Translations under genes and position numbers: made by a program
From: Escherichia coli
Lineage (GTDB): Bacteria; Pseudomonadota; Gammaproteobacteria; Enterobacterales; Enterobacteriaceae
Assembly: GCF_048403405.1 (NCBI RefSeq)
Contig: NZ_CP183129.1
Strand: one strand, 5' to 3'
DNA: 64,000 bases
The notes under the pieces: generated by a model
The model's input: the letters and a program-made list of their open reading frames with translations, nothing else
Database searches by the model: none
Told to the model about the DNA's origin: nothing
Shown here: positions 1 to 64,000 of the stretch, piece after piece
Layout of the letters: each line of letters starts with the position of its first letter
How positions within the stretch are numbered: the first letter of the stretch is position 1

Positions 1-264
1 GAAGCTATTTATGGCAATTATCAAAATAATGTTTTAGCCAATATTATTTTCGTCGACTTCCAGCAACAAGGTGCAAGAGGACTGACGAACGCGCCTGATG
101 AAGATCCGGACGATTTAAGCACGGGATATTACGGTTCAGCGTACCGGTCACCGGAAAACTGGACGACGGCACTGCGAAGCAGTCATTTCAGCGCGGCAGC
201 CCGTCGGGGGATTATTTCTGACAGGTTTGTAGAAGCAATTTTGCAGTTTTGGCGCGAAAGGTGA
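1..264 (+). CDS. 3' end of an unidentified protein (C-terminal 87 codons; gene starts upstream of window)
   Basis: Open frame 1 runs from window edge to TGA at 262-264; convergent with the HNH gene. No family recognised. Confidence 0.3.
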   Translation, partial: EAIYGNYQNNVLANIIFVDFQQQGARGLTNAPDEDPDDLSTGYYGSAYRSPENWTTALRSSHFSAAARRGIISDRFVEAILQFWRER

Positions 265-271
265 GCGTTCA

Positions 272-922
272 TTAATTTGATTTATTTGCATCCATCAACG
301 CTTTTAACTGCTCCGGCGAAAACGGTGGTTTGCGTCGGTGCAGCATCGCATGGCAATTAGGGCACACAGGAAGCAAATCATTAACTGGATCCAGCTGGTA
401 ATCCTCTTTAATGGCTGAAAGCGGCACCAGGTGATGCATATGGATAAAGCCTTCTGCGATATCACCATAGATCTTCACCAGATCAACGCCGCATACGTTG
501 CACTGGCATCCATGATGTTCGACCGCTTTATCTCGGGCCTTTTTATCGCGTTCATAGCGGTTTACTGTCACCTTTATCGCCGCACCTTCAACGTATGTCT
601 CCTGCGACGGCAACTCATCCGGGAACAGAACGTCGGCTATGGTAGCTGCAGCGGCTTTATCCTGATGAATATGAAATCCCTGCTCTATGAGTAGCTTGAC
701 ACATTTAGATTTTATTCCGCCGGTGAAATCCGCAGGGGTAAATTGCGTCCCCGTCATCAATGTCGCTGCGATGCCAGCAATCGCCTTCGAGGGGTAACGT
801 CGGCCATGATATTCAATCTCATACAACCGTGCAGGCTGGAACTGATGAGTTTCTCCCGCATCCCATAAATGGATAGCTTCGATGATATACCGCCGCGGAA
901 GATGGTCGGGAAGTTTATTCAT
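272..922 (-). CDS. HNH endonuclease family protein with unassigned N-terminal domain
   Basis: 216-aa ORF; C-terminal HNH-type motif (HMHHLVPLS ... CPNCHAMLH) with Cys/His pairs; N-terminal ~120 aa unassigned. Confidence 0.55.
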   Translation of the reverse strand: MNKLPDHLPRRYIIEAIHLWDAGETHQFQPARLYEIEYHGRRYPSKAIAGIAATLMTGTQFTPADFTGGIKSKCVKLLIEQGFHIHQDKAAAATIADVLFPDELPSQETYVEGAAIKVTVNRYERDKKARDKAVEHHGCQCNVCGVDLVKIYGDIAEGFIHMHHLVPLSAIKEDYQLDPVNDLLPVCPNCHAMLHRRKPPFSPEQLKALMDANKSN

Positions 923-1523
923 GGGGAATACCCTTATACGTTCTCAGAACAGGCAGCAAAAAAACAAATGAGATCAAGGTAATATATCTTCACTTGCAGG
1001 CTTGAACAGCAGAAAATTTGCGAGCATGATCGCAATTATTTCACTGCCAGGGATATCAATGGCTTCCAGTAAATCGCTACAGCAGGCAATTGCCAATATA
1101 AAAATCTGGCATAAGGGTGAACAGCGCGCACCGCATAAGCCATTGTTATTGCTATACGTATTAGCGGGATACCTGAATGGACATCCACGCCTTTTCGATT
1201 ATTGTAGTGGAACAGTCTACGAGGATGCAGTTCGAAGTGAGTAAGTAAAGGTTGCTGGAAACGATCAATGCCGCCATACAATGATATTTGAGGATCAACA
1301 ATGAGTAATAAAAACTACGAAAGTCACCGCAAAGCGATTGTTAGTAAAGGTATACCACCCGCTCTATTAAATAGGCTCACCAATTCGGATGTTCAGGTGA
1401 TCAATACCTTCTTAACACGAGTGAGCAAACTGGAACTATCTCAACAAGAGAAAGACTGGATCATAAAAATCATCTCTATGGTTTAGAGAATTTCAGAATT
1501 TCAAGTAAAGACAATGCTGCATA

Positions 1524-2471
1524 TCAAGCATTCAGGATGGCTAGCGCTAAGCTCCTAAACCTGGAGTAAACCTCATCCCATGTGATCTTTCGCTCTCCAT
1601 ACACCATTGGCGAAACAAACTGCTGATAGCGCATCTGGTAGAGAGGATTGTTCGCCAACTCATCCAGTCCCATTTTTAGCTCATCAACTGGAGACGCGCA
1701 AAACTGCGGGTACTGGTTGCCGTAACGCTGAATGTCCTGCTCAATAGTTTGTTGAACAAAATCAACGAGCAGACTCATATCAACATGACTCGTCTCAACA
1801 ATACAGTTTGTATCGTAGATATGACGTACCAGCGATGCATCATCAAATCGCTCAACATCTCGCACAACTGCCGCAGTACGACGTAACATCGCCACCAGCT
1901 TTTCAGCCTGTGTGCTAATGATAGTTGCGCATGGAAACGCTGAAACAATAGCCGCTTTTCCCGTGATCCCTGTTACCAGTGAATGAATATCCCGTAATTC
2001 AGAAGGCTCCAGTAACTTCGCTTCCATCAATTCCAGCCGGATAAAAGGACGCAAACAAGGTGCCTGCACCACTCGCTGTGGATAACGAACAGGTATGTCA
2101 TTATAACGATATTCATCCCGCGTCACTTTTGGGTAATCATCATCAAAATTGAACACACCCGATGAAGCTATTGCACTGGAAACTGCCTGAACAATTTCTT
2201 TACGGGTATTTTTTCGCTGAGTGCGGGAAAGTGCCTGAAATGCATCCTTAGGCACCAGTTTGATATCCACATCTTCCGACATGCGATTAAGTGCGACACC
2301 TGATTTTGCCAGAGCGGTTCCTCCGGCAAACACCAATTGATGAGTATCGAACACCAGAGGTTTAAGCAATTGCAAAAGCTCAACGATATAGTGATCTTTT
2401 TCCACAATTGCGACAGACTCAATACCAAGCGCGTCAGCCACTTCAGAAAAAAGAGTGGTTAAATCATCCAT
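1524..2471 (-). CDS. AbiEii/DUF1814-like nucleotidyltransferase (putative type IV toxin)
   Basis: 315-aa ORF; N-terminal nucleotidyltransferase-like motifs (FAGGTAL ... SEDVDI); 8-nt overlap with upstream small gene. Confidence 0.6.
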   Translation of the reverse strand: MDDLTTLFSEVADALGIESVAIVEKDHYIVELLQLLKPLVFDTHQLVFAGGTALAKSGVALNRMSEDVDIKLVPKDAFQALSRTQRKNTRKEIVQAVSSAIASSGVFNFDDDYPKVTRDEYRYNDIPVRYPQRVVQAPCLRPFIRLELMEAKLLEPSELRDIHSLVTGITGKAAIVSAFPCATIISTQAEKLVAMLRRTAAVVRDVERFDDASLVRHIYDTNCIVETSHVDMSLLVDFVQQTIEQDIQRYGNQYPQFCASPVDELKMGLDELANNPLYQMRYQQFVSPMVYGERKITWDEVYSRFRSLALAILNA

Positions 2472-2859
2472 TTAATCTGCTGTTCCCTACAGATAATACG
2501 CGTTTAAAACGCCGGGGGGTTTTTATCTCGGGTGAAGCTGGGATCTGCGTAGAAGTACCGCTATTGTATGCCTGCGTTGCGCCAGCAAAACGATAGCGTA
2601 CTTTCAGGCGTTCCAGCGTTTCGACAATCACCGCTGAAGAGCCTCCGGGAGCCGCTGGCATTACCTTGCCTGTAATACCGTTCCGCCGTGCTTTGGTATA
2701 CACGCCATAACCAACCTTCAACAGTTGCCCTTCCCTGACAAGCTCGCGCAATACCCGACCAACCTGATCGTAGCCTGCAATATCTTTAAAGTCGTCACGA
2801 GTGAATACGTAACGTTTAGAACGTTTCAGTCGTGACTGAATGCGTGCTTTTATCGTCAT
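2464..2859 (-). CDS. AbiEi-like antitoxin / small DNA-binding partner of the nucleotidyltransferase
   Basis: Basic small protein overlapping the downstream nucleotidyltransferase gene; start chosen at ATG 2859, preceded by AGGAGG; ORF track allows start up to 2928. Confidence 0.45.
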   Translation of the reverse strand: MTIKARIQSRLKRSKRYVFTRDDFKDIAGYDQVGRVLRELVREGQLLKVGYGVYTKARRNGITGKVMPAAPGGSSAVIVETLERLKVRYRFAGATQAYNSGTSTQIPASPEIKTPRRFKRVLSVGNSRLNG

Positions 2860-2928
2860 ATTCGCCTCCTGAGTCATTGCATAAAGAGTAGCAAAAATAC
2901 GACATTTTAGATAGCAAACATACGACAT

Positions 2929-3783
2929 TCATTTTGCTGATAACGCTGACGGAAAGTGCTTCGCCACGATATCATTCATCTTCTCCACCAGATCCAAACG
3001 TTTGAAAGTGATATGCCCACTGCCCTTCTGAAAGTAGCGAATAGTGAACAACTCATCTTCGAAAATCTGCTGATGCGGATTATCGCGCACAAAATCCATA
3101 AACCGGATGGAGATATCATGCCGATTATCGGGGATAGGTTTGCCATCCAGCAAATAGAGCATACGCTCCAGATCGGCAAGCTGATCTCGCCGCCAGCCCC
3201 AGTTCAGGCTGTAGCCCCATCTGTCATGATTCACCAGATTGTTAACGATAATCTTCTTACCGAAATAACAGGGATTATTGGTTTTGTAGTCCCAGCTCAA
3301 TCCCTTAAATACATTGATAACCCCACGTTCGAAAACGTCCTGCTTATTGTGGTGGAGTTGTTCAAAGGTACTCAGGATGTTGGCTTCGCTAATCGCCGGG
3401 AGATCGCCCTCCTCCAGGTTCTTTGCCCACTGACTGCGAGCTTCGGCATCCATCAGAGTCAACATACCGGACTTCAGCATGAGCTCGCGCCAGATGCTGC
3501 GGTCGATATTGCGGGTGATCACCGGCATCGCTTTGTCGGTTGGCTGCATCAGCCAGCAGTCAAAGGCATATCCATTCCGCATTGCCCAGGTTCCAGCCAC
3601 ATCACCGCCAATACTGGATGTCAGGCTGGAGATATCATGAAGTTTTTGGATTAACGTCGCTATCTGGTTCAGTGCACTATCACGACCCGTCACGATACGC
3701 TCAATGCTGGTCGAGCAAATTAGCTCGTTATGATCGGTTAAGACTTCAGCTTCTGTTTGCATAATCTTTTGTCCGTATAGCAA
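2929..3783 (-). CDS. hypothetical island protein (family not recognised)
   Basis: 284-aa ORF co-oriented with neighbouring island genes; the overlapping plus-strand ORF 2956..3654 looks like antisense noise. Confidence 0.4.
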   Translation of the reverse strand: MLYGQKIMQTEAEVLTDHNELICSTSIERIVTGRDSALNQIATLIQKLHDISSLTSSIGGDVAGTWAMRNGYAFDCWLMQPTDKAMPVITRNIDRSIWRELMLKSGMLTLMDAEARSQWAKNLEEGDLPAISEANILSTFEQLHHNKQDVFERGVINVFKGLSWDYKTNNPCYFGKKIIVNNLVNHDRWGYSLNWGWRRDQLADLERMLYLLDGKPIPDNRHDISIRFMDFVRDNPHQQIFEDELFTIRYFQKGSGHITFKRLDLVEKMNDIVAKHFPSALSAK

Positions 3784-3873
3784 ATGCGCCAGCCATGAAC
3801 AGCAGGCGCATTATGCAGGGAGTTATGAGAGAAGTAATTTTGGCGATGTAAATCGGGAAGGAGACTCGCAGAT

Positions 3874-4215
3874 TCACCGTGCCGTGGTGTTATGGCAGCG
3901 GCGCAGCAGACCTGTAGCCTGTCGCGCCCGTAAAATATCGACCGCACGAAGATAAGGCGTCTGTTCCTTCCAGCTAAATCCTTTCCTGTCGATACGGATC
4001 AATTCGTACTTCTCCACCAGAAAATTGACGGCATCGACCAGAGTGATCCCGGCGTCTATGTGTTCCTGAATCACCTTTTCATTGTTGAATGGTGTGTCAT
4101 TAAGATTCAGCCCGTAGTGCTGCTCCAGTAGGCGGGTCAGTAATGTTTGCCAGACCACGACGGGCGACAGGTATGACGTCGTCGCCCGCAGCGTCGTTGC
4201 AGGTATAATTTTCAT
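3874..4215 (-). CDS. CbtA/YkfI/YpjF-family toxin
   Basis: 113-aa ORF strongly resembling CbtA (…[22 protein letters not shown]…[25 protein letters not shown]…[11 protein letters not shown]). Confidence 0.8.
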
Positions 4216-4245
4216 AACGATGTTCCGTATTAAGGAGGTTAAAAC

Positions 4246-4581
4246 TCAGCGTTGAGCGGGATAAATAGCGATATAGACGTAACCACTGGAACCCAGCGTA
4301 TCGGCTTCGCAGGTTAGTTCTTTGGCGTATAGCGTGACGGTACGTTGTTGGCAGGGGGAGAGTTCACCGTCAGCCAGTTTCAGCTCCAGTTGTTTCATCA
4401 GCACCGGAAAAGCCTGGTCGATATGCAGCAGATCCGGGGAGCTGAATTTCCCGGTGATTGCGGCCCGATCAGCCAGGTAATGCAGGTTATGTCTTTCCTG
4501 TACCAGTCGAGCAGTGAAGCGTGGTGTTACGGTACAGGGAAGCCCCCATTCTTGTTGCATGACCTTGTCCTTTTGCAGCAT
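4246..4581 (-). CDS. CbeA/YfjZ/YafW-family antitoxin
   Basis: 111-aa ORF resembling CbeA (WGLPCTVTPRFTARLVQE…LHYLADRA…DQAFPVLMKQLELKL…TVTLYAKELTC); immediately upstream of the toxin. Exact start uncertain. Confidence 0.8.
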   Translation of the reverse strand: MLQKDKVMQQEWGLPCTVTPRFTARLVQERHNLHYLADRAAITGKFSSPDLLHIDQAFPVLMKQLELKLADGELSPCQQRTVTLYAKELTCEADTLGSSGYVYIAIYPAQR

Positions 4582-5054
4582 TACAACCAGCCCCGTTCGG
4601 CAAAAGAGAGGACATCCCCCGCCCCAATAATGAAATGATCCAGCACCCTCACTTTCACCAAATCCAGTGTCTTAACAATATTCGTTGTAATAAGTCTGTC
4701 GGCCCGACTGGGTTCCGTCACGCCGGAGGGATGGTTATGCGCAAGGATCACTGCTGCGGCATTGTGCCGTAGCGCAGATTTCACAATCTCACGGGGATGT
4801 ACTTCTGTGCTGTTAATCGTGCCGAGAAATAGCGTTTCGTGTTCCAGCAGTCGGTTCTGGTTATCGAGGTAGAGCACAACAAACATTTCCCGCTCCTGTC
4901 GTGCCAGATGCAGTTGCAGCCAGGTTTTTGTGGAGTCAGAGGAAAGAAAAGATTCGCCAGGATTGCGTTGATATTTCTCCAGCAGACGCATCGCACGGCG
5001 GATAACGCGTTGTTCACTCACCGAAAATACCGGTGTTAGCATCAGTTCAGACAT
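4581..5054 (-). CDS. RadC-like JAB/MPN-domain protein (YeeS/YkfG/YfjY family)
   Basis: 157-aa ORF with JAMM-like motif (HNHPSG) and RadC-like context upstream of the CbeA/CbtA pair. Confidence 0.75.
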   Translation of the reverse strand: MSELMLTPVFSVSEQRVIRRAMRLLEKYQRNPGESFLSSDSTKTWLQLHLARQEREMFVVLYLDNQNRLLEHETLFLGTINSTEVHPREIVKSALRHNAAAVILAHNHPSGVTEPSRADRLITTNIVKTLDLVKVRVLDHFIIGAGDVLSFAERGWL

Positions 5055-5083
5055 CGTATTTCCTTTACTATTAATAGCGTTGT

Positions 5084-5902
5084 TTATGAGGCCAGTTGCA
5101 ACATGTTTTCAGCCATCACCCACAGGGCGCGGTTGAGCCTGACATCGCCGTCGATGCCTTTAATGGCGCGGGTGTGCGTGCGACCACCTTTTGCCGTCCG
5201 CCCGTTTAAACCACCTTTGATCAGGTTCTCCTGAATACGCTGGTAGGTCGTCCACAGATCGCCGGATTCATCCTGCCAGCGGCGGGGAGCCAGCAACTGG
5301 GATTCCGTCACCGGCTGGTGCTCTTCGCCAAAGCGGTACGTCAGCGCCGCCTTTGCCAGCGCCTGTTGCGCAGGGGGAGGCAGCATCAGCGACTGCATGG
5401 CATCGCGTTTCTCTTCTACCTGGTCAAAAACACTGAGGACTTCATAAGCGCCTTCAATCACTTTCTCCACCACATTGCCTTTATGCGGTACCCGTACTTC
5501 ACCAAACGACTCGCCGCAGACCAGTCCGTTACAACAAACAGATCGAAACAGCCCTGGCAGCATCTGATAAGAACTGGAACCGTCATGGCTGTTGAGCAGA
5601 ATAATTTCCGGCACCTGGTTGCGATTGATCTTGTCTTCCCGGCGCAGACGCAGCATGTGTTTTGTATGCTCACGTTTACCCACATCACGAACACGGGTCT
5701 GGCAGGCAAAAAAAGGATGAAATCCTTCACGCTGGAGGTTATCGAGCAGGGTAATGGTGGGAATATAGGTATAGCGTTCGCTGCGTGATTCGTGCTTATT
5801 TTCCCCGAATACGCTGGGGACATACTGCATCAATTCGTCATGCGTTAATGGGCGATCGCGACGGATTTGATTTACGCGGCCAAAGCGGCTGGCTAAATTC
5901 AT
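5084..5902 (-). CDS. DUF932-like island protein (YfjQ-like)
   Basis: 272-aa ORF; size and context match the DUF932 genes of CP4-type islands; assignment from memory, not searched. Confidence 0.5.
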   Translation of the reverse strand: MNLASRFGRVNQIRRDRPLTHDELMQYVPSVFGENKHESRSERYTYIPTITLLDNLQREGFHPFFACQTRVRDVGKREHTKHMLRLRREDKINRNQVPEIILLNSHDGSSSYQMLPGLFRSVCCNGLVCGESFGEVRVPHKGNVVEKVIEGAYEVLSVFDQVEEKRDAMQSLMLPPPAQQALAKAALTYRFGEEHQPVTESQLLAPRRWQDESGDLWTTYQRIQENLIKGGLNGRTAKGGRTHTRAIKGIDGDVRLNRALWVMAENMLQLAS

Positions 5903-6089
5903 GGTAAATTCCTTAATAAAGAATATAAAAAACAGGGCCGCAGCTTCTGAAAAATTGCGGCTAATTTAATGCGTGATTAAAACGGACGGTAGTATAGGTG
6001 GGATAAAATAACAGGTACGTGCAGATATTAAATTACATTCCGGCAGTGCATATATGAAAGTGATATAGTGCTGAAATAATACATATCTG

Positions 6090-6121
6090 AATTCTCCCGG
6101 TGATAGTCACCGGGAGAATTT
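6090..6121 (-). terminator. perfect hairpin downstream of the 317-aa gene
   Basis: Inverted repeat tctcccggtga-ta-gtcaccgggaga just past the stop at 6139, followed by a moderately T-rich stretch on the minus strand. Confidence 0.4.
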
Positions 6122-6138
6122 AAGTTTGAAATGACACC

Positions 6139-7092
6139 TCAACCACGGGATAATCTTGTTTCTATTCCCTGAACTCTTTCGTCTATTAACCTTTCAATAA
6201 CAGATATTTTATCTGACTTGTAAAATTCAACCAGAAAATCCAGACGCTCTTTATGCGTATCACTGATAGACTCCCGTTCCCGTTTTTCAGAAAGTTTACG
6301 TCTGAAGTTTTTTTGGTAAAACGCTTTATTTATTTTCTTTACCGCTTTCTGCTGGAGATCATCATCCGCTGACCATAAATCCAGCATGGAATAAACGGCG
6401 TGATAGGTTTCTACACTATTAAGTGGTTCCGGGATCTGAACGGGGTCCAACTGGTTTCCTATATTACTACCGTGCTCTTTCTGGAATTTATTAATGTAAT
6501 TATAAGCCCATATACAGACTTCGTCATTATCCTCATTAAGCCAGCGTAATTTTATTCTCTTATGTTCATTTGCCCTCCAGAATACAAGCCTCTCATATAG
6601 CCACTGTCTCATCAACGGTGCCTGATTAGTCTCAATATTAATATAGTCCAGTAATGCAACGATGATTGAGTATCTTTCGCTATGGCTTGCAGGAGAATCT
6701 GTTATTCCGGCTTTCTGATACCAGTTAATGTTTAAATTTGTGCCCAGCTTTTCGTTAATTGACTCCATACAGCGGTAATCAAGACACATCACGCCCCATA
6801 GCCAGAACGTCGCTCTTTCATTTTCTTTTAACCAACTAAAATATTTCTCCGGCAGAAGCATCGTATTAATCGACAGCTCCAGTGAGCGAATAAAATTACT
6901 TCGCTGAATGGGATCGGGATACCCGGCCTCGAGGGCTGTATTAATAATTCTCTCCGAAAGAGATGTATCTGGATTGTTCCCGTCAAACGCAAATTGATTT
7001 GCTCCCTGAATGTTTTTCCTGATGTACCAGAAAAGAAACCTGCTGGTTCGGATGTCCTTCACTGCTATTGATGAGCGCACATTAACGGCCAT
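6139..7092 (-). CDS. hypothetical protein, AT-rich orphan
   Basis: 317-aa ORF in strongly AT-rich DNA; no family recognised. Confidence 0.4.
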   Translation of the reverse strand: MAVNVRSSIAVKDIRTSRFLFWYIRKNIQGANQFAFDGNNPDTSLSERIINTALEAGYPDPIQRSNFIRSLELSINTMLLPEKYFSWLKENERATFWLWGVMCLDYRCMESINEKLGTNLNINWYQKAGITDSPASHSERYSIIVALLDYINIETNQAPLMRQWLYERLVFWRANEHKRIKLRWLNEDNDEVCIWAYNYINKFQKEHGSNIGNQLDPVQIPEPLNSVETYHAVYSMLDLWSADDDLQQKAVKKINKAFYQKNFRRKLSEKRERESISDTHKERLDFLVEFYKSDKISVIERLIDERVQGIETRLSRG

Positions 7093-7683
7093 TGTTCTAC
7101 CTCGTCATCCTTGTTAAATCAGTCGAAATCAATAGCGTAATTATGACGTGTTTTCGAAGTAAAACCGTAGCAATAAATCAATAAAAGTGGAAAACACGTA
7201 GTAATATCGTATTATTCCATAGTAATAGAGTACCATTAACGTAGTTTTTTATTTATCACCATACTCACAGCTTCCGCCCGTAGAAAACGGCTGGATAGTC
7301 TTCAATTTTTCCACGTATAGCCCTGGTGGCTTTACGGGTGAAACCTCCCAGGATAACGAGTTGACATCTGGAAGATGTCATTCATGACCGCACTCATAGA
7401 TTAAATCAATGTATTAATTATAACTTAAGTGTAAAACTCTTTGTCTTCAAGAACAGATAATTAACTACGAACACCAGTAAATACCGGGCTTCTACTCTTT
7501 TTATCACCCTTTCTTTATGAATCAACATTGCCGGTATTAATATTATGTTTATCACTCATTCATTAGATTCAGCATATAGAGGGATGACACCAGAGACAGG
7601 GAAAAGTAATCCAGATCGGCATAGTTCAGTGAAAAGTTACTACAGCACTTATGGATATGTAACCAACCACAAGGAACTGAAGC

Positions 7684-8298
7684 ATGAAACTGAATGAACG
7701 ATATGGCAAGCCTAATGCACACTATATGAAACGTCTGGAAGAGATTACCCGTTATGCGATGGATGATTACGCCAGAATACTGGCTTTCAGAGTGGATTTA
7801 TTACTGCCAGTGGATAATAGCCATAAAGGGTATGACTCAGCGGTTATTACCCGTTTTATAGCCTCACTGAAAGCGCAGATAGCCGCATATTTACAACGGC
7901 GCAGGAGAGACGGTAAACGTGTTTATCCCTGTAAGCTGCGATATGCATGGGTAAGAGAATTTGGTGAACTGAATGGCAACAAGCATTATCACATGCTGTT
8001 GCTGGTTAATCGGGAAGTATTCAGAAACACCATGCTGAATACGGAGAATTCAGCGCAACCTCGCGGATTGCTGGTGGGAATGGTGGCGCGGGCATGGGCT
8101 GTGGCGCTTAGGCGTACCGGAGATATGGCAAATAAAGTCCCCTTTCATTTACCGGGCGTCTCTTATGAACTTGATCGCAGAAATGGCACAAATACGGACT
8201 TTTTCCGCAGCTACATATATCACATCAGTTATCTGGCGAAGGAGTACACCAAAAACCACGATGACGGTGAACGTAACTTTGGTTGTAGTCAGGGATAA
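7684..8298 (+). CDS. YagK/YfjJ-family (inovirus Gp2-like) protein
   Basis: 204-aa ORF resembling YfjJ/YagK island proteins; sits beside an AlpA-like gene as in CP4-type islands. Confidence 0.55.
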   Translation: MKLNERYGKPNAHYMKRLEEITRYAMDDYARILAFRVDLLLPVDNSHKGYDSAVITRFIASLKAQIAAYLQRRRRDGKRVYPCKLRYAWVREFGELNGNKHYHMLLLVNREVFRNTMLNTENSAQPRGLLVGMVARAWAVALRRTGDMANKVPFHLPGVSYELDRRNGTNTDFFRSYIYHISYLAKEYTKNHDDGERNFGCSQG

Positions 8299-8415
8299 GT
8301 AATTTATTACCGGAGAAGTGATTGTAATGGCGGAGTATGCAACATCATCTTAAATCAACGGGTTAGTGTTGCTGCTCCTGTCTTTTATCAACGTAAAGAC
8401 AGAAGGACAATCGTC

Positions 8416-8634
8416 ATGAGCAATCAACTGAATACCGATACTGACCTGATGAATGACAAACTGGTGACGATGGCATTTATTACCACGTTTACTGGCCTGA
8501 CTGACAAATGGTTTTATAAACTGATTAGTGAAGGCAAGTTTCCAAAGCCTATCAAACTGGGGCGTAGTTCCCGCTGGCGGGAAAGTGAAGTTAAACGCTG
8601 GCTGACGGAACGTATTGAAGAATCCCGCTATTAA
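8416..8634 (+). CDS. AlpA-family phage/island transcriptional regulator
   Basis: Small HTH protein (…FITTFTGLTDKWFYKLISEGKFPKPIKLGRSSRWRESEVKRWL…); true start may be the internal Met at ~8449. Confidence 0.65.
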   Translation: MSNQLNTDTDLMNDKLVTMAFITTFTGLTDKWFYKLISEGKFPKPIKLGRSSRWRESEVKRWLTERIEESRY

Positions 8635-8835
8635 TCCCCTGACACTATCTCTACACGCTTTACCCGTAACGCTATATCAGTGAGCGCCTGACAGGACCGT
8701 TGCGGTGCATCTATCGACGCGTAACTTCATTATACCCGGATGAAATACATTTCGTTTAACGTTGTCGAAAAATAATTAACCGGGGAATAGCCTCCTTATT
8801 TAGCAGGAATTCCCCGGATGCTGCTACAGGTAAAA

Positions 8836-9621
8836 TTAGGAATTAAATGTCCAGCTCCCCGTATCGGTCACAATATCAGCTTCAATGATACGGTCACACT
8901 TCATATATTTGAACGTAGCCACATCACCGAATTTATATTTGGCTGGCAGGGTTCTGTTACCGACGCTCTCCATTTTACAGTTCCCTCTGTTTACCCGAAT
9001 GGATTTCAGCACCACGTTGTCATCAGTGATAGTGAGCTGAATAACACCATATTTGGTATTCCAGCCTTCATTGCTGACGGAGCTGCCGAACTGAACTTTA
9101 AACGGTGGTGTCGTAGATTGCTGTGCCTGCTGTTGCTGAGAGGGATCAGGTTTATTAGCCTGCTGGCTACCAACGCCATTAATGCCATTCTGAAGGAGGC
9201 TTCTGGAAACCTTAATGGTACCCGGCTTGCATGATACTGTGCTGGTTTCCTGCCCCATTGCATTCATGACAGTGTAATAAGCATCACCTGTACCATCATA
9301 TTCTGAGTAATTGACTGCAACCGCGCCTTCGATATCTTCATTTTCTCCACGTAATGTGAAAGAAGCGGTTCCTGCTCCCGGATTAGCCGCCAGAATCTGT
9401 TTCGCTTCGCCGGAAGGAATATCCAGTTTAATAACAGAGCCGCTCTCTTCGGAGTCACCGCCAGGATTTTCAAAACTGATATAAACGGTATTGCTGACGT
9501 GGCTGAGTGTCATTTGCTCGCCGTTATCAAGCATACATTGCAGGTCATAGGCCCCGACTGCATAAGCAGGGTGGAATGCAAATAAAGATACAAACAATGC
9601 AGGTATAATGATTAGTTTCAT
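8836..9621 (-). CDS. secreted protein of unknown function
   Basis: 261-aa ORF with an N-terminal signal-peptide-like segment (MKLIIIPALFVSLFAFHPAYA) and a Gln-rich linker. Confidence 0.5.
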   Translation of the reverse strand: MKLIIIPALFVSLFAFHPAYAVGAYDLQCMLDNGEQMTLSHVSNTVYISFENPGGDSEESGSVIKLDIPSGEAKQILAANPGAGTASFTLRGENEDIEGAVAVNYSEYDGTGDAYYTVMNAMGQETSTVSCKPGTIKVSRSLLQNGINGVGSQQANKPDPSQQQQAQQSTTPPFKVQFGSSVSNEGWNTKYGVIQLTITDDNVVLKSIRVNRGNCKMESVGNRTLPAKYKFGDVATFKYMKCDRIIEADIVTDTGSWTFNS

Positions 9622-9632
9622 TAAGCACTTCC

Positions 9633-10645
9633 CTATCCAAAAAAATGGTCCCAGGCATTACCAGCCCACTCGATAAGTTTGTCTTTACCCTTACGGGTAA
9701 GCTCTTTGACAGGCTTTGGTAACGGAAAAGAATCAATAACGTCGTCGAGTATCCCGGAGATTACGCTGCCGAAGCCGTTTTTTGCTTCCGTCTTGACCTC
9801 TTCGGTTTTGAACTCATCCTTAAACTGCGAAGCCGTGCTACTTTTAGCCCGATCAGGCAAAGCCCGAATAATAGTCTCTACCAGACGAAGAATGTTGTAG
9901 CCCTCATCGGCGGAGACAGGTGTCACCGGATAGTGCGTAAAACCAAATCGTTCAGTAATGTAGGCTTCTTTCTTTTCGATGTTGATGCGCTGTGCAGGAG
10001 ATGGCTGATGCAGATGAGTATCCCACTCGCGGAATGGCTCAATTTTATCAACCTGGTTAAGGACGAATAAAACGCGCTCACCCCCACCAGCAGGGAGCAG
10101 AACATTGTTGTAGAAATGCTCATCCGCAGAAAAGGCCCGATCGTCACCTTTTATTACCCACAGGATGAGATCCAGGGAGGGAAGCAAATTGCGGTATAAA
10201 TCTTCATACTCCTATCCCGCCGGGCATTCTCACCGACACCAGGTATATCAATTATCTTCAGCGAATGTTTTCCGAAGCGTATATGCAATTCCTGAACTTC
10301 ACGAGTACATGCCTCAACGTCGCTAACTGCACAAACCTCCCCTTTAAACAGCGCATTACATACGCTGCTTTTCCCCGCGCCAGTTTTTCCCATGGCACCA
10401 ATCACGGGTTCATAGTCGATGGCTTCACTGATTTTGTTCAACAGCTTTTCCCGCAGTGGCTGAGGGAAAATATCAAGAATATCCCTGATGTCGGGTATGT
10501 GCGGTGTGCTATCACCTTTTTGCTCGTTGCTACCATTACGTTCTGGAAATATATTGCTCCACATTCCCAAAATCCCGCCTTCCCTTCTGGTGACGCCACT
10601 GGCATCAGTAATCATCCGGCCTTCGCCCTTTACCGGGTCATCCAT
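9633..10645 (-). pseudogene. YeeP/YfjP/YkfA-family GTPase, frameshifted
   Basis: G1 P-loop (GAMGKTGAGKSS) and G3 (DIPGVGE) in ORF 10154..10645; G4 (NQVDK) in overlapping ORF 9633..10187 in another frame. Confidence 0.6.
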
Positions 10646-10684
10646 ACGAGGTCTCCTTTTTTAATTTGAAATAAACGTTGTCTG

Positions 10685-11368
10685 TTACTCTCTGAAGGTC
10701 TGAATTACGTCACTTATGAAACGAAAGTGAGGGAGGGCTGAAATAAACTCTTCACTGGCAGTCAGAGCATCAAGTTCAGGCTTTCTGCGGAAAGAGGTAT
10801 CCAGAACGGTTACGGCGTTAACGTCTTCCATCCGAAACACCTGTAAATTTCTGGTGCGGGTAGCAACAAGAAACCAGTTTTTGGACTGAAATATCAGACG
10901 GCGGGGAGCTACTGCTTCGTAGCTTTTACCGTTAACCAATAATGTAACGGCGCGGTAGTCGCGGATAGCTTCCGCCAGTTTCAGAAAACAGGCAGTCTGC
11001 GTGACGGGAGAAGATAATGCCCCATGCCCAATAAGACACGGCGATACGCCGGAATTGCTGGCAATCAACCGGATCAACTTGCGGTTCTGAGCCGGAATGA
11101 TTCCTGAAATTCCTGAATTACGTATAAACGCAAATGTATTGGGTAAGTGCTCCCGGCCTGTTTGGCGGATAAGTCGGTAACTTCCGCTGCGATGCTCAAG
11201 ATCCAGATGGATCAGGCGTTGCTGAAAATCCCGCTGTAGGGTGCGTTCTGAGACACCAAATTCATCAGCTAATACTTTAAGCTCCAGAGATTCACCAGCC
11301 AGTAAGCGGCTGATAATGACTGATAGCCTGACAGACAGGCGGTCATGATGATCATGCTGTGTTTTCAT
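10685..11368 (-). CDS. HTH-WYL domain transcriptional regulator (YfjR-like)
   Basis: N-terminal HTH (LKVLADEFGVSERTLQRDF) followed by a WYL-like region; start set at internal Met 11368. Confidence 0.55.
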   Translation of the reverse strand: MKTQHDHHDRLSVRLSVIISRLLAGESLELKVLADEFGVSERTLQRDFQQRLIHLDLEHRSGSYRLIRQTGREHLPNTFAFIRNSGISGIIPAQNRKLIRLIASNSGVSPCLIGHGALSSPVTQTACFLKLAEAIRDYRAVTLLVNGKSYEAVAPRRLIFQSKNWFLVATRTRNLQVFRMEDVNAVTVLDTSFRRKPELDALTASEEFISALPHFRFISDVIQTFRE

Positions 11369-12036
11369 AGTGGGGACAGTCCTGTTCTCCCAAAATATCA
11401 TGGTGTTGATACGGGAGATTATGCCGTACAGGTACGACACGTTATGTCGTACTAAAGGGGAGTTGATTGAAAAAATAGTGGGGTAACTGCAGTTATCTAA
11501 TACTCTGAAATATAAGTTAATTGATTAACTCTAAGGCAAGGTCATCATCACAGAAACGACACAACCTGTCGCGTTGCGCATTGTAAGAAAGAGGGTATCT
11601 GATGCGTACGAAAATGATTTAGTTCTGAAAATAGTTGCAAATGAATCAATACATTCTTATTTTTACAAAAAGTTGGAATGCATAAGCCAATTGACCATTA
11701 GCAATGACAAATCCTTCTAGCGCACTTCGTTGATTAAATATAGATTTAGGTATCCAATCTATTCACACATAACGATTTGCTCCGCTGAACTAACCGAGCA
11801 ACACTGCAAAAAAATATACCACGCCGACAATCAAGAAAAGTACTCACCAGTATAAAGTATCAAGTAAATCAATGCGATGTAGAATAAACACCGGCCCTTA
11901 ATGTGATAGGAATCACATTCCTTCAGCCCTGCATTCCGGCATAATCATATCGGAAGGTTAAACTGCTCACGCCATATCCCTTTTTAGGGGGATATCTATG
12001 AATACCGTTTCAATCCACTAATACATAAGGTAATAA

Positions 12037-12579
12037 ATGGACGCAGAGAAAATTCAGTCAGATATAGATGCTCTTTTGACATACATGAACGATGACATGG
12101 AGAATCTTGGTGAAACAATAAAAACCGTTACATTTGGATTCGAAACAGGCCAGAACGACCGCATTGCTATAGACGAGTTGCTTCACTGGCGGGAAGAGTA
12201 TTTGTTCAAAATCATCAATATTTGCCATTCCCGCTCTCTATTACGTAAGGACTTTGGAGATTTTGAGCATGTATCCTTGACAGAAGAGGGTCAGAGTCGT
12301 GCTATATCAATCAAACACGGAAAAAATCGCTCTTACGAGTTAGGGGCCAGCATGCAAATCGCAACGTTAAATGTTCATGGGCCTGCACAGGTTGGTAACG
12401 GTAATACGCAAAACATCCACAATGTATTTAATCAATTACTTCAGCAGATCGAGAAATCTTCCGCTTCTGATGAAGAAAAACAGGAAGCCAAAAAACGCCT
12501 GGCGAAATTTTTGGAACATCCTTTGGTTGGTTCTATTGTCGGCGGTCTTGCTGGTTCCCTTCCTGGTCTAATGGGATGA
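12037..12579 (+). CDS. hypothetical protein, 180 aa, Gly-rich C-terminus
   Basis: First gene of a compact plus-strand cassette; 4-nt overlap with the next gene; C-terminal glycine-zipper-like tail (GSIVGGLAGSLPGLMG). Confidence 0.45.
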   Translation: MDAEKIQSDIDALLTYMNDDMENLGETIKTVTFGFETGQNDRIAIDELLHWREEYLFKIINICHSRSLLRKDFGDFEHVSLTEEGQSRAISIKHGKNRSYELGASMQIATLNVHGPAQVGNGNTQNIHNVFNQLLQQIEKSSASDEEKQEAKKRLAKFLEHPLVGSIVGGLAGSLPGLMG

Positions 12580-12848
12580 TGGAAGATCTTAAAAAAACGA
12601 TCCGACTGCGCTGTGCATTCTGCCGTTCGGAACAGTTCGCCTTACCTTACGAGGGTTACTCCCCCCCAAGTCATAGCTTTGTCGTTTGTGCCAACTGCGG
12701 GAGGGAAAACGACGTCACATCTCTGCTCATCGTTGCTAAATCGAAAGGGATGGAAATAGCTGAAGAGTATGCTGATGAACTAGTTGAACAGATGACGAAA
12801 GATCTGTTTAAAACTTTTAAAAACCGTAAATTCATAAAGATAAAGTAA
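12576..12848 (+). CDS. small zinc-ribbon protein
   Basis: 90-aa ORF with two CxxC pairs (CAFCRSEQF … CANCGREN); translationally coupled to the upstream gene. Confidence 0.45.
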   Translation: MMEDLKKTIRLRCAFCRSEQFALPYEGYSPPSHSFVVCANCGRENDVTSLLIVAKSKGMEIAEEYADELVEQMTKDLFKTFKNRKFIKIK

Positions 12849-12875
12849 CTGTTACAAAAGTTACATGGAGGACAT

Positions 12876-13850
12876 ATGTCAAGGACTAAAGTACTTTTTG
12901 CTTATTGCCATGAGTTAGATCGGTGTTTATCGATTGATGAAGCAAGAACAGAATTCTTTTCAAAAAAACCGCAAGACAGACAACGATTCACTTTCTCCTG
13001 CAGCGATCGCAACTGCAATGTCACCATTAGTGGTGTTAATTACCATGTCAAAGCGGAAGATGGTGAAAAATTCAAAGTTGCACATTTTCGTTCTCCACAT
13101 CCCCATAATCTGGGATGTGAATGGATGCAGTTTTCTGAGGAAGCTAACCAGCCCCGTCAGGCTAGTGAAACAGAGGCTGACTACACAGAAAGAAAGGCAA
13201 GGCAGAAGCTAAATGATTTTATCAATTGCTTCGATCCTTGTACTGATGAGACAGATTCTGGGCAAAAAAAAACTGGACAACTTACATCACTTTCGCAGGT
13301 AAACCATCTCGCCAAAGACAATGATTTGTCTAACGATAAATCCCACAAGTGGAGCCGTTATACACGAACTAACCAGCTACAGCGCCTAGTAGACACCTGG
13401 CAGGAAGCCAAGAAAACTCTTACATACGACGAGTTCAGAACATTAAAACTAAGAGTCACAAACTACGGAAAGGTTTATTTCCATGAATACATAACGCATA
13501 TTCAGAAAGGGCTAAAAAACCAATATGAAGGCGTCATTTTCGGCGGTGGTTCTTTGGTTAAACGTTATGGTCGTGGCTTTCTCATTCACTTTTTCGATAA
13601 ACATAACGATAAACCAATTCGTCTGTATATCGATAAGAACCTTATGGAGAAAGGGCGATTCAGTCATTATATTGATGAAATATTATCAACAGAGAATGTG
13701 AGATATTTTCGTGTCTTTTTGTTAAACCCAGAAGTTTCCGAAAAAAAAGACCGAACTGGCAAGCCAGTTATCAACCTTGAGATATCAAGCCTGCGACAAT
13801 TGGCGATTTACTACGAACTCAACTCTTCTGAAGATAATGATTTTGTTTGA
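12876..13850 (+). CDS. hypothetical protein, 324 aa, Cys/His-rich N-terminus
   Basis: Long ORF in an AT-rich cassette; contains A9 and A8 homopolymer tracts; no family recognised. Confidence 0.5.
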   Translation: MSRTKVLFAYCHELDRCLSIDEARTEFFSKKPQDRQRFTFSCSDRNCNVTISGVNYHVKAEDGEKFKVAHFRSPHPHNLGCEWMQFSEEANQPRQASETEADYTERKARQKLNDFINCFDPCTDETDSGQKKTGQLTSLSQVNHLAKDNDLSNDKSHKWSRYTRTNQLQRLVDTWQEAKKTLTYDEFRTLKLRVTNYGKVYFHEYITHIQKGLKNQYEGVIFGGGSLVKRYGRGFLIHFFDKHNDKPIRLYIDKNLMEKGRFSHYIDEILSTENVRYFRVFLLNPEVSEKKDRTGKPVINLEISSLRQLAIYYELNSSEDNDFV

Positions 13851-13887
13851 CAGTAGCATGCTAAATTTATAAAAAGGAGAAGTATTT

Positions 13888-14181
13888 ATGGTCCCTGGAT
13901 ATGTATACATATTAATCAACACAAGCATGCCTGGTTTAATTAAAATAGGTCGAACGCTACGCGACTCACGCATGCGTGCGCGTGAACTCTTCTCCACCGG
14001 AGTGCCAACACCGTTTCAAGTTGCTTTTGAGCTGTTCGCTGAACAACATGAAGCTCTCGAGGCTACGGTACATAATGAATTGAATGATTTTCGAGCTAAT
14101 GTGGCACGCGAGTTTTTCCGCTACCCACTCGACAAGGCCGTTGCATTACTAATTCAGCTGCCCCCTCCAAAACGCCACTGA
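13888..14181 (+). CDS. T5orf172/GIY-YIG-like domain protein
   Basis: N-terminus YVYILINTSMPGLIKIGRT … RARELFSTGVPTPF resembles the T5orf172 (GIY-YIG-like) domain; 97 aa. Confidence 0.45.
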   Translation: MVPGYVYILINTSMPGLIKIGRTLRDSRMRARELFSTGVPTPFQVAFELFAEQHEALEATVHNELNDFRANVAREFFRYPLDKAVALLIQLPPPKRH

Positions 14182-14188
14182 ACAGTAT

Positions 14189-14539
14189 GTGGCCGAAGAT
14201 ATAACACAACGGCTTAGAGAAAAATATCCTTTATATATACCTCCAGAAATTGTAGCGGTGAGGATTGTTCAAATGCCCGGAGGTGTCTGGCTAGAGATAA
14301 CGACTGAGAAAAAAATCGCTAGATACCTCGTAGATCAGATAATCCAACGAACAGATCTAGCATTCATTGTTGACACAGACGAGGCATTCTTTCGGTCAGA
14401 AGATGATGTCCGTTTAAATGCGAATAAACTGGTAAATGATTACGATATTTACTCTATCGTCATGACTACGGACCTCTTTCATGATTACGCCTGCCAACAA
14501 ATAACACGCGCGCATCATGCCCAGAGAAATTTCGTCTGA
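14189..14539 (+). CDS. hypothetical protein, 116 aa
   Basis: ORF 8 nt after the previous gene in a different frame; could be a separate gene or a frameshifted continuation. Confidence 0.3.
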   Translation: MAEDITQRLREKYPLYIPPEIVAVRIVQMPGGVWLEITTEKKIARYLVDQIIQRTDLAFIVDTDEAFFRSEDDVRLNANKLVNDYDIYSIVMTTDLFHDYACQQITRAHHAQRNFV

Positions 14540-14649
14540 TGCAACAGGCGTAACGATACCCCAAATTCGTTACTCACAGTAATCCATGTCCAGTTTGGGT
14601 GTAAATATCACGCATAATCGTGCCATTCATATTTAGAGATCATCCGGCA

Positions 14650-15770
14650 TAATCAATCTGCCAACGAAGGAGATCGCTACGCGTAAAGCCCGTTTTACTG
14701 AGCATCAGATCATCGCTGTGATTAAGTCAGTTGAAGCCGGACGAACCGTTAAAAATGTCTGCCGGGAGGCCGGTATCTCTGAAGCCACCTACTACAACAG
14801 GAAGTCCAGATACGGCGGCATGGAAACTTCTGATATTAAAATCTTGAGGACGAAAACCGCCGTCTCAAACAGATGTTTGCTGACCTGAGTCTGGAGAGCC
14901 GAGCGCTGAAAGACGTTATCGAAAAAAAGCTTTAAAACCAGCCTTTAAGCGTGAGCTGGTCACTCATCTGATAACGACATTCGGACTCAGTATCAGTCAG
15001 GCCTGCCGGAGTCTGAACCTGAGCATAACGTTTACCGTTACCGCCCGGATACCACGCGTGATGAACCCGTTATTGCCGCCCTGTAGGCTGCGGCTGAGCG
15101 ATACCCACGATACGGCTTTCCGAAGCTTTTCCAGATTCTGCGACGGCAAGGATACTCGTGGAATCACAAAAGGCTCCACCGTATTTACTGTCTGCTGAAG
15201 CTGAATTTTCGCCGTAAGGGCCAGCAACGGCTGCCGGTACGCATCCCTCACCACTGGCTACGCCAGAAGCGCTGAACCAGTGATGGTCTGTCGATTTCAT
15301 GCATGATGCGCTGGCCTGTGGCCGTCATTTTCGCACGTTCAATGTTATTGATGACTTTAATCGTGAGGCGTTATCGATTGAAATCGATCTGAATCTGCCA
15401 TCTCTGCGGGTGGTCCGTGTACTTGACAGGATCGCGGCAAACCGCGCTTATCCGGTCATGCTGCGCATGGATAATGGTCCGGAATTTATCTCTCTGGCGC
15501 TGGCTGAATGGGCAGAGATACACGCAGTAAAACTGGAGTTCATCCAGCCGGGTAAGCCGACGCAGAACGCTTTCATTGAGCGTTTTAACAGGATATACCG
15601 TACAGAAATACTCGATTTTTATCTGTTCAGAACGCTGAATGAAGTACGGGAAATTACGGAGAAATGGTAATCAGAATATAACTGTGAACGCCCGCATGAA
15701 TCACTGAACAATATGACACCGGAGGAATACCGACTTCACAATTATTTGGCCGGGATCTCAAAAAATGCAT
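14650..15770 (+). mobile_element. degraded IS3-family insertion sequence (IS407-group-like), OrfA/OrfB remnants
   Basis: OrfA-like HTH/leucine-zipper frame (…EATYYNRKSRYGG…LEDENRRLKQMFADLSLE) and OrfB-like DDE-core frame (DNGPEFIS…FIQPGKPTQNAFIERFNR…ERPHESL) interrupted by several frameshifts; no intact N-terminus. Confidence 0.7.
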
Positions 15771-16091
15771 GGAACTAAAACGGGTCTATTTACAGGGCCA
15801 TCAGTTAGAAAATGTGGCGTACAACGATAAACAGTTTGGTTGCATAAAAAAACGTAAGAGTTGGTTATCATTCTTTCAACGTAAGGGAATTACAGTAGCG
15901 GTAGGAAAAACTGATAGGTTATTTTACATTGAATTCAAAAAACTGTTTATTTAAGCCGTTAGCGATAAGTTTCATTGTAATTTAGCCGGAAAATGTTCCA
16001 TTGGGAAAACTGAATTGAGACTAATATTATATTAGATGAGAATATTTCTGATGTAAATATACCGAGGAATGGAGGCATCCCTCGGTATATG

Positions 16092-18167
16092 TTAATTCAC
16101 ACCCAGCGCCTTATAAACCGCATCAACCGGGTCTGAGTAAAAACTCACCTGAAACTTGGTAAATAACTCTGCCGGAACCGTTGGAATATCCATAGCCGAG
16201 GACATCGGCAACAGAACCCGTTTTGCGCCGCTGTCGAAGGCGAGCTGTAAACTGGCGGCAAGATCCTGCACCGGGTTAATTACTCCACCAAGGGTCATAC
16301 TGCCCAACACCACCATCTGTTCCTGCACCGGCTTTGCCAGCAATATCGAACATAAAGCGATAAGCGCAGCAAGACTGGTTGCGGTGCTAGGGCCAGTATT
16401 ATGCAGTTCAACGACATGAAGGTGATATTCATGATCAGAGAATTTCGCTGCCGCGCTTACCCGATTCAAATTGCCTTTGAAGTAATCGAAACCGACGCGG
16501 ATAGCTTCTTTCGCGGAGGTATTTGAACCCAGGCCCGATACACTATGCTTACCATTACCGGCAGTCATCTGCGTTTCAAAACGATACAGCCCGGTCATAC
16601 CGCTTTCTGCCTGAGTGACCAAATGCACAACGCCCGGCTTTGGCATTCCGGCAGGAATTAGTTCGCTGCCGCCCTGTTCCGGTACGCTTACAAAAAACTC
16701 TTCCAGCGTTTCGTTATCGATGTAGCTAAAGTTCACATCGAAGAACTCCAGGCCGCCCAGTTTTTTAAGTTGCTCTTTCACTCGACGACGAACTTCCATC
16801 GCATAGGTCAGGCAGACTCGTACATCTTCTTTGCTGTACGCGCCATCGGGATGCATGAGTTTTAACAACCCCGACACTGTACGTCGAACAGCAATCACGT
16901 CACGCTGATTGAGGTTATTTCCCAGCTTGAAGAATTTATCAATTGCATCGGAGAAGCTACGTTTACGCATCTCGCGCATGTATTCAGCGAGATAATCCGT
17001 AATCAAACCATAGCGATTGGTGAAAAATTCCGGGCGCATCTTAGGAATTTCCCAACCAGGAATATAGGCATGGAAGCGGTCAAAAAATGCAGTATCAATC
17101 ATCGCATCCGGGAACGGTGCTAGCAGATGGCTGGTTTTGACCAGTGTATCTACGCTCTGATTGATGTTGCCAACAAACACCATGGAGGCTTTGCCTTCAA
17201 TGGAGTCCCGACCACGAGAGAATGAGCCTGATGCCATGTAATCCTTCATGATCTGCACGCCATCTTTGTCTTTGAAGGTGATCCCTGCCACTTCATCAAA
17301 CGCGACGACGTCCCACATTCCCACAAGACCAATCTGCCGGCTGGCCATGTTGTAAAACAAGTTCGCCACCGTGGTTTGCCCGCCAGATACCAGCAGGGAG
17401 TTAGGAGAGCACTCTTTATAAACATGACTCTTACCTGTACCACGTGGACCAAGCTCGCAGACGTTATAGTTGTTTTCCACAAAGGGAATCATGCGAGTAA
17501 TCAGATGCCACTTGGTACGCTGCTCAATATTTGCAGGTTCCATCCCGACCGAACGTAACAGCACATCAATCCACTGGTCGCGATCAAACTGCTTGCGGGC
17601 TTCAAATACCTCGTCCATATCCATATTTGGCATCTGGATCGGCTTCAGTGTGAACAGCGAGAAAGGAGACGTTTTTTGCCCCTCTTCATAAAAGTAGTTC
17701 ACGGTGATCATGCACCAGATGCCACCAGTCAGCAGTTTCTCGTTGTCTTTCACCATCTGCGACGGCACCAGGGCATCTTTAATGCCAAGGTTAGAGAGCT
17801 GGGCTTCGTAAACGTCTTTCTTCTGATTTAGCTTTACCGTGACCTTATCGATAATCTTGTAAGAACCACGCTCGCGAATTAGTGATTTCACTTTTTCTGC
17901 TTCATCCGGGCGGACGTAGTTATCAGAAAGAATACGCTTAACCGACTGTAGCCCCTGCTCGACAACCTCATCGTCATCGGAGGCACAGTACATACCGAGT
18001 AGATATTCCAGTACGTAAACCGGAACATTCGCCCCTTCTTTAAGTTGCTTAGTCAGATCCTTACGCACCACGCGACCGCGAAAGTGCTGATTCAACAATG
18101 AATCCAGGTCCTGAGCCAACACAGAGGCCGTTTCCATGTTACTGGCTGAGTTATCCTGCTGTTGCAT
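16092..18167 (-). CDS. brxL: BREX BrxL (Lon-like protease-domain ATPase)
   Basis: 691-aa ORF with Walker A (LGPRGTGKSH) and C-terminal Lon-protease-like domain; last gene of the BREX operon. Confidence 0.85.
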   Translation of the reverse strand: MQQQDNSASNMETASVLAQDLDSLLNQHFRGRVVRKDLTKQLKEGANVPVYVLEYLLGMYCASDDDEVVEQGLQSVKRILSDNYVRPDEAEKVKSLIRERGSYKIIDKVTVKLNQKKDVYEAQLSNLGIKDALVPSQMVKDNEKLLTGGIWCMITVNYFYEEGQKTSPFSLFTLKPIQMPNMDMDEVFEARKQFDRDQWIDVLLRSVGMEPANIEQRTKWHLITRMIPFVENNYNVCELGPRGTGKSHVYKECSPNSLLVSGGQTTVANLFYNMASRQIGLVGMWDVVAFDEVAGITFKDKDGVQIMKDYMASGSFSRGRDSIEGKASMVFVGNINQSVDTLVKTSHLLAPFPDAMIDTAFFDRFHAYIPGWEIPKMRPEFFTNRYGLITDYLAEYMREMRKRSFSDAIDKFFKLGNNLNQRDVIAVRRTVSGLLKLMHPDGAYSKEDVRVCLTYAMEVRRRVKEQLKKLGGLEFFDVNFSYIDNETLEEFFVSVPEQGGSELIPAGMPKPGVVHLVTQAESGMTGLYRFETQMTAGNGKHSVSGLGSNTSAKEAIRVGFDYFKGNLNRVSAAAKFSDHEYHLHVVELHNTGPSTATSLAALIALCSILLAKPVQEQMVVLGSMTLGGVINPVQDLAASLQLAFDSGAKRVLLPMSSAMDIPTVPAELFTKFQVSFYSDPVDAVYKALGVN

Positions 18168-18177
18168 AACGCCTCAC

Positions 18178-20775
18178 TTAAAAGAAGTCATCCTGAAATG
18201 CCAGGTCGATCGTGATCGGGTAGCGACCATACTCTGTTGCGCTGTCCGCATTCTCCAGGATAAGAACATACTTGTTTTTACGATTGAATGCCGTCCCCAT
18301 GAGTTTCATGGTTACATCGCGGGTGCGTTTACCCATATCTTCGTTATCACTGTCGAAGCATACTGTTTCCGTGCCGGAGACGACCTGGTTGTTTTCATCG
18401 ACGATAAAGATATTCAGCGTGCGCGGCTCATTTAAATCATTCACTGCCGAAGTCTGAATAAAACCAATTTTATCAATGCTGTTAACCAGTTTGATCACCT
18501 GATCCCGCGCAACGACGGGCACGGGCTGCCGCTGGGGTTGCTTCTCAGCCGCTTTCTTTTCAAGCGCGCGAATCTTCAACACAGGAACACACACTTCCTG
18601 CAGCATGGCTCCGCCATGAACGAAACGAGCACCCCCTACGAAGTGGAAACGCTGTACTCCTTTGGGTAACAGGAATTCACTTTCATCGCTTGCGCCTGCA
18701 GTATCAGCCAGTTTGCCGTGCCAGCAAAATTCACTTTCAGGCAGTTGATGGCCTACAATAAAACGCTTATTCGCTTCAATCGTGTCTTTGGCTTTACTTT
18801 CCAGCTTCGTTTTATCCTGCTCCACCAGCGCTTGTTGTTGGAACAGGAAGCCGTGATCGGCGGTAACAAAAATTCGGCTGGCATTAAATCGGCTACGCAG
18901 GCGTGAAACCAGATCTTTTAGCTCAGTGATTGCACTTCGGCAGGCCTCAAACGTTTTATCTTCCGTTGCAGCCTTATCACCCATGGCATCTATAGTGTCG
19001 TGCCAGATATAAACTACGGAAGCGTTGCGGATTTGCTCGTTCACTTCCTGGTTATTGGCGTTCTGCAAGTCCTTTGCTTTCAGCGCTACACCATTCACCT
19101 TCGCAAGAATAGCGGCTCTTTTTTCAAACCCGGAAGTGGACATCCCATCGGCGTATACTACACCAGAATTATCAGGAAGATAGCTCAACGACTCATGAGG
19201 CAACAGTGCGGCCATGCCCAGTTGGGTATAGCTTGGGAGCACTCCGGTCTGGGAGCGCAGCTCTGCACTGAAGTGCTTCTCATAGTTGATATGCCTGCCC
19301 AGCTCTTCCGCCACTTCGTAGCGCAATGCATCCGAGATCACGACAAAAACACGTTTGACCTGCGAGGTGTCAAACTGACGTTTAACATTCTCTTTATAGA
19401 AATTGCGCTGCAGGGGTATGCCGCTAAACTGCCAGGCCTGCATACGGTTTTCCGCTTCCAGCAGTTTGTTCCAGCCGCGACTTAGTTCAGTCAGATACCA
19501 ATTGCTGTATAACTCTTCGATGAATTTATCCAGTTCATGCAGGATCATCGCCCCTTTGCTGTGCACTGGTGCAGCATATTCATTGAACAAACGATAGGTC
19601 TGATCGAAGCGATAAATTTCGTCACAATAGGCCTTCCAGAACGCACCTGTATCGGGGAAATTAAACCCGTCGGTGTAACGGTTACGCAAATTCAGCAAGC
19701 GTTCTGCCTGACGAATAGCATTCCAGATAGAAAGATACTCTGGGCGGGTTTGGCTCCAGTATTTCGCACTGCGCTCTGAAACCAACGCTTTAAACGCATC
19801 TCTGTCCAGAGTGGTGCTCTCTTCCTGCAACTGTGTCACCAGACCACGGATAATAAGTTGCTCAATAGCCTCGAAGGTTTCACATTTTGCCAGTGTATAT
19901 GGTGAGCTGTAGTTGTAGTGTTCTTTTGGCTGGAGCGTCTGCTGCAAATCCTCTGCACAGTAATCGTATTCTACTTTATAGCGACGATCGTTGCGCCACG
20001 CCCCCATAAAGGCCAGTGACGAGGCCCGACCAGCCGCGGTAGCCAGCACATTTTTACTCAACCAGTCACGATGTGCTTCATCACCCTGCGCCCAGAGATC
20101 GGTACAGAACAGTTTCAGAAGCAGATTTTCCATTGAAGGAGATTCAGACTGGTATCCCAACTCAAGGCGAAGAATTTCCCAAAGTACCTCATCCAGGCCA
20201 AGCTTCGTCAGTACGGCGAAAGTGTTCTCGAGTGCGCTATCATCTTGCTGCCGTGCTGCGACAAACTGCTGAACCAAAGCAAATAGTATTTCTTTGGTTT
20301 CGAAGGTACTGGCCCCGACCACCACCGCCAGCATTTTCTTATCGAGAGAGTTTTCCGTTTCGCGCTCGGTGACCCATCCCTTCAGGATCTGAGTTCGCTT
20401 AACGGTAAAGAAGGCTTTGCGAAGCTGAATATGTTCGCGTAAACCGAGTTGCGGGATACCCAGAGAATTCAGGGTGATCGCCGCATAATCAGCGTGGAAT
20501 TCGGTACTATAGAGGCGGATATCCAGCAACCAGTCCTGCTCGCGAGCAGGAACCTCACAGGTGAAATAGAGTAAAAATTTCTGCTCAGGCTCGTCGATTT
20601 CGAGTCGTTTTTTTGTTGCGAGCACAGAAACGCCACGCATATCCAGCAGCGTGACATTGTCGAGATCCAGCTCATTAATTGAATCAGTGAAGCGTTGTTC
20701 CGGGTCGTGCCAGAAGACGATACGGTTGTCGGTAAACTTCTGACGAAGCCCTGATTCCAGTTCTTTAAATTGCAT
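18178..20775 (-). CDS. pglZ: BREX PglZ (alkaline-phosphatase-superfamily protein)
   Basis: 865-aa ORF with PglZ-type motifs (…VTADHGF…); positioned between the methyltransferase and brxL. Confidence 0.85.
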   Translation of the reverse strand: MQFKELESGLRQKFTDNRIVFWHDPEQRFTDSINELDLDNVTLLDMRGVSVLATKKRLEIDEPEQKFLLYFTCEVPAREQDWLLDIRLYSTEFHADYAAITLNSLGIPQLGLREHIQLRKAFFTVKRTQILKGWVTERETENSLDKKMLAVVVGASTFETKEILFALVQQFVAARQQDDSALENTFAVLTKLGLDEVLWEILRLELGYQSESPSMENLLLKLFCTDLWAQGDEAHRDWLSKNVLATAAGRASSLAFMGAWRNDRRYKVEYDYCAEDLQQTLQPKEHYNYSSPYTLAKCETFEAIEQLIIRGLVTQLQEESTTLDRDAFKALVSERSAKYWSQTRPEYLSIWNAIRQAERLLNLRNRYTDGFNFPDTGAFWKAYCDEIYRFDQTYRLFNEYAAPVHSKGAMILHELDKFIEELYSNWYLTELSRGWNKLLEAENRMQAWQFSGIPLQRNFYKENVKRQFDTSQVKRVFVVISDALRYEVAEELGRHINYEKHFSAELRSQTGVLPSYTQLGMAALLPHESLSYLPDNSGVVYADGMSTSGFEKRAAILAKVNGVALKAKDLQNANNQEVNEQIRNASVVYIWHDTIDAMGDKAATEDKTFEACRSAITELKDLVSRLRSRFNASRIFVTADHGFLFQQQALVEQDKTKLESKAKDTIEANKRFIVGHQLPESEFCWHGKLADTAGASDESEFLLPKGVQRFHFVGGARFVHGGAMLQEVCVPVLKIRALEKKAAEKQPQRQPVPVVARDQVIKLVNSIDKIGFIQTSAVNDLNEPRTLNIFIVDENNQVVSGTETVCFDSDNEDMGKRTRDVTMKLMGTAFNRKNKYVLILENADSATEYGRYPITIDLAFQDDFF

Positions 20776-21344
20776 TATTGATTCTCAAACCATTCGACCA
20801 GTTCATGAGCGCTAGGGCAAGCAGGGTGTCTGGCAGAACTCTGAATATCAAAACCGTGATGCGTTACCATTCTCCTGGCAAATGCGGTTTTAGAACTTCC
20901 CGGTCCCTGTTTTCCTAGCTCGCGTGAAATTACTTTTAAACGATCCCATGGCATTTCAGTTGTAGCTTCAGGTAACTCTTCATTAAATGTGTCTACTTTA
21001 AGCCATTTTTTCATTGCCTCTGAATCGGCAAGAAACCAAGCCTCAACTGCTTTGACTGCGATAAACGAGATGTCGACATCTTGATGGGCAATTCGGGCCC
21101 GTACATCAGCAACAGATGCCGCATCTTCCAGGTCGGTCAGAATACAGATCCGTTCAGCACCTACATTTCTGAGCCTAGCAACGAAATTATCAACATACTT
21201 CGGTAACAGGTTACCACCACCTTTGGCATCAATAACGGGAGTTACCAATTCAAAATTATTCGTGCGCAGAAATGCAATGAACGCTGGTGAATTCACGATG
21301 ATTGACTCAGTATCACCTTCAACGATAAAACCTATTTTTACCAT
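20775..21344 (-). CDS. small TOPRIM-like protein (DUF4276-like) embedded in the BREX operon
   Basis: 189 aa; N-terminal IGFIVEGDTE and downstream ICILTDLED resemble TOPRIM Glu and DxD motifs; start overlaps the ATPase stop by 7 nt and its stop overlaps the pglZ start (TAATG). Confidence 0.6.
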   Translation of the reverse strand: MVKIGFIVEGDTESIIVNSPAFIAFLRTNNFELVTPVIDAKGGGNLLPKYVDNFVARLRNVGAERICILTDLEDAASVADVRARIAHQDVDISFIAVKAVEAWFLADSEAMKKWLKVDTFNEELPEATTEMPWDRLKVISRELGKQGPGSSKTAFARRMVTHHGFDIQSSARHPACPSAHELVEWFENQ

Positions 21345-22459
21345 GGCAAACCGCCATCAAACATATTCATCAGCCACGCGGTATCCAGTGGGATTTCCTT
21401 TTTATCAACCCCCGCATCTGAAGCATGCATCAGCTGAGTTTTCCCCTCTTTTTTACTAACAAACCACAGTTCGTCTGGTTCCAGATTGCGAACAATAGAT
21501 TCACTATGGGTAGTAATAACAATTGGATGATTCAAAGAGGCATTTTCACGCATCAATTGCACAAGTTCCCCAATGGCTTTTGGGTGAATACCGCGTTCAG
21601 GCTCTTCAATAATGGTCATCCCCGTTTGCTGTGCTCGACTCAAGATGGCCGTCATAATACAAAGCGTGAAGATGGTGCCGTCAGAGATAAGATGGGCAGG
21701 AAAGCGGGCACGAGTTCCCTGTTCTTTAAAGGTCAATACCGTTGAGCCATCCAATTTTTGTTTCTCGGTCGATACATTTTCCATCCCCGGAACGATGAGT
21801 TCCATCCACTCCAGTATTTGCTCTTTAAATTCGCTATTCGATTCGAGAGCAGCAAGCACAGAAGCAATGTTTCGACCATGACTGTCCAGAAATGTCGAGT
21901 CAGTTTTGGCGCTATCGGGCTCTTTAGCACGTAACGGATCGATGCGAAAAACAACAATATTGGTCAAAAAAGCGTACAGTTCACTTTTCCCCAGTAGCAT
22001 TAGTGCCGTCATATCTGACGAGTAGTTAGGGATTAAAGTCGCAGGGATTTCATCACTATCGCTCAGGCGAATCATAAGAGTATCAGGGTGCTTACGATCA
22101 ATATAAATATCTCCATCAATGACCAACTTTTCAGTGATTGTTGGTTTTTTATCCATGTTTTTGATCGTCAAGTCATAGGTAAACTGTTTTCCTCCCAGCT
22201 CAATTTGAAGGTGCAGTGAAGCCGTAGTCCGATTTTCCTTACGCAGCTTGTAGCAATGAATCTGCTGAAAACCGCCAAAATCACGGATTGCTTGTGTCGC
22301 CCCGGTTTTCACTACGGCACCAAAAAAAGCCAATGCATCGGTAATGTTACTTTTGCCCGCACCATTGGCTCCAGCAAAGGTGATAAATGGTGGGCTTTCC
22401 ACAAGGGAAAGCTCCGCGATGCTCTTGTAGCCTTTAATAATCAGGGGATGTTGATCCAT
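21338..22459 (-). CDS. ABC-type ATPase (AAA_15/AAA_21-like) embedded in the BREX operon
   Basis: 373 aa; Walker A (GANGAGKSN) near the N-terminus and C-terminal ABC-like H-loop region (IVITTHSESIV); start overlaps the pglX stop (TAATG). Confidence 0.7.
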   Translation of the reverse strand: MDQHPLIIKGYKSIAELSLVESPPFITFAGANGAGKSNITDALAFFGAVVKTGATQAIRDFGGFQQIHCYKLRKENRTTASLHLQIELGGKQFTYDLTIKNMDKKPTITEKLVIDGDIYIDRKHPDTLMIRLSDSDEIPATLIPNYSSDMTALMLLGKSELYAFLTNIVVFRIDPLRAKEPDSAKTDSTFLDSHGRNIASVLAALESNSEFKEQILEWMELIVPGMENVSTEKQKLDGSTVLTFKEQGTRARFPAHLISDGTIFTLCIMTAILSRAQQTGMTIIEEPERGIHPKAIGELVQLMRENASLNHPIVITTHSESIVRNLEPDELWFVSKKEGKTQLMHASDAGVDKKEIPLDTAWLMNMFDGGLPW

Positions 22460-25400
22460 TATGCCTCCTGTGGCGCACTGCCGGTGATCGCCTTGACATC
22501 CGCCAGCAGATCGCCAAATTTGCCGTAGTTAACCTTAACGCCGTCATCCAGATCAATAGTGATACGTCTATCAGCATAGTGACGCAAGCGATCGTCAAAA
22601 TTGCGCAGCTCGTTGAATTTTTTAGTCAACCCATCCAGCTCTTTTTTCAGGCGTGTGGTGGCAGCGCCCGATTCTGCATTTTTAAGCTGATCGTTAACAA
22701 GATCGATATTTCCCTGGTAGCGTGCCAGCAGCGGAACTACATATTCGGTACGCATACGTGACAATGTGCCTTCATTATAACGGTGCAGATACACCAGGCA
22801 CTCAAACGCCTTCTCTTTACCTGAGCTGAATAGCCAGTAAATTGGGCGCTTCTTGTACATCTTCATATGATCTTTCCAGAACTGGGTGGAAAGATAGCGA
22901 CGGATGGTATCCAGCGAAGACTCGCCTTTTTTCGGCTTGATTGCGTACAAGCAGAGGCTTTCGGCGATGAAATCGAGGTTTTCTTGTAAATGTTCTTCGC
23001 CCCAGACTGTGCGAACGAACTCTTTAACGCGGGAGGTAACATCGTCATCGAACCAGTCAGAATCCATTAATGGCAGGATACCATCTTCATCGGCAGGGAA
23101 GGTTTGGTAGGCGCCTTCATCTACTAATTCAGAAAAGCCTTTGTTACCTTCGTGGGCGTAGACCAAGCCTTCGCGATCAAGGGAATAGCGGCCCATCATG
23201 CAGCCAATAGCCAGGCTAAGTGAGTTTATAACCTGAATCGCCTTAAATTGGTTATATTCATCTTTTGAAATTGAGCTTAATGACTGGAAAACATTATTTT
23301 CCAATGTTATTTCTGCCAAGGCAAGATTGTTTTCGTTTAAAATATTGCATTTTTCATAAAATATTTTGTTATTATCACATTCTAGCTCATGTGTTTTGAT
23401 TAACTTTTGATAAAAAACTTCAGTCTGGTTTTTTAATATGTTTACTAGGCTGCCGTTTTGAAACGCATCCTGATTGAAGGAAAACTGATAACTATTTTCC
23501 TGCTGACTCCAATTTTCTTTAGCCAGAGAAATTAGTTCAGCAGTGTTCAAGGATAGGCTCTCAATCATTTTCTCATCAAAAAATGCTGGTAATTTACTTA
23601 TATCCCCCGGTTGATAATTTAATGTTGGAGAGATAGCCTTTATTAAAGAGATAATAATATCACTATTAATAAATGCTAACACAGGCAGGTAAAGGTCTTC
23701 ATTATTAACAAATAACGAAGACCCTGCATTGTCAAATAATGAGGACTCTGAGACTCTTGCAGATGTCTTGCTTGAGGAAAGAGCGTTCCATGTAATCCCT
23801 TTTTTAAATATAAAATCTAAATTATAGTTATGCGAACGTACCTTTCCTGATTTTTCATCGGTAAAATTTTGAATTTCCCGACCATCGTCGAACCAATTTA
23901 CGACATAATCAAGATTACCGTACCACTTTCTATATTCACCACCTTTCTGATAAGGGAACCATTTCAGACCGGATTTTTTAGCTTGAATACGATCAGTAAA
24001 ATCAAAACCGATATTCGCGAAATTAACTTCATGCCAAAAACGTAAAAAACGCTCATTATCCGCTGTTGCCATTCCAAGGCGTGTTGAGGCAATTTGAGAT
24101 ATTTTTTTATTATCAAATAAATTAACCTCACTTTCGCTGAGCCAATACGCAATCGGTGCACCGGGGATTTTTTGGAAGTCATCGGCAGCGGCAGTCTTTA
24201 AACGATCGTTTTTAACCGGAAATTCTTTTGGATATCCTTCATCATTGATATCGTCATTCTCAGTATAAGAGAATGCCCCTTGATAAGAAGGAATGTGAAC
24301 ATTTCTAAACACTGTTGCATTGGTACCAAAGGCAATTTTCATAACGCCATTGCCCATATGTACCATCGTCTCAATAGTGTATTTATCCAATATATTCGCA
24401 CGCATATTTTCATAGCTAGACAAAAACATCCATGATTGCATAGTCACCATTGAGTTGTACGCAGCATCTTTGAGCCAGGAAAAACCCCGCTCAATAAACA
24501 TCGCAAACAAATCTGACTTACTGTCCGGGAATTGTTTCTTAGCGAACTCTTTCAGTTCACCGTTCATCCCTTTCCCACCCATATACGGCGGGTTCGCCAC
24601 AACCGCATCGTAACGCTGCGCCAAAATCCACGCCTGCTGAATATACGGAATCAGCTCTGCTGCCGCTTCTTTCTGCGGGATATCACCCTCGACAGCCAGA
24701 CGATATAGTCCACCCAGGAATGTCTTCAGCGCCGTTTCATCTTCCTGCGGCACCTGAATCAGTGATCCCAGCGTTTTTGCACTAGTGAACAAAGCCAGAG
24801 TACGCATCAGTAGCTTATATTCCGCGCTGTCGGTATTGGCCAGTGACGTCCCTTGGGTAAACATATCTCCCATGCTGCCGCGTTGCGCCTGCTGATGAAA
24901 GTTCAGCTTGGTCCACAGTTCAGCGATATCCAGTTTACTTTCCTGCAGCGAAACGATATTCAGGCGAACGCCACGGCCCAGAATACGACGATCGTCCTGA
25001 CGGGCAAGCATCAGCATCGCAAAACCGGAAAGCTGCGCCGCACGGTCATCAATATCTAGGCCGAAAATATTGTTTTCCAGAATCAGCTGCGGAATGTCAC
25101 GGGTACGGTAGCCACGCTCTTCGTAAATGGCCTTCAGCACGTTATAGGCTTCGGTCAGGATATGCCCGGAGCCGCAGGCCGGGTCCAGCACCTTAATACT
25201 TTCTGGTTCAATGCTTGATGGGGTAATAGCCGCCAGCTGTGCCTGCACTTCCGGCGTTTGTTCCGCTGGCTCAATGTAGTACGGCATTTTGCCTTTCAGG
25301 CTGGAGTCCGGATAGGTTTGCAGCCACTGGCGGCCCACCGAGTTCTGCACCAGATACTGCACAATCCAGTTCGGAGTAAACAGCTGGGTAGCGGCAGGAA

Positions 25401-26112
25401 TATCTTCGCTCTTCACCACCTTGCCGATCACATCATCTTTTTTCTCGGAAATATAAAACTGATACAACCAGCCGATCACTTCGACCTGTTTCCAGTCTTC
25501 TTCAGGAATCGTGTCCACCAGCCCGCGCAGAATAGAGTCGGTGCGAGTCAGGTTATCCGGCAATACCAGTTCGATATCATCATTGACTGCTTCGAACAGG
25601 AAAGGCATAGCGCCGTGCAGCGCATGGCACTGTGCAAGCAATAGTTCACGGTACAGCTCTTCGTCACGATCGCCCGCCAGCTTCATCTCCACCAGGCGTG
25701 ATTTGTCCAGCCCAAGTGCATCAGCCACTTCCGGCACATGATCCAGAACCTCAAAACTCCCTTCCAGGGTCGGGTGAGACAGCATACGGAAACCGTGATC
25801 AAGATAGCCATGCAGCTCCATATAGCGAATAGCGCAAAAGCGGTTAAACCAGGTGTAAGCGATGTGCTCCACCAGCACGTCATAGCCCTGCTTTTCTGCA
25901 CGCTTGACCAGACGTTCACGGCGTGAAGCCAGTGATTTATCCAGCGAGAACTGACCATATCGCACACTGTCGCCAAGATCGGTTGCTTGCGCTATTTGCA
26001 GGTTGCCTTTTTTATCGGCGTCAATACCCAGCGTGGTCAGTTTTTGCATGACCGCATCGCGGAACTGTTTACGTGCCACCGGGGCGTATTTTTTGATATT
26101 TGACGTATTCAT
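22459..26112 (-). CDS. pglX: BREX PglX (N6-adenine DNA methyltransferase / specificity protein)
   Basis: 1217-aa ORF with methyltransferase motif I (LDPACGSGHIL) and motif IV (VVANPPYMGG); AT-rich central to C-terminal block. Confidence 0.85.
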   Translation of the reverse strand: MNTSNIKKYAPVARKQFRDAVMQKLTTLGIDADKKGNLQIAQATDLGDSVRYGQFSLDKSLASRRERLVKRAEKQGYDVLVEHIAYTWFNRFCAIRYMELHGYLDHGFRMLSHPTLEGSFEVLDHVPEVADALGLDKSRLVEMKLAGDRDEELYRELLLAQCHALHGAMPFLFEAVNDDIELVLPDNLTRTDSILRGLVDTIPEEDWKQVEVIGWLYQFYISEKKDDVIGKVVKSEDIPAATQLFTPNWIVQYLVQNSVGRQWLQTYPDSSLKGKMPYYIEPAEQTPEVQAQLAAITPSSIEPESIKVLDPACGSGHILTEAYNVLKAIYEERGYRTRDIPQLILENNIFGLDIDDRAAQLSGFAMLMLARQDDRRILGRGVRLNIVSLQESKLDIAELWTKLNFHQQAQRGSMGDMFTQGTSLANTDSAEYKLLMRTLALFTSAKTLGSLIQVPQEDETALKTFLGGLYRLAVEGDIPQKEAAAELIPYIQQAWILAQRYDAVVANPPYMGGKGMNGELKEFAKKQFPDSKSDLFAMFIERGFSWLKDAAYNSMVTMQSWMFLSSYENMRANILDKYTIETMVHMGNGVMKIAFGTNATVFRNVHIPSYQGAFSYTENDDINDEGYPKEFPVKNDRLKTAAADDFQKIPGAPIAYWLSESEVNLFDNKKISQIASTRLGMATADNERFLRFWHEVNFANIGFDFTDRIQAKKSGLKWFPYQKGGEYRKWYGNLDYVVNWFDDGREIQNFTDEKSGKVRSHNYNLDFIFKKGITWNALSSSKTSARVSESSLFDNAGSSLFVNNEDLYLPVLAFINSDIIISLIKAISPTLNYQPGDISKLPAFFDEKMIESLSLNTAELISLAKENWSQQENSYQFSFNQDAFQNGSLVNILKNQTEVFYQKLIKTHELECDNNKIFYEKCNILNENNLALAEITLENNVFQSLSSISKDEYNQFKAIQVINSLSLAIGCMMGRYSLDREGLVYAHEGNKGFSELVDEGAYQTFPADEDGILPLMDSDWFDDDVTSRVKEFVRTVWGEEHLQENLDFIAESLCLYAIKPKKGESSLDTIRRYLSTQFWKDHMKMYKKRPIYWLFSSGKEKAFECLVYLHRYNEGTLSRMRTEYVVPLLARYQGNIDLVNDQLKNAESGAATTRLKKELDGLTKKFNELRNFDDRLRHYADRRITIDLDDGVKVNYGKFGDLLADVKAITGSAPQEA

Positions 26113-26160
26113 ATGAAGTCCTGAAAAGGGCAGACAATGTCTGCCCTGAAAATGGGGAAA

Positions 26161-29100
26161 TTACTGAAGCTGTACGCGTTCACCTGCGTTAATGGCATCC
26201 ATTAGCGTTTTACGGAGTTGTTCCAGCGCTTTGTCTACCTGTTCGGCGTTATCCAGCGTTGTCACACCCGCCGCTCGTTCCATCGTTTTACGCGTGTTTA
26301 CGTAGATGGTTTTTTTCAGCTTGGGTTCAGGCTTAACTACGGGGTCGATAATCCCAGGCTGAGGAGCAGGTTTTGGATCAGACACTTTCTTACGCTGATC
26401 CTCAACCCAGCCGTTCAGCCGTTCATTCGCTTTAAATTGTAGCGCTCGAACCTCAGCCTGTTCTTCCATAATCTGTGGGATCAGGCCGTTCTGCTCCACT
26501 TTCTTACGCGATTGTTGCATCGGGTGTAAAAGCGAGTGTTGCAAGTCAGCAGGGACGTGCATCTCCTGCATGCTTTGCTTAAGTTCATTGATATGACCAT
26601 CGATCTGTAGCAGCGCATGGCTTCGATATTCTTCGACCAGACGCTGGTTGATGGTTTCAACGGTTTCAATCAGCGGGATAATCCGATGCAGTTCTCCATA
26701 AGGTCGTGCCTTGCTGTAGATCCCTTCCAGTTCCTGTAACGCCTTTTGGGCCGTTTCGTCTTTATCCAGCGCGTTACGGTTAGCTTTAAAACTGCCATTC
26801 AACGCCATACTCAAGCGCTGCCAGGTAGCGTATTGGTTTTTGTAGAAGCTAACCAAATCGTCCCAGTCTTCCGAGAAATCTTTAAGATCGTCAGCCGCTG
26901 CGGTGATTTTTTCAATGACCGCGTATTCCTCTTTCTCGTTAAGGATCCCGTTCAGCAATACCAGACCTTCTTCTATCTCTTTACGGCCAGGGTTTTGTCC
27001 ACTCTCTGCACGAGTTTTAAAAACAGTCAACTCGCTATTCCAGCGGCCAAAGAGTTCGCGAATATGAGAGACCAACGACTGTTCTTCACGCTCGTTAAAC
27101 GGCTCTCCAGCAATCTCTGCCATCAGCTGCGCAGCTTTAGTCAACTGTGCTTCATCATGGCGACGAACTTTATGCAGACGCAAATCGCTGTAACGACGTG
27201 AATTATTAAACGCGTCCCACGCCTGCTTCAGTGCGATTTCACTGCCTTGCAGAGTGAAGCTGTATTTACCGCTGCGTGCCAGCCGAGCAACCAGCAATTT
27301 GACTTCATCTTCCGGCCAGCCAAACGGGCGACGGCCAAAAGTGGTGAGAATATCCCGCAGGTAAACTGGCTTATGAGTCTCAATACTCATGCTGATCCAG
27401 TTATCCACTTCACGCATCGCCTCTGGGTTGGATTCTTCCATACCCCCGAGATCGAGCTGGGTATCATTTTCTACTGTCAACAGCGCGTGAGTTTCACGAT
27501 TTACGTCTCCGGTACTAAGACGCAGCAATTTTAGTTTAGAGAAACTGTTCTCGATAACGTAACCGCAGGCTGCATCCACGATAGCTAACGGCGAAGAGGA
27601 TTTCTTATCCAGCCGTTCGCCCAGCGCCCAGACATCAGCTTGAGCCAGCAAGCCTTCAATCTGCGCCTTAAGCGTTTTTTCACGCATACTATTTTCACGG
27701 CCTTTTTCCGCCAACAGCGTTGCCTGTTCCGGGCGCTGGCCGCTTTGCTTGCTGAGGAAAGCTTTGGTCTGAGCGTACATGGTCAGGTCTTGCCAGGTAC
27801 GAGCCTCATCAGGCAGGCAAATTAAGATGCAGTCTTTACTGTCCGTCATCAGCAGACTATTAGAATGCGCACCCTTATAGCTCTCGTAGTTCGAGTCCAG
27901 TGGCGTGAGCACTTTAACCACCAGATCGTTAAGATTCGCACCATCCAGCGGATGTCCGTTACAAAAACGACTGATATCAAAATCCTGCTTATTGGCCGGA
28001 TAGCGATATCTTTTGTTTTTCAGGATCTCTTCGAAAATGATGGTTGAGAGTTGCTTATTGATGGTGGTGAATTCCACGTCAATATTGCGGATTTCGTTTT
28101 CAATCTCTTTTTCTTCGTTAGTGAGAAAAACAAATTTGTCATCAATACGCGAGATCAGCATCTCAGCCTGCAGACGATTAAGGCTGGCTTCAATCTGTCG
28201 ACGGAGTTCCACTTTATCAGTATCAATACGCTCAATAGAGAGCGTGACGAGATTGTCGAGAGTACTTTTCAGCACATCGACGTAGCGGATCAGGAACAGT
28301 GTCTTTAGTAGTTTGCCGTCAAATTCAGTCAGTGACGGAGACTGGCAGGCCTGAATAATAGTGCGGCTAACTGCAGGTTCCAGGAAGCTTTCAATCGCTG
28401 AATAGAAGCGCCAGAACGGGACCAGACTATCCAGACCATCTGCGGAGATTTGCACAGCAGCCGACTGGAAGGCATCTAGCAAAGAGCGCTCCCCCATTGC
28501 CAGCTGCTTACCTGCGGCCCCTTTAGTACGGATTGATTCAAAGACTTTTTGCAGGATCTGGTAATGCCACGGTACAAACGGATAGTTATCCACGAACTCG
28601 CGGCTGTTTGTATAGGCTCGCAGAGTAGCGGTCGTTGTCGTGTCAAACGCCAACTGGTTACGCAGAATATCGCCTTTTTCCTGCCAGATAGCTTCCAGCG
28701 CCGGTATTGCCGCATCGGTTTTTACCAGCAGACGTTTCTGGATAACTTCTGAAGTATTCGAGCTGGAGAGTTGTAAGCGCGTTGAGAAACGTCCCTGAAT
28801 CTTGGAGAAGTCCTGACCATCACGACTGCTCATACCGCCAATAGCAGCATTAATGTCAGCCTGGGAGGTAACTATCACCCATGCCCGCCCACCACAAATA
28901 ACGCCCAAGTTTTCGGTGATAGTTTGCAGCTTGAGCATCATCTGAGCATCTTTACCAATGAACTGACCAACTTCATCGACCATAAACAGGATATTGCGAT
29001 TACCATGGCTGTCGAGCCACTCTTTCACCCACGTACAGAAATTTTTGATATCCAATGGGAAGTTCTTATCAAGTTGCTCGATCCATTGACGAGAAGACTC

Positions 29101-29775
29101 TTCACTCTGGCCTGTAGCAATACTCAGTGCCTGAGCCATCTGATCGTTTATCATCAGATAAACATCACGTTCGTCTTCCCAGCGAGACCCTGTAATGTCC
29201 GCGAAGGCTGCCCTAAAGGTATCAAATTGTCCACGCTTATCGAGCTCACGTTCCAGATGTGCAATATGTGGGAAGTCGCCACAATAACCAGCTAGTTCGT
29301 TAAAGACTTTCAGAAAGACTTTGAGTATGGCATCAACGCCATCTTCAACATTCGCACGTGAGTCAATATTGAATAATATGACATCGGTCGGATGTTGTAC
29401 CGATTTCCGAATATCAGCCAATAGCAGTGCATCATCAATTTTCTCTTCAAAGAAGGAAAGTGCATTACGAGTGACACCATTATGGCTTACTTCGCGGTTC
29501 GCCAGTAGATAGGATAAGATCTTAATGAAGTGTGATTTACCCGAACCAAAGAAGCCTGAAACCCAGACGCCTATTTTGTCAGCAAGCTGTAATCTGCCAG
29601 GGCCAGTAGCAGGGGCATATACTTCAAAGAACTGACGCAGGTGACCATCCAGCTCTCTGGTAATGACATACTCATCCAGTTCTATCCAGGCGCTTTCGTC
29701 GTCGGTCTGCTCGGCTTTAACCACGCCGTTAATATTACGTTTTAGCTGTTTCTCAAAAATTTGTTCAATATTCAT
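26161..29775 (-). CDS. brxC: BREX BrxC/PglY (large P-loop ATPase)
   Basis: 1204-aa ORF with N-terminal Walker A (GFFGSGKSHFIKIL); position between brxB and pglX. Confidence 0.85.
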   Translation of the reverse strand: MNIEQIFEKQLKRNINGVVKAEQTDDESAWIELDEYVITRELDGHLRQFFEVYAPATGPGRLQLADKIGVWVSGFFGSGKSHFIKILSYLLANREVSHNGVTRNALSFFEEKIDDALLLADIRKSVQHPTDVILFNIDSRANVEDGVDAILKVFLKVFNELAGYCGDFPHIAHLERELDKRGQFDTFRAAFADITGSRWEDERDVYLMINDQMAQALSIATGQSEESSRQWIEQLDKNFPLDIKNFCTWVKEWLDSHGNRNILFMVDEVGQFIGKDAQMMLKLQTITENLGVICGGRAWVIVTSQADINAAIGGMSSRDGQDFSKIQGRFSTRLQLSSSNTSEVIQKRLLVKTDAAIPALEAIWQEKGDILRNQLAFDTTTTATLRAYTNSREFVDNYPFVPWHYQILQKVFESIRTKGAAGKQLAMGERSLLDAFQSAAVQISADGLDSLVPFWRFYSAIESFLEPAVSRTIIQACQSPSLTEFDGKLLKTLFLIRYVDVLKSTLDNLVTLSIERIDTDKVELRRQIEASLNRLQAEMLISRIDDKFVFLTNEEKEIENEIRNIDVEFTTINKQLSTIIFEEILKNKRYRYPANKQDFDISRFCNGHPLDGANLNDLVVKVLTPLDSNYESYKGAHSNSLLMTDSKDCILICLPDEARTWQDLTMYAQTKAFLSKQSGQRPEQATLLAEKGRENSMREKTLKAQIEGLLAQADVWALGERLDKKSSSPLAIVDAACGYVIENSFSKLKLLRLSTGDVNRETHALLTVENDTQLDLGGMEESNPEAMREVDNWISMSIETHKPVYLRDILTTFGRRPFGWPEDEVKLLVARLARSGKYSFTLQGSEIALKQAWDAFNNSRRYSDLRLHKVRRHDEAQLTKAAQLMAEIAGEPFNEREEQSLVSHIRELFGRWNSELTVFKTRAESGQNPGRKEIEEGLVLLNGILNEKEEYAVIEKITAAADDLKDFSEDWDDLVSFYKNQYATWQRLSMALNGSFKANRNALDKDETAQKALQELEGIYSKARPYGELHRIIPLIETVETINQRLVEEYRSHALLQIDGHINELKQSMQEMHVPADLQHSLLHPMQQSRKKVEQNGLIPQIMEEQAEVRALQFKANERLNGWVEDQRKKVSDPKPAPQPGIIDPVVKPEPKLKKTIYVNTRKTMERAAGVTTLDNAEQVDKALEQLRKTLMDAINAGERVQLQ

Positions 29776-29787
29776 TGCTGTCGTCTT

Positions 29788-30390
29788 TTAACGAGGAGTC
29801 AAAGTCGCCGCCGGTCTGGTTTCTGGTACCAGTCTGAAGGCGCGGTAATAGTTACGAGAATTAATGCCAGCGAGTGGAGAAAGATCGTATCCGCTATAGG
29901 TGCCTGGATAGAACATCAGCAATGGTGTAAATCCCATCACGTCCTGAAGTGCGCTCATTAGCTCATGACCACGAACCAACGGCCAGGCGTTACCAAGTCC
30001 CGTCAGAATGACAAATTGCTGCGCAGGAAGATCGACCGTGCGTGCAATATATTCCGCGATTTTTTTCTGGCTTAGCGGGGCAGCCAGATGCTTTTTCAGT
30101 GTCTCAAGGCCAAGCTCAGGCTCTCGTTGGCAGATACGTTCAAAGAGCTTACGTTCTTCCAACATATCGATGATAATCTGGAAGATATTTAGCGTTTTAT
30201 AGGTGTACTTTTTATCCAGTTTTTTGAATAAAAAGTGCAAGTACTCGCGGACCTGAAGCTCTTGTTTTGCCGGATAATCAAAGATCCAGAAGCCAATCTC
30301 ATTGCCGGAACCTTGGTTTTTCAAAAAACGGTCGTCGCCGATACGTTCTTCTAACTGTTTTAATCGGTATTCAAGGATCGGGTCATTCAT
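29788..30390 (-). CDS. brxB: BREX BrxB (DUF1788-like)
   Basis: 200-aa ORF between brxA and brxC; 4-nt overlap with brxA. Confidence 0.7.
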   Translation of the reverse strand: MNDPILEYRLKQLEERIGDDRFLKNQGSGNEIGFWIFDYPAKQELQVREYLHFLFKKLDKKYTYKTLNIFQIIIDMLEERKLFERICQREPELGLETLKKHLAAPLSQKKIAEYIARTVDLPAQQFVILTGLGNAWPLVRGHELMSALQDVMGFTPLLMFYPGTYSGYDLSPLAGINSRNYYRAFRLVPETRPAATLTPR

Positions 30391-31007
30391 GCGTTACCCT
30401 CCAGAATAGGGAGCAGTTCGGCTTTGTTTAAACGATGCAAGGCCGCTGCAACAACTGGTAGCAGGAAAACGTTTTGTAAATTGCGGCGGCGTGGGCTATC
30501 CAGGTAACCAGCTTCTGCGAGAGCCTTAATAAGATTGTTACCCATCTTTTGGATCGATGAATCAGAAAAAGCTGCCAGTTCCGGGTGTAAACGGAGATTC
30601 TCATCCACAAACTCACTCCAACAATTTATACCAAGCTTTTCTTTAAACTGCTGACGAGCTGGATTTACAACTTCAGCAATAAACGTCGCAACAACTGGAG
30701 ACTGGATCATCAACGCAACCAACAACATTTGCAGACGCTCGCTTTCACTGCCATCAGCAATCAGTTGCCAGCACTCCCGATCCAGGGTCATCAATCGCAG
30801 CCTTAAGGTTCGGGCATAACGATTTGCCGTACTCGTGGAGGACGCCTGAAGAATATTTTCATTGATTATTTGCTGCTGCCAGGTTGTTTCATCTGGTTCA
30901 GAGAGCAACAGCTCAGCAATGGTTCGGCTCTCACGAACCATCAACGAACCACCCAGCAGATCGCCAATCCAGCGTTTGTCATTTTTTGTCATGGTATTTA
31001 TCATCAA
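30387..31007 (-). CDS. brxA: BREX BrxA (DUF1819-like)
   Basis: 206-aa first gene of the operon, preceded by ~570 bp of non-coding DNA. Confidence 0.7.
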   Translation of the reverse strand: MMINTMTKNDKRWIGDLLGGSLMVRESRTIAELLLSEPDETTWQQQIINENILQASSTSTANRYARTLRLRLMTLDRECWQLIADGSESERLQMLLVALMIQSPVVATFIAEVVNPARQQFKEKLGINCWSEFVDENLRLHPELAAFSDSSIQKMGNNLIKALAEAGYLDSPRRRNLQNVFLLPVVAAALHRLNKAELLPILEGNA

Positions 31008-31574
31008 AAATCCGGAATGCTGCTCGCAAAAATCAAGTAATGATTGTAATCGGCATGCAAGATAGATGCTATGACTATGGTCAGCTCAATATACGTTCAT
31101 AGTACGAGTACAGTTATAAAAATGGGAGGGTTAACCAGTTCCGGTATCTTTTCCTACACAAACATATACTTGAGATCGTGCCCGCATCGTGGACAATGTT
31201 TAACCATGATGATTTTATATCAACGAAATCAATAGTTTTATTTGAGTTACGGGACGGGGAATGGACAGCAATACTCAAGAATTTACTTCATGCTGGCGAA
31301 TACCTTAGCTGATGCCGAGTCTGGAAAATGTAATGATGTGATGGACGACCTTTCCTGAAGCAGACAGTGCCATACTTTTACTGTCTGCGTTTGCTAAGGG
31401 AGTAAATCACATCACTACAAATAGTCCTTCTGTGTCAGCTTTTACGCCGAATGCTAAGCTCCTCTTTAGGGGGCGATCTTATGATTCCGGTGGCATTAGC
31501 TGGAATAAAAAAGAATTTATTGAGCCGGTTGCTCTTCCCCCCAGGGGAAGAGCATGTGTGTGAATAGCGTTCTG

Positions 31575-32920
31575 TCACCTTCTCAGCGGATTGTTAACCT
31601 TTGCATATTCAAACGGACTGATACCCTTCTCTCTGTTCGCATCCAGAAAATCCGCCCACCACTGTAACATCAGCTTGCGCTCATCCAGATGTTCCGCTTT
31701 ATGGATATACGCCGCCCTCACCGAATTGCGTTCCATATGGCTCATCTGCCTTTCCACCGCATCCTTCGACCATAGCCCTGACTCAATTAACGAACTACAG
31801 ACCATTGTGCGGAAGCCGTGGCCGCAAACTTCAACCTTAGTGTCATAACCCATCACCCGTAGTGCACTGTTTACCGTGTTCTCGCTCATGGGCTTACGCG
31901 GATCATGATCGCCAATAAAAATCAGCTCATGTTCGCCACAGAACTGTTTTATCTGCTTCAGGGTCGCTAGCGCCTGCTTTGAAAGCGGCACTAGATGAGG
32001 TGTACGCATCTTTGATCCTCGCTGAGAATGTTTCACGCCGGGAATAGGCTCTCGCTCAGGCGGGATGGTCCACATCGACGTGTCGAAATCTATCTCCGAC
32101 CAGCGAGCAAAACGCAGCTCACTGGATCGAATAAAGATAAGCAGAGTAAGTTCAGTTGCCCAGCGGGTTAGTGGCCTGCCGGTGTATTCATCGATTTTCT
32201 GGAGTAATTCCGGGATACGCTTTAACTCCAGCGCCGGACGATGCTGTCGATTACTGGAAGCAACCGCCCCCGCCATCTCTTGCGCCGGATTGTAATCAAT
32301 TAACCCGCTTTGCACTGCATAACGCATGATGGCCGTAGTGCGCTGTTGAAGGCGGGAAGCCACTTCAAGACGTCCGGACTTCTCCACGGCTTTAATAGGA
32401 ATTAACAGATCGCGGGTGCCTAGTTCAGCAATGTTGCGAGTACCAATTGCCGGGAAGATATTCTCCTCCAAGCTCTTTTTAGACGATTAGCATGATATTC
32501 CGACCATTTTTGGTTGGTCACGAGCCACTATTTGGCAACCTTCTCGAAAGTAATAATCTCTTTCGCCTGCTCTTCTTTCACAGCACGTTTATGCTCACGA
32601 GGATCGATACCAGCAGCTACCAGCTTTCTGGCCTCTTCCCTTTTCTTCCGCGCATCCGCCAGCGAAACATCCGGGTAAACGCCGAACGCCATCAAATGTT
32701 GTTTACCACCAGAACGGAAACGAAATCACCAATACTTTGAACCGCCAGGTTTTACAAGTAAAGACATGCCGTCGCCGTCAACAAGTGAATACTCTTTCTC
32801 CTCTGACTTCACAGAACGAACTTTAGTATCCGTTAGGGCAATAATGGTCTTCCTTCCATTGGTATCTCGTGAGTATACAAGCAATATCGAATCGGCAAAT
32901 ATGCTTATTAGTATACTCAC
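31575..32920 (-). pseudogene. P4-type tyrosine integrase (intB-like), disrupted
   Basis: N-terminal arm-binding fragment (ORF 32726..32920, …LTDTKVRSVK…GGSKYW) ends at an in-frame TGA; catalytic remainder (ORF 31575..32471) is in a different frame. Confidence 0.7.
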
Positions 32921-33007
32921 AAGCCTGTTGATGTGGGTTGAGTCAGGTTGACTTCAGTTGAGGAGAAAAGCTGGAAAAGCCTTGCGTGGTGCGGATTTCA
33001 GGCATAA

Positions 33008-33030
33008 AAAAAGACCTCAGTTGAGGTCTA
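33008..33030 (-). terminator. rho-independent terminator of leuX
   Basis: Hairpin agacctca-ac-tgaggtct followed by a T-run on the minus strand, just past the tRNA 3' end. Confidence 0.5.
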
Positions 33031-33042
33031 TTTACATACTTT

Positions 33043-33127
33043 TGGTGCCGAAGGCCGGACTCGAACCGGCACGTATTTCTACGGTTGATTTTGAATCAAC
33101 TGCGTCTACCGATTTCGCCACTTCGGC
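33043..33127 (-). tRNA. leuX: tRNA-Leu (anticodon CAA)
   Basis: Reverse complement reads GCCGAAGTGGCGAAATCGGTAGACGCAGTTGATTCAAAATCAACCG…GGTTCGAGTCCGGCCTTCGGCACCA, with CAA in the anticodon loop and a 3' CCA. Confidence 0.9.
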
Positions 33128-33322
33128 ACTGAAGAGGTATGCGGAAAACGTTGTGGATTATACCTGTCGCACGCCACCATGCAAGCGCCAGCTTGCTCGC
33201 ACCTCGCTAAGTGCTGAAATTTTCAGCATTGCATACAGCGATGTGTAACCTTTGTCACACTCCAGGCACCCCGCCCTGCCATGCTCTACACTTCCCAGAC
33301 AACACCAGAGAAGGACCAAAAA

Positions 33323-34342
33323 ATGTCGATGATAAAAAGCTACGCCGCAAAAGAGGCTGGCGGCGAACTGGAACTTTATGAGTACGATCCCGGTGAACTG
33401 AAGCCACAAGATGTTGAAGTGCAGGTGGATTACTGCGGGATCTGCCATTCCGATCTGTCGATGATCGACAACGAATGGGGATTTTCACAGTATCCGCTGG
33501 TTGCCGGGCATGAGGTGATTGGGCGCGTGGTGGCACTCGGGAGCGCCGCGCAGGATAAAGGTTTGCAGGTCGGTCAGCGTGTCGGGATTGGCTGGACGGC
33601 GCGTAGCTGTGGTCACTGCGATGCCTGTATTAGCGGTAATCAGATCAACTGCGAGCAAGGCGCGGTGCCAACAATTATGAATCGCGGCGGCTTTGCCAAG
33701 AAGTTGCGTGCGGACTGGCAATGGGTGATCCCACTGCCAGAAAATATTGATATCGAGTCCGCCGGGCCGCTGTTGTGCGGCGGTATCACGGTCTTTAAAC
33801 CACTGTTGATGCACCATATCACTGCTACCAGCCGCGTTGGGGTAATTGGTATTGGCGGGCTGGGGCATATCGCTATAAAACTTCTGCACGCAATGGGATG
33901 CGAGGTGACAGCCTTTAGTTCAAATCCGGCGAAAGAGCAGGAAGTACTGGCGATGGGTGCCGATAAAGTGGTGAATAGCCGCGATCCACAGGCACTGAAA
34001 ACTCTGGCGGGGCAGTTTGATCTCATTATCAATACTGTGAACGTCAGCCTCGACTGGCAGCCTTATTTTGAGGCGCTGACGTATGGCGGTAATTTCCACA
34101 CCGTCGGTGCGGTTCTCACGCCGTTGCCGGTTCCGGCCTTTACGCTGATTGCGGGCGATCGCAGTGTCTCTGGCTCTGCTACCGGTACACCTTATGAGTT
34201 GCGTAAGCTGATGCGCTTTGCCGCCCGCAGCAAGGTTGCGCCGACTACCGAACTGTTCCCGATGTCGAAAATTAACGACGCCATCCAGCATGTGCGCGAC
34301 GGTAAGGCGCGTTACCGCGTGGTGTTGAAAGCCGATTTTTGA
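33323..34342 (+). CDS. ahr: NADPH-dependent aldehyde reductase (zinc alcohol dehydrogenase family)
   Basis: Zinc-ADH motifs (GHEVIG, GICHSDL) and core synteny next to leuX/idnK; start at internal Met (MSMIKSY…). Confidence 0.85.
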
Positions 34343-34345
34343 AAA

Positions 34346-34909
34346 TCATTCGCAGCGCTGATCTGAGGCGCTGCCCTCTTTCGCACATATTCTGTTTTGT
34401 CGTATCGCCAGCACAGCCTGCCGACATTGTTCGGTGACATTGGCAATATCATGGTTGATATCAATGCGCACAATATCCTGCTCATCTTCTTGTGGACGCT
34501 CCAGTGCCTCAAACTGACTTTTTAGTAACGCTACCGGCATAAAATGCCCAGCCCGACGCTGCATTCGCGCGAGAATAGTTTCATAGTCGCCATCTAACCA
34601 GAGGAAATGAACATGGGGGCTACCCTTGCGTAAAATATCACGATACTGTTTTTTTAATGATGAACAGACAATAAATCCTGTTTCATTCTTTTTATAAAGA
34701 CTGTATGAAGCATCATTTAAGCGTTCCAGCCAGGGAAGTCGATCTTCATCAGATAATGGAATACCCTGCGACATTTTATCTATATTTTTGGCTGGATGAA
34801 GATCGTCACCATCAATAAATTTAGCAGATAATAACGCGGCAACCTTGCTACCAATTAATGTTTTACCACTCCCTGAAACGCCCATCAAAATAAAGCTTTC
34901 ACCCGCCAT
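34346..34909 (-). CDS. idnK: gluconokinase (thermosensitive)
   Basis: 187-aa ORF with P-loop (GVSGSGKT); divergent from idnDOTR. Confidence 0.85.
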   Translation of the reverse strand: MAGESFILMGVSGSGKTLIGSKVAALLSAKFIDGDDLHPAKNIDKMSQGIPLSDEDRLPWLERLNDASYSLYKKNETGFIVCSSLKKQYRDILRKGSPHVHFLWLDGDYETILARMQRRAGHFMPVALLKSQFEALERPQEDEQDIVRIDINHDIANVTEQCRQAVLAIRQNRICAKEGSASDQRCE

Positions 34910-35125
34910 TTAAAATCTCCTGAATCATCTTACCTGCTGTGATACTACGCCTGGTGGCATAATAATTTCACGTTTTTTTATTTCTGCTGATAAGAATTAC
35001 AAGGCACATCACGTTATGCGTAACATAGTAATGTAACAATTTTCTAACGTGATCTTCATCACAAATAATGACAATTAAAACCGCTTAAATGCTTCCGAGG
35101 TGTCTACCTGACCAGTGAGAAATTT

Positions 35126-36157
35126 ATGCAAGTGAAAACACAGTCCTGCGTTGTTGCAGGCAAGAAAACTGTTGCCGTTACCGAGCAGACGATAGATTGG
35201 AATAATAATGGAACATTAGTACAAATAACCCGAGGTGGAATTTGCGGTTCCGATTTACATTATTATCAGGAAGGAAAAGTAGGTAATTTCATGATAAAGG
35301 CACCGATGGTGTTAGGTCATGAAGTTATCGGTAAAGTTATTCATAGCGACTCATCAGAATTACATGAAGGGCAAACGGTAGCCATTAATCCGTCTAAACC
35401 GTGCGGTCACTGCAAATACTGCATTGAACATAACGAGAATCAGTGTACAGATATGCGTTTTTTTGGCAGTGCCATGTATTTCCCTCATGTTGATGGTGGT
35501 TTTACCCGTTATAAAATGGTCGAAACGTCGCAATGTGTCCCTTATCCGGCCAAAGCTGACGAAAAGGTTATGGCTTTTGCCGAACCTTTAGCCGTCGCGA
35601 TTCATGCCGCACATCAGGCCGGCGAGTTACAGGGCAAGCGAGTATTTATTTCTGGTGTTGGGCCCATTGGCTGCCTGATTGTCAGTGCTGTGAAAACACT
35701 GGGGGCCGCGGAAATTGTCTGTGCCGATGTGAGTCCCCGTTCCCTTTCGCTGGGCAAAGAGATGGGGGCGGAGGTGCTCGTAAACCCACAAAACGACGAC
35801 ATGGATCACTGGAAAGCGGAAAAAGGCTATTTCGATGTCAGCTTTGAAGTGTCCGGTCATCCTTCATCAGTGAATACCTGTCTGGAGGTCACTCGTGCAC
35901 GCGGCGTAATGGTGCAGGTAGGTATGGGAGGCGCGATGGCAGAATTCCCAATGATGACATTGATTGGTAAGGAGATTTCACTCAAAGGCTCTTTCCGTTT
36001 TACCAGCGAATTTAATACCGCAGTGTCATGGCTGGCGAATGGCGTTATCAATCCACTGCCTTTACTGAGTGCTGAATATCCCTTCACTGACCTGGAAGAG
36101 GCGCTACGTTTCGCCGGTGATAAAACCCAGGCAGCAAAAGTCCAGCTTGTTTTCTAA
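35126..36157 (+). CDS. idnD: L-idonate 5-dehydrogenase
   Basis: 343-aa zinc-ADH-family ORF (GGICGSDLHY, GHEVIG); first gene of the idn operon. Confidence 0.85.
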   Translation: MQVKTQSCVVAGKKTVAVTEQTIDWNNNGTLVQITRGGICGSDLHYYQEGKVGNFMIKAPMVLGHEVIGKVIHSDSSELHEGQTVAINPSKPCGHCKYCIEHNENQCTDMRFFGSAMYFPHVDGGFTRYKMVETSQCVPYPAKADEKVMAFAEPLAVAIHAAHQAGELQGKRVFISGVGPIGCLIVSAVKTLGAAEIVCADVSPRSLSLGKEMGAEVLVNPQNDDMDHWKAEKGYFDVSFEVSGHPSSVNTCLEVTRARGVMVQVGMGGAMAEFPMMTLIGKEISLKGSFRFTSEFNTAVSWLANGVINPLPLLSAEYPFTDLEEALRFAGDKTQAAKVQLVF

Positions 36158-36180
36158 GAGATAAATAAAGGAATAATACA

Positions 36181-36945
36181 ATGAACGATCTATTTTCACT
36201 GGCAGGAAAAAATATCTTGATTACCGGTTCAGCACAGGGCATTGGCTTTTTACTGGCAACCGGCCTGGGTAAATATGGCGCACAAATAATTATTAATGAT
36301 ATTACTGCCGAACGCGCAGAACTTGCTGTAGAAAAACTCCACCAGGAGGGTATTCAGGCCGTTGCCGCACCTTTTAATGTTACTCATAAACATGAAATTG
36401 ATGCCGCCGTTGAACATATCGAAAAGAACATCGGCCCCATTGATGTGCTGGTGAATAACGCCGGTATCCAGCGCCGTCATCCTTTTACTGAGTTCCCTGA
36501 ACAAGAGTGGAATGATGTGATCGCAGTAAACCAGACCGCCGTGTTCCTGGTATCGCAAGCGGTAACTCGTCACATGGTTGAACGCAAGGCAGGTAAAGTT
36601 ATTAATATTTGCTCGATGCAAAGCGAACTGGGACGTGACACCATCACCCCTTATGCCGCATCGAAAGGGGCGGTAAAAATGCTCACCCGCGGCATGTGCG
36701 TCGAGCTGGCGCGCCACAATATTCAGGTCAACGGTATTGCGCCGGGCTATTTCAAAACAGAAATGACTAAAGCACTGGTTGAGGACGAAGCCTTCACCGC
36801 CTGGTTGTGCAAACGGACCCCCGCCGCACGCTGGGGAGATCCGCAGGAACTGATTGGTGCTGCGGTGTTCCTTTCTTCAAAAGCCTCTGATTTCGTAAAC
36901 GGCCACCTGTTGTTTGTTGATGGCGGCATGTTAGTGGCTGTTTAA
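36181..36945 (+). CDS. idnO: 5-keto-D-gluconate 5-reductase (SDR family)
   Basis: 254-aa SDR with TGSAQGIG cofactor motif; operon position. Confidence 0.85.
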   Translation: MNDLFSLAGKNILITGSAQGIGFLLATGLGKYGAQIIINDITAERAELAVEKLHQEGIQAVAAPFNVTHKHEIDAAVEHIEKNIGPIDVLVNNAGIQRRHPFTEFPEQEWNDVIAVNQTAVFLVSQAVTRHMVERKAGKVINICSMQSELGRDTITPYAASKGAVKMLTRGMCVELARHNIQVNGIAPGYFKTEMTKALVEDEAFTAWLCKRTPAARWGDPQELIGAAVFLSSKASDFVNGHLLFVDGGMLVAV

Positions 36946-37009
36946 CAGCCACCACCCTACGTGCAGCGCGAAAGCGCTGCTTTTCTGGCACTAATAAGAG
37001 ATAAAGACT

Positions 37010-38329
37010 ATGCCATTAATCATTATTGCGGCAGGCGTCGCGCTGCTTCTTATCCTGATGATCGGCTTTAAAGTTAACGGCTTTATTGCCCTCGTTCTGG
37101 TAGCTGCCGTCGTCGGATTTGCCGAAGGGATGGATGCACAGGCCGTCCTGCACTCTATACAAAATGGTATCGGCAGCACGCTCGGCGGGCTGGCAATGAT
37201 CCTCGGTTTCGGGGCCATGTTAGGCAAGCTGATTTCTGATACGGGCGCGGCACAACGTATCGCCACTACGCTGATTGCTACTTTTGGTAAAAAACGCGTG
37301 CAATGGGCGCTAGTGATCACCGGTCTGGTTGTGGGCCTCGCCATGTTTTTTGAAGTGGGTTTTGTCCTGCTGTTGCCGTTGGTATTTACCATCGTGGCAT
37401 CATCTGGATTACCCCTGTTGTATGTTGGCGTACCGATGGTAGCAGCGCTCTCTGTAACCCACTGTTTTCTGCCGCCACATCCAGGGCCTACTGCCATCGC
37501 GACTATCTTTGAGGCTAATCTCGGAACGACTTTACTGTATGGATTTATCATTACCATTCCGACAGTTATTGTCGCAGGACCGCTGTTTTCTAAACTGCTA
37601 ACTCGCTTTGAGAAAGCACCACCGGAAGGCTTATTTAATCCTCATCTGTTTAGCGAAGAGGAGATGCCCTCCTTCTGGAACAGTATTTTCGCTGCCGTGA
37701 TCCCGGTCATCCTGATGGCTATCGCCGCCGTTTGTGAAATTACGTTACCGAAAACTAACGCCGTGCGCCTCTTCTTTGAATTTGTCGGTAACCCTGCCGT
37801 TGCGCTGTTTATTGCCATTGTTATTGCGATTTTCACACTGGGCCGACGTAATGGACGCACCATCGAGCAAATCATGGATATCATTGGGGATTCTATAGGC
37901 GCTATCGCGATGATTGTGTTTATTATCGCTGGCGGCGGCGCGTTTAAGCAGGTATTAGTAGATAGCGGTGTCGGGCAGTATATTTCACACTTAATGACCG
38001 GAACTACACTTTCGCCGTTATTGATGTGCTGGACTGTTGCGGCGCTGTTGCGTATCGCTCTGGGCTCTGCCACCGTCGCGGCCATTACCACCGCGGGTGT
38101 GGTGTTGCCGATTATCAACGTTACCCATACCGATCCCGCTTTAATGGTACTGGCAACCGGTGCGGGCAGCGTGATCGCATCACACGTAAACGACCCTGGC
38201 TTCTGGCTATTTAAAGGGTATTTTAATCTGACGGTTGGTGAAACGTTGCGTACCTGGACGGTGATGGAAACCCTTATTTCTATTATGGGTTTGCTGGGCG
38301 TGTTAGCCATTAACGCCGTATTGCACTGA
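37010..38329 (+). CDS. idnT: gluconate/idonate transporter (GntP family)
   Basis: 439-aa polytopic membrane protein; operon position. Confidence 0.85.
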   Translation: MPLIIIAAGVALLLILMIGFKVNGFIALVLVAAVVGFAEGMDAQAVLHSIQNGIGSTLGGLAMILGFGAMLGKLISDTGAAQRIATTLIATFGKKRVQWALVITGLVVGLAMFFEVGFVLLLPLVFTIVASSGLPLLYVGVPMVAALSVTHCFLPPHPGPTAIATIFEANLGTTLLYGFIITIPTVIVAGPLFSKLLTRFEKAPPEGLFNPHLFSEEEMPSFWNSIFAAVIPVILMAIAAVCEITLPKTNAVRLFFEFVGNPAVALFIAIVIAIFTLGRRNGRTIEQIMDIIGDSIGAIAMIVFIIAGGGAFKQVLVDSGVGQYISHLMTGTTLSPLLMCWTVAALLRIALGSATVAAITTAGVVLPIINVTHTDPALMVLATGAGSVIASHVNDPGFWLFKGYFNLTVGETLRTWTVMETLISIMGLLGVLAINAVLH

Positions 38330-38394
38330 AAGAATAAAATATTGTGATGTAGTTTCGGGGGAAGATTGAAGATTCCCCGACGTTGGGAGAAGTT

Positions 38395-39393
38395 ATGCGC
38401 AATCACAGAATTTCTTTACAGGATATCGCTACGCTGGCTGGCGTAACAAAAATGACCGTGAGTCGTTATATCCGCTCGCCGAAAAAGGTGGCAAAGGAAA
38501 CAGGCGAGCGCATCGCCAAAATTATGGAAGAGATCAATTATATCCCTAATCGCGCTCCCGGCATGTTGTTGAATGCACAAAGTTATACCCTCGGTATCTT
38601 GATTCCGTCATTTCAAAATCAACTCTTCGCTGACATTCTCGCGGGAATAGAATCCGTCACCTCTGAGCATAATTATCAGACCCTTATTGCTAATTACAAT
38701 TACGATCGCGATTCCGAAGAAGAGTCGGTGATTAACCTGCTCTCTTATAACATTGACGGGATTATACTTTCGGAAAAATATCACACCATCAGGACGGTGA
38801 AATTTCTGCGTTCAGCCACCATTCCGGTCGTGGAATTGATGGATGTACAGGGAGAACGGCTGGATATGGAGGTCGGTTTTGATAATCGGCAGGCCGCTTT
38901 TGACATGGTGTGTACCATGCTGGAGAAGCGAGTCAGGCACAAAATTCTGTATCTCGGTTCCAAAGATGACACCCGCGATGAACAGCGTTATCAGGGGTAT
39001 TGCGATGCGATGATGCTGCATAATCTTTCCCCATTACGCATGAATCCACGCGCCATCTCATCCATTCATTTAGGAATGCAGTTAATGCGTGATGCCCTTA
39101 GCGCAAACCCGGATTTAGACGGTGTATTTTGCACCAATGACGATATTGCGATGGGTGCGCTTCTGCTGTGCCGCGAGCGAAACCTCGCCGTGCCAGAACA
39201 AATTTCCATTGCGGGTTTTCATGGGCTGGAGATTGGCAGGCAAATGATCCCAAGCCTCGCCAGCGTAATTACTCCCCGTTTTGATATTGGTCGGATGGCC
39301 GCCCAAATGTTGCTGAGCAAAATTAAGAATAACGATCACAACCACAACACTGTTGACCTCGGGTATCAGATTTATCACGGTAACACGCTTTAG
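38395..39393 (+). CDS. idnR: LacI-family regulator of the idn operon
   Basis: N-terminal HTH ([21 protein letters not shown]) with periplasmic-binding-like sensor domain; start at internal Met. Confidence 0.8.
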
Positions 39394-39470
39394 GTTATTT
39401 TCTCTGCATTACACATATTCTCTTTGCCGGACGTTGCCTATACTCCAGGCAGGAAACTGGAGGAAATCTC

Positions 39471-40973
39471 ATGAGCGAACCCCTGTTAATTGCCCGCACG
39501 TCGGATACAGAACTGTTTTTATTGCCGAGAATGGCGAATCGTCACGGGCTGATTACTGGCGCAACGGGGACGGGTAAAACCGTTACGCTGCAAAAACTGG
39601 CAGAGTCATTGTCGGAAATCGGTGTTCCGGTGTTTATGGCCGATGTGAAAGGCGATCTGACCGGCATCGCGCAGGCAGGAACGGCGTCGGAAAAACTGCT
39701 CGCAAGGCTTAAAAATATCGGCGTAAATGACTGGCAACCTCATGTTAATCCGGTGGTGGTGTGGGATATCTTTGGCGAGAAAGGCCACCCGGTGCGGGCG
39801 ACGGTTTCGGATCTGGGGCCGCTGTTGCTGGCACGACTGTTGAATCTCAACGATGTGCAATCTGGCGTGCTGAATATCATCTTCCGCATTGCTGATGATC
39901 AGGGGCTGTTACTGCTCGACTTTAAAGATTTGCGGGCGATTACCCAGTACATCGGCGATAACGCCAAATCCTTCCAGAATCAGTATGGTAATATCAGTAG
40001 CGCATCGGTTGGTGCCATCCAGCGCGGGCTGTTATCGCTGGAACAGCAAGGCGCGGCGCACTTTTTTGGTGAGCCGATGCTGGATATCAAAGACTGGATG
40101 CGTACCGATGCCAACGGTAAAGGCGTTATCAATATCCTCAGCGCCGAGAAGCTTTATCAGATGCCGAAACTGTACGCCGCCAGCCTGCTGTGGATGCTTT
40201 CAGAATTGTATGAACAATTGCCTGAAGCGGGCGATCTGGAGAAACCAAAACTGGTGTTTTTCTTCGACGAAGCACATCTGCTGTTTAACGATGCACCGCA
40301 GGTACTGCTGGATAAGATTGAGCAGGTGATAAGGCTTATCCGCTCGAAAGGCGTGGGCGTCTGGTTCGTTTCGCAAAACCCGTCAGATATTCCGGATAAC
40401 GTGCTCGGGCAGCTCGGTAATCGCGTTCAACACGCTTTGCGTGCTTTTACGCCTAAAGATCAGAAAGCAGTGAAGGCAGCGGCGCAAACCATGCGCCCCA
40501 ACCCTGCATTTGATACGGAAAAGGCGATTCAGGAACTGGGCACCGGCGAGGCGTTGATCTCTTTTCTGGATGCGAAAGGAAGCCCTTCTGTGGTGGAACA
40601 GGCGATGGTGATTGCGCCTTGTTCGCGGATGGGACCGGTGACGGAAGATGAGCGTAATGGCTTGATTAATCACTCTCCGGTGTATGGCAAGTACGAGGAT
40701 GACGTGGACCGGGAATCCGCCTATGAGATGTTGCAAAAAGGCTTTCAGGCCAGTACCGAGCAGCAAAATAATCCTCCCGCGAAAGGGAAAGAGGTGGCGG
40801 TGGATGACGGTATTCTCGGTGGATTGAAGGATATTTTGTTTGGCACTACCGGACCACGCGGCGGGAAGAAAGATGGTGTGGTGCAAACAATGGCGAAAAG
40901 CGCCGCCCGCCAGGTGACGAATCAGATTGTGCGTGGTGTGCTGGGGAGTTTGCTGGGGGGGAGAAAAAGATAA
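39471..40973 (+). CDS. yjgR: DUF853-family P-loop ATPase
   Basis: 500-aa ORF with Walker A (GATGTGKT) and core synteny. Confidence 0.8.
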
Positions 40974-40984
40974 GTCAGACGTGA

Positions 40985-41045
40985 TCTGTGCCCCTCACCC
41001 TAACCCTCTCCCCAAAGGGGCGAGGGGACCGTTCGAACTCGTATT
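40985..41045. repeat. GC-rich palindromic intergenic repeat (copy 1)
   Basis: ccctcaccctaaccctctccccaaaggggcgagggg palindrome between convergent yjgR and lptG; near-identical copy at 45062-45105. Confidence 0.5.
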
Positions 41046-41091
41046 TGACTTTGTCAACAATAATAAAGGGAGCTTTCGCTCCCTTGTTAGA

Positions 41092-42177
41092 TTACGATTT
41101 TCTCATTAACAGCCACAGGCTGATTAAGAAGAAGCTGGCGCTTGGCAACAGTGCGCCGATAATCGGCGGGATGCCGTAAACCAACGTCAGCGGGCCGAAG
41201 ATCTGGTCCAGTACGTAGAAGACAAAACCGAAGCTGATACCGGTGACCACACGCACGCCCATCGGTACGCTACGCAGTGGGCCAAAGATAAACGACAGCG
41301 CCATCAGCATCATCACCGCCACGGATAGCGGCTGGAAGATTTTGCTCCACATGTTGAGCTGATAACGTCCAGCGTCCTGACCACTCGACTTCAGATACTT
41401 CACATAGTTGTGCAAACCACTGATGGAGAGTGCATCCGGGTCCAGCGCCACCACGCCCAGTTTGTCTGGCGTGAGGTTGGTTTTCCAGGTGCCGCTCACC
41501 GTCTGCGAACCGGTAATCTGTTTCGGATTGGTCAAATCAGATTCATCAACCTGCGACAGACGCCAGACTTTATGTTCAGGGTCAAACTTCGCGGTAGCGG
41601 CATAGCGTACGGATTGCAGACGACGATTCTCGTTAAAGGCATAAATACTGATGCCACCTAACTCTTCGTCACCTTTAACCCGCTCAATGTAGACGAAGTT
41701 GTTGCCATCTTTCGCCCATAAACCTTGCTGGGTAGAGAGCAACGAGCCGCCGTACATCGCCTGCGCACGGTAGTTACGCGCCATCTGCTCGCCCTGCGGC
41801 GCGACCCATTCACCAATCGCCATCGTCAGCAAGACCAGCGGAATGGCGGTTTTCATCACCGACAGCGCCACCTGCATACGGGTAAAACCAGAAGCCTGCA
41901 TGACTACCAGTTCGCTGCGCTGCGCCAGCATCCCAAGACCAAGCAACGCCCCAAGCAGAGCCGCCATCGGGAAGAAGATTTGCACATCTTTCGGCACGCT
42001 CAGCAAGGTATACATTCCTGCGCCTAACGCGTCGTAACTCCCCTGCCCGGCTTTTTTCAGCTGATCGACAAACTTGATAATGCCCGACAGCGACACCAGC
42101 ATGAACAGCGTCATCATGATGGTGGTGAAAATAGTTTTACCGATATAGCGGTCAAGTACGCCAAAAGGTTGCATCAC
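41092..42177 (-). CDS. lptG: LPS export ABC permease LptG
   Basis: 361-aa membrane protein; 4-nt overlap with lptF; core synteny. Confidence 0.9.
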   Translation of the reverse strand: MMQPFGVLDRYIGKTIFTTIMMTLFMLVSLSGIIKFVDQLKKAGQGSYDALGAGMYTLLSVPKDVQIFFPMAALLGALLGLGMLAQRSELVVMQASGFTRMQVALSVMKTAIPLVLLTMAIGEWVAPQGEQMARNYRAQAMYGGSLLSTQQGLWAKDGNNFVYIERVKGDEELGGISIYAFNENRRLQSVRYAATAKFDPEHKVWRLSQVDESDLTNPKQITGSQTVSGTWKTNLTPDKLGVVALDPDALSISGLHNYVKYLKSSGQDAGRYQLNMWSKIFQPLSVAVMMLMALSFIFGPLRSVPMGVRVVTGISFGFVFYVLDQIFGPLTLVYGIPPIIGALLPSASFFLISLWLLMRKS

Positions 42178-43274
42178 ACCGCTCCTTTACGCGAAAAACT
42201 GGCGCGCAGGCGGCGGACCGGCACGGTGTCCCAAAGGTTGAGAACAATCGCCAAAGCCAGATAAATCAGGTTAACGGTCCACATCCACAGCGTCGGGTCC
42301 AGCTTACCTTTACCACCGTTCGATTTCAGGGAGGTCTGGATCAGGAAGAAAAGTAGATACAGCAGCATGGCTGGCAGCATCGACAGTACGCGTCCCTGAC
42401 GTGGGTTAACCACGCTCAACGGTACAACCATAAGTGCCATCATAAACACGGTGAATACCAACGTGATACGCCAGTTCAGTTCTGCGCGGGCACGATCGGT
42501 GTCAGTGTTCCACAATGTGCGCATGTCCATCTGGTCGGTATCGTTCGGGTCGAGCGCCACCGCCTGGTGACCAATGATCGCCTGATAATCCTGGAAGTCC
42601 GTAATGCGGAAATCACGTAACAGTGCAGTGCCTTCGAAGCGCGTTCCCTGGTTGAGAGTGACGACCTGGGAGCCGTCGCGCAGCTGGGTTAAATGTCCGG
42701 AATCGGCCACCACCACAGAAGGACGTGCATTACCTTTTGGTCGAATTTGCGCGAGGAATACATCTTTGAAATCGCTGCCGTCAACGCTTTCGATGAACAG
42801 CACCGAGCTGCCATTAGTCGCTTGCTGGAATTGCCCTTGCGCCAGCGCCGCCATGCCAGGGTTCGCTTTCGCTTCTGCTAACACTTCATCCTGATGACGC
42901 GATGACCACGGTCCCGCCCACATCACGTTAACCGCCGCGACGATTGCCGTGAATACCGCAAGGATCATTGCCGCTTTCACCAGAACCGCTTTGCTCAGGC
43001 CGCAGGCATGCATTACCGTAATTTCACTTTCGGTATACAGTTTGCCCAGCGTCATCAGCAGCCCGAGGAACAGGCTTAATGGCAGGATAAGCTGCGCCAT
43101 TTCCGGCACGCCCAACCCGAGAAGGGAGAGCACCAGATTCGCCGGAATATCGCCGTCAACCGCTGCGCCGAGGATCCTCACTAACTTTTGACAGAAGAAG
43201 ATCAAAAGCAAGATGAAGAGTATCGCCAGCTGGCTTTTGAGCGTCTCCCGCACCAGATATCTTATGATTATCAC
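42174..43274 (-). CDS. lptF: LPS export ABC permease LptF
   Basis: 366-aa membrane protein divergent from pepA. Confidence 0.9.
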   Translation of the reverse strand: MIIIRYLVRETLKSQLAILFILLLIFFCQKLVRILGAAVDGDIPANLVLSLLGLGVPEMAQLILPLSLFLGLLMTLGKLYTESEITVMHACGLSKAVLVKAAMILAVFTAIVAAVNVMWAGPWSSRHQDEVLAEAKANPGMAALAQGQFQQATNGSSVLFIESVDGSDFKDVFLAQIRPKGNARPSVVVADSGHLTQLRDGSQVVTLNQGTRFEGTALLRDFRITDFQDYQAIIGHQAVALDPNDTDQMDMRTLWNTDTDRARAELNWRITLVFTVFMMALMVVPLSVVNPRQGRVLSMLPAMLLYLLFFLIQTSLKSNGGKGKLDPTLWMWTVNLIYLALAIVLNLWDTVPVRRLRASFSRKGAV

Positions 43275-43537
43275 TTTAAATACGCCCGTAAAAACTCGTC
43301 TTTTGCAGGATTTTAGCTTGTTTCATGGCTTAAACGTCATTTATTCTCTTGAGTCGTCGAAATCGTCGCTAAGATAATTATACTCAACGGATTCACCTCT
43401 CAGATTTTGTTCTGACGTGCCAATGCCGTAATAACGTTAAGATTAACACGAAGTCATCGCAACAGCGGACATGAGTTACGAAAGCTTGCAATTCTATCTG
43501 TAGCCACCGCCGTTGTCTTTAAGATTCAGGAGCGTAG

Positions 43538-45052
<1,515 letters not shown>

Positions 45053-45061
45053 GTTTGCGTT

Positions 45062-45105
45062 TTACCCTCACCCTAACCCTCTCCCTAAGGGAGAGGGAAC
45101 CGATC
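45062..45105. repeat. GC-rich palindromic intergenic repeat (copy 2)
   Basis: ccctcaccctaaccctctccctaagggagaggg immediately downstream of pepA. Confidence 0.5.
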
Positions 45106-45185
45106 GAGCGCAATAGAAATTCATTGCTCATCTTTCAGGGTGAGGAATGCAGCAATATTTAAATCCACCACAAGAAGCCCCATAT

Positions 45186-45629
45186 ATGAAAAACGCGACG
45201 TTCTACCTTCTGGACAATGACACCACCGTCGATGGCTTAAGCGCCGTTGAGCAACTGGTGTGTGAAATTGCCGCAGAACGTTGGCGCAGCGGTAAGCGTG
45301 TGCTCATCGCCTGTGAAGATGAAAAGCAGGCTTACCGGCTGGATGAAGCCCTGTGGGCGCGTCCGGCAGAAAGCTTTGTCCCGCATAATTTAGCGGGAGA
45401 AGGACCGCGCGGCGGTGCGCCGGTGGAGATCGCCTGGCCGCAAAAGCGCAGCAGCAGCCCGCGCGATATATTGATTAGTCTGCGAACAAGCTTTGCAGAT
45501 TTTGCCACCGCTTTCACAGAAGTGGTAGACTTCGTTCCTTATGAAGATTCTCTGAAACAACTGGCGCGCGAACGCTATAAAGCCTACCGCGTGGCTGGTT
45601 TCAACCTGAATACGGCAACCTGGAAATAA
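45186..45629 (+). CDS. holC: DNA polymerase III chi subunit
   Basis: 147-aa ORF from internal Met (MKNATFYLL…); stop overlaps the valS start (TAATG). Confidence 0.85.
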
Positions 45630-48484
45630 TGGAAAAGACATACAACCCACAAGATATCGAACAGCCGCTTTACGAGCACTGGGAAAAGCAGGGCTACTTT
45701 AAGCCTAATGGCGATGAAAGCCAGGAAAGTTTCTGCATCATGATCCCGCCGCCGAACGTCACCGGCAGTTTGCATATGGGTCACGCCTTCCAGCAAACCA
45801 TCATGGATACCATGATCCGCTATCAGCGCATGCAGGGCAAAAACACCCTGTGGCAGGTCGGTACTGACCACGCCGGGATCGCTACCCAGATGGTCGTTGA
45901 GCGCAAGATTGCCGCAGAAGAAGGTAAAACCCGTCACGACTACGGCCGCGAAGCTTTCATCGACAAAATCTGGGAATGGAAAGCGGAATCCGGCGGCACC
46001 ATTACCCGTCAGATGCGCCGTCTCGGCAACTCCGTGGACTGGGAGCGTGAACGCTTCACCATGGACGAAGGCCTGTCCAATGCGGTGAAAGAAGTTTTCG
46101 TTCGTCTGTATAAAGAAGACCTGATTTACCGTGGCAAACGCCTGGTAAACTGGGATCCGAAACTGCGCACCGCTATCTCTGACCTGGAAGTCGAAAACCG
46201 CGAATCGAAAGGTTCGATGTGGCACATCCGCTATCCGCTGGCTGACGGCGCGAAAACCGCAGACGGTAAAGATTACCTGGTGGTTGCGACTACCCGTCCG
46301 GAAACCCTGCTGGGCGATACCGGTGTAGCCGTTAACCCGGAAGATCCGCGTTACAAAGATCTGATTGGCAAATATGTCATTCTGCCGCTGGTTAACCGTC
46401 GTATTCCGATCGTTGGCGACGAACACGCCGACATGGAAAAAGGCACCGGCTGCGTGAAGATCACCCCGGCGCACGACTTTAACGACTATGAAGTCGGTAA
46501 ACGTCACGCCCTGCCGATGATCAACATCCTGACCTTTGACGGCGATATCCGTGAAAGCGCCCAGGTGTTCGATACCAAAGGTAACGAATCTGACGTTTAT
46601 TCCAGCGAGATCCCGGCAGAATTCCAGAAACTGGAGCGTTTTGCTGCACGTAAAGCGGTCGTTGCTGCGGTTGACGCACTCGGCCTGCTGGAAGAAATTA
46701 AACCGCACGACCTGACCGTTCCTTACGGCGACCGTGGCGGCGTAGTTATCGAACCGATGCTGACCGACCAGTGGTACGTGCGTGCCGATGTCCTGGCGAA
46801 ACCGGCGGTTGAAGCGGTTGAGAACGGCGACATTCAGTTCGTACCGAAGCAGTACGAAAACATGTACTTCTCCTGGATGCGCGATATTCAGGACTGGTGT
46901 ATCTCTCGTCAGCTGTGGTGGGGTCACCGTATCCCGGCATGGTATGACGAAGCGGGTAACGTTTATGTTGGCCGCAACGAAGACGAAGTGCGTAAAGAAA
47001 ATAACCTCGGTGCTGATGTTGTCCTGCGTCAGGACGAAGACGTTCTCGACACCTGGTTCTCTTCTGCGCTGTGGACCTTCTCTACCCTTGGCTGGCCGGA
47101 AAATACCGACGCCCTGCGTCAGTTCCACCCAACCAGCGTGATGGTATCTGGTTTCGACATCATCTTCTTCTGGATTGCCCGCATGATCATGATGACCATG
47201 CACTTCATCAAAGATGAAAATGGCAAACCGCAGGTGCCGTTCCACACTGTTTACATGACCGGTCTGATTCGTGACGACGAAGGCCAGAAGATGTCCAAAT
47301 CCAAGGGTAACGTTATCGACCCGCTGGATATGGTTGACGGTATTTCGCTGCCGGAACTGCTGGAGAAACGTACCGGCAATATGATGCAGCCGCAGCTGGC
47401 GGACAAAATCCGTAAGCGCACCGAGAAGCAGTTCCCGAACGGCATTGAGCCGCACGGTACTGACGCGCTGCGCTTCACCCTGGCGGCGCTGGCTTCTACC
47501 GGTCGTGACATCAACTGGGATATGAAGCGTCTGGAAGGCTACCGTAACTTCTGTAACAAGCTGTGGAACGCCAGCCGCTTTGTGCTGATGAACACAGAAG
47601 GTCAGGATTGCGGCTTCAACGGCGGCGAAATGACGCTATCGCTGGCGGACCGCTGGATTCTGGCGGAGTTCAACCAGACCATCAAAGCGTACCGCGAAGC
47701 GCTGGACAGCTTCCGCTTCGATATCGCTGCAGGCATTCTGTATGAATTCACCTGGAACCAGTTCTGTGACTGGTATCTCGAGCTGACCAAGCCGGTAATG
47801 AACGGTGGAACAGAAGCCGAACTGCGCGGTACTCGCCATACGCTGGTGACTGTACTGGAAGGTCTGCTGCGCCTCGCGCATCCGATCATTCCGTTCATCA
47901 CCGAAACCATCTGGCAGCGTGTGAAAGTACTTTGCGGTATCACTGCCGACACCATCATGCTGCAGCCGTTCCCGCAGTACGATGCGTCTCAGGTTGATGA
48001 AGCCGCACTGGCCGACACCGAGTGGCTGAAACAGGCGATCGTTGCTGTACGTAACATCCGTGCAGAAATGAACATCGCGCCGGGCAAACCGCTGGAACTG
48101 CTGCTGCGTGGTTGCAGCGCGGATGCAGAACGTCGCGTAAATGAAAACCGTGGCTTCCTGCAAACCCTGGCGCGTCTGGAAAGCATCACCGTGCTGCCTG
48201 CCGATGACAAAGGTCCGGTTTCCGTTACGAAGATCATCGACGGCGTAGAGCTGCTGATCCCGATGGCTGGCCTCATCAACAAAGAAGATGAGCTGGCGCG
48301 TCTGGCGAAAGAAGTGGCGAAGATCGAAGGCGAAATCAGCCGTATCGAGAACAAGCTGGCGAATGAAGGCTTTGTCGCCCGCGCACCGGAAGCGGTCATC
48401 GCGAAAGAGCGTGAGAAGCTGGAAGGCTATGCGGAAGCGAAAGCGAAGCTGATTGAACAGCAGGCTGTTATCGCCGCGCTGTAA
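45629..48484 (+). CDS. valS: valyl-tRNA synthetase
   Basis: 951-aa class I aaRS with HMGH-type motif (SLHMGHAF) and KMSKS motif; C-terminal coiled coil. Confidence 0.95.
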
Positions 48485-48505
48485 TCAAAACACAGTGATG
48501 AAAAC

Positions 48506-48534
48506 GAAGGCCGGAGCATGCTCCGGCCTTTTTT
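48506..48534. terminator. bidirectional hairpin terminator between valS and yjgN
   Basis: aaggccggagcatgctccggcctttttt between convergent genes. Confidence 0.6.
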
Positions 48535-48539
48535 ATCTC

Positions 48540-49736
48540 TTACAGAAATGGTAAAGAAGGCATAACTCCCCGAGAAATACCGGCTAAGAAGCCTTTATCT
48601 GGTTGTTCTTCTTTATTGATTAAAGGAAGGTCATCCAAATCGCCCAGCAAATACGTATTTTTTGCCTGCCAGTCAATCATCCATATTTTCAACAGTGGAT
48701 AAGCCAGACCGCCCGTAATCCCGGATATCACCACCAACGCACACATGCGATAAAGCATACCGTGGTACGTTAAAGTTGAGCGAAAACGAATACGCCCATC
48801 ATTCAGTGACAGGTTGCTCATAAAATGATTTCGCAACGACACCGTTAAATAACTGGTGCTAACAGCAATCCCAAAATAATAAATTAACTGCGCGATTATC
48901 ATTTTACGTTGCATTTCCATAAATTGCTGTAAATTCTCAATATCATCATTTGCATACCCAGAACTATCATACTCATTTAATATTTGTTCGAAGATAATAT
49001 AACCAGCAACAGCGAGAAAAGGTAATAAAGCTAAAAATGCGAGGATGGCATATTTTATACAATACGCAGTATCTAATTTCACCTTGAAACGATGTATACC
49101 GAAACTGGTATTGCTCCAGAGAAAACTCATTACCAGACTATATAAAGTACCATTAAAAATACCAATGGAAACAATACCAACTATTGTCATCAGAACCACA
49201 GATATAATAACGCTACTTGAACTATTGGCATGTAGCATCTTTGTCGAGATAAAGAAAACAGTCCCCATCCCAACGGCCATTAAAATCGGCAAGAAAAAGG
49301 TCACCCACCAGAACCCTTTCATAGAGCAATTAAAACTAAATCTTACGCCGTTGAGACTGGTCATCAAGGCCTGATAACGCAGTCCTTTTGCTGCCATAAA
49401 TATAAGCAAAACCAACAGTGACAAAGTCAAAACACAGCCAACAAGCGGCATATCTGCTGACACTGTCATTAAGATTGCGAAATAGAAAAAAACAAAAACA
49501 AGACAACTAAAAAAAACATTCCCACCGGTAATTCCATAAGAAAATCGTTGTCCGTTAACTTCCATATTAGCATAGAGATAACGCTTACATTTCATTAATG
49601 CCCATGGTAAATAGATACCTAGCGTTATAATCGTTAACAACACATTCACCACACAAATAAGAAAATATCTCTCACCTGTACCATGAAAAACAAACGAATG
49701 GGACGGAACATCCATTTCATTAATAACTTGAGCCAT
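48540..49736 (-). CDS. yjgN: DUF898-family inner membrane protein
   Basis: Polytopic membrane ORF; start at internal Met (MAQVINEM…); core synteny. Confidence 0.7.
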   Translation of the reverse strand: MAQVINEMDVPSHSFVFHGTGERYFLICVVNVLLTIITLGIYLPWALMKCKRYLYANMEVNGQRFSYGITGGNVFFSCLVFVFFYFAILMTVSADMPLVGCVLTLSLLVLLIFMAAKGLRYQALMTSLNGVRFSFNCSMKGFWWVTFFLPILMAVGMGTVFFISTKMLHANSSSSVIISVVLMTIVGIVSIGIFNGTLYSLVMSFLWSNTSFGIHRFKVKLDTAYCIKYAILAFLALLPFLAVAGYIIFEQILNEYDSSGYANDDIENLQQFMEMQRKMIIAQLIYYFGIAVSTSYLTVSLRNHFMSNLSLNDGRIRFRSTLTYHGMLYRMCALVVISGITGGLAYPLLKIWMIDWQAKNTYLLGDLDDLPLINKEEQPDKGFLAGISRGVMPSLPFL

Positions 49737-49928
49737 AAAAATTCCCTGAATTAAAAAATCCATTGATATAATTTATAGATACAGACAGTAAAATGTTCTG
49801 CCACGTTACAATACTCTTATCAGTAATAGGCTGGCAAAAACTTTATTGCTTTATAAGATGCTTGCGCACGTAAGAAGAGAGTGGTATTAAACAAATGTAT
49901 AATTACTTTATTTTTATTGGGTTAAACT

Positions 49929-50432
49929 ATGAATAACATTGCGCCGCAATCACCTGTAATGCGTCGCCTGACGCTGCAGGATAATCCTGCTATTGCCCGC
50001 GTCATTCGTCAGGTATCCGCCGAATACGGTCTTACCGCTGATAAAGGCTACACCGTCGCCGATCCGAATCTTGACGAGCTGTATCAAGTGTATAGTCAGC
50101 CTGGCCATGCATATTGGGTGGTTGAGTACGAGGGTGAAGTGGTCGGCGGCGGTGGGATTGCGCCATTAACCGGGAGTGAGTCGGACATTTGCGAACTGCA
50201 AAAGATGTATTTTCTTCCGGCTATTCGCGGTAAAGGGCTAGCGAAAAAACTGGCCGTAATGGCGATGGAGCAGGCACGAGAGATGGGCTTCAAACGCTGC
50301 TATCTGGAAACGACCGCTTTTTTAAAGGAAGCCATTGCGCTTTATGAGCATTTGGGCTTTGAGCATATCGACTATGCGCTTGGCTGCACGGGCCATGTCG
50401 ATTGTGAAGTGCGGATGCTACGCGAACTCTAA
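49929..50432 (+). CDS. yjgM: GNAT-family N-acetyltransferase
   Basis: 167-aa ORF with GNAT-like acetyl-CoA-binding region (RGKGLAKKL); synteny. Confidence 0.7.
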
Positions 50433-50477
50433 AAAAATGCCCGCTAGTATGTGCTATCGGGCATTTTAATCAATTAA

Positions 50478-50894
50478 TTAGTGGCGAACCCCGTCATCGT
50501 CTTCATCGACAAAATCTTCATCGTCGCCATCTTCGCCGTTAGGATCTTCAAAGTAAGTGCCCCAACCGTCGTACTCAACGTCAAATTTCTCCGCCAGCGT
50601 CATCAGTTGTTCAACCTGGGCATCGATCAGATCGGCATTCAACGCGCACTCGCTGAGGATGTCGCAGCAAATCACGATATCACCATCTTCAACTTCCAGC
50701 TCTTCTGGATCGGTCACTTCGTAACCGAGTTTAAACGCTTCAACTGCCGCTTTTTCCAGAGTTTCCAGATCGTCTGCGGAAAGATGGTGTTCGATGGTGT
50801 ACAGCGCGTCCGGATCGCTGCCATCTTCCAGTAATTCTTCAATAATCAAACGTGTTTCTTCACGCTGTTCTTCCAGTTGTTCCGGGTTTGCCAT
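50478..50894 (-). CDS. rraB: RNase E inhibitor RraB
   Basis: 138-aa highly acidic protein ([25 protein letters not shown]…); synteny. Confidence 0.85.
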
Positions 50895-50984
50895 GGCTCA
50901 TTCCTCTTAATGTCCTGCCGATACTCTTATTGTCACACACCACTGACATTGCCTCCACCTTTGTGATAAAGATTTATGCTTTAG

Positions 50985-51040
50985 ACTTGCAAATGAATAA
51001 TCATCCATATAAATTGAATTTTAATTCATTGAGGCGTTAG
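50985..51040 (+). promoter_or_regulatory. argI promoter region with ARG-box-like operator
   Basis: Palindromic TGAAT…ATTCA elements (aatgaataatcat…aattgaattttaattcatt) immediately upstream of argI. Confidence 0.5.
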
Positions 51041-51055
51041 CCACAGGAGGGATCT

Positions 51056-52060
51056 ATGTCCGGGTTTTATCATAAGCATTTCCTGAAATTACTCGATTTC
51101 ACGCCAGCTGAACTCAACAGCCTGCTGCAGTTAGCCGCGAAGCTGAAAGCCGATAAGAAAAGCGGTAAAGAAGAAGCCAAACTCACTGGTAAAAACATCG
51201 CGCTCATCTTCGAAAAAGACTCGACCCGTACCCGATGCTCTTTCGAAGTTGCCGCATATGACCAGGGTGCTCGCGTTACTTATCTCGGCCCAAGCGGCAG
51301 CCAAATTGGTCATAAAGAGTCGATTAAAGACACTGCCCGCGTGCTTGGTCGCATGTATGACGGTATTCAGTATCGCGGCTATGGTCAGGAGATTGTCGAA
51401 ACACTGGCGGAATACGCTGGCGTGCCGGTATGGAACGGCCTGACCAATGAGTTCCACCCCACTCAGCTGCTGGCGGATCTTCTCACCATGCAGGAGCATT
51501 TGCCCGGCAAAGCGTTCAACGAAATGACGCTGGTCTATGCAGGTGACGCACGTAACAACATGGGCAATTCGATGCTCGAAGCTGCAGCGCTTACCGGTCT
51601 GGATTTGCGTCTGGTCGCGCCACAGGCATGCTGGCCAGAAGCTGCGCTGGTTACGGAATGCCGCGCCCTGGCACAGCAAAATGGCGGGAATATTACGCTA
51701 ACGGAAGATGTAGCCAAGGGAGTAGAAGGTGCTGACTTTATCTATACCGATGTATGGGTGTCGATGGGGGAAGCAAAAGAGAAATGGGCAGAACGGATTG
51801 CATTACTGCGTGATTATCAGGTGAACAGCAAGATGATGCAGTTGACCGGTAACCCGGAGGTCAAATTCCTCCACTGCCTGCCCGCGTTTCATGACGACCA
51901 GACGACGCTTGGTAAGAAAATGGCGGAAGAGTTTGGCCTACATGGCGGAATGGAAGTGACTGATGAGGTCTTCGAATCTGCTGCCAGCATTGTTTTTGAT
52001 CAGGCGGAAAACCGCATGCATACCATCAAAGCGGTGATGGTCGCGACGCTCAGTAAATAA
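51056..52060 (+). CDS. argI: ornithine carbamoyltransferase
   Basis: 334-aa ORF with carbamoyltransferase motifs (STRTR, HCLP). Confidence 0.9.
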
Positions 52061-52117
52061 TTGACATCGCTATAAAGATGCCGGGAAATACAAAAAATAT
52101 CCCGGCATCATATTATT

Positions 52118-64000: not shown

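Follow-up and report, generated by a model that had tools for sequence, protein, structure and literature searches.

Two GC-rich palindromes downstream of yjgR and pepA in an Escherichia coli genome are recognised by sequence as copies of the BoxC repeat family

What are the two GC-rich palindromes that follow yjgR and pepA in the 64,000-nucleotide stretch of E. coli DNA analysed here (the window), and do they act at the ends of the transcripts? The earlier note, made from the letters alone, had described them as near-identical copies of an intergenic repeat distinct from the REP/BIME units, probably a dispersed family that acts as transcript-end structures and generates spurious small open reading frames, and it had proposed a genome-wide count, restriction of the motif to these two sites being what would speak against a family. 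The 6 kb that surround both sites have a match in 5424 of the 5426 complete E. coli genomes and carry the annotated genes yjgR, lptG, lptF, pepA, and holC; in the orientation of the window, yjgR, pepA, and holC lie on the plus strand and lptG and lptF on the minus strand. Copy 1 begins 17-18 nt beyond the stop codon of yjgR (40971-40973), within a spacer of 113 bp (40974-41086) which separates the convergent stop codons of yjgR and lptG (41087-41089). Copy 2 begins 12 nt beyond the stop codon of pepA (45050-45052), within the spacer 45053-45185 that ends at the start codon of holC (45186). The 21-mer CCCTCACCCTAACCCTCTCCC occurs exactly, on the plus strand, at 40992-41012 and 45065-45085 and is thus present exactly twice in the 64 kb; no further match with up to three mismatches was found in the window, and none in 100 shuffles (chance expectation 0). 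Over some 45 nt the copies can be aligned with no gap other than a 2-nt difference in a loop; the inverted repeat of site 1 has an arm of 10 nt with one mismatch, and that of site 2 (CCCTCTCCCT/AGGGAGAGGG) is perfect. The exact 21-mer and the inverted repeats bear out the description of near-identical palindromes behind two plus-strand genes, close to the positions originally given. The small reading frames across them, one of 63 amino acids at 40988-41179 (+, 'MPLTLTLSPKGRGD...') and one of 35 amino acids at 45055-45162 (+, 'MRFTLTLTLSLRERE...'), are artefacts of six-frame translation, as had been suspected. Independently of the repeats, a strong Rfam match to Ysr276 (Yersinia sRNA 276, antisense type; 184.6 bits, E 2e-56) was recorded at 44099-44293 on the minus strand, within the coding sequence of pepA and antisense to it.

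The identity of the element follows from a published pattern, CCCTCNCCC-N3-6-GGGNGAGGG-N3-GGGNGAGGG, which defines the TMECO elements (Holder et al. 2015, PMC4666352). Two places in the window, and no others, match it: 40992-41026(-) and 45065-45097(-); the shuffles contained none. The 36-nt core of copy 1 is, letter for letter, that of the K-12 TMECO elements nos. 7, 11, and 15 (Table 1, PMC4666352), and a 34-mer of copy 2 appears without change among the entries for E. coli HS (Supplementary Table S8, PMC4666352), with the coordinates 4520554-4520587; we checked this position and found it between holC and pepA, so the BoxC locus of the pepA-holC spacer had already been catalogued. Three names cover a single element: the 'BoxC' repeat of the 1990s, the 'PIT' of Hoyne and Maher, and TMECO (PMC4666352). 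Its first mention, in 1992, concerned the DNA upstream of envM/fabI; PIT, for potential intrastrand triplex, and after it TMECO are later names (Bergler 1992; Bachellier 1999; Hoyne 2000, 2002; Holder 2015, PMC4666352), and an independent stem-loop survey of 2008 described it as a family of 50-56 bp with 22-32 copies in E. coli. A literature search for newer functional work on BoxC/TMECO returned nothing past Holder 2015 and this survey.

The limits of the units, about 40985-41040 and 45060-45111, were set by alignment to 23 K-12 copies, among which conservation of the type A unit spans about 56 bp. The features of the two copies are as follows.

40985..41040, minus strand: BoxC/PIT/TMECO unit, copy 1, type A with one stem mismatch (pattern match and alignment to K-12 copies)
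40991-41026, minus strand: core of copy 1, CCCTCGCCCC-TTT-GGGGAGAGGG-TTA-GGGTGAGGGG (pattern match at 40992-41026)
41027-41040, minus strand: family flank of copy 1, GAGTTCGAACGGTC, common to the K-12 type A copies
41041..41056, minus strand: possible outer extension of copy 1, TGACAAAGTCAAATAC, similar to TGACAAA-N-CAAAAA, which half or more of 17 aligned type A copies have at equal offset
45060..45111, minus strand: BoxC/PIT/TMECO unit, copy 2, type A with perfect stems (pattern match and flank alignment)
45065-45097, minus strand: core of copy 2, CCCTCTCCC-TTA-GGGAGAGGG-TTA-GGGTGAGGG
45098-45111, minus strand: family flank of copy 2, GCGCTCGATCGGTT (flank alignment with K-12 copies)
45112..45145, no strand assigned: sequence that arrives with copy 2 and is absent from the BIME alleles (inverted repeat, RNA fold, K-12 alignment)

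The similarity extends beyond the core: the flank beside the C-rich block reads G.GC.CG..CGGT(C/T) in both window copies and in the 15 K-12 type A copies, and the other flank is weaker, the consensus GAACAG being replaced by GCACAG at site 1 and by TAAAAC at site 2. The outer boundary of copy 1 is uncertain because MG1655, with its REP allele, has part of 41041..41056 as well. At site 2, about 100 bp stand in place of a BIME and reach to about 45145, where AGGGTGAGG (45137-45145) pairs with CCTCACCCT (45066-45074) in the first C-block; in the RNA fold, this outer stem encloses the core hairpin. In the yjdP-phnP spacer of K-12 there is a partial second copy to which the segment 45112-45145 can be aligned; this segment may be the vestige of a decayed inverted partner copy, as at the five paired K-12 BoxC loci, a likeness that is suggestive only. 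In all these properties the window copies agree with BoxC/PIT/TMECO: three blocks, a second loop of 3 nt (TTA, type A), the flank CG..CGGTC, a unit of about 56 bp, an intergenic position, and about 20 copies per genome. Nothing essential differs, the first loop of copy 2 being the shortest that the pattern allows (3 nt). Judged by sequence, then, both palindromes belong, as unremarkable members, to the known BoxC family of E. coli, and with that the finding is itself an ordinary one. Both loci lack BoxC in K-12 and for this reason do not figure on the K-12 lists. Rfam covariance models run over 39000-47000 at E <= 1 gave no match on either copy, Rfam having no BoxC model, and the RefSeq annotation of MG1655 holds no repeat features around the locus.

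The genome-wide count was made with the 56-nt query of site 1 against 5426 complete E. coli genomes, and BoxC was found in 5425 of them, with a median of 19 places per genome (range 2-35), almost all chromosomal; K-12 derivatives have 20-21 places, Nissle 5, O157 EDL933 14, and some strains 28-34. With a median of 19 places, the motif is not unique to the two sites, and the family is dispersed as proposed. All 23 published K-12 copies were found again at their published coordinates. They occupy 18 spacers, of which 7 are convergent, 9 tandem, and 2 divergent (yagA/yagE and fepB/entC), the nearest stop codon mostly lies 11-55 nt away, and the upstream gene may face either the C-rich or the G-rich strand. 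Like both window copies, all 23 are situated between annotated genes. BoxC copies thus favour spacers with a 3' end, though not exclusively and in no fixed orientation; in the published analysis, TMECO elements are more often upstream than downstream of open reading frames (PMC4666352).

The description of the palindromes as distinct from REP/BIME holds as well. The REP consensus GCC[GT]GATG[CA]G[GA]CG is absent from both window spacers and hence from both copies; it occurs in most of the pepA-holC alleles read from MG1655, O157, and other strains, and it is visible in the yjgR-lptG spacer of MG1655. REP/BIME elements (PU) resemble BoxC in being imperfect palindromes, short and rich in GC, that lie shortly past stop codons in intergenic spacers which are transcribed, and the presence of REP in the same spacers of other strains could suggest that the BoxC copies are a divergent REP/BIME subtype. 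We regard this as highly improbable, as the copies do not match the consensus, BoxC and REP alleles cannot be aligned across the element, and the literature keeps BoxC as a separate family; the subtype was rejected for lack of sequence similarity. The two elements also differ in build, BoxC having three blocks, with a triplex possible, and REP two arms. REP elements are mobilised by a transposase family, RAYT, and have documented effects on mRNA stability, their hairpins stabilising the upstream mRNA, whereas BoxC has neither a known mobilising transposase family nor documented effects of this kind.

The two elements meet in the same places. In MG1655, neither the yjgR-lptG nor the pepA-holC spacer contains BoxC, and REP is found there instead; the MG1655 counterparts of the variable spacers are L001 8402-8561 (site 1) and 4282-4440 (site 2). 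Counting a form at site 1 when it covered at least 80% of the query, the BoxC form of yjgR-lptG is present in 1792 genomes (33%) and the K-12 REP form in 3606 (66%), together 5398 of 5426. Site 1 is therefore essentially biallelic in E. coli. The pepA-holC spacer carries the BoxC form in 1404 E. coli genomes (about 26%), and five non-BoxC alleles that were read have one, two, or three BIME units in spacers of 159-353 bp. An empty allele was not encountered among these five, and at most 28 of the 5426 genomes lack both forms at site 1; a common empty allele at site 1 is almost excluded. No target-site duplication was seen at the junctions between BoxC and REP alleles. Insertions of boxC at BIME loci were reportedly described by Bachellier and co-workers in Genetics in 1997, which agrees with the allelism seen here. 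In five strains with the BoxC allele of site 1, whose flanks are about 9% different, the 35-nt core is identical in four, the exception being E. coli HS with one G-to-A change, on account of which the HS copy of site 1 is missing from the strict published list. An invariant core in four of five strains in spite of such divergent flanks indicates that the alleles are old and that the core has been kept by selection or gene conversion. The end of lptG, which adjoins the variable spacer, is also not the same in the two strains: its final codons read ...IVI stop here (41087-41095) and ...IVTE stop in MG1655 (L001 8385-8401).

The build of the unit raises the question of whether the DNA itself is the functional form. 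One C-rich and two G-rich 9-10-mers are joined by 3-nt loops within about 56 bp of non-coding DNA, and with this composition either strand can fold into one of two alternative GC-rich hairpins. An isolated G-rich strand could, moreover, fold back twice into a purine-motif triplex; by the base-triad rules applied on paper, 9 triads would form at site 2, and site 1 would have one mismatch. Oligonucleotides of types A and A mm, both of which are represented here, form very stable intrastrand triplexes in vitro, with melting temperatures of 74-82 C (PMC4666352). Holder et al. (2015, PMC4666352) proposed that a triplex or hairpin of the G-rich strand stalls polymerases during replication or repair and raises local rearrangement, which would make BoxC a generator of intergenic variability. 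The surroundings of TMECO loci are more variable than those of controls (PMC4666352), and the strong polymorphism of both window loci among E. coli genomes agrees with this published variability and fits the proposal, as does the G-rich strand probably being the lagging-strand template for both copies, judging by K-12 map positions; for the single K-12 copies, a hand count of strand against replication gave 8 versus 5, which is not significant. DMS footprinting in vivo and NMR of the duplex, however, revealed no sign of a triplex (PMC4666352), so that the triplex property may be irrelevant. The loci show two old, discrete alleles with intact flanks and no smear of local deletions, and BIME alleles vary in unit number by themselves, so that the source of the variability may be the slot or REP and not BoxC. 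On balance we consider the proposal possible but clearly less likely than not.

The remaining part of the original description, that the repeats are transcript-end structures, found no support. Folded as RNA, site 1 has a predicted minimum free energy of -18.7 kcal/mol (z -1.65) and site 2 one of -17.9 kcal/mol (z -3.25), the stability at site 1 being not far above that of shuffles of the same composition. Intrinsic terminators resemble BoxC in being GC-rich stem-loops downstream of a stop codon and differ in the T/U run after the stem, which is absent at both copies; lacking a U tract, neither copy fits an intrinsic terminator, and the terminator scan called neither. The scan did point to a hairpin nearby, in the spacer of copy 1.

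41066..41085, minus strand: terminator-like hairpin AAGGGAGC-GAAA-GCTCCCTT, then TATTATTGTT (terminator scan, inverted repeat), not part of the repeat

The start of this hairpin lies 1 nt past the stop codon of lptG (minus strand, 41087-41089), and BoxC and REP alleles alike have kept it (MG1655, HS, and three other strains). It is probably the real terminator of lptFG, and it is a better candidate for transcript ends at site 1 than the BoxC stem. The same segment also reads AAGGGAGC-TTTC-GCTCCCTT, with an A-rich run upstream and a T-rich run downstream on the minus strand.

A wider form of the transcript-end idea is that the BoxC hairpin either terminates transcription or shields the 3' ends of the yjgR and pepA mRNAs from exonucleases, as REP does elsewhere. 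Both copies stand 12-18 nt past a stop codon, 16 of the 18 K-12 BoxC regions face at least one gene 3' end, the stems are stable, and other strains have REP elements in the same two slots. Against it stand the missing U tract at either copy, the conserved terminator-like hairpin 40 nt beyond the copy of site 1, the position of site 2 only 89 nt upstream of holC, whose expression must continue, and the occurrence of family members, in either orientation, in the divergent promoter spacers yagA/yagE and fepB/entC. Reporter assays are likewise negative, these elements having neither promoter nor terminator activity according to Hoyne & Maher 2002 in the form in which PMC4666352 cites that work. 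We therefore judge a role of BoxC in forming or protecting transcript ends to be rather unlikely.

The reading that we prefer, and hold to be very likely, is that 40985-41040 and 45060-45111 are BoxC members which sit in their spacers as intergenic passengers and are not dedicated terminators; about a third of E. coli genomes have such a passenger at site 1, and about a quarter at site 2. BoxC would spread or persist as a selfish or neutral repeat, possibly homogenised by gene conversion, and would be kept in the only places where it is tolerated, the spacers just beyond stop codons. When transcribed, it would form a stable stem-loop (about -18 kcal/mol) in the 3' untranslated ends of yjgR and pepA, which could, by analogy with REP, incidentally slow 3'-to-5' exonucleases; a passive exonuclease barrier of this sort is possible. 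Two observations weigh against a passenger in the strict sense: the identity of the core in four of the five haplotypes of site 1 hints at constraint or gene conversion and thus argues against pure neutrality, and the location of the window copies and most K-12 copies 11-55 nt past a stop codon fits some role at 3' ends. Neither a mobilising enzyme nor a target-site duplication was found for BoxC, which weighs against calling it a 'selfish mobile repeat'.

The motif also reaches beyond E. coli. A scan of species-representative genomes with the three-block pattern gave at least 120 loci, and among the matches listed it is multi-copy in assemblies labelled Polaromonas, Archangium, Verrucomicrobia, Contendobacter, Hyphomicrobiales, Armatimonadetes, and others, a wider range than the 'proteobacterial' one stated in 2015. 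Among the same matches, the blocks are nearly identical to those of E. coli, including a recurrent 'mismatch' form, CCCTCGCCC; as the pattern fixed the arrangement of the blocks, the matches cannot show that this arrangement is preferred over alternatives. In the metagenome-assembled genome GL140_5_metabat_74, the motif forms the centre of a near-identical, dispersed, and sharply bounded unit of about 105 nt, which starts with TTAGTGCCTTACGGCTTCGTAACAGTGATAAAAAG, ends with GGGCTCCGCCCGCGTTAG, and has TTAG on both sides; by its sequence, it looks like a miniature mobile element. A regular expression for a Polaromonas flank subfamily matched two sequences.

For annotation, the result argues for masking BoxC, which would keep peptides of the 'PLTLTLSPKGRGD' type out of the gene calls, and for not labelling the repeats as terminators. 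Going further, one might regard BoxC and REP/BIME as interchangeable occupants of the same slots, with BoxC as the recognition module of a widespread system for mobilisation or replacement whose targets are 3' spacers with hairpins. The two BoxC-or-REP slots, 4 kb apart and with old, discrete alleles, invite this idea, as does the multi-copy motif of distant phyla, with its conserved 'mismatch' G of CCCTCGCCC and, in some genomes, its place in sharply bounded units of about 105 nt; we nevertheless think the idea improbable; the spread in BoxC copy number (2-35) could help to look for an associated gene. The allelism of BoxC and REP at both spacers is a modest by-product of the analysis that is usable experimentally. 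Thousands of strains differ at the two spacers only in having BoxC or REP, and the effects of the two elements are thereby directly comparable: in this natural experiment, 3'-end formation, mRNA stability, holC expression, and the local mutation rate could be compared between the alleles.
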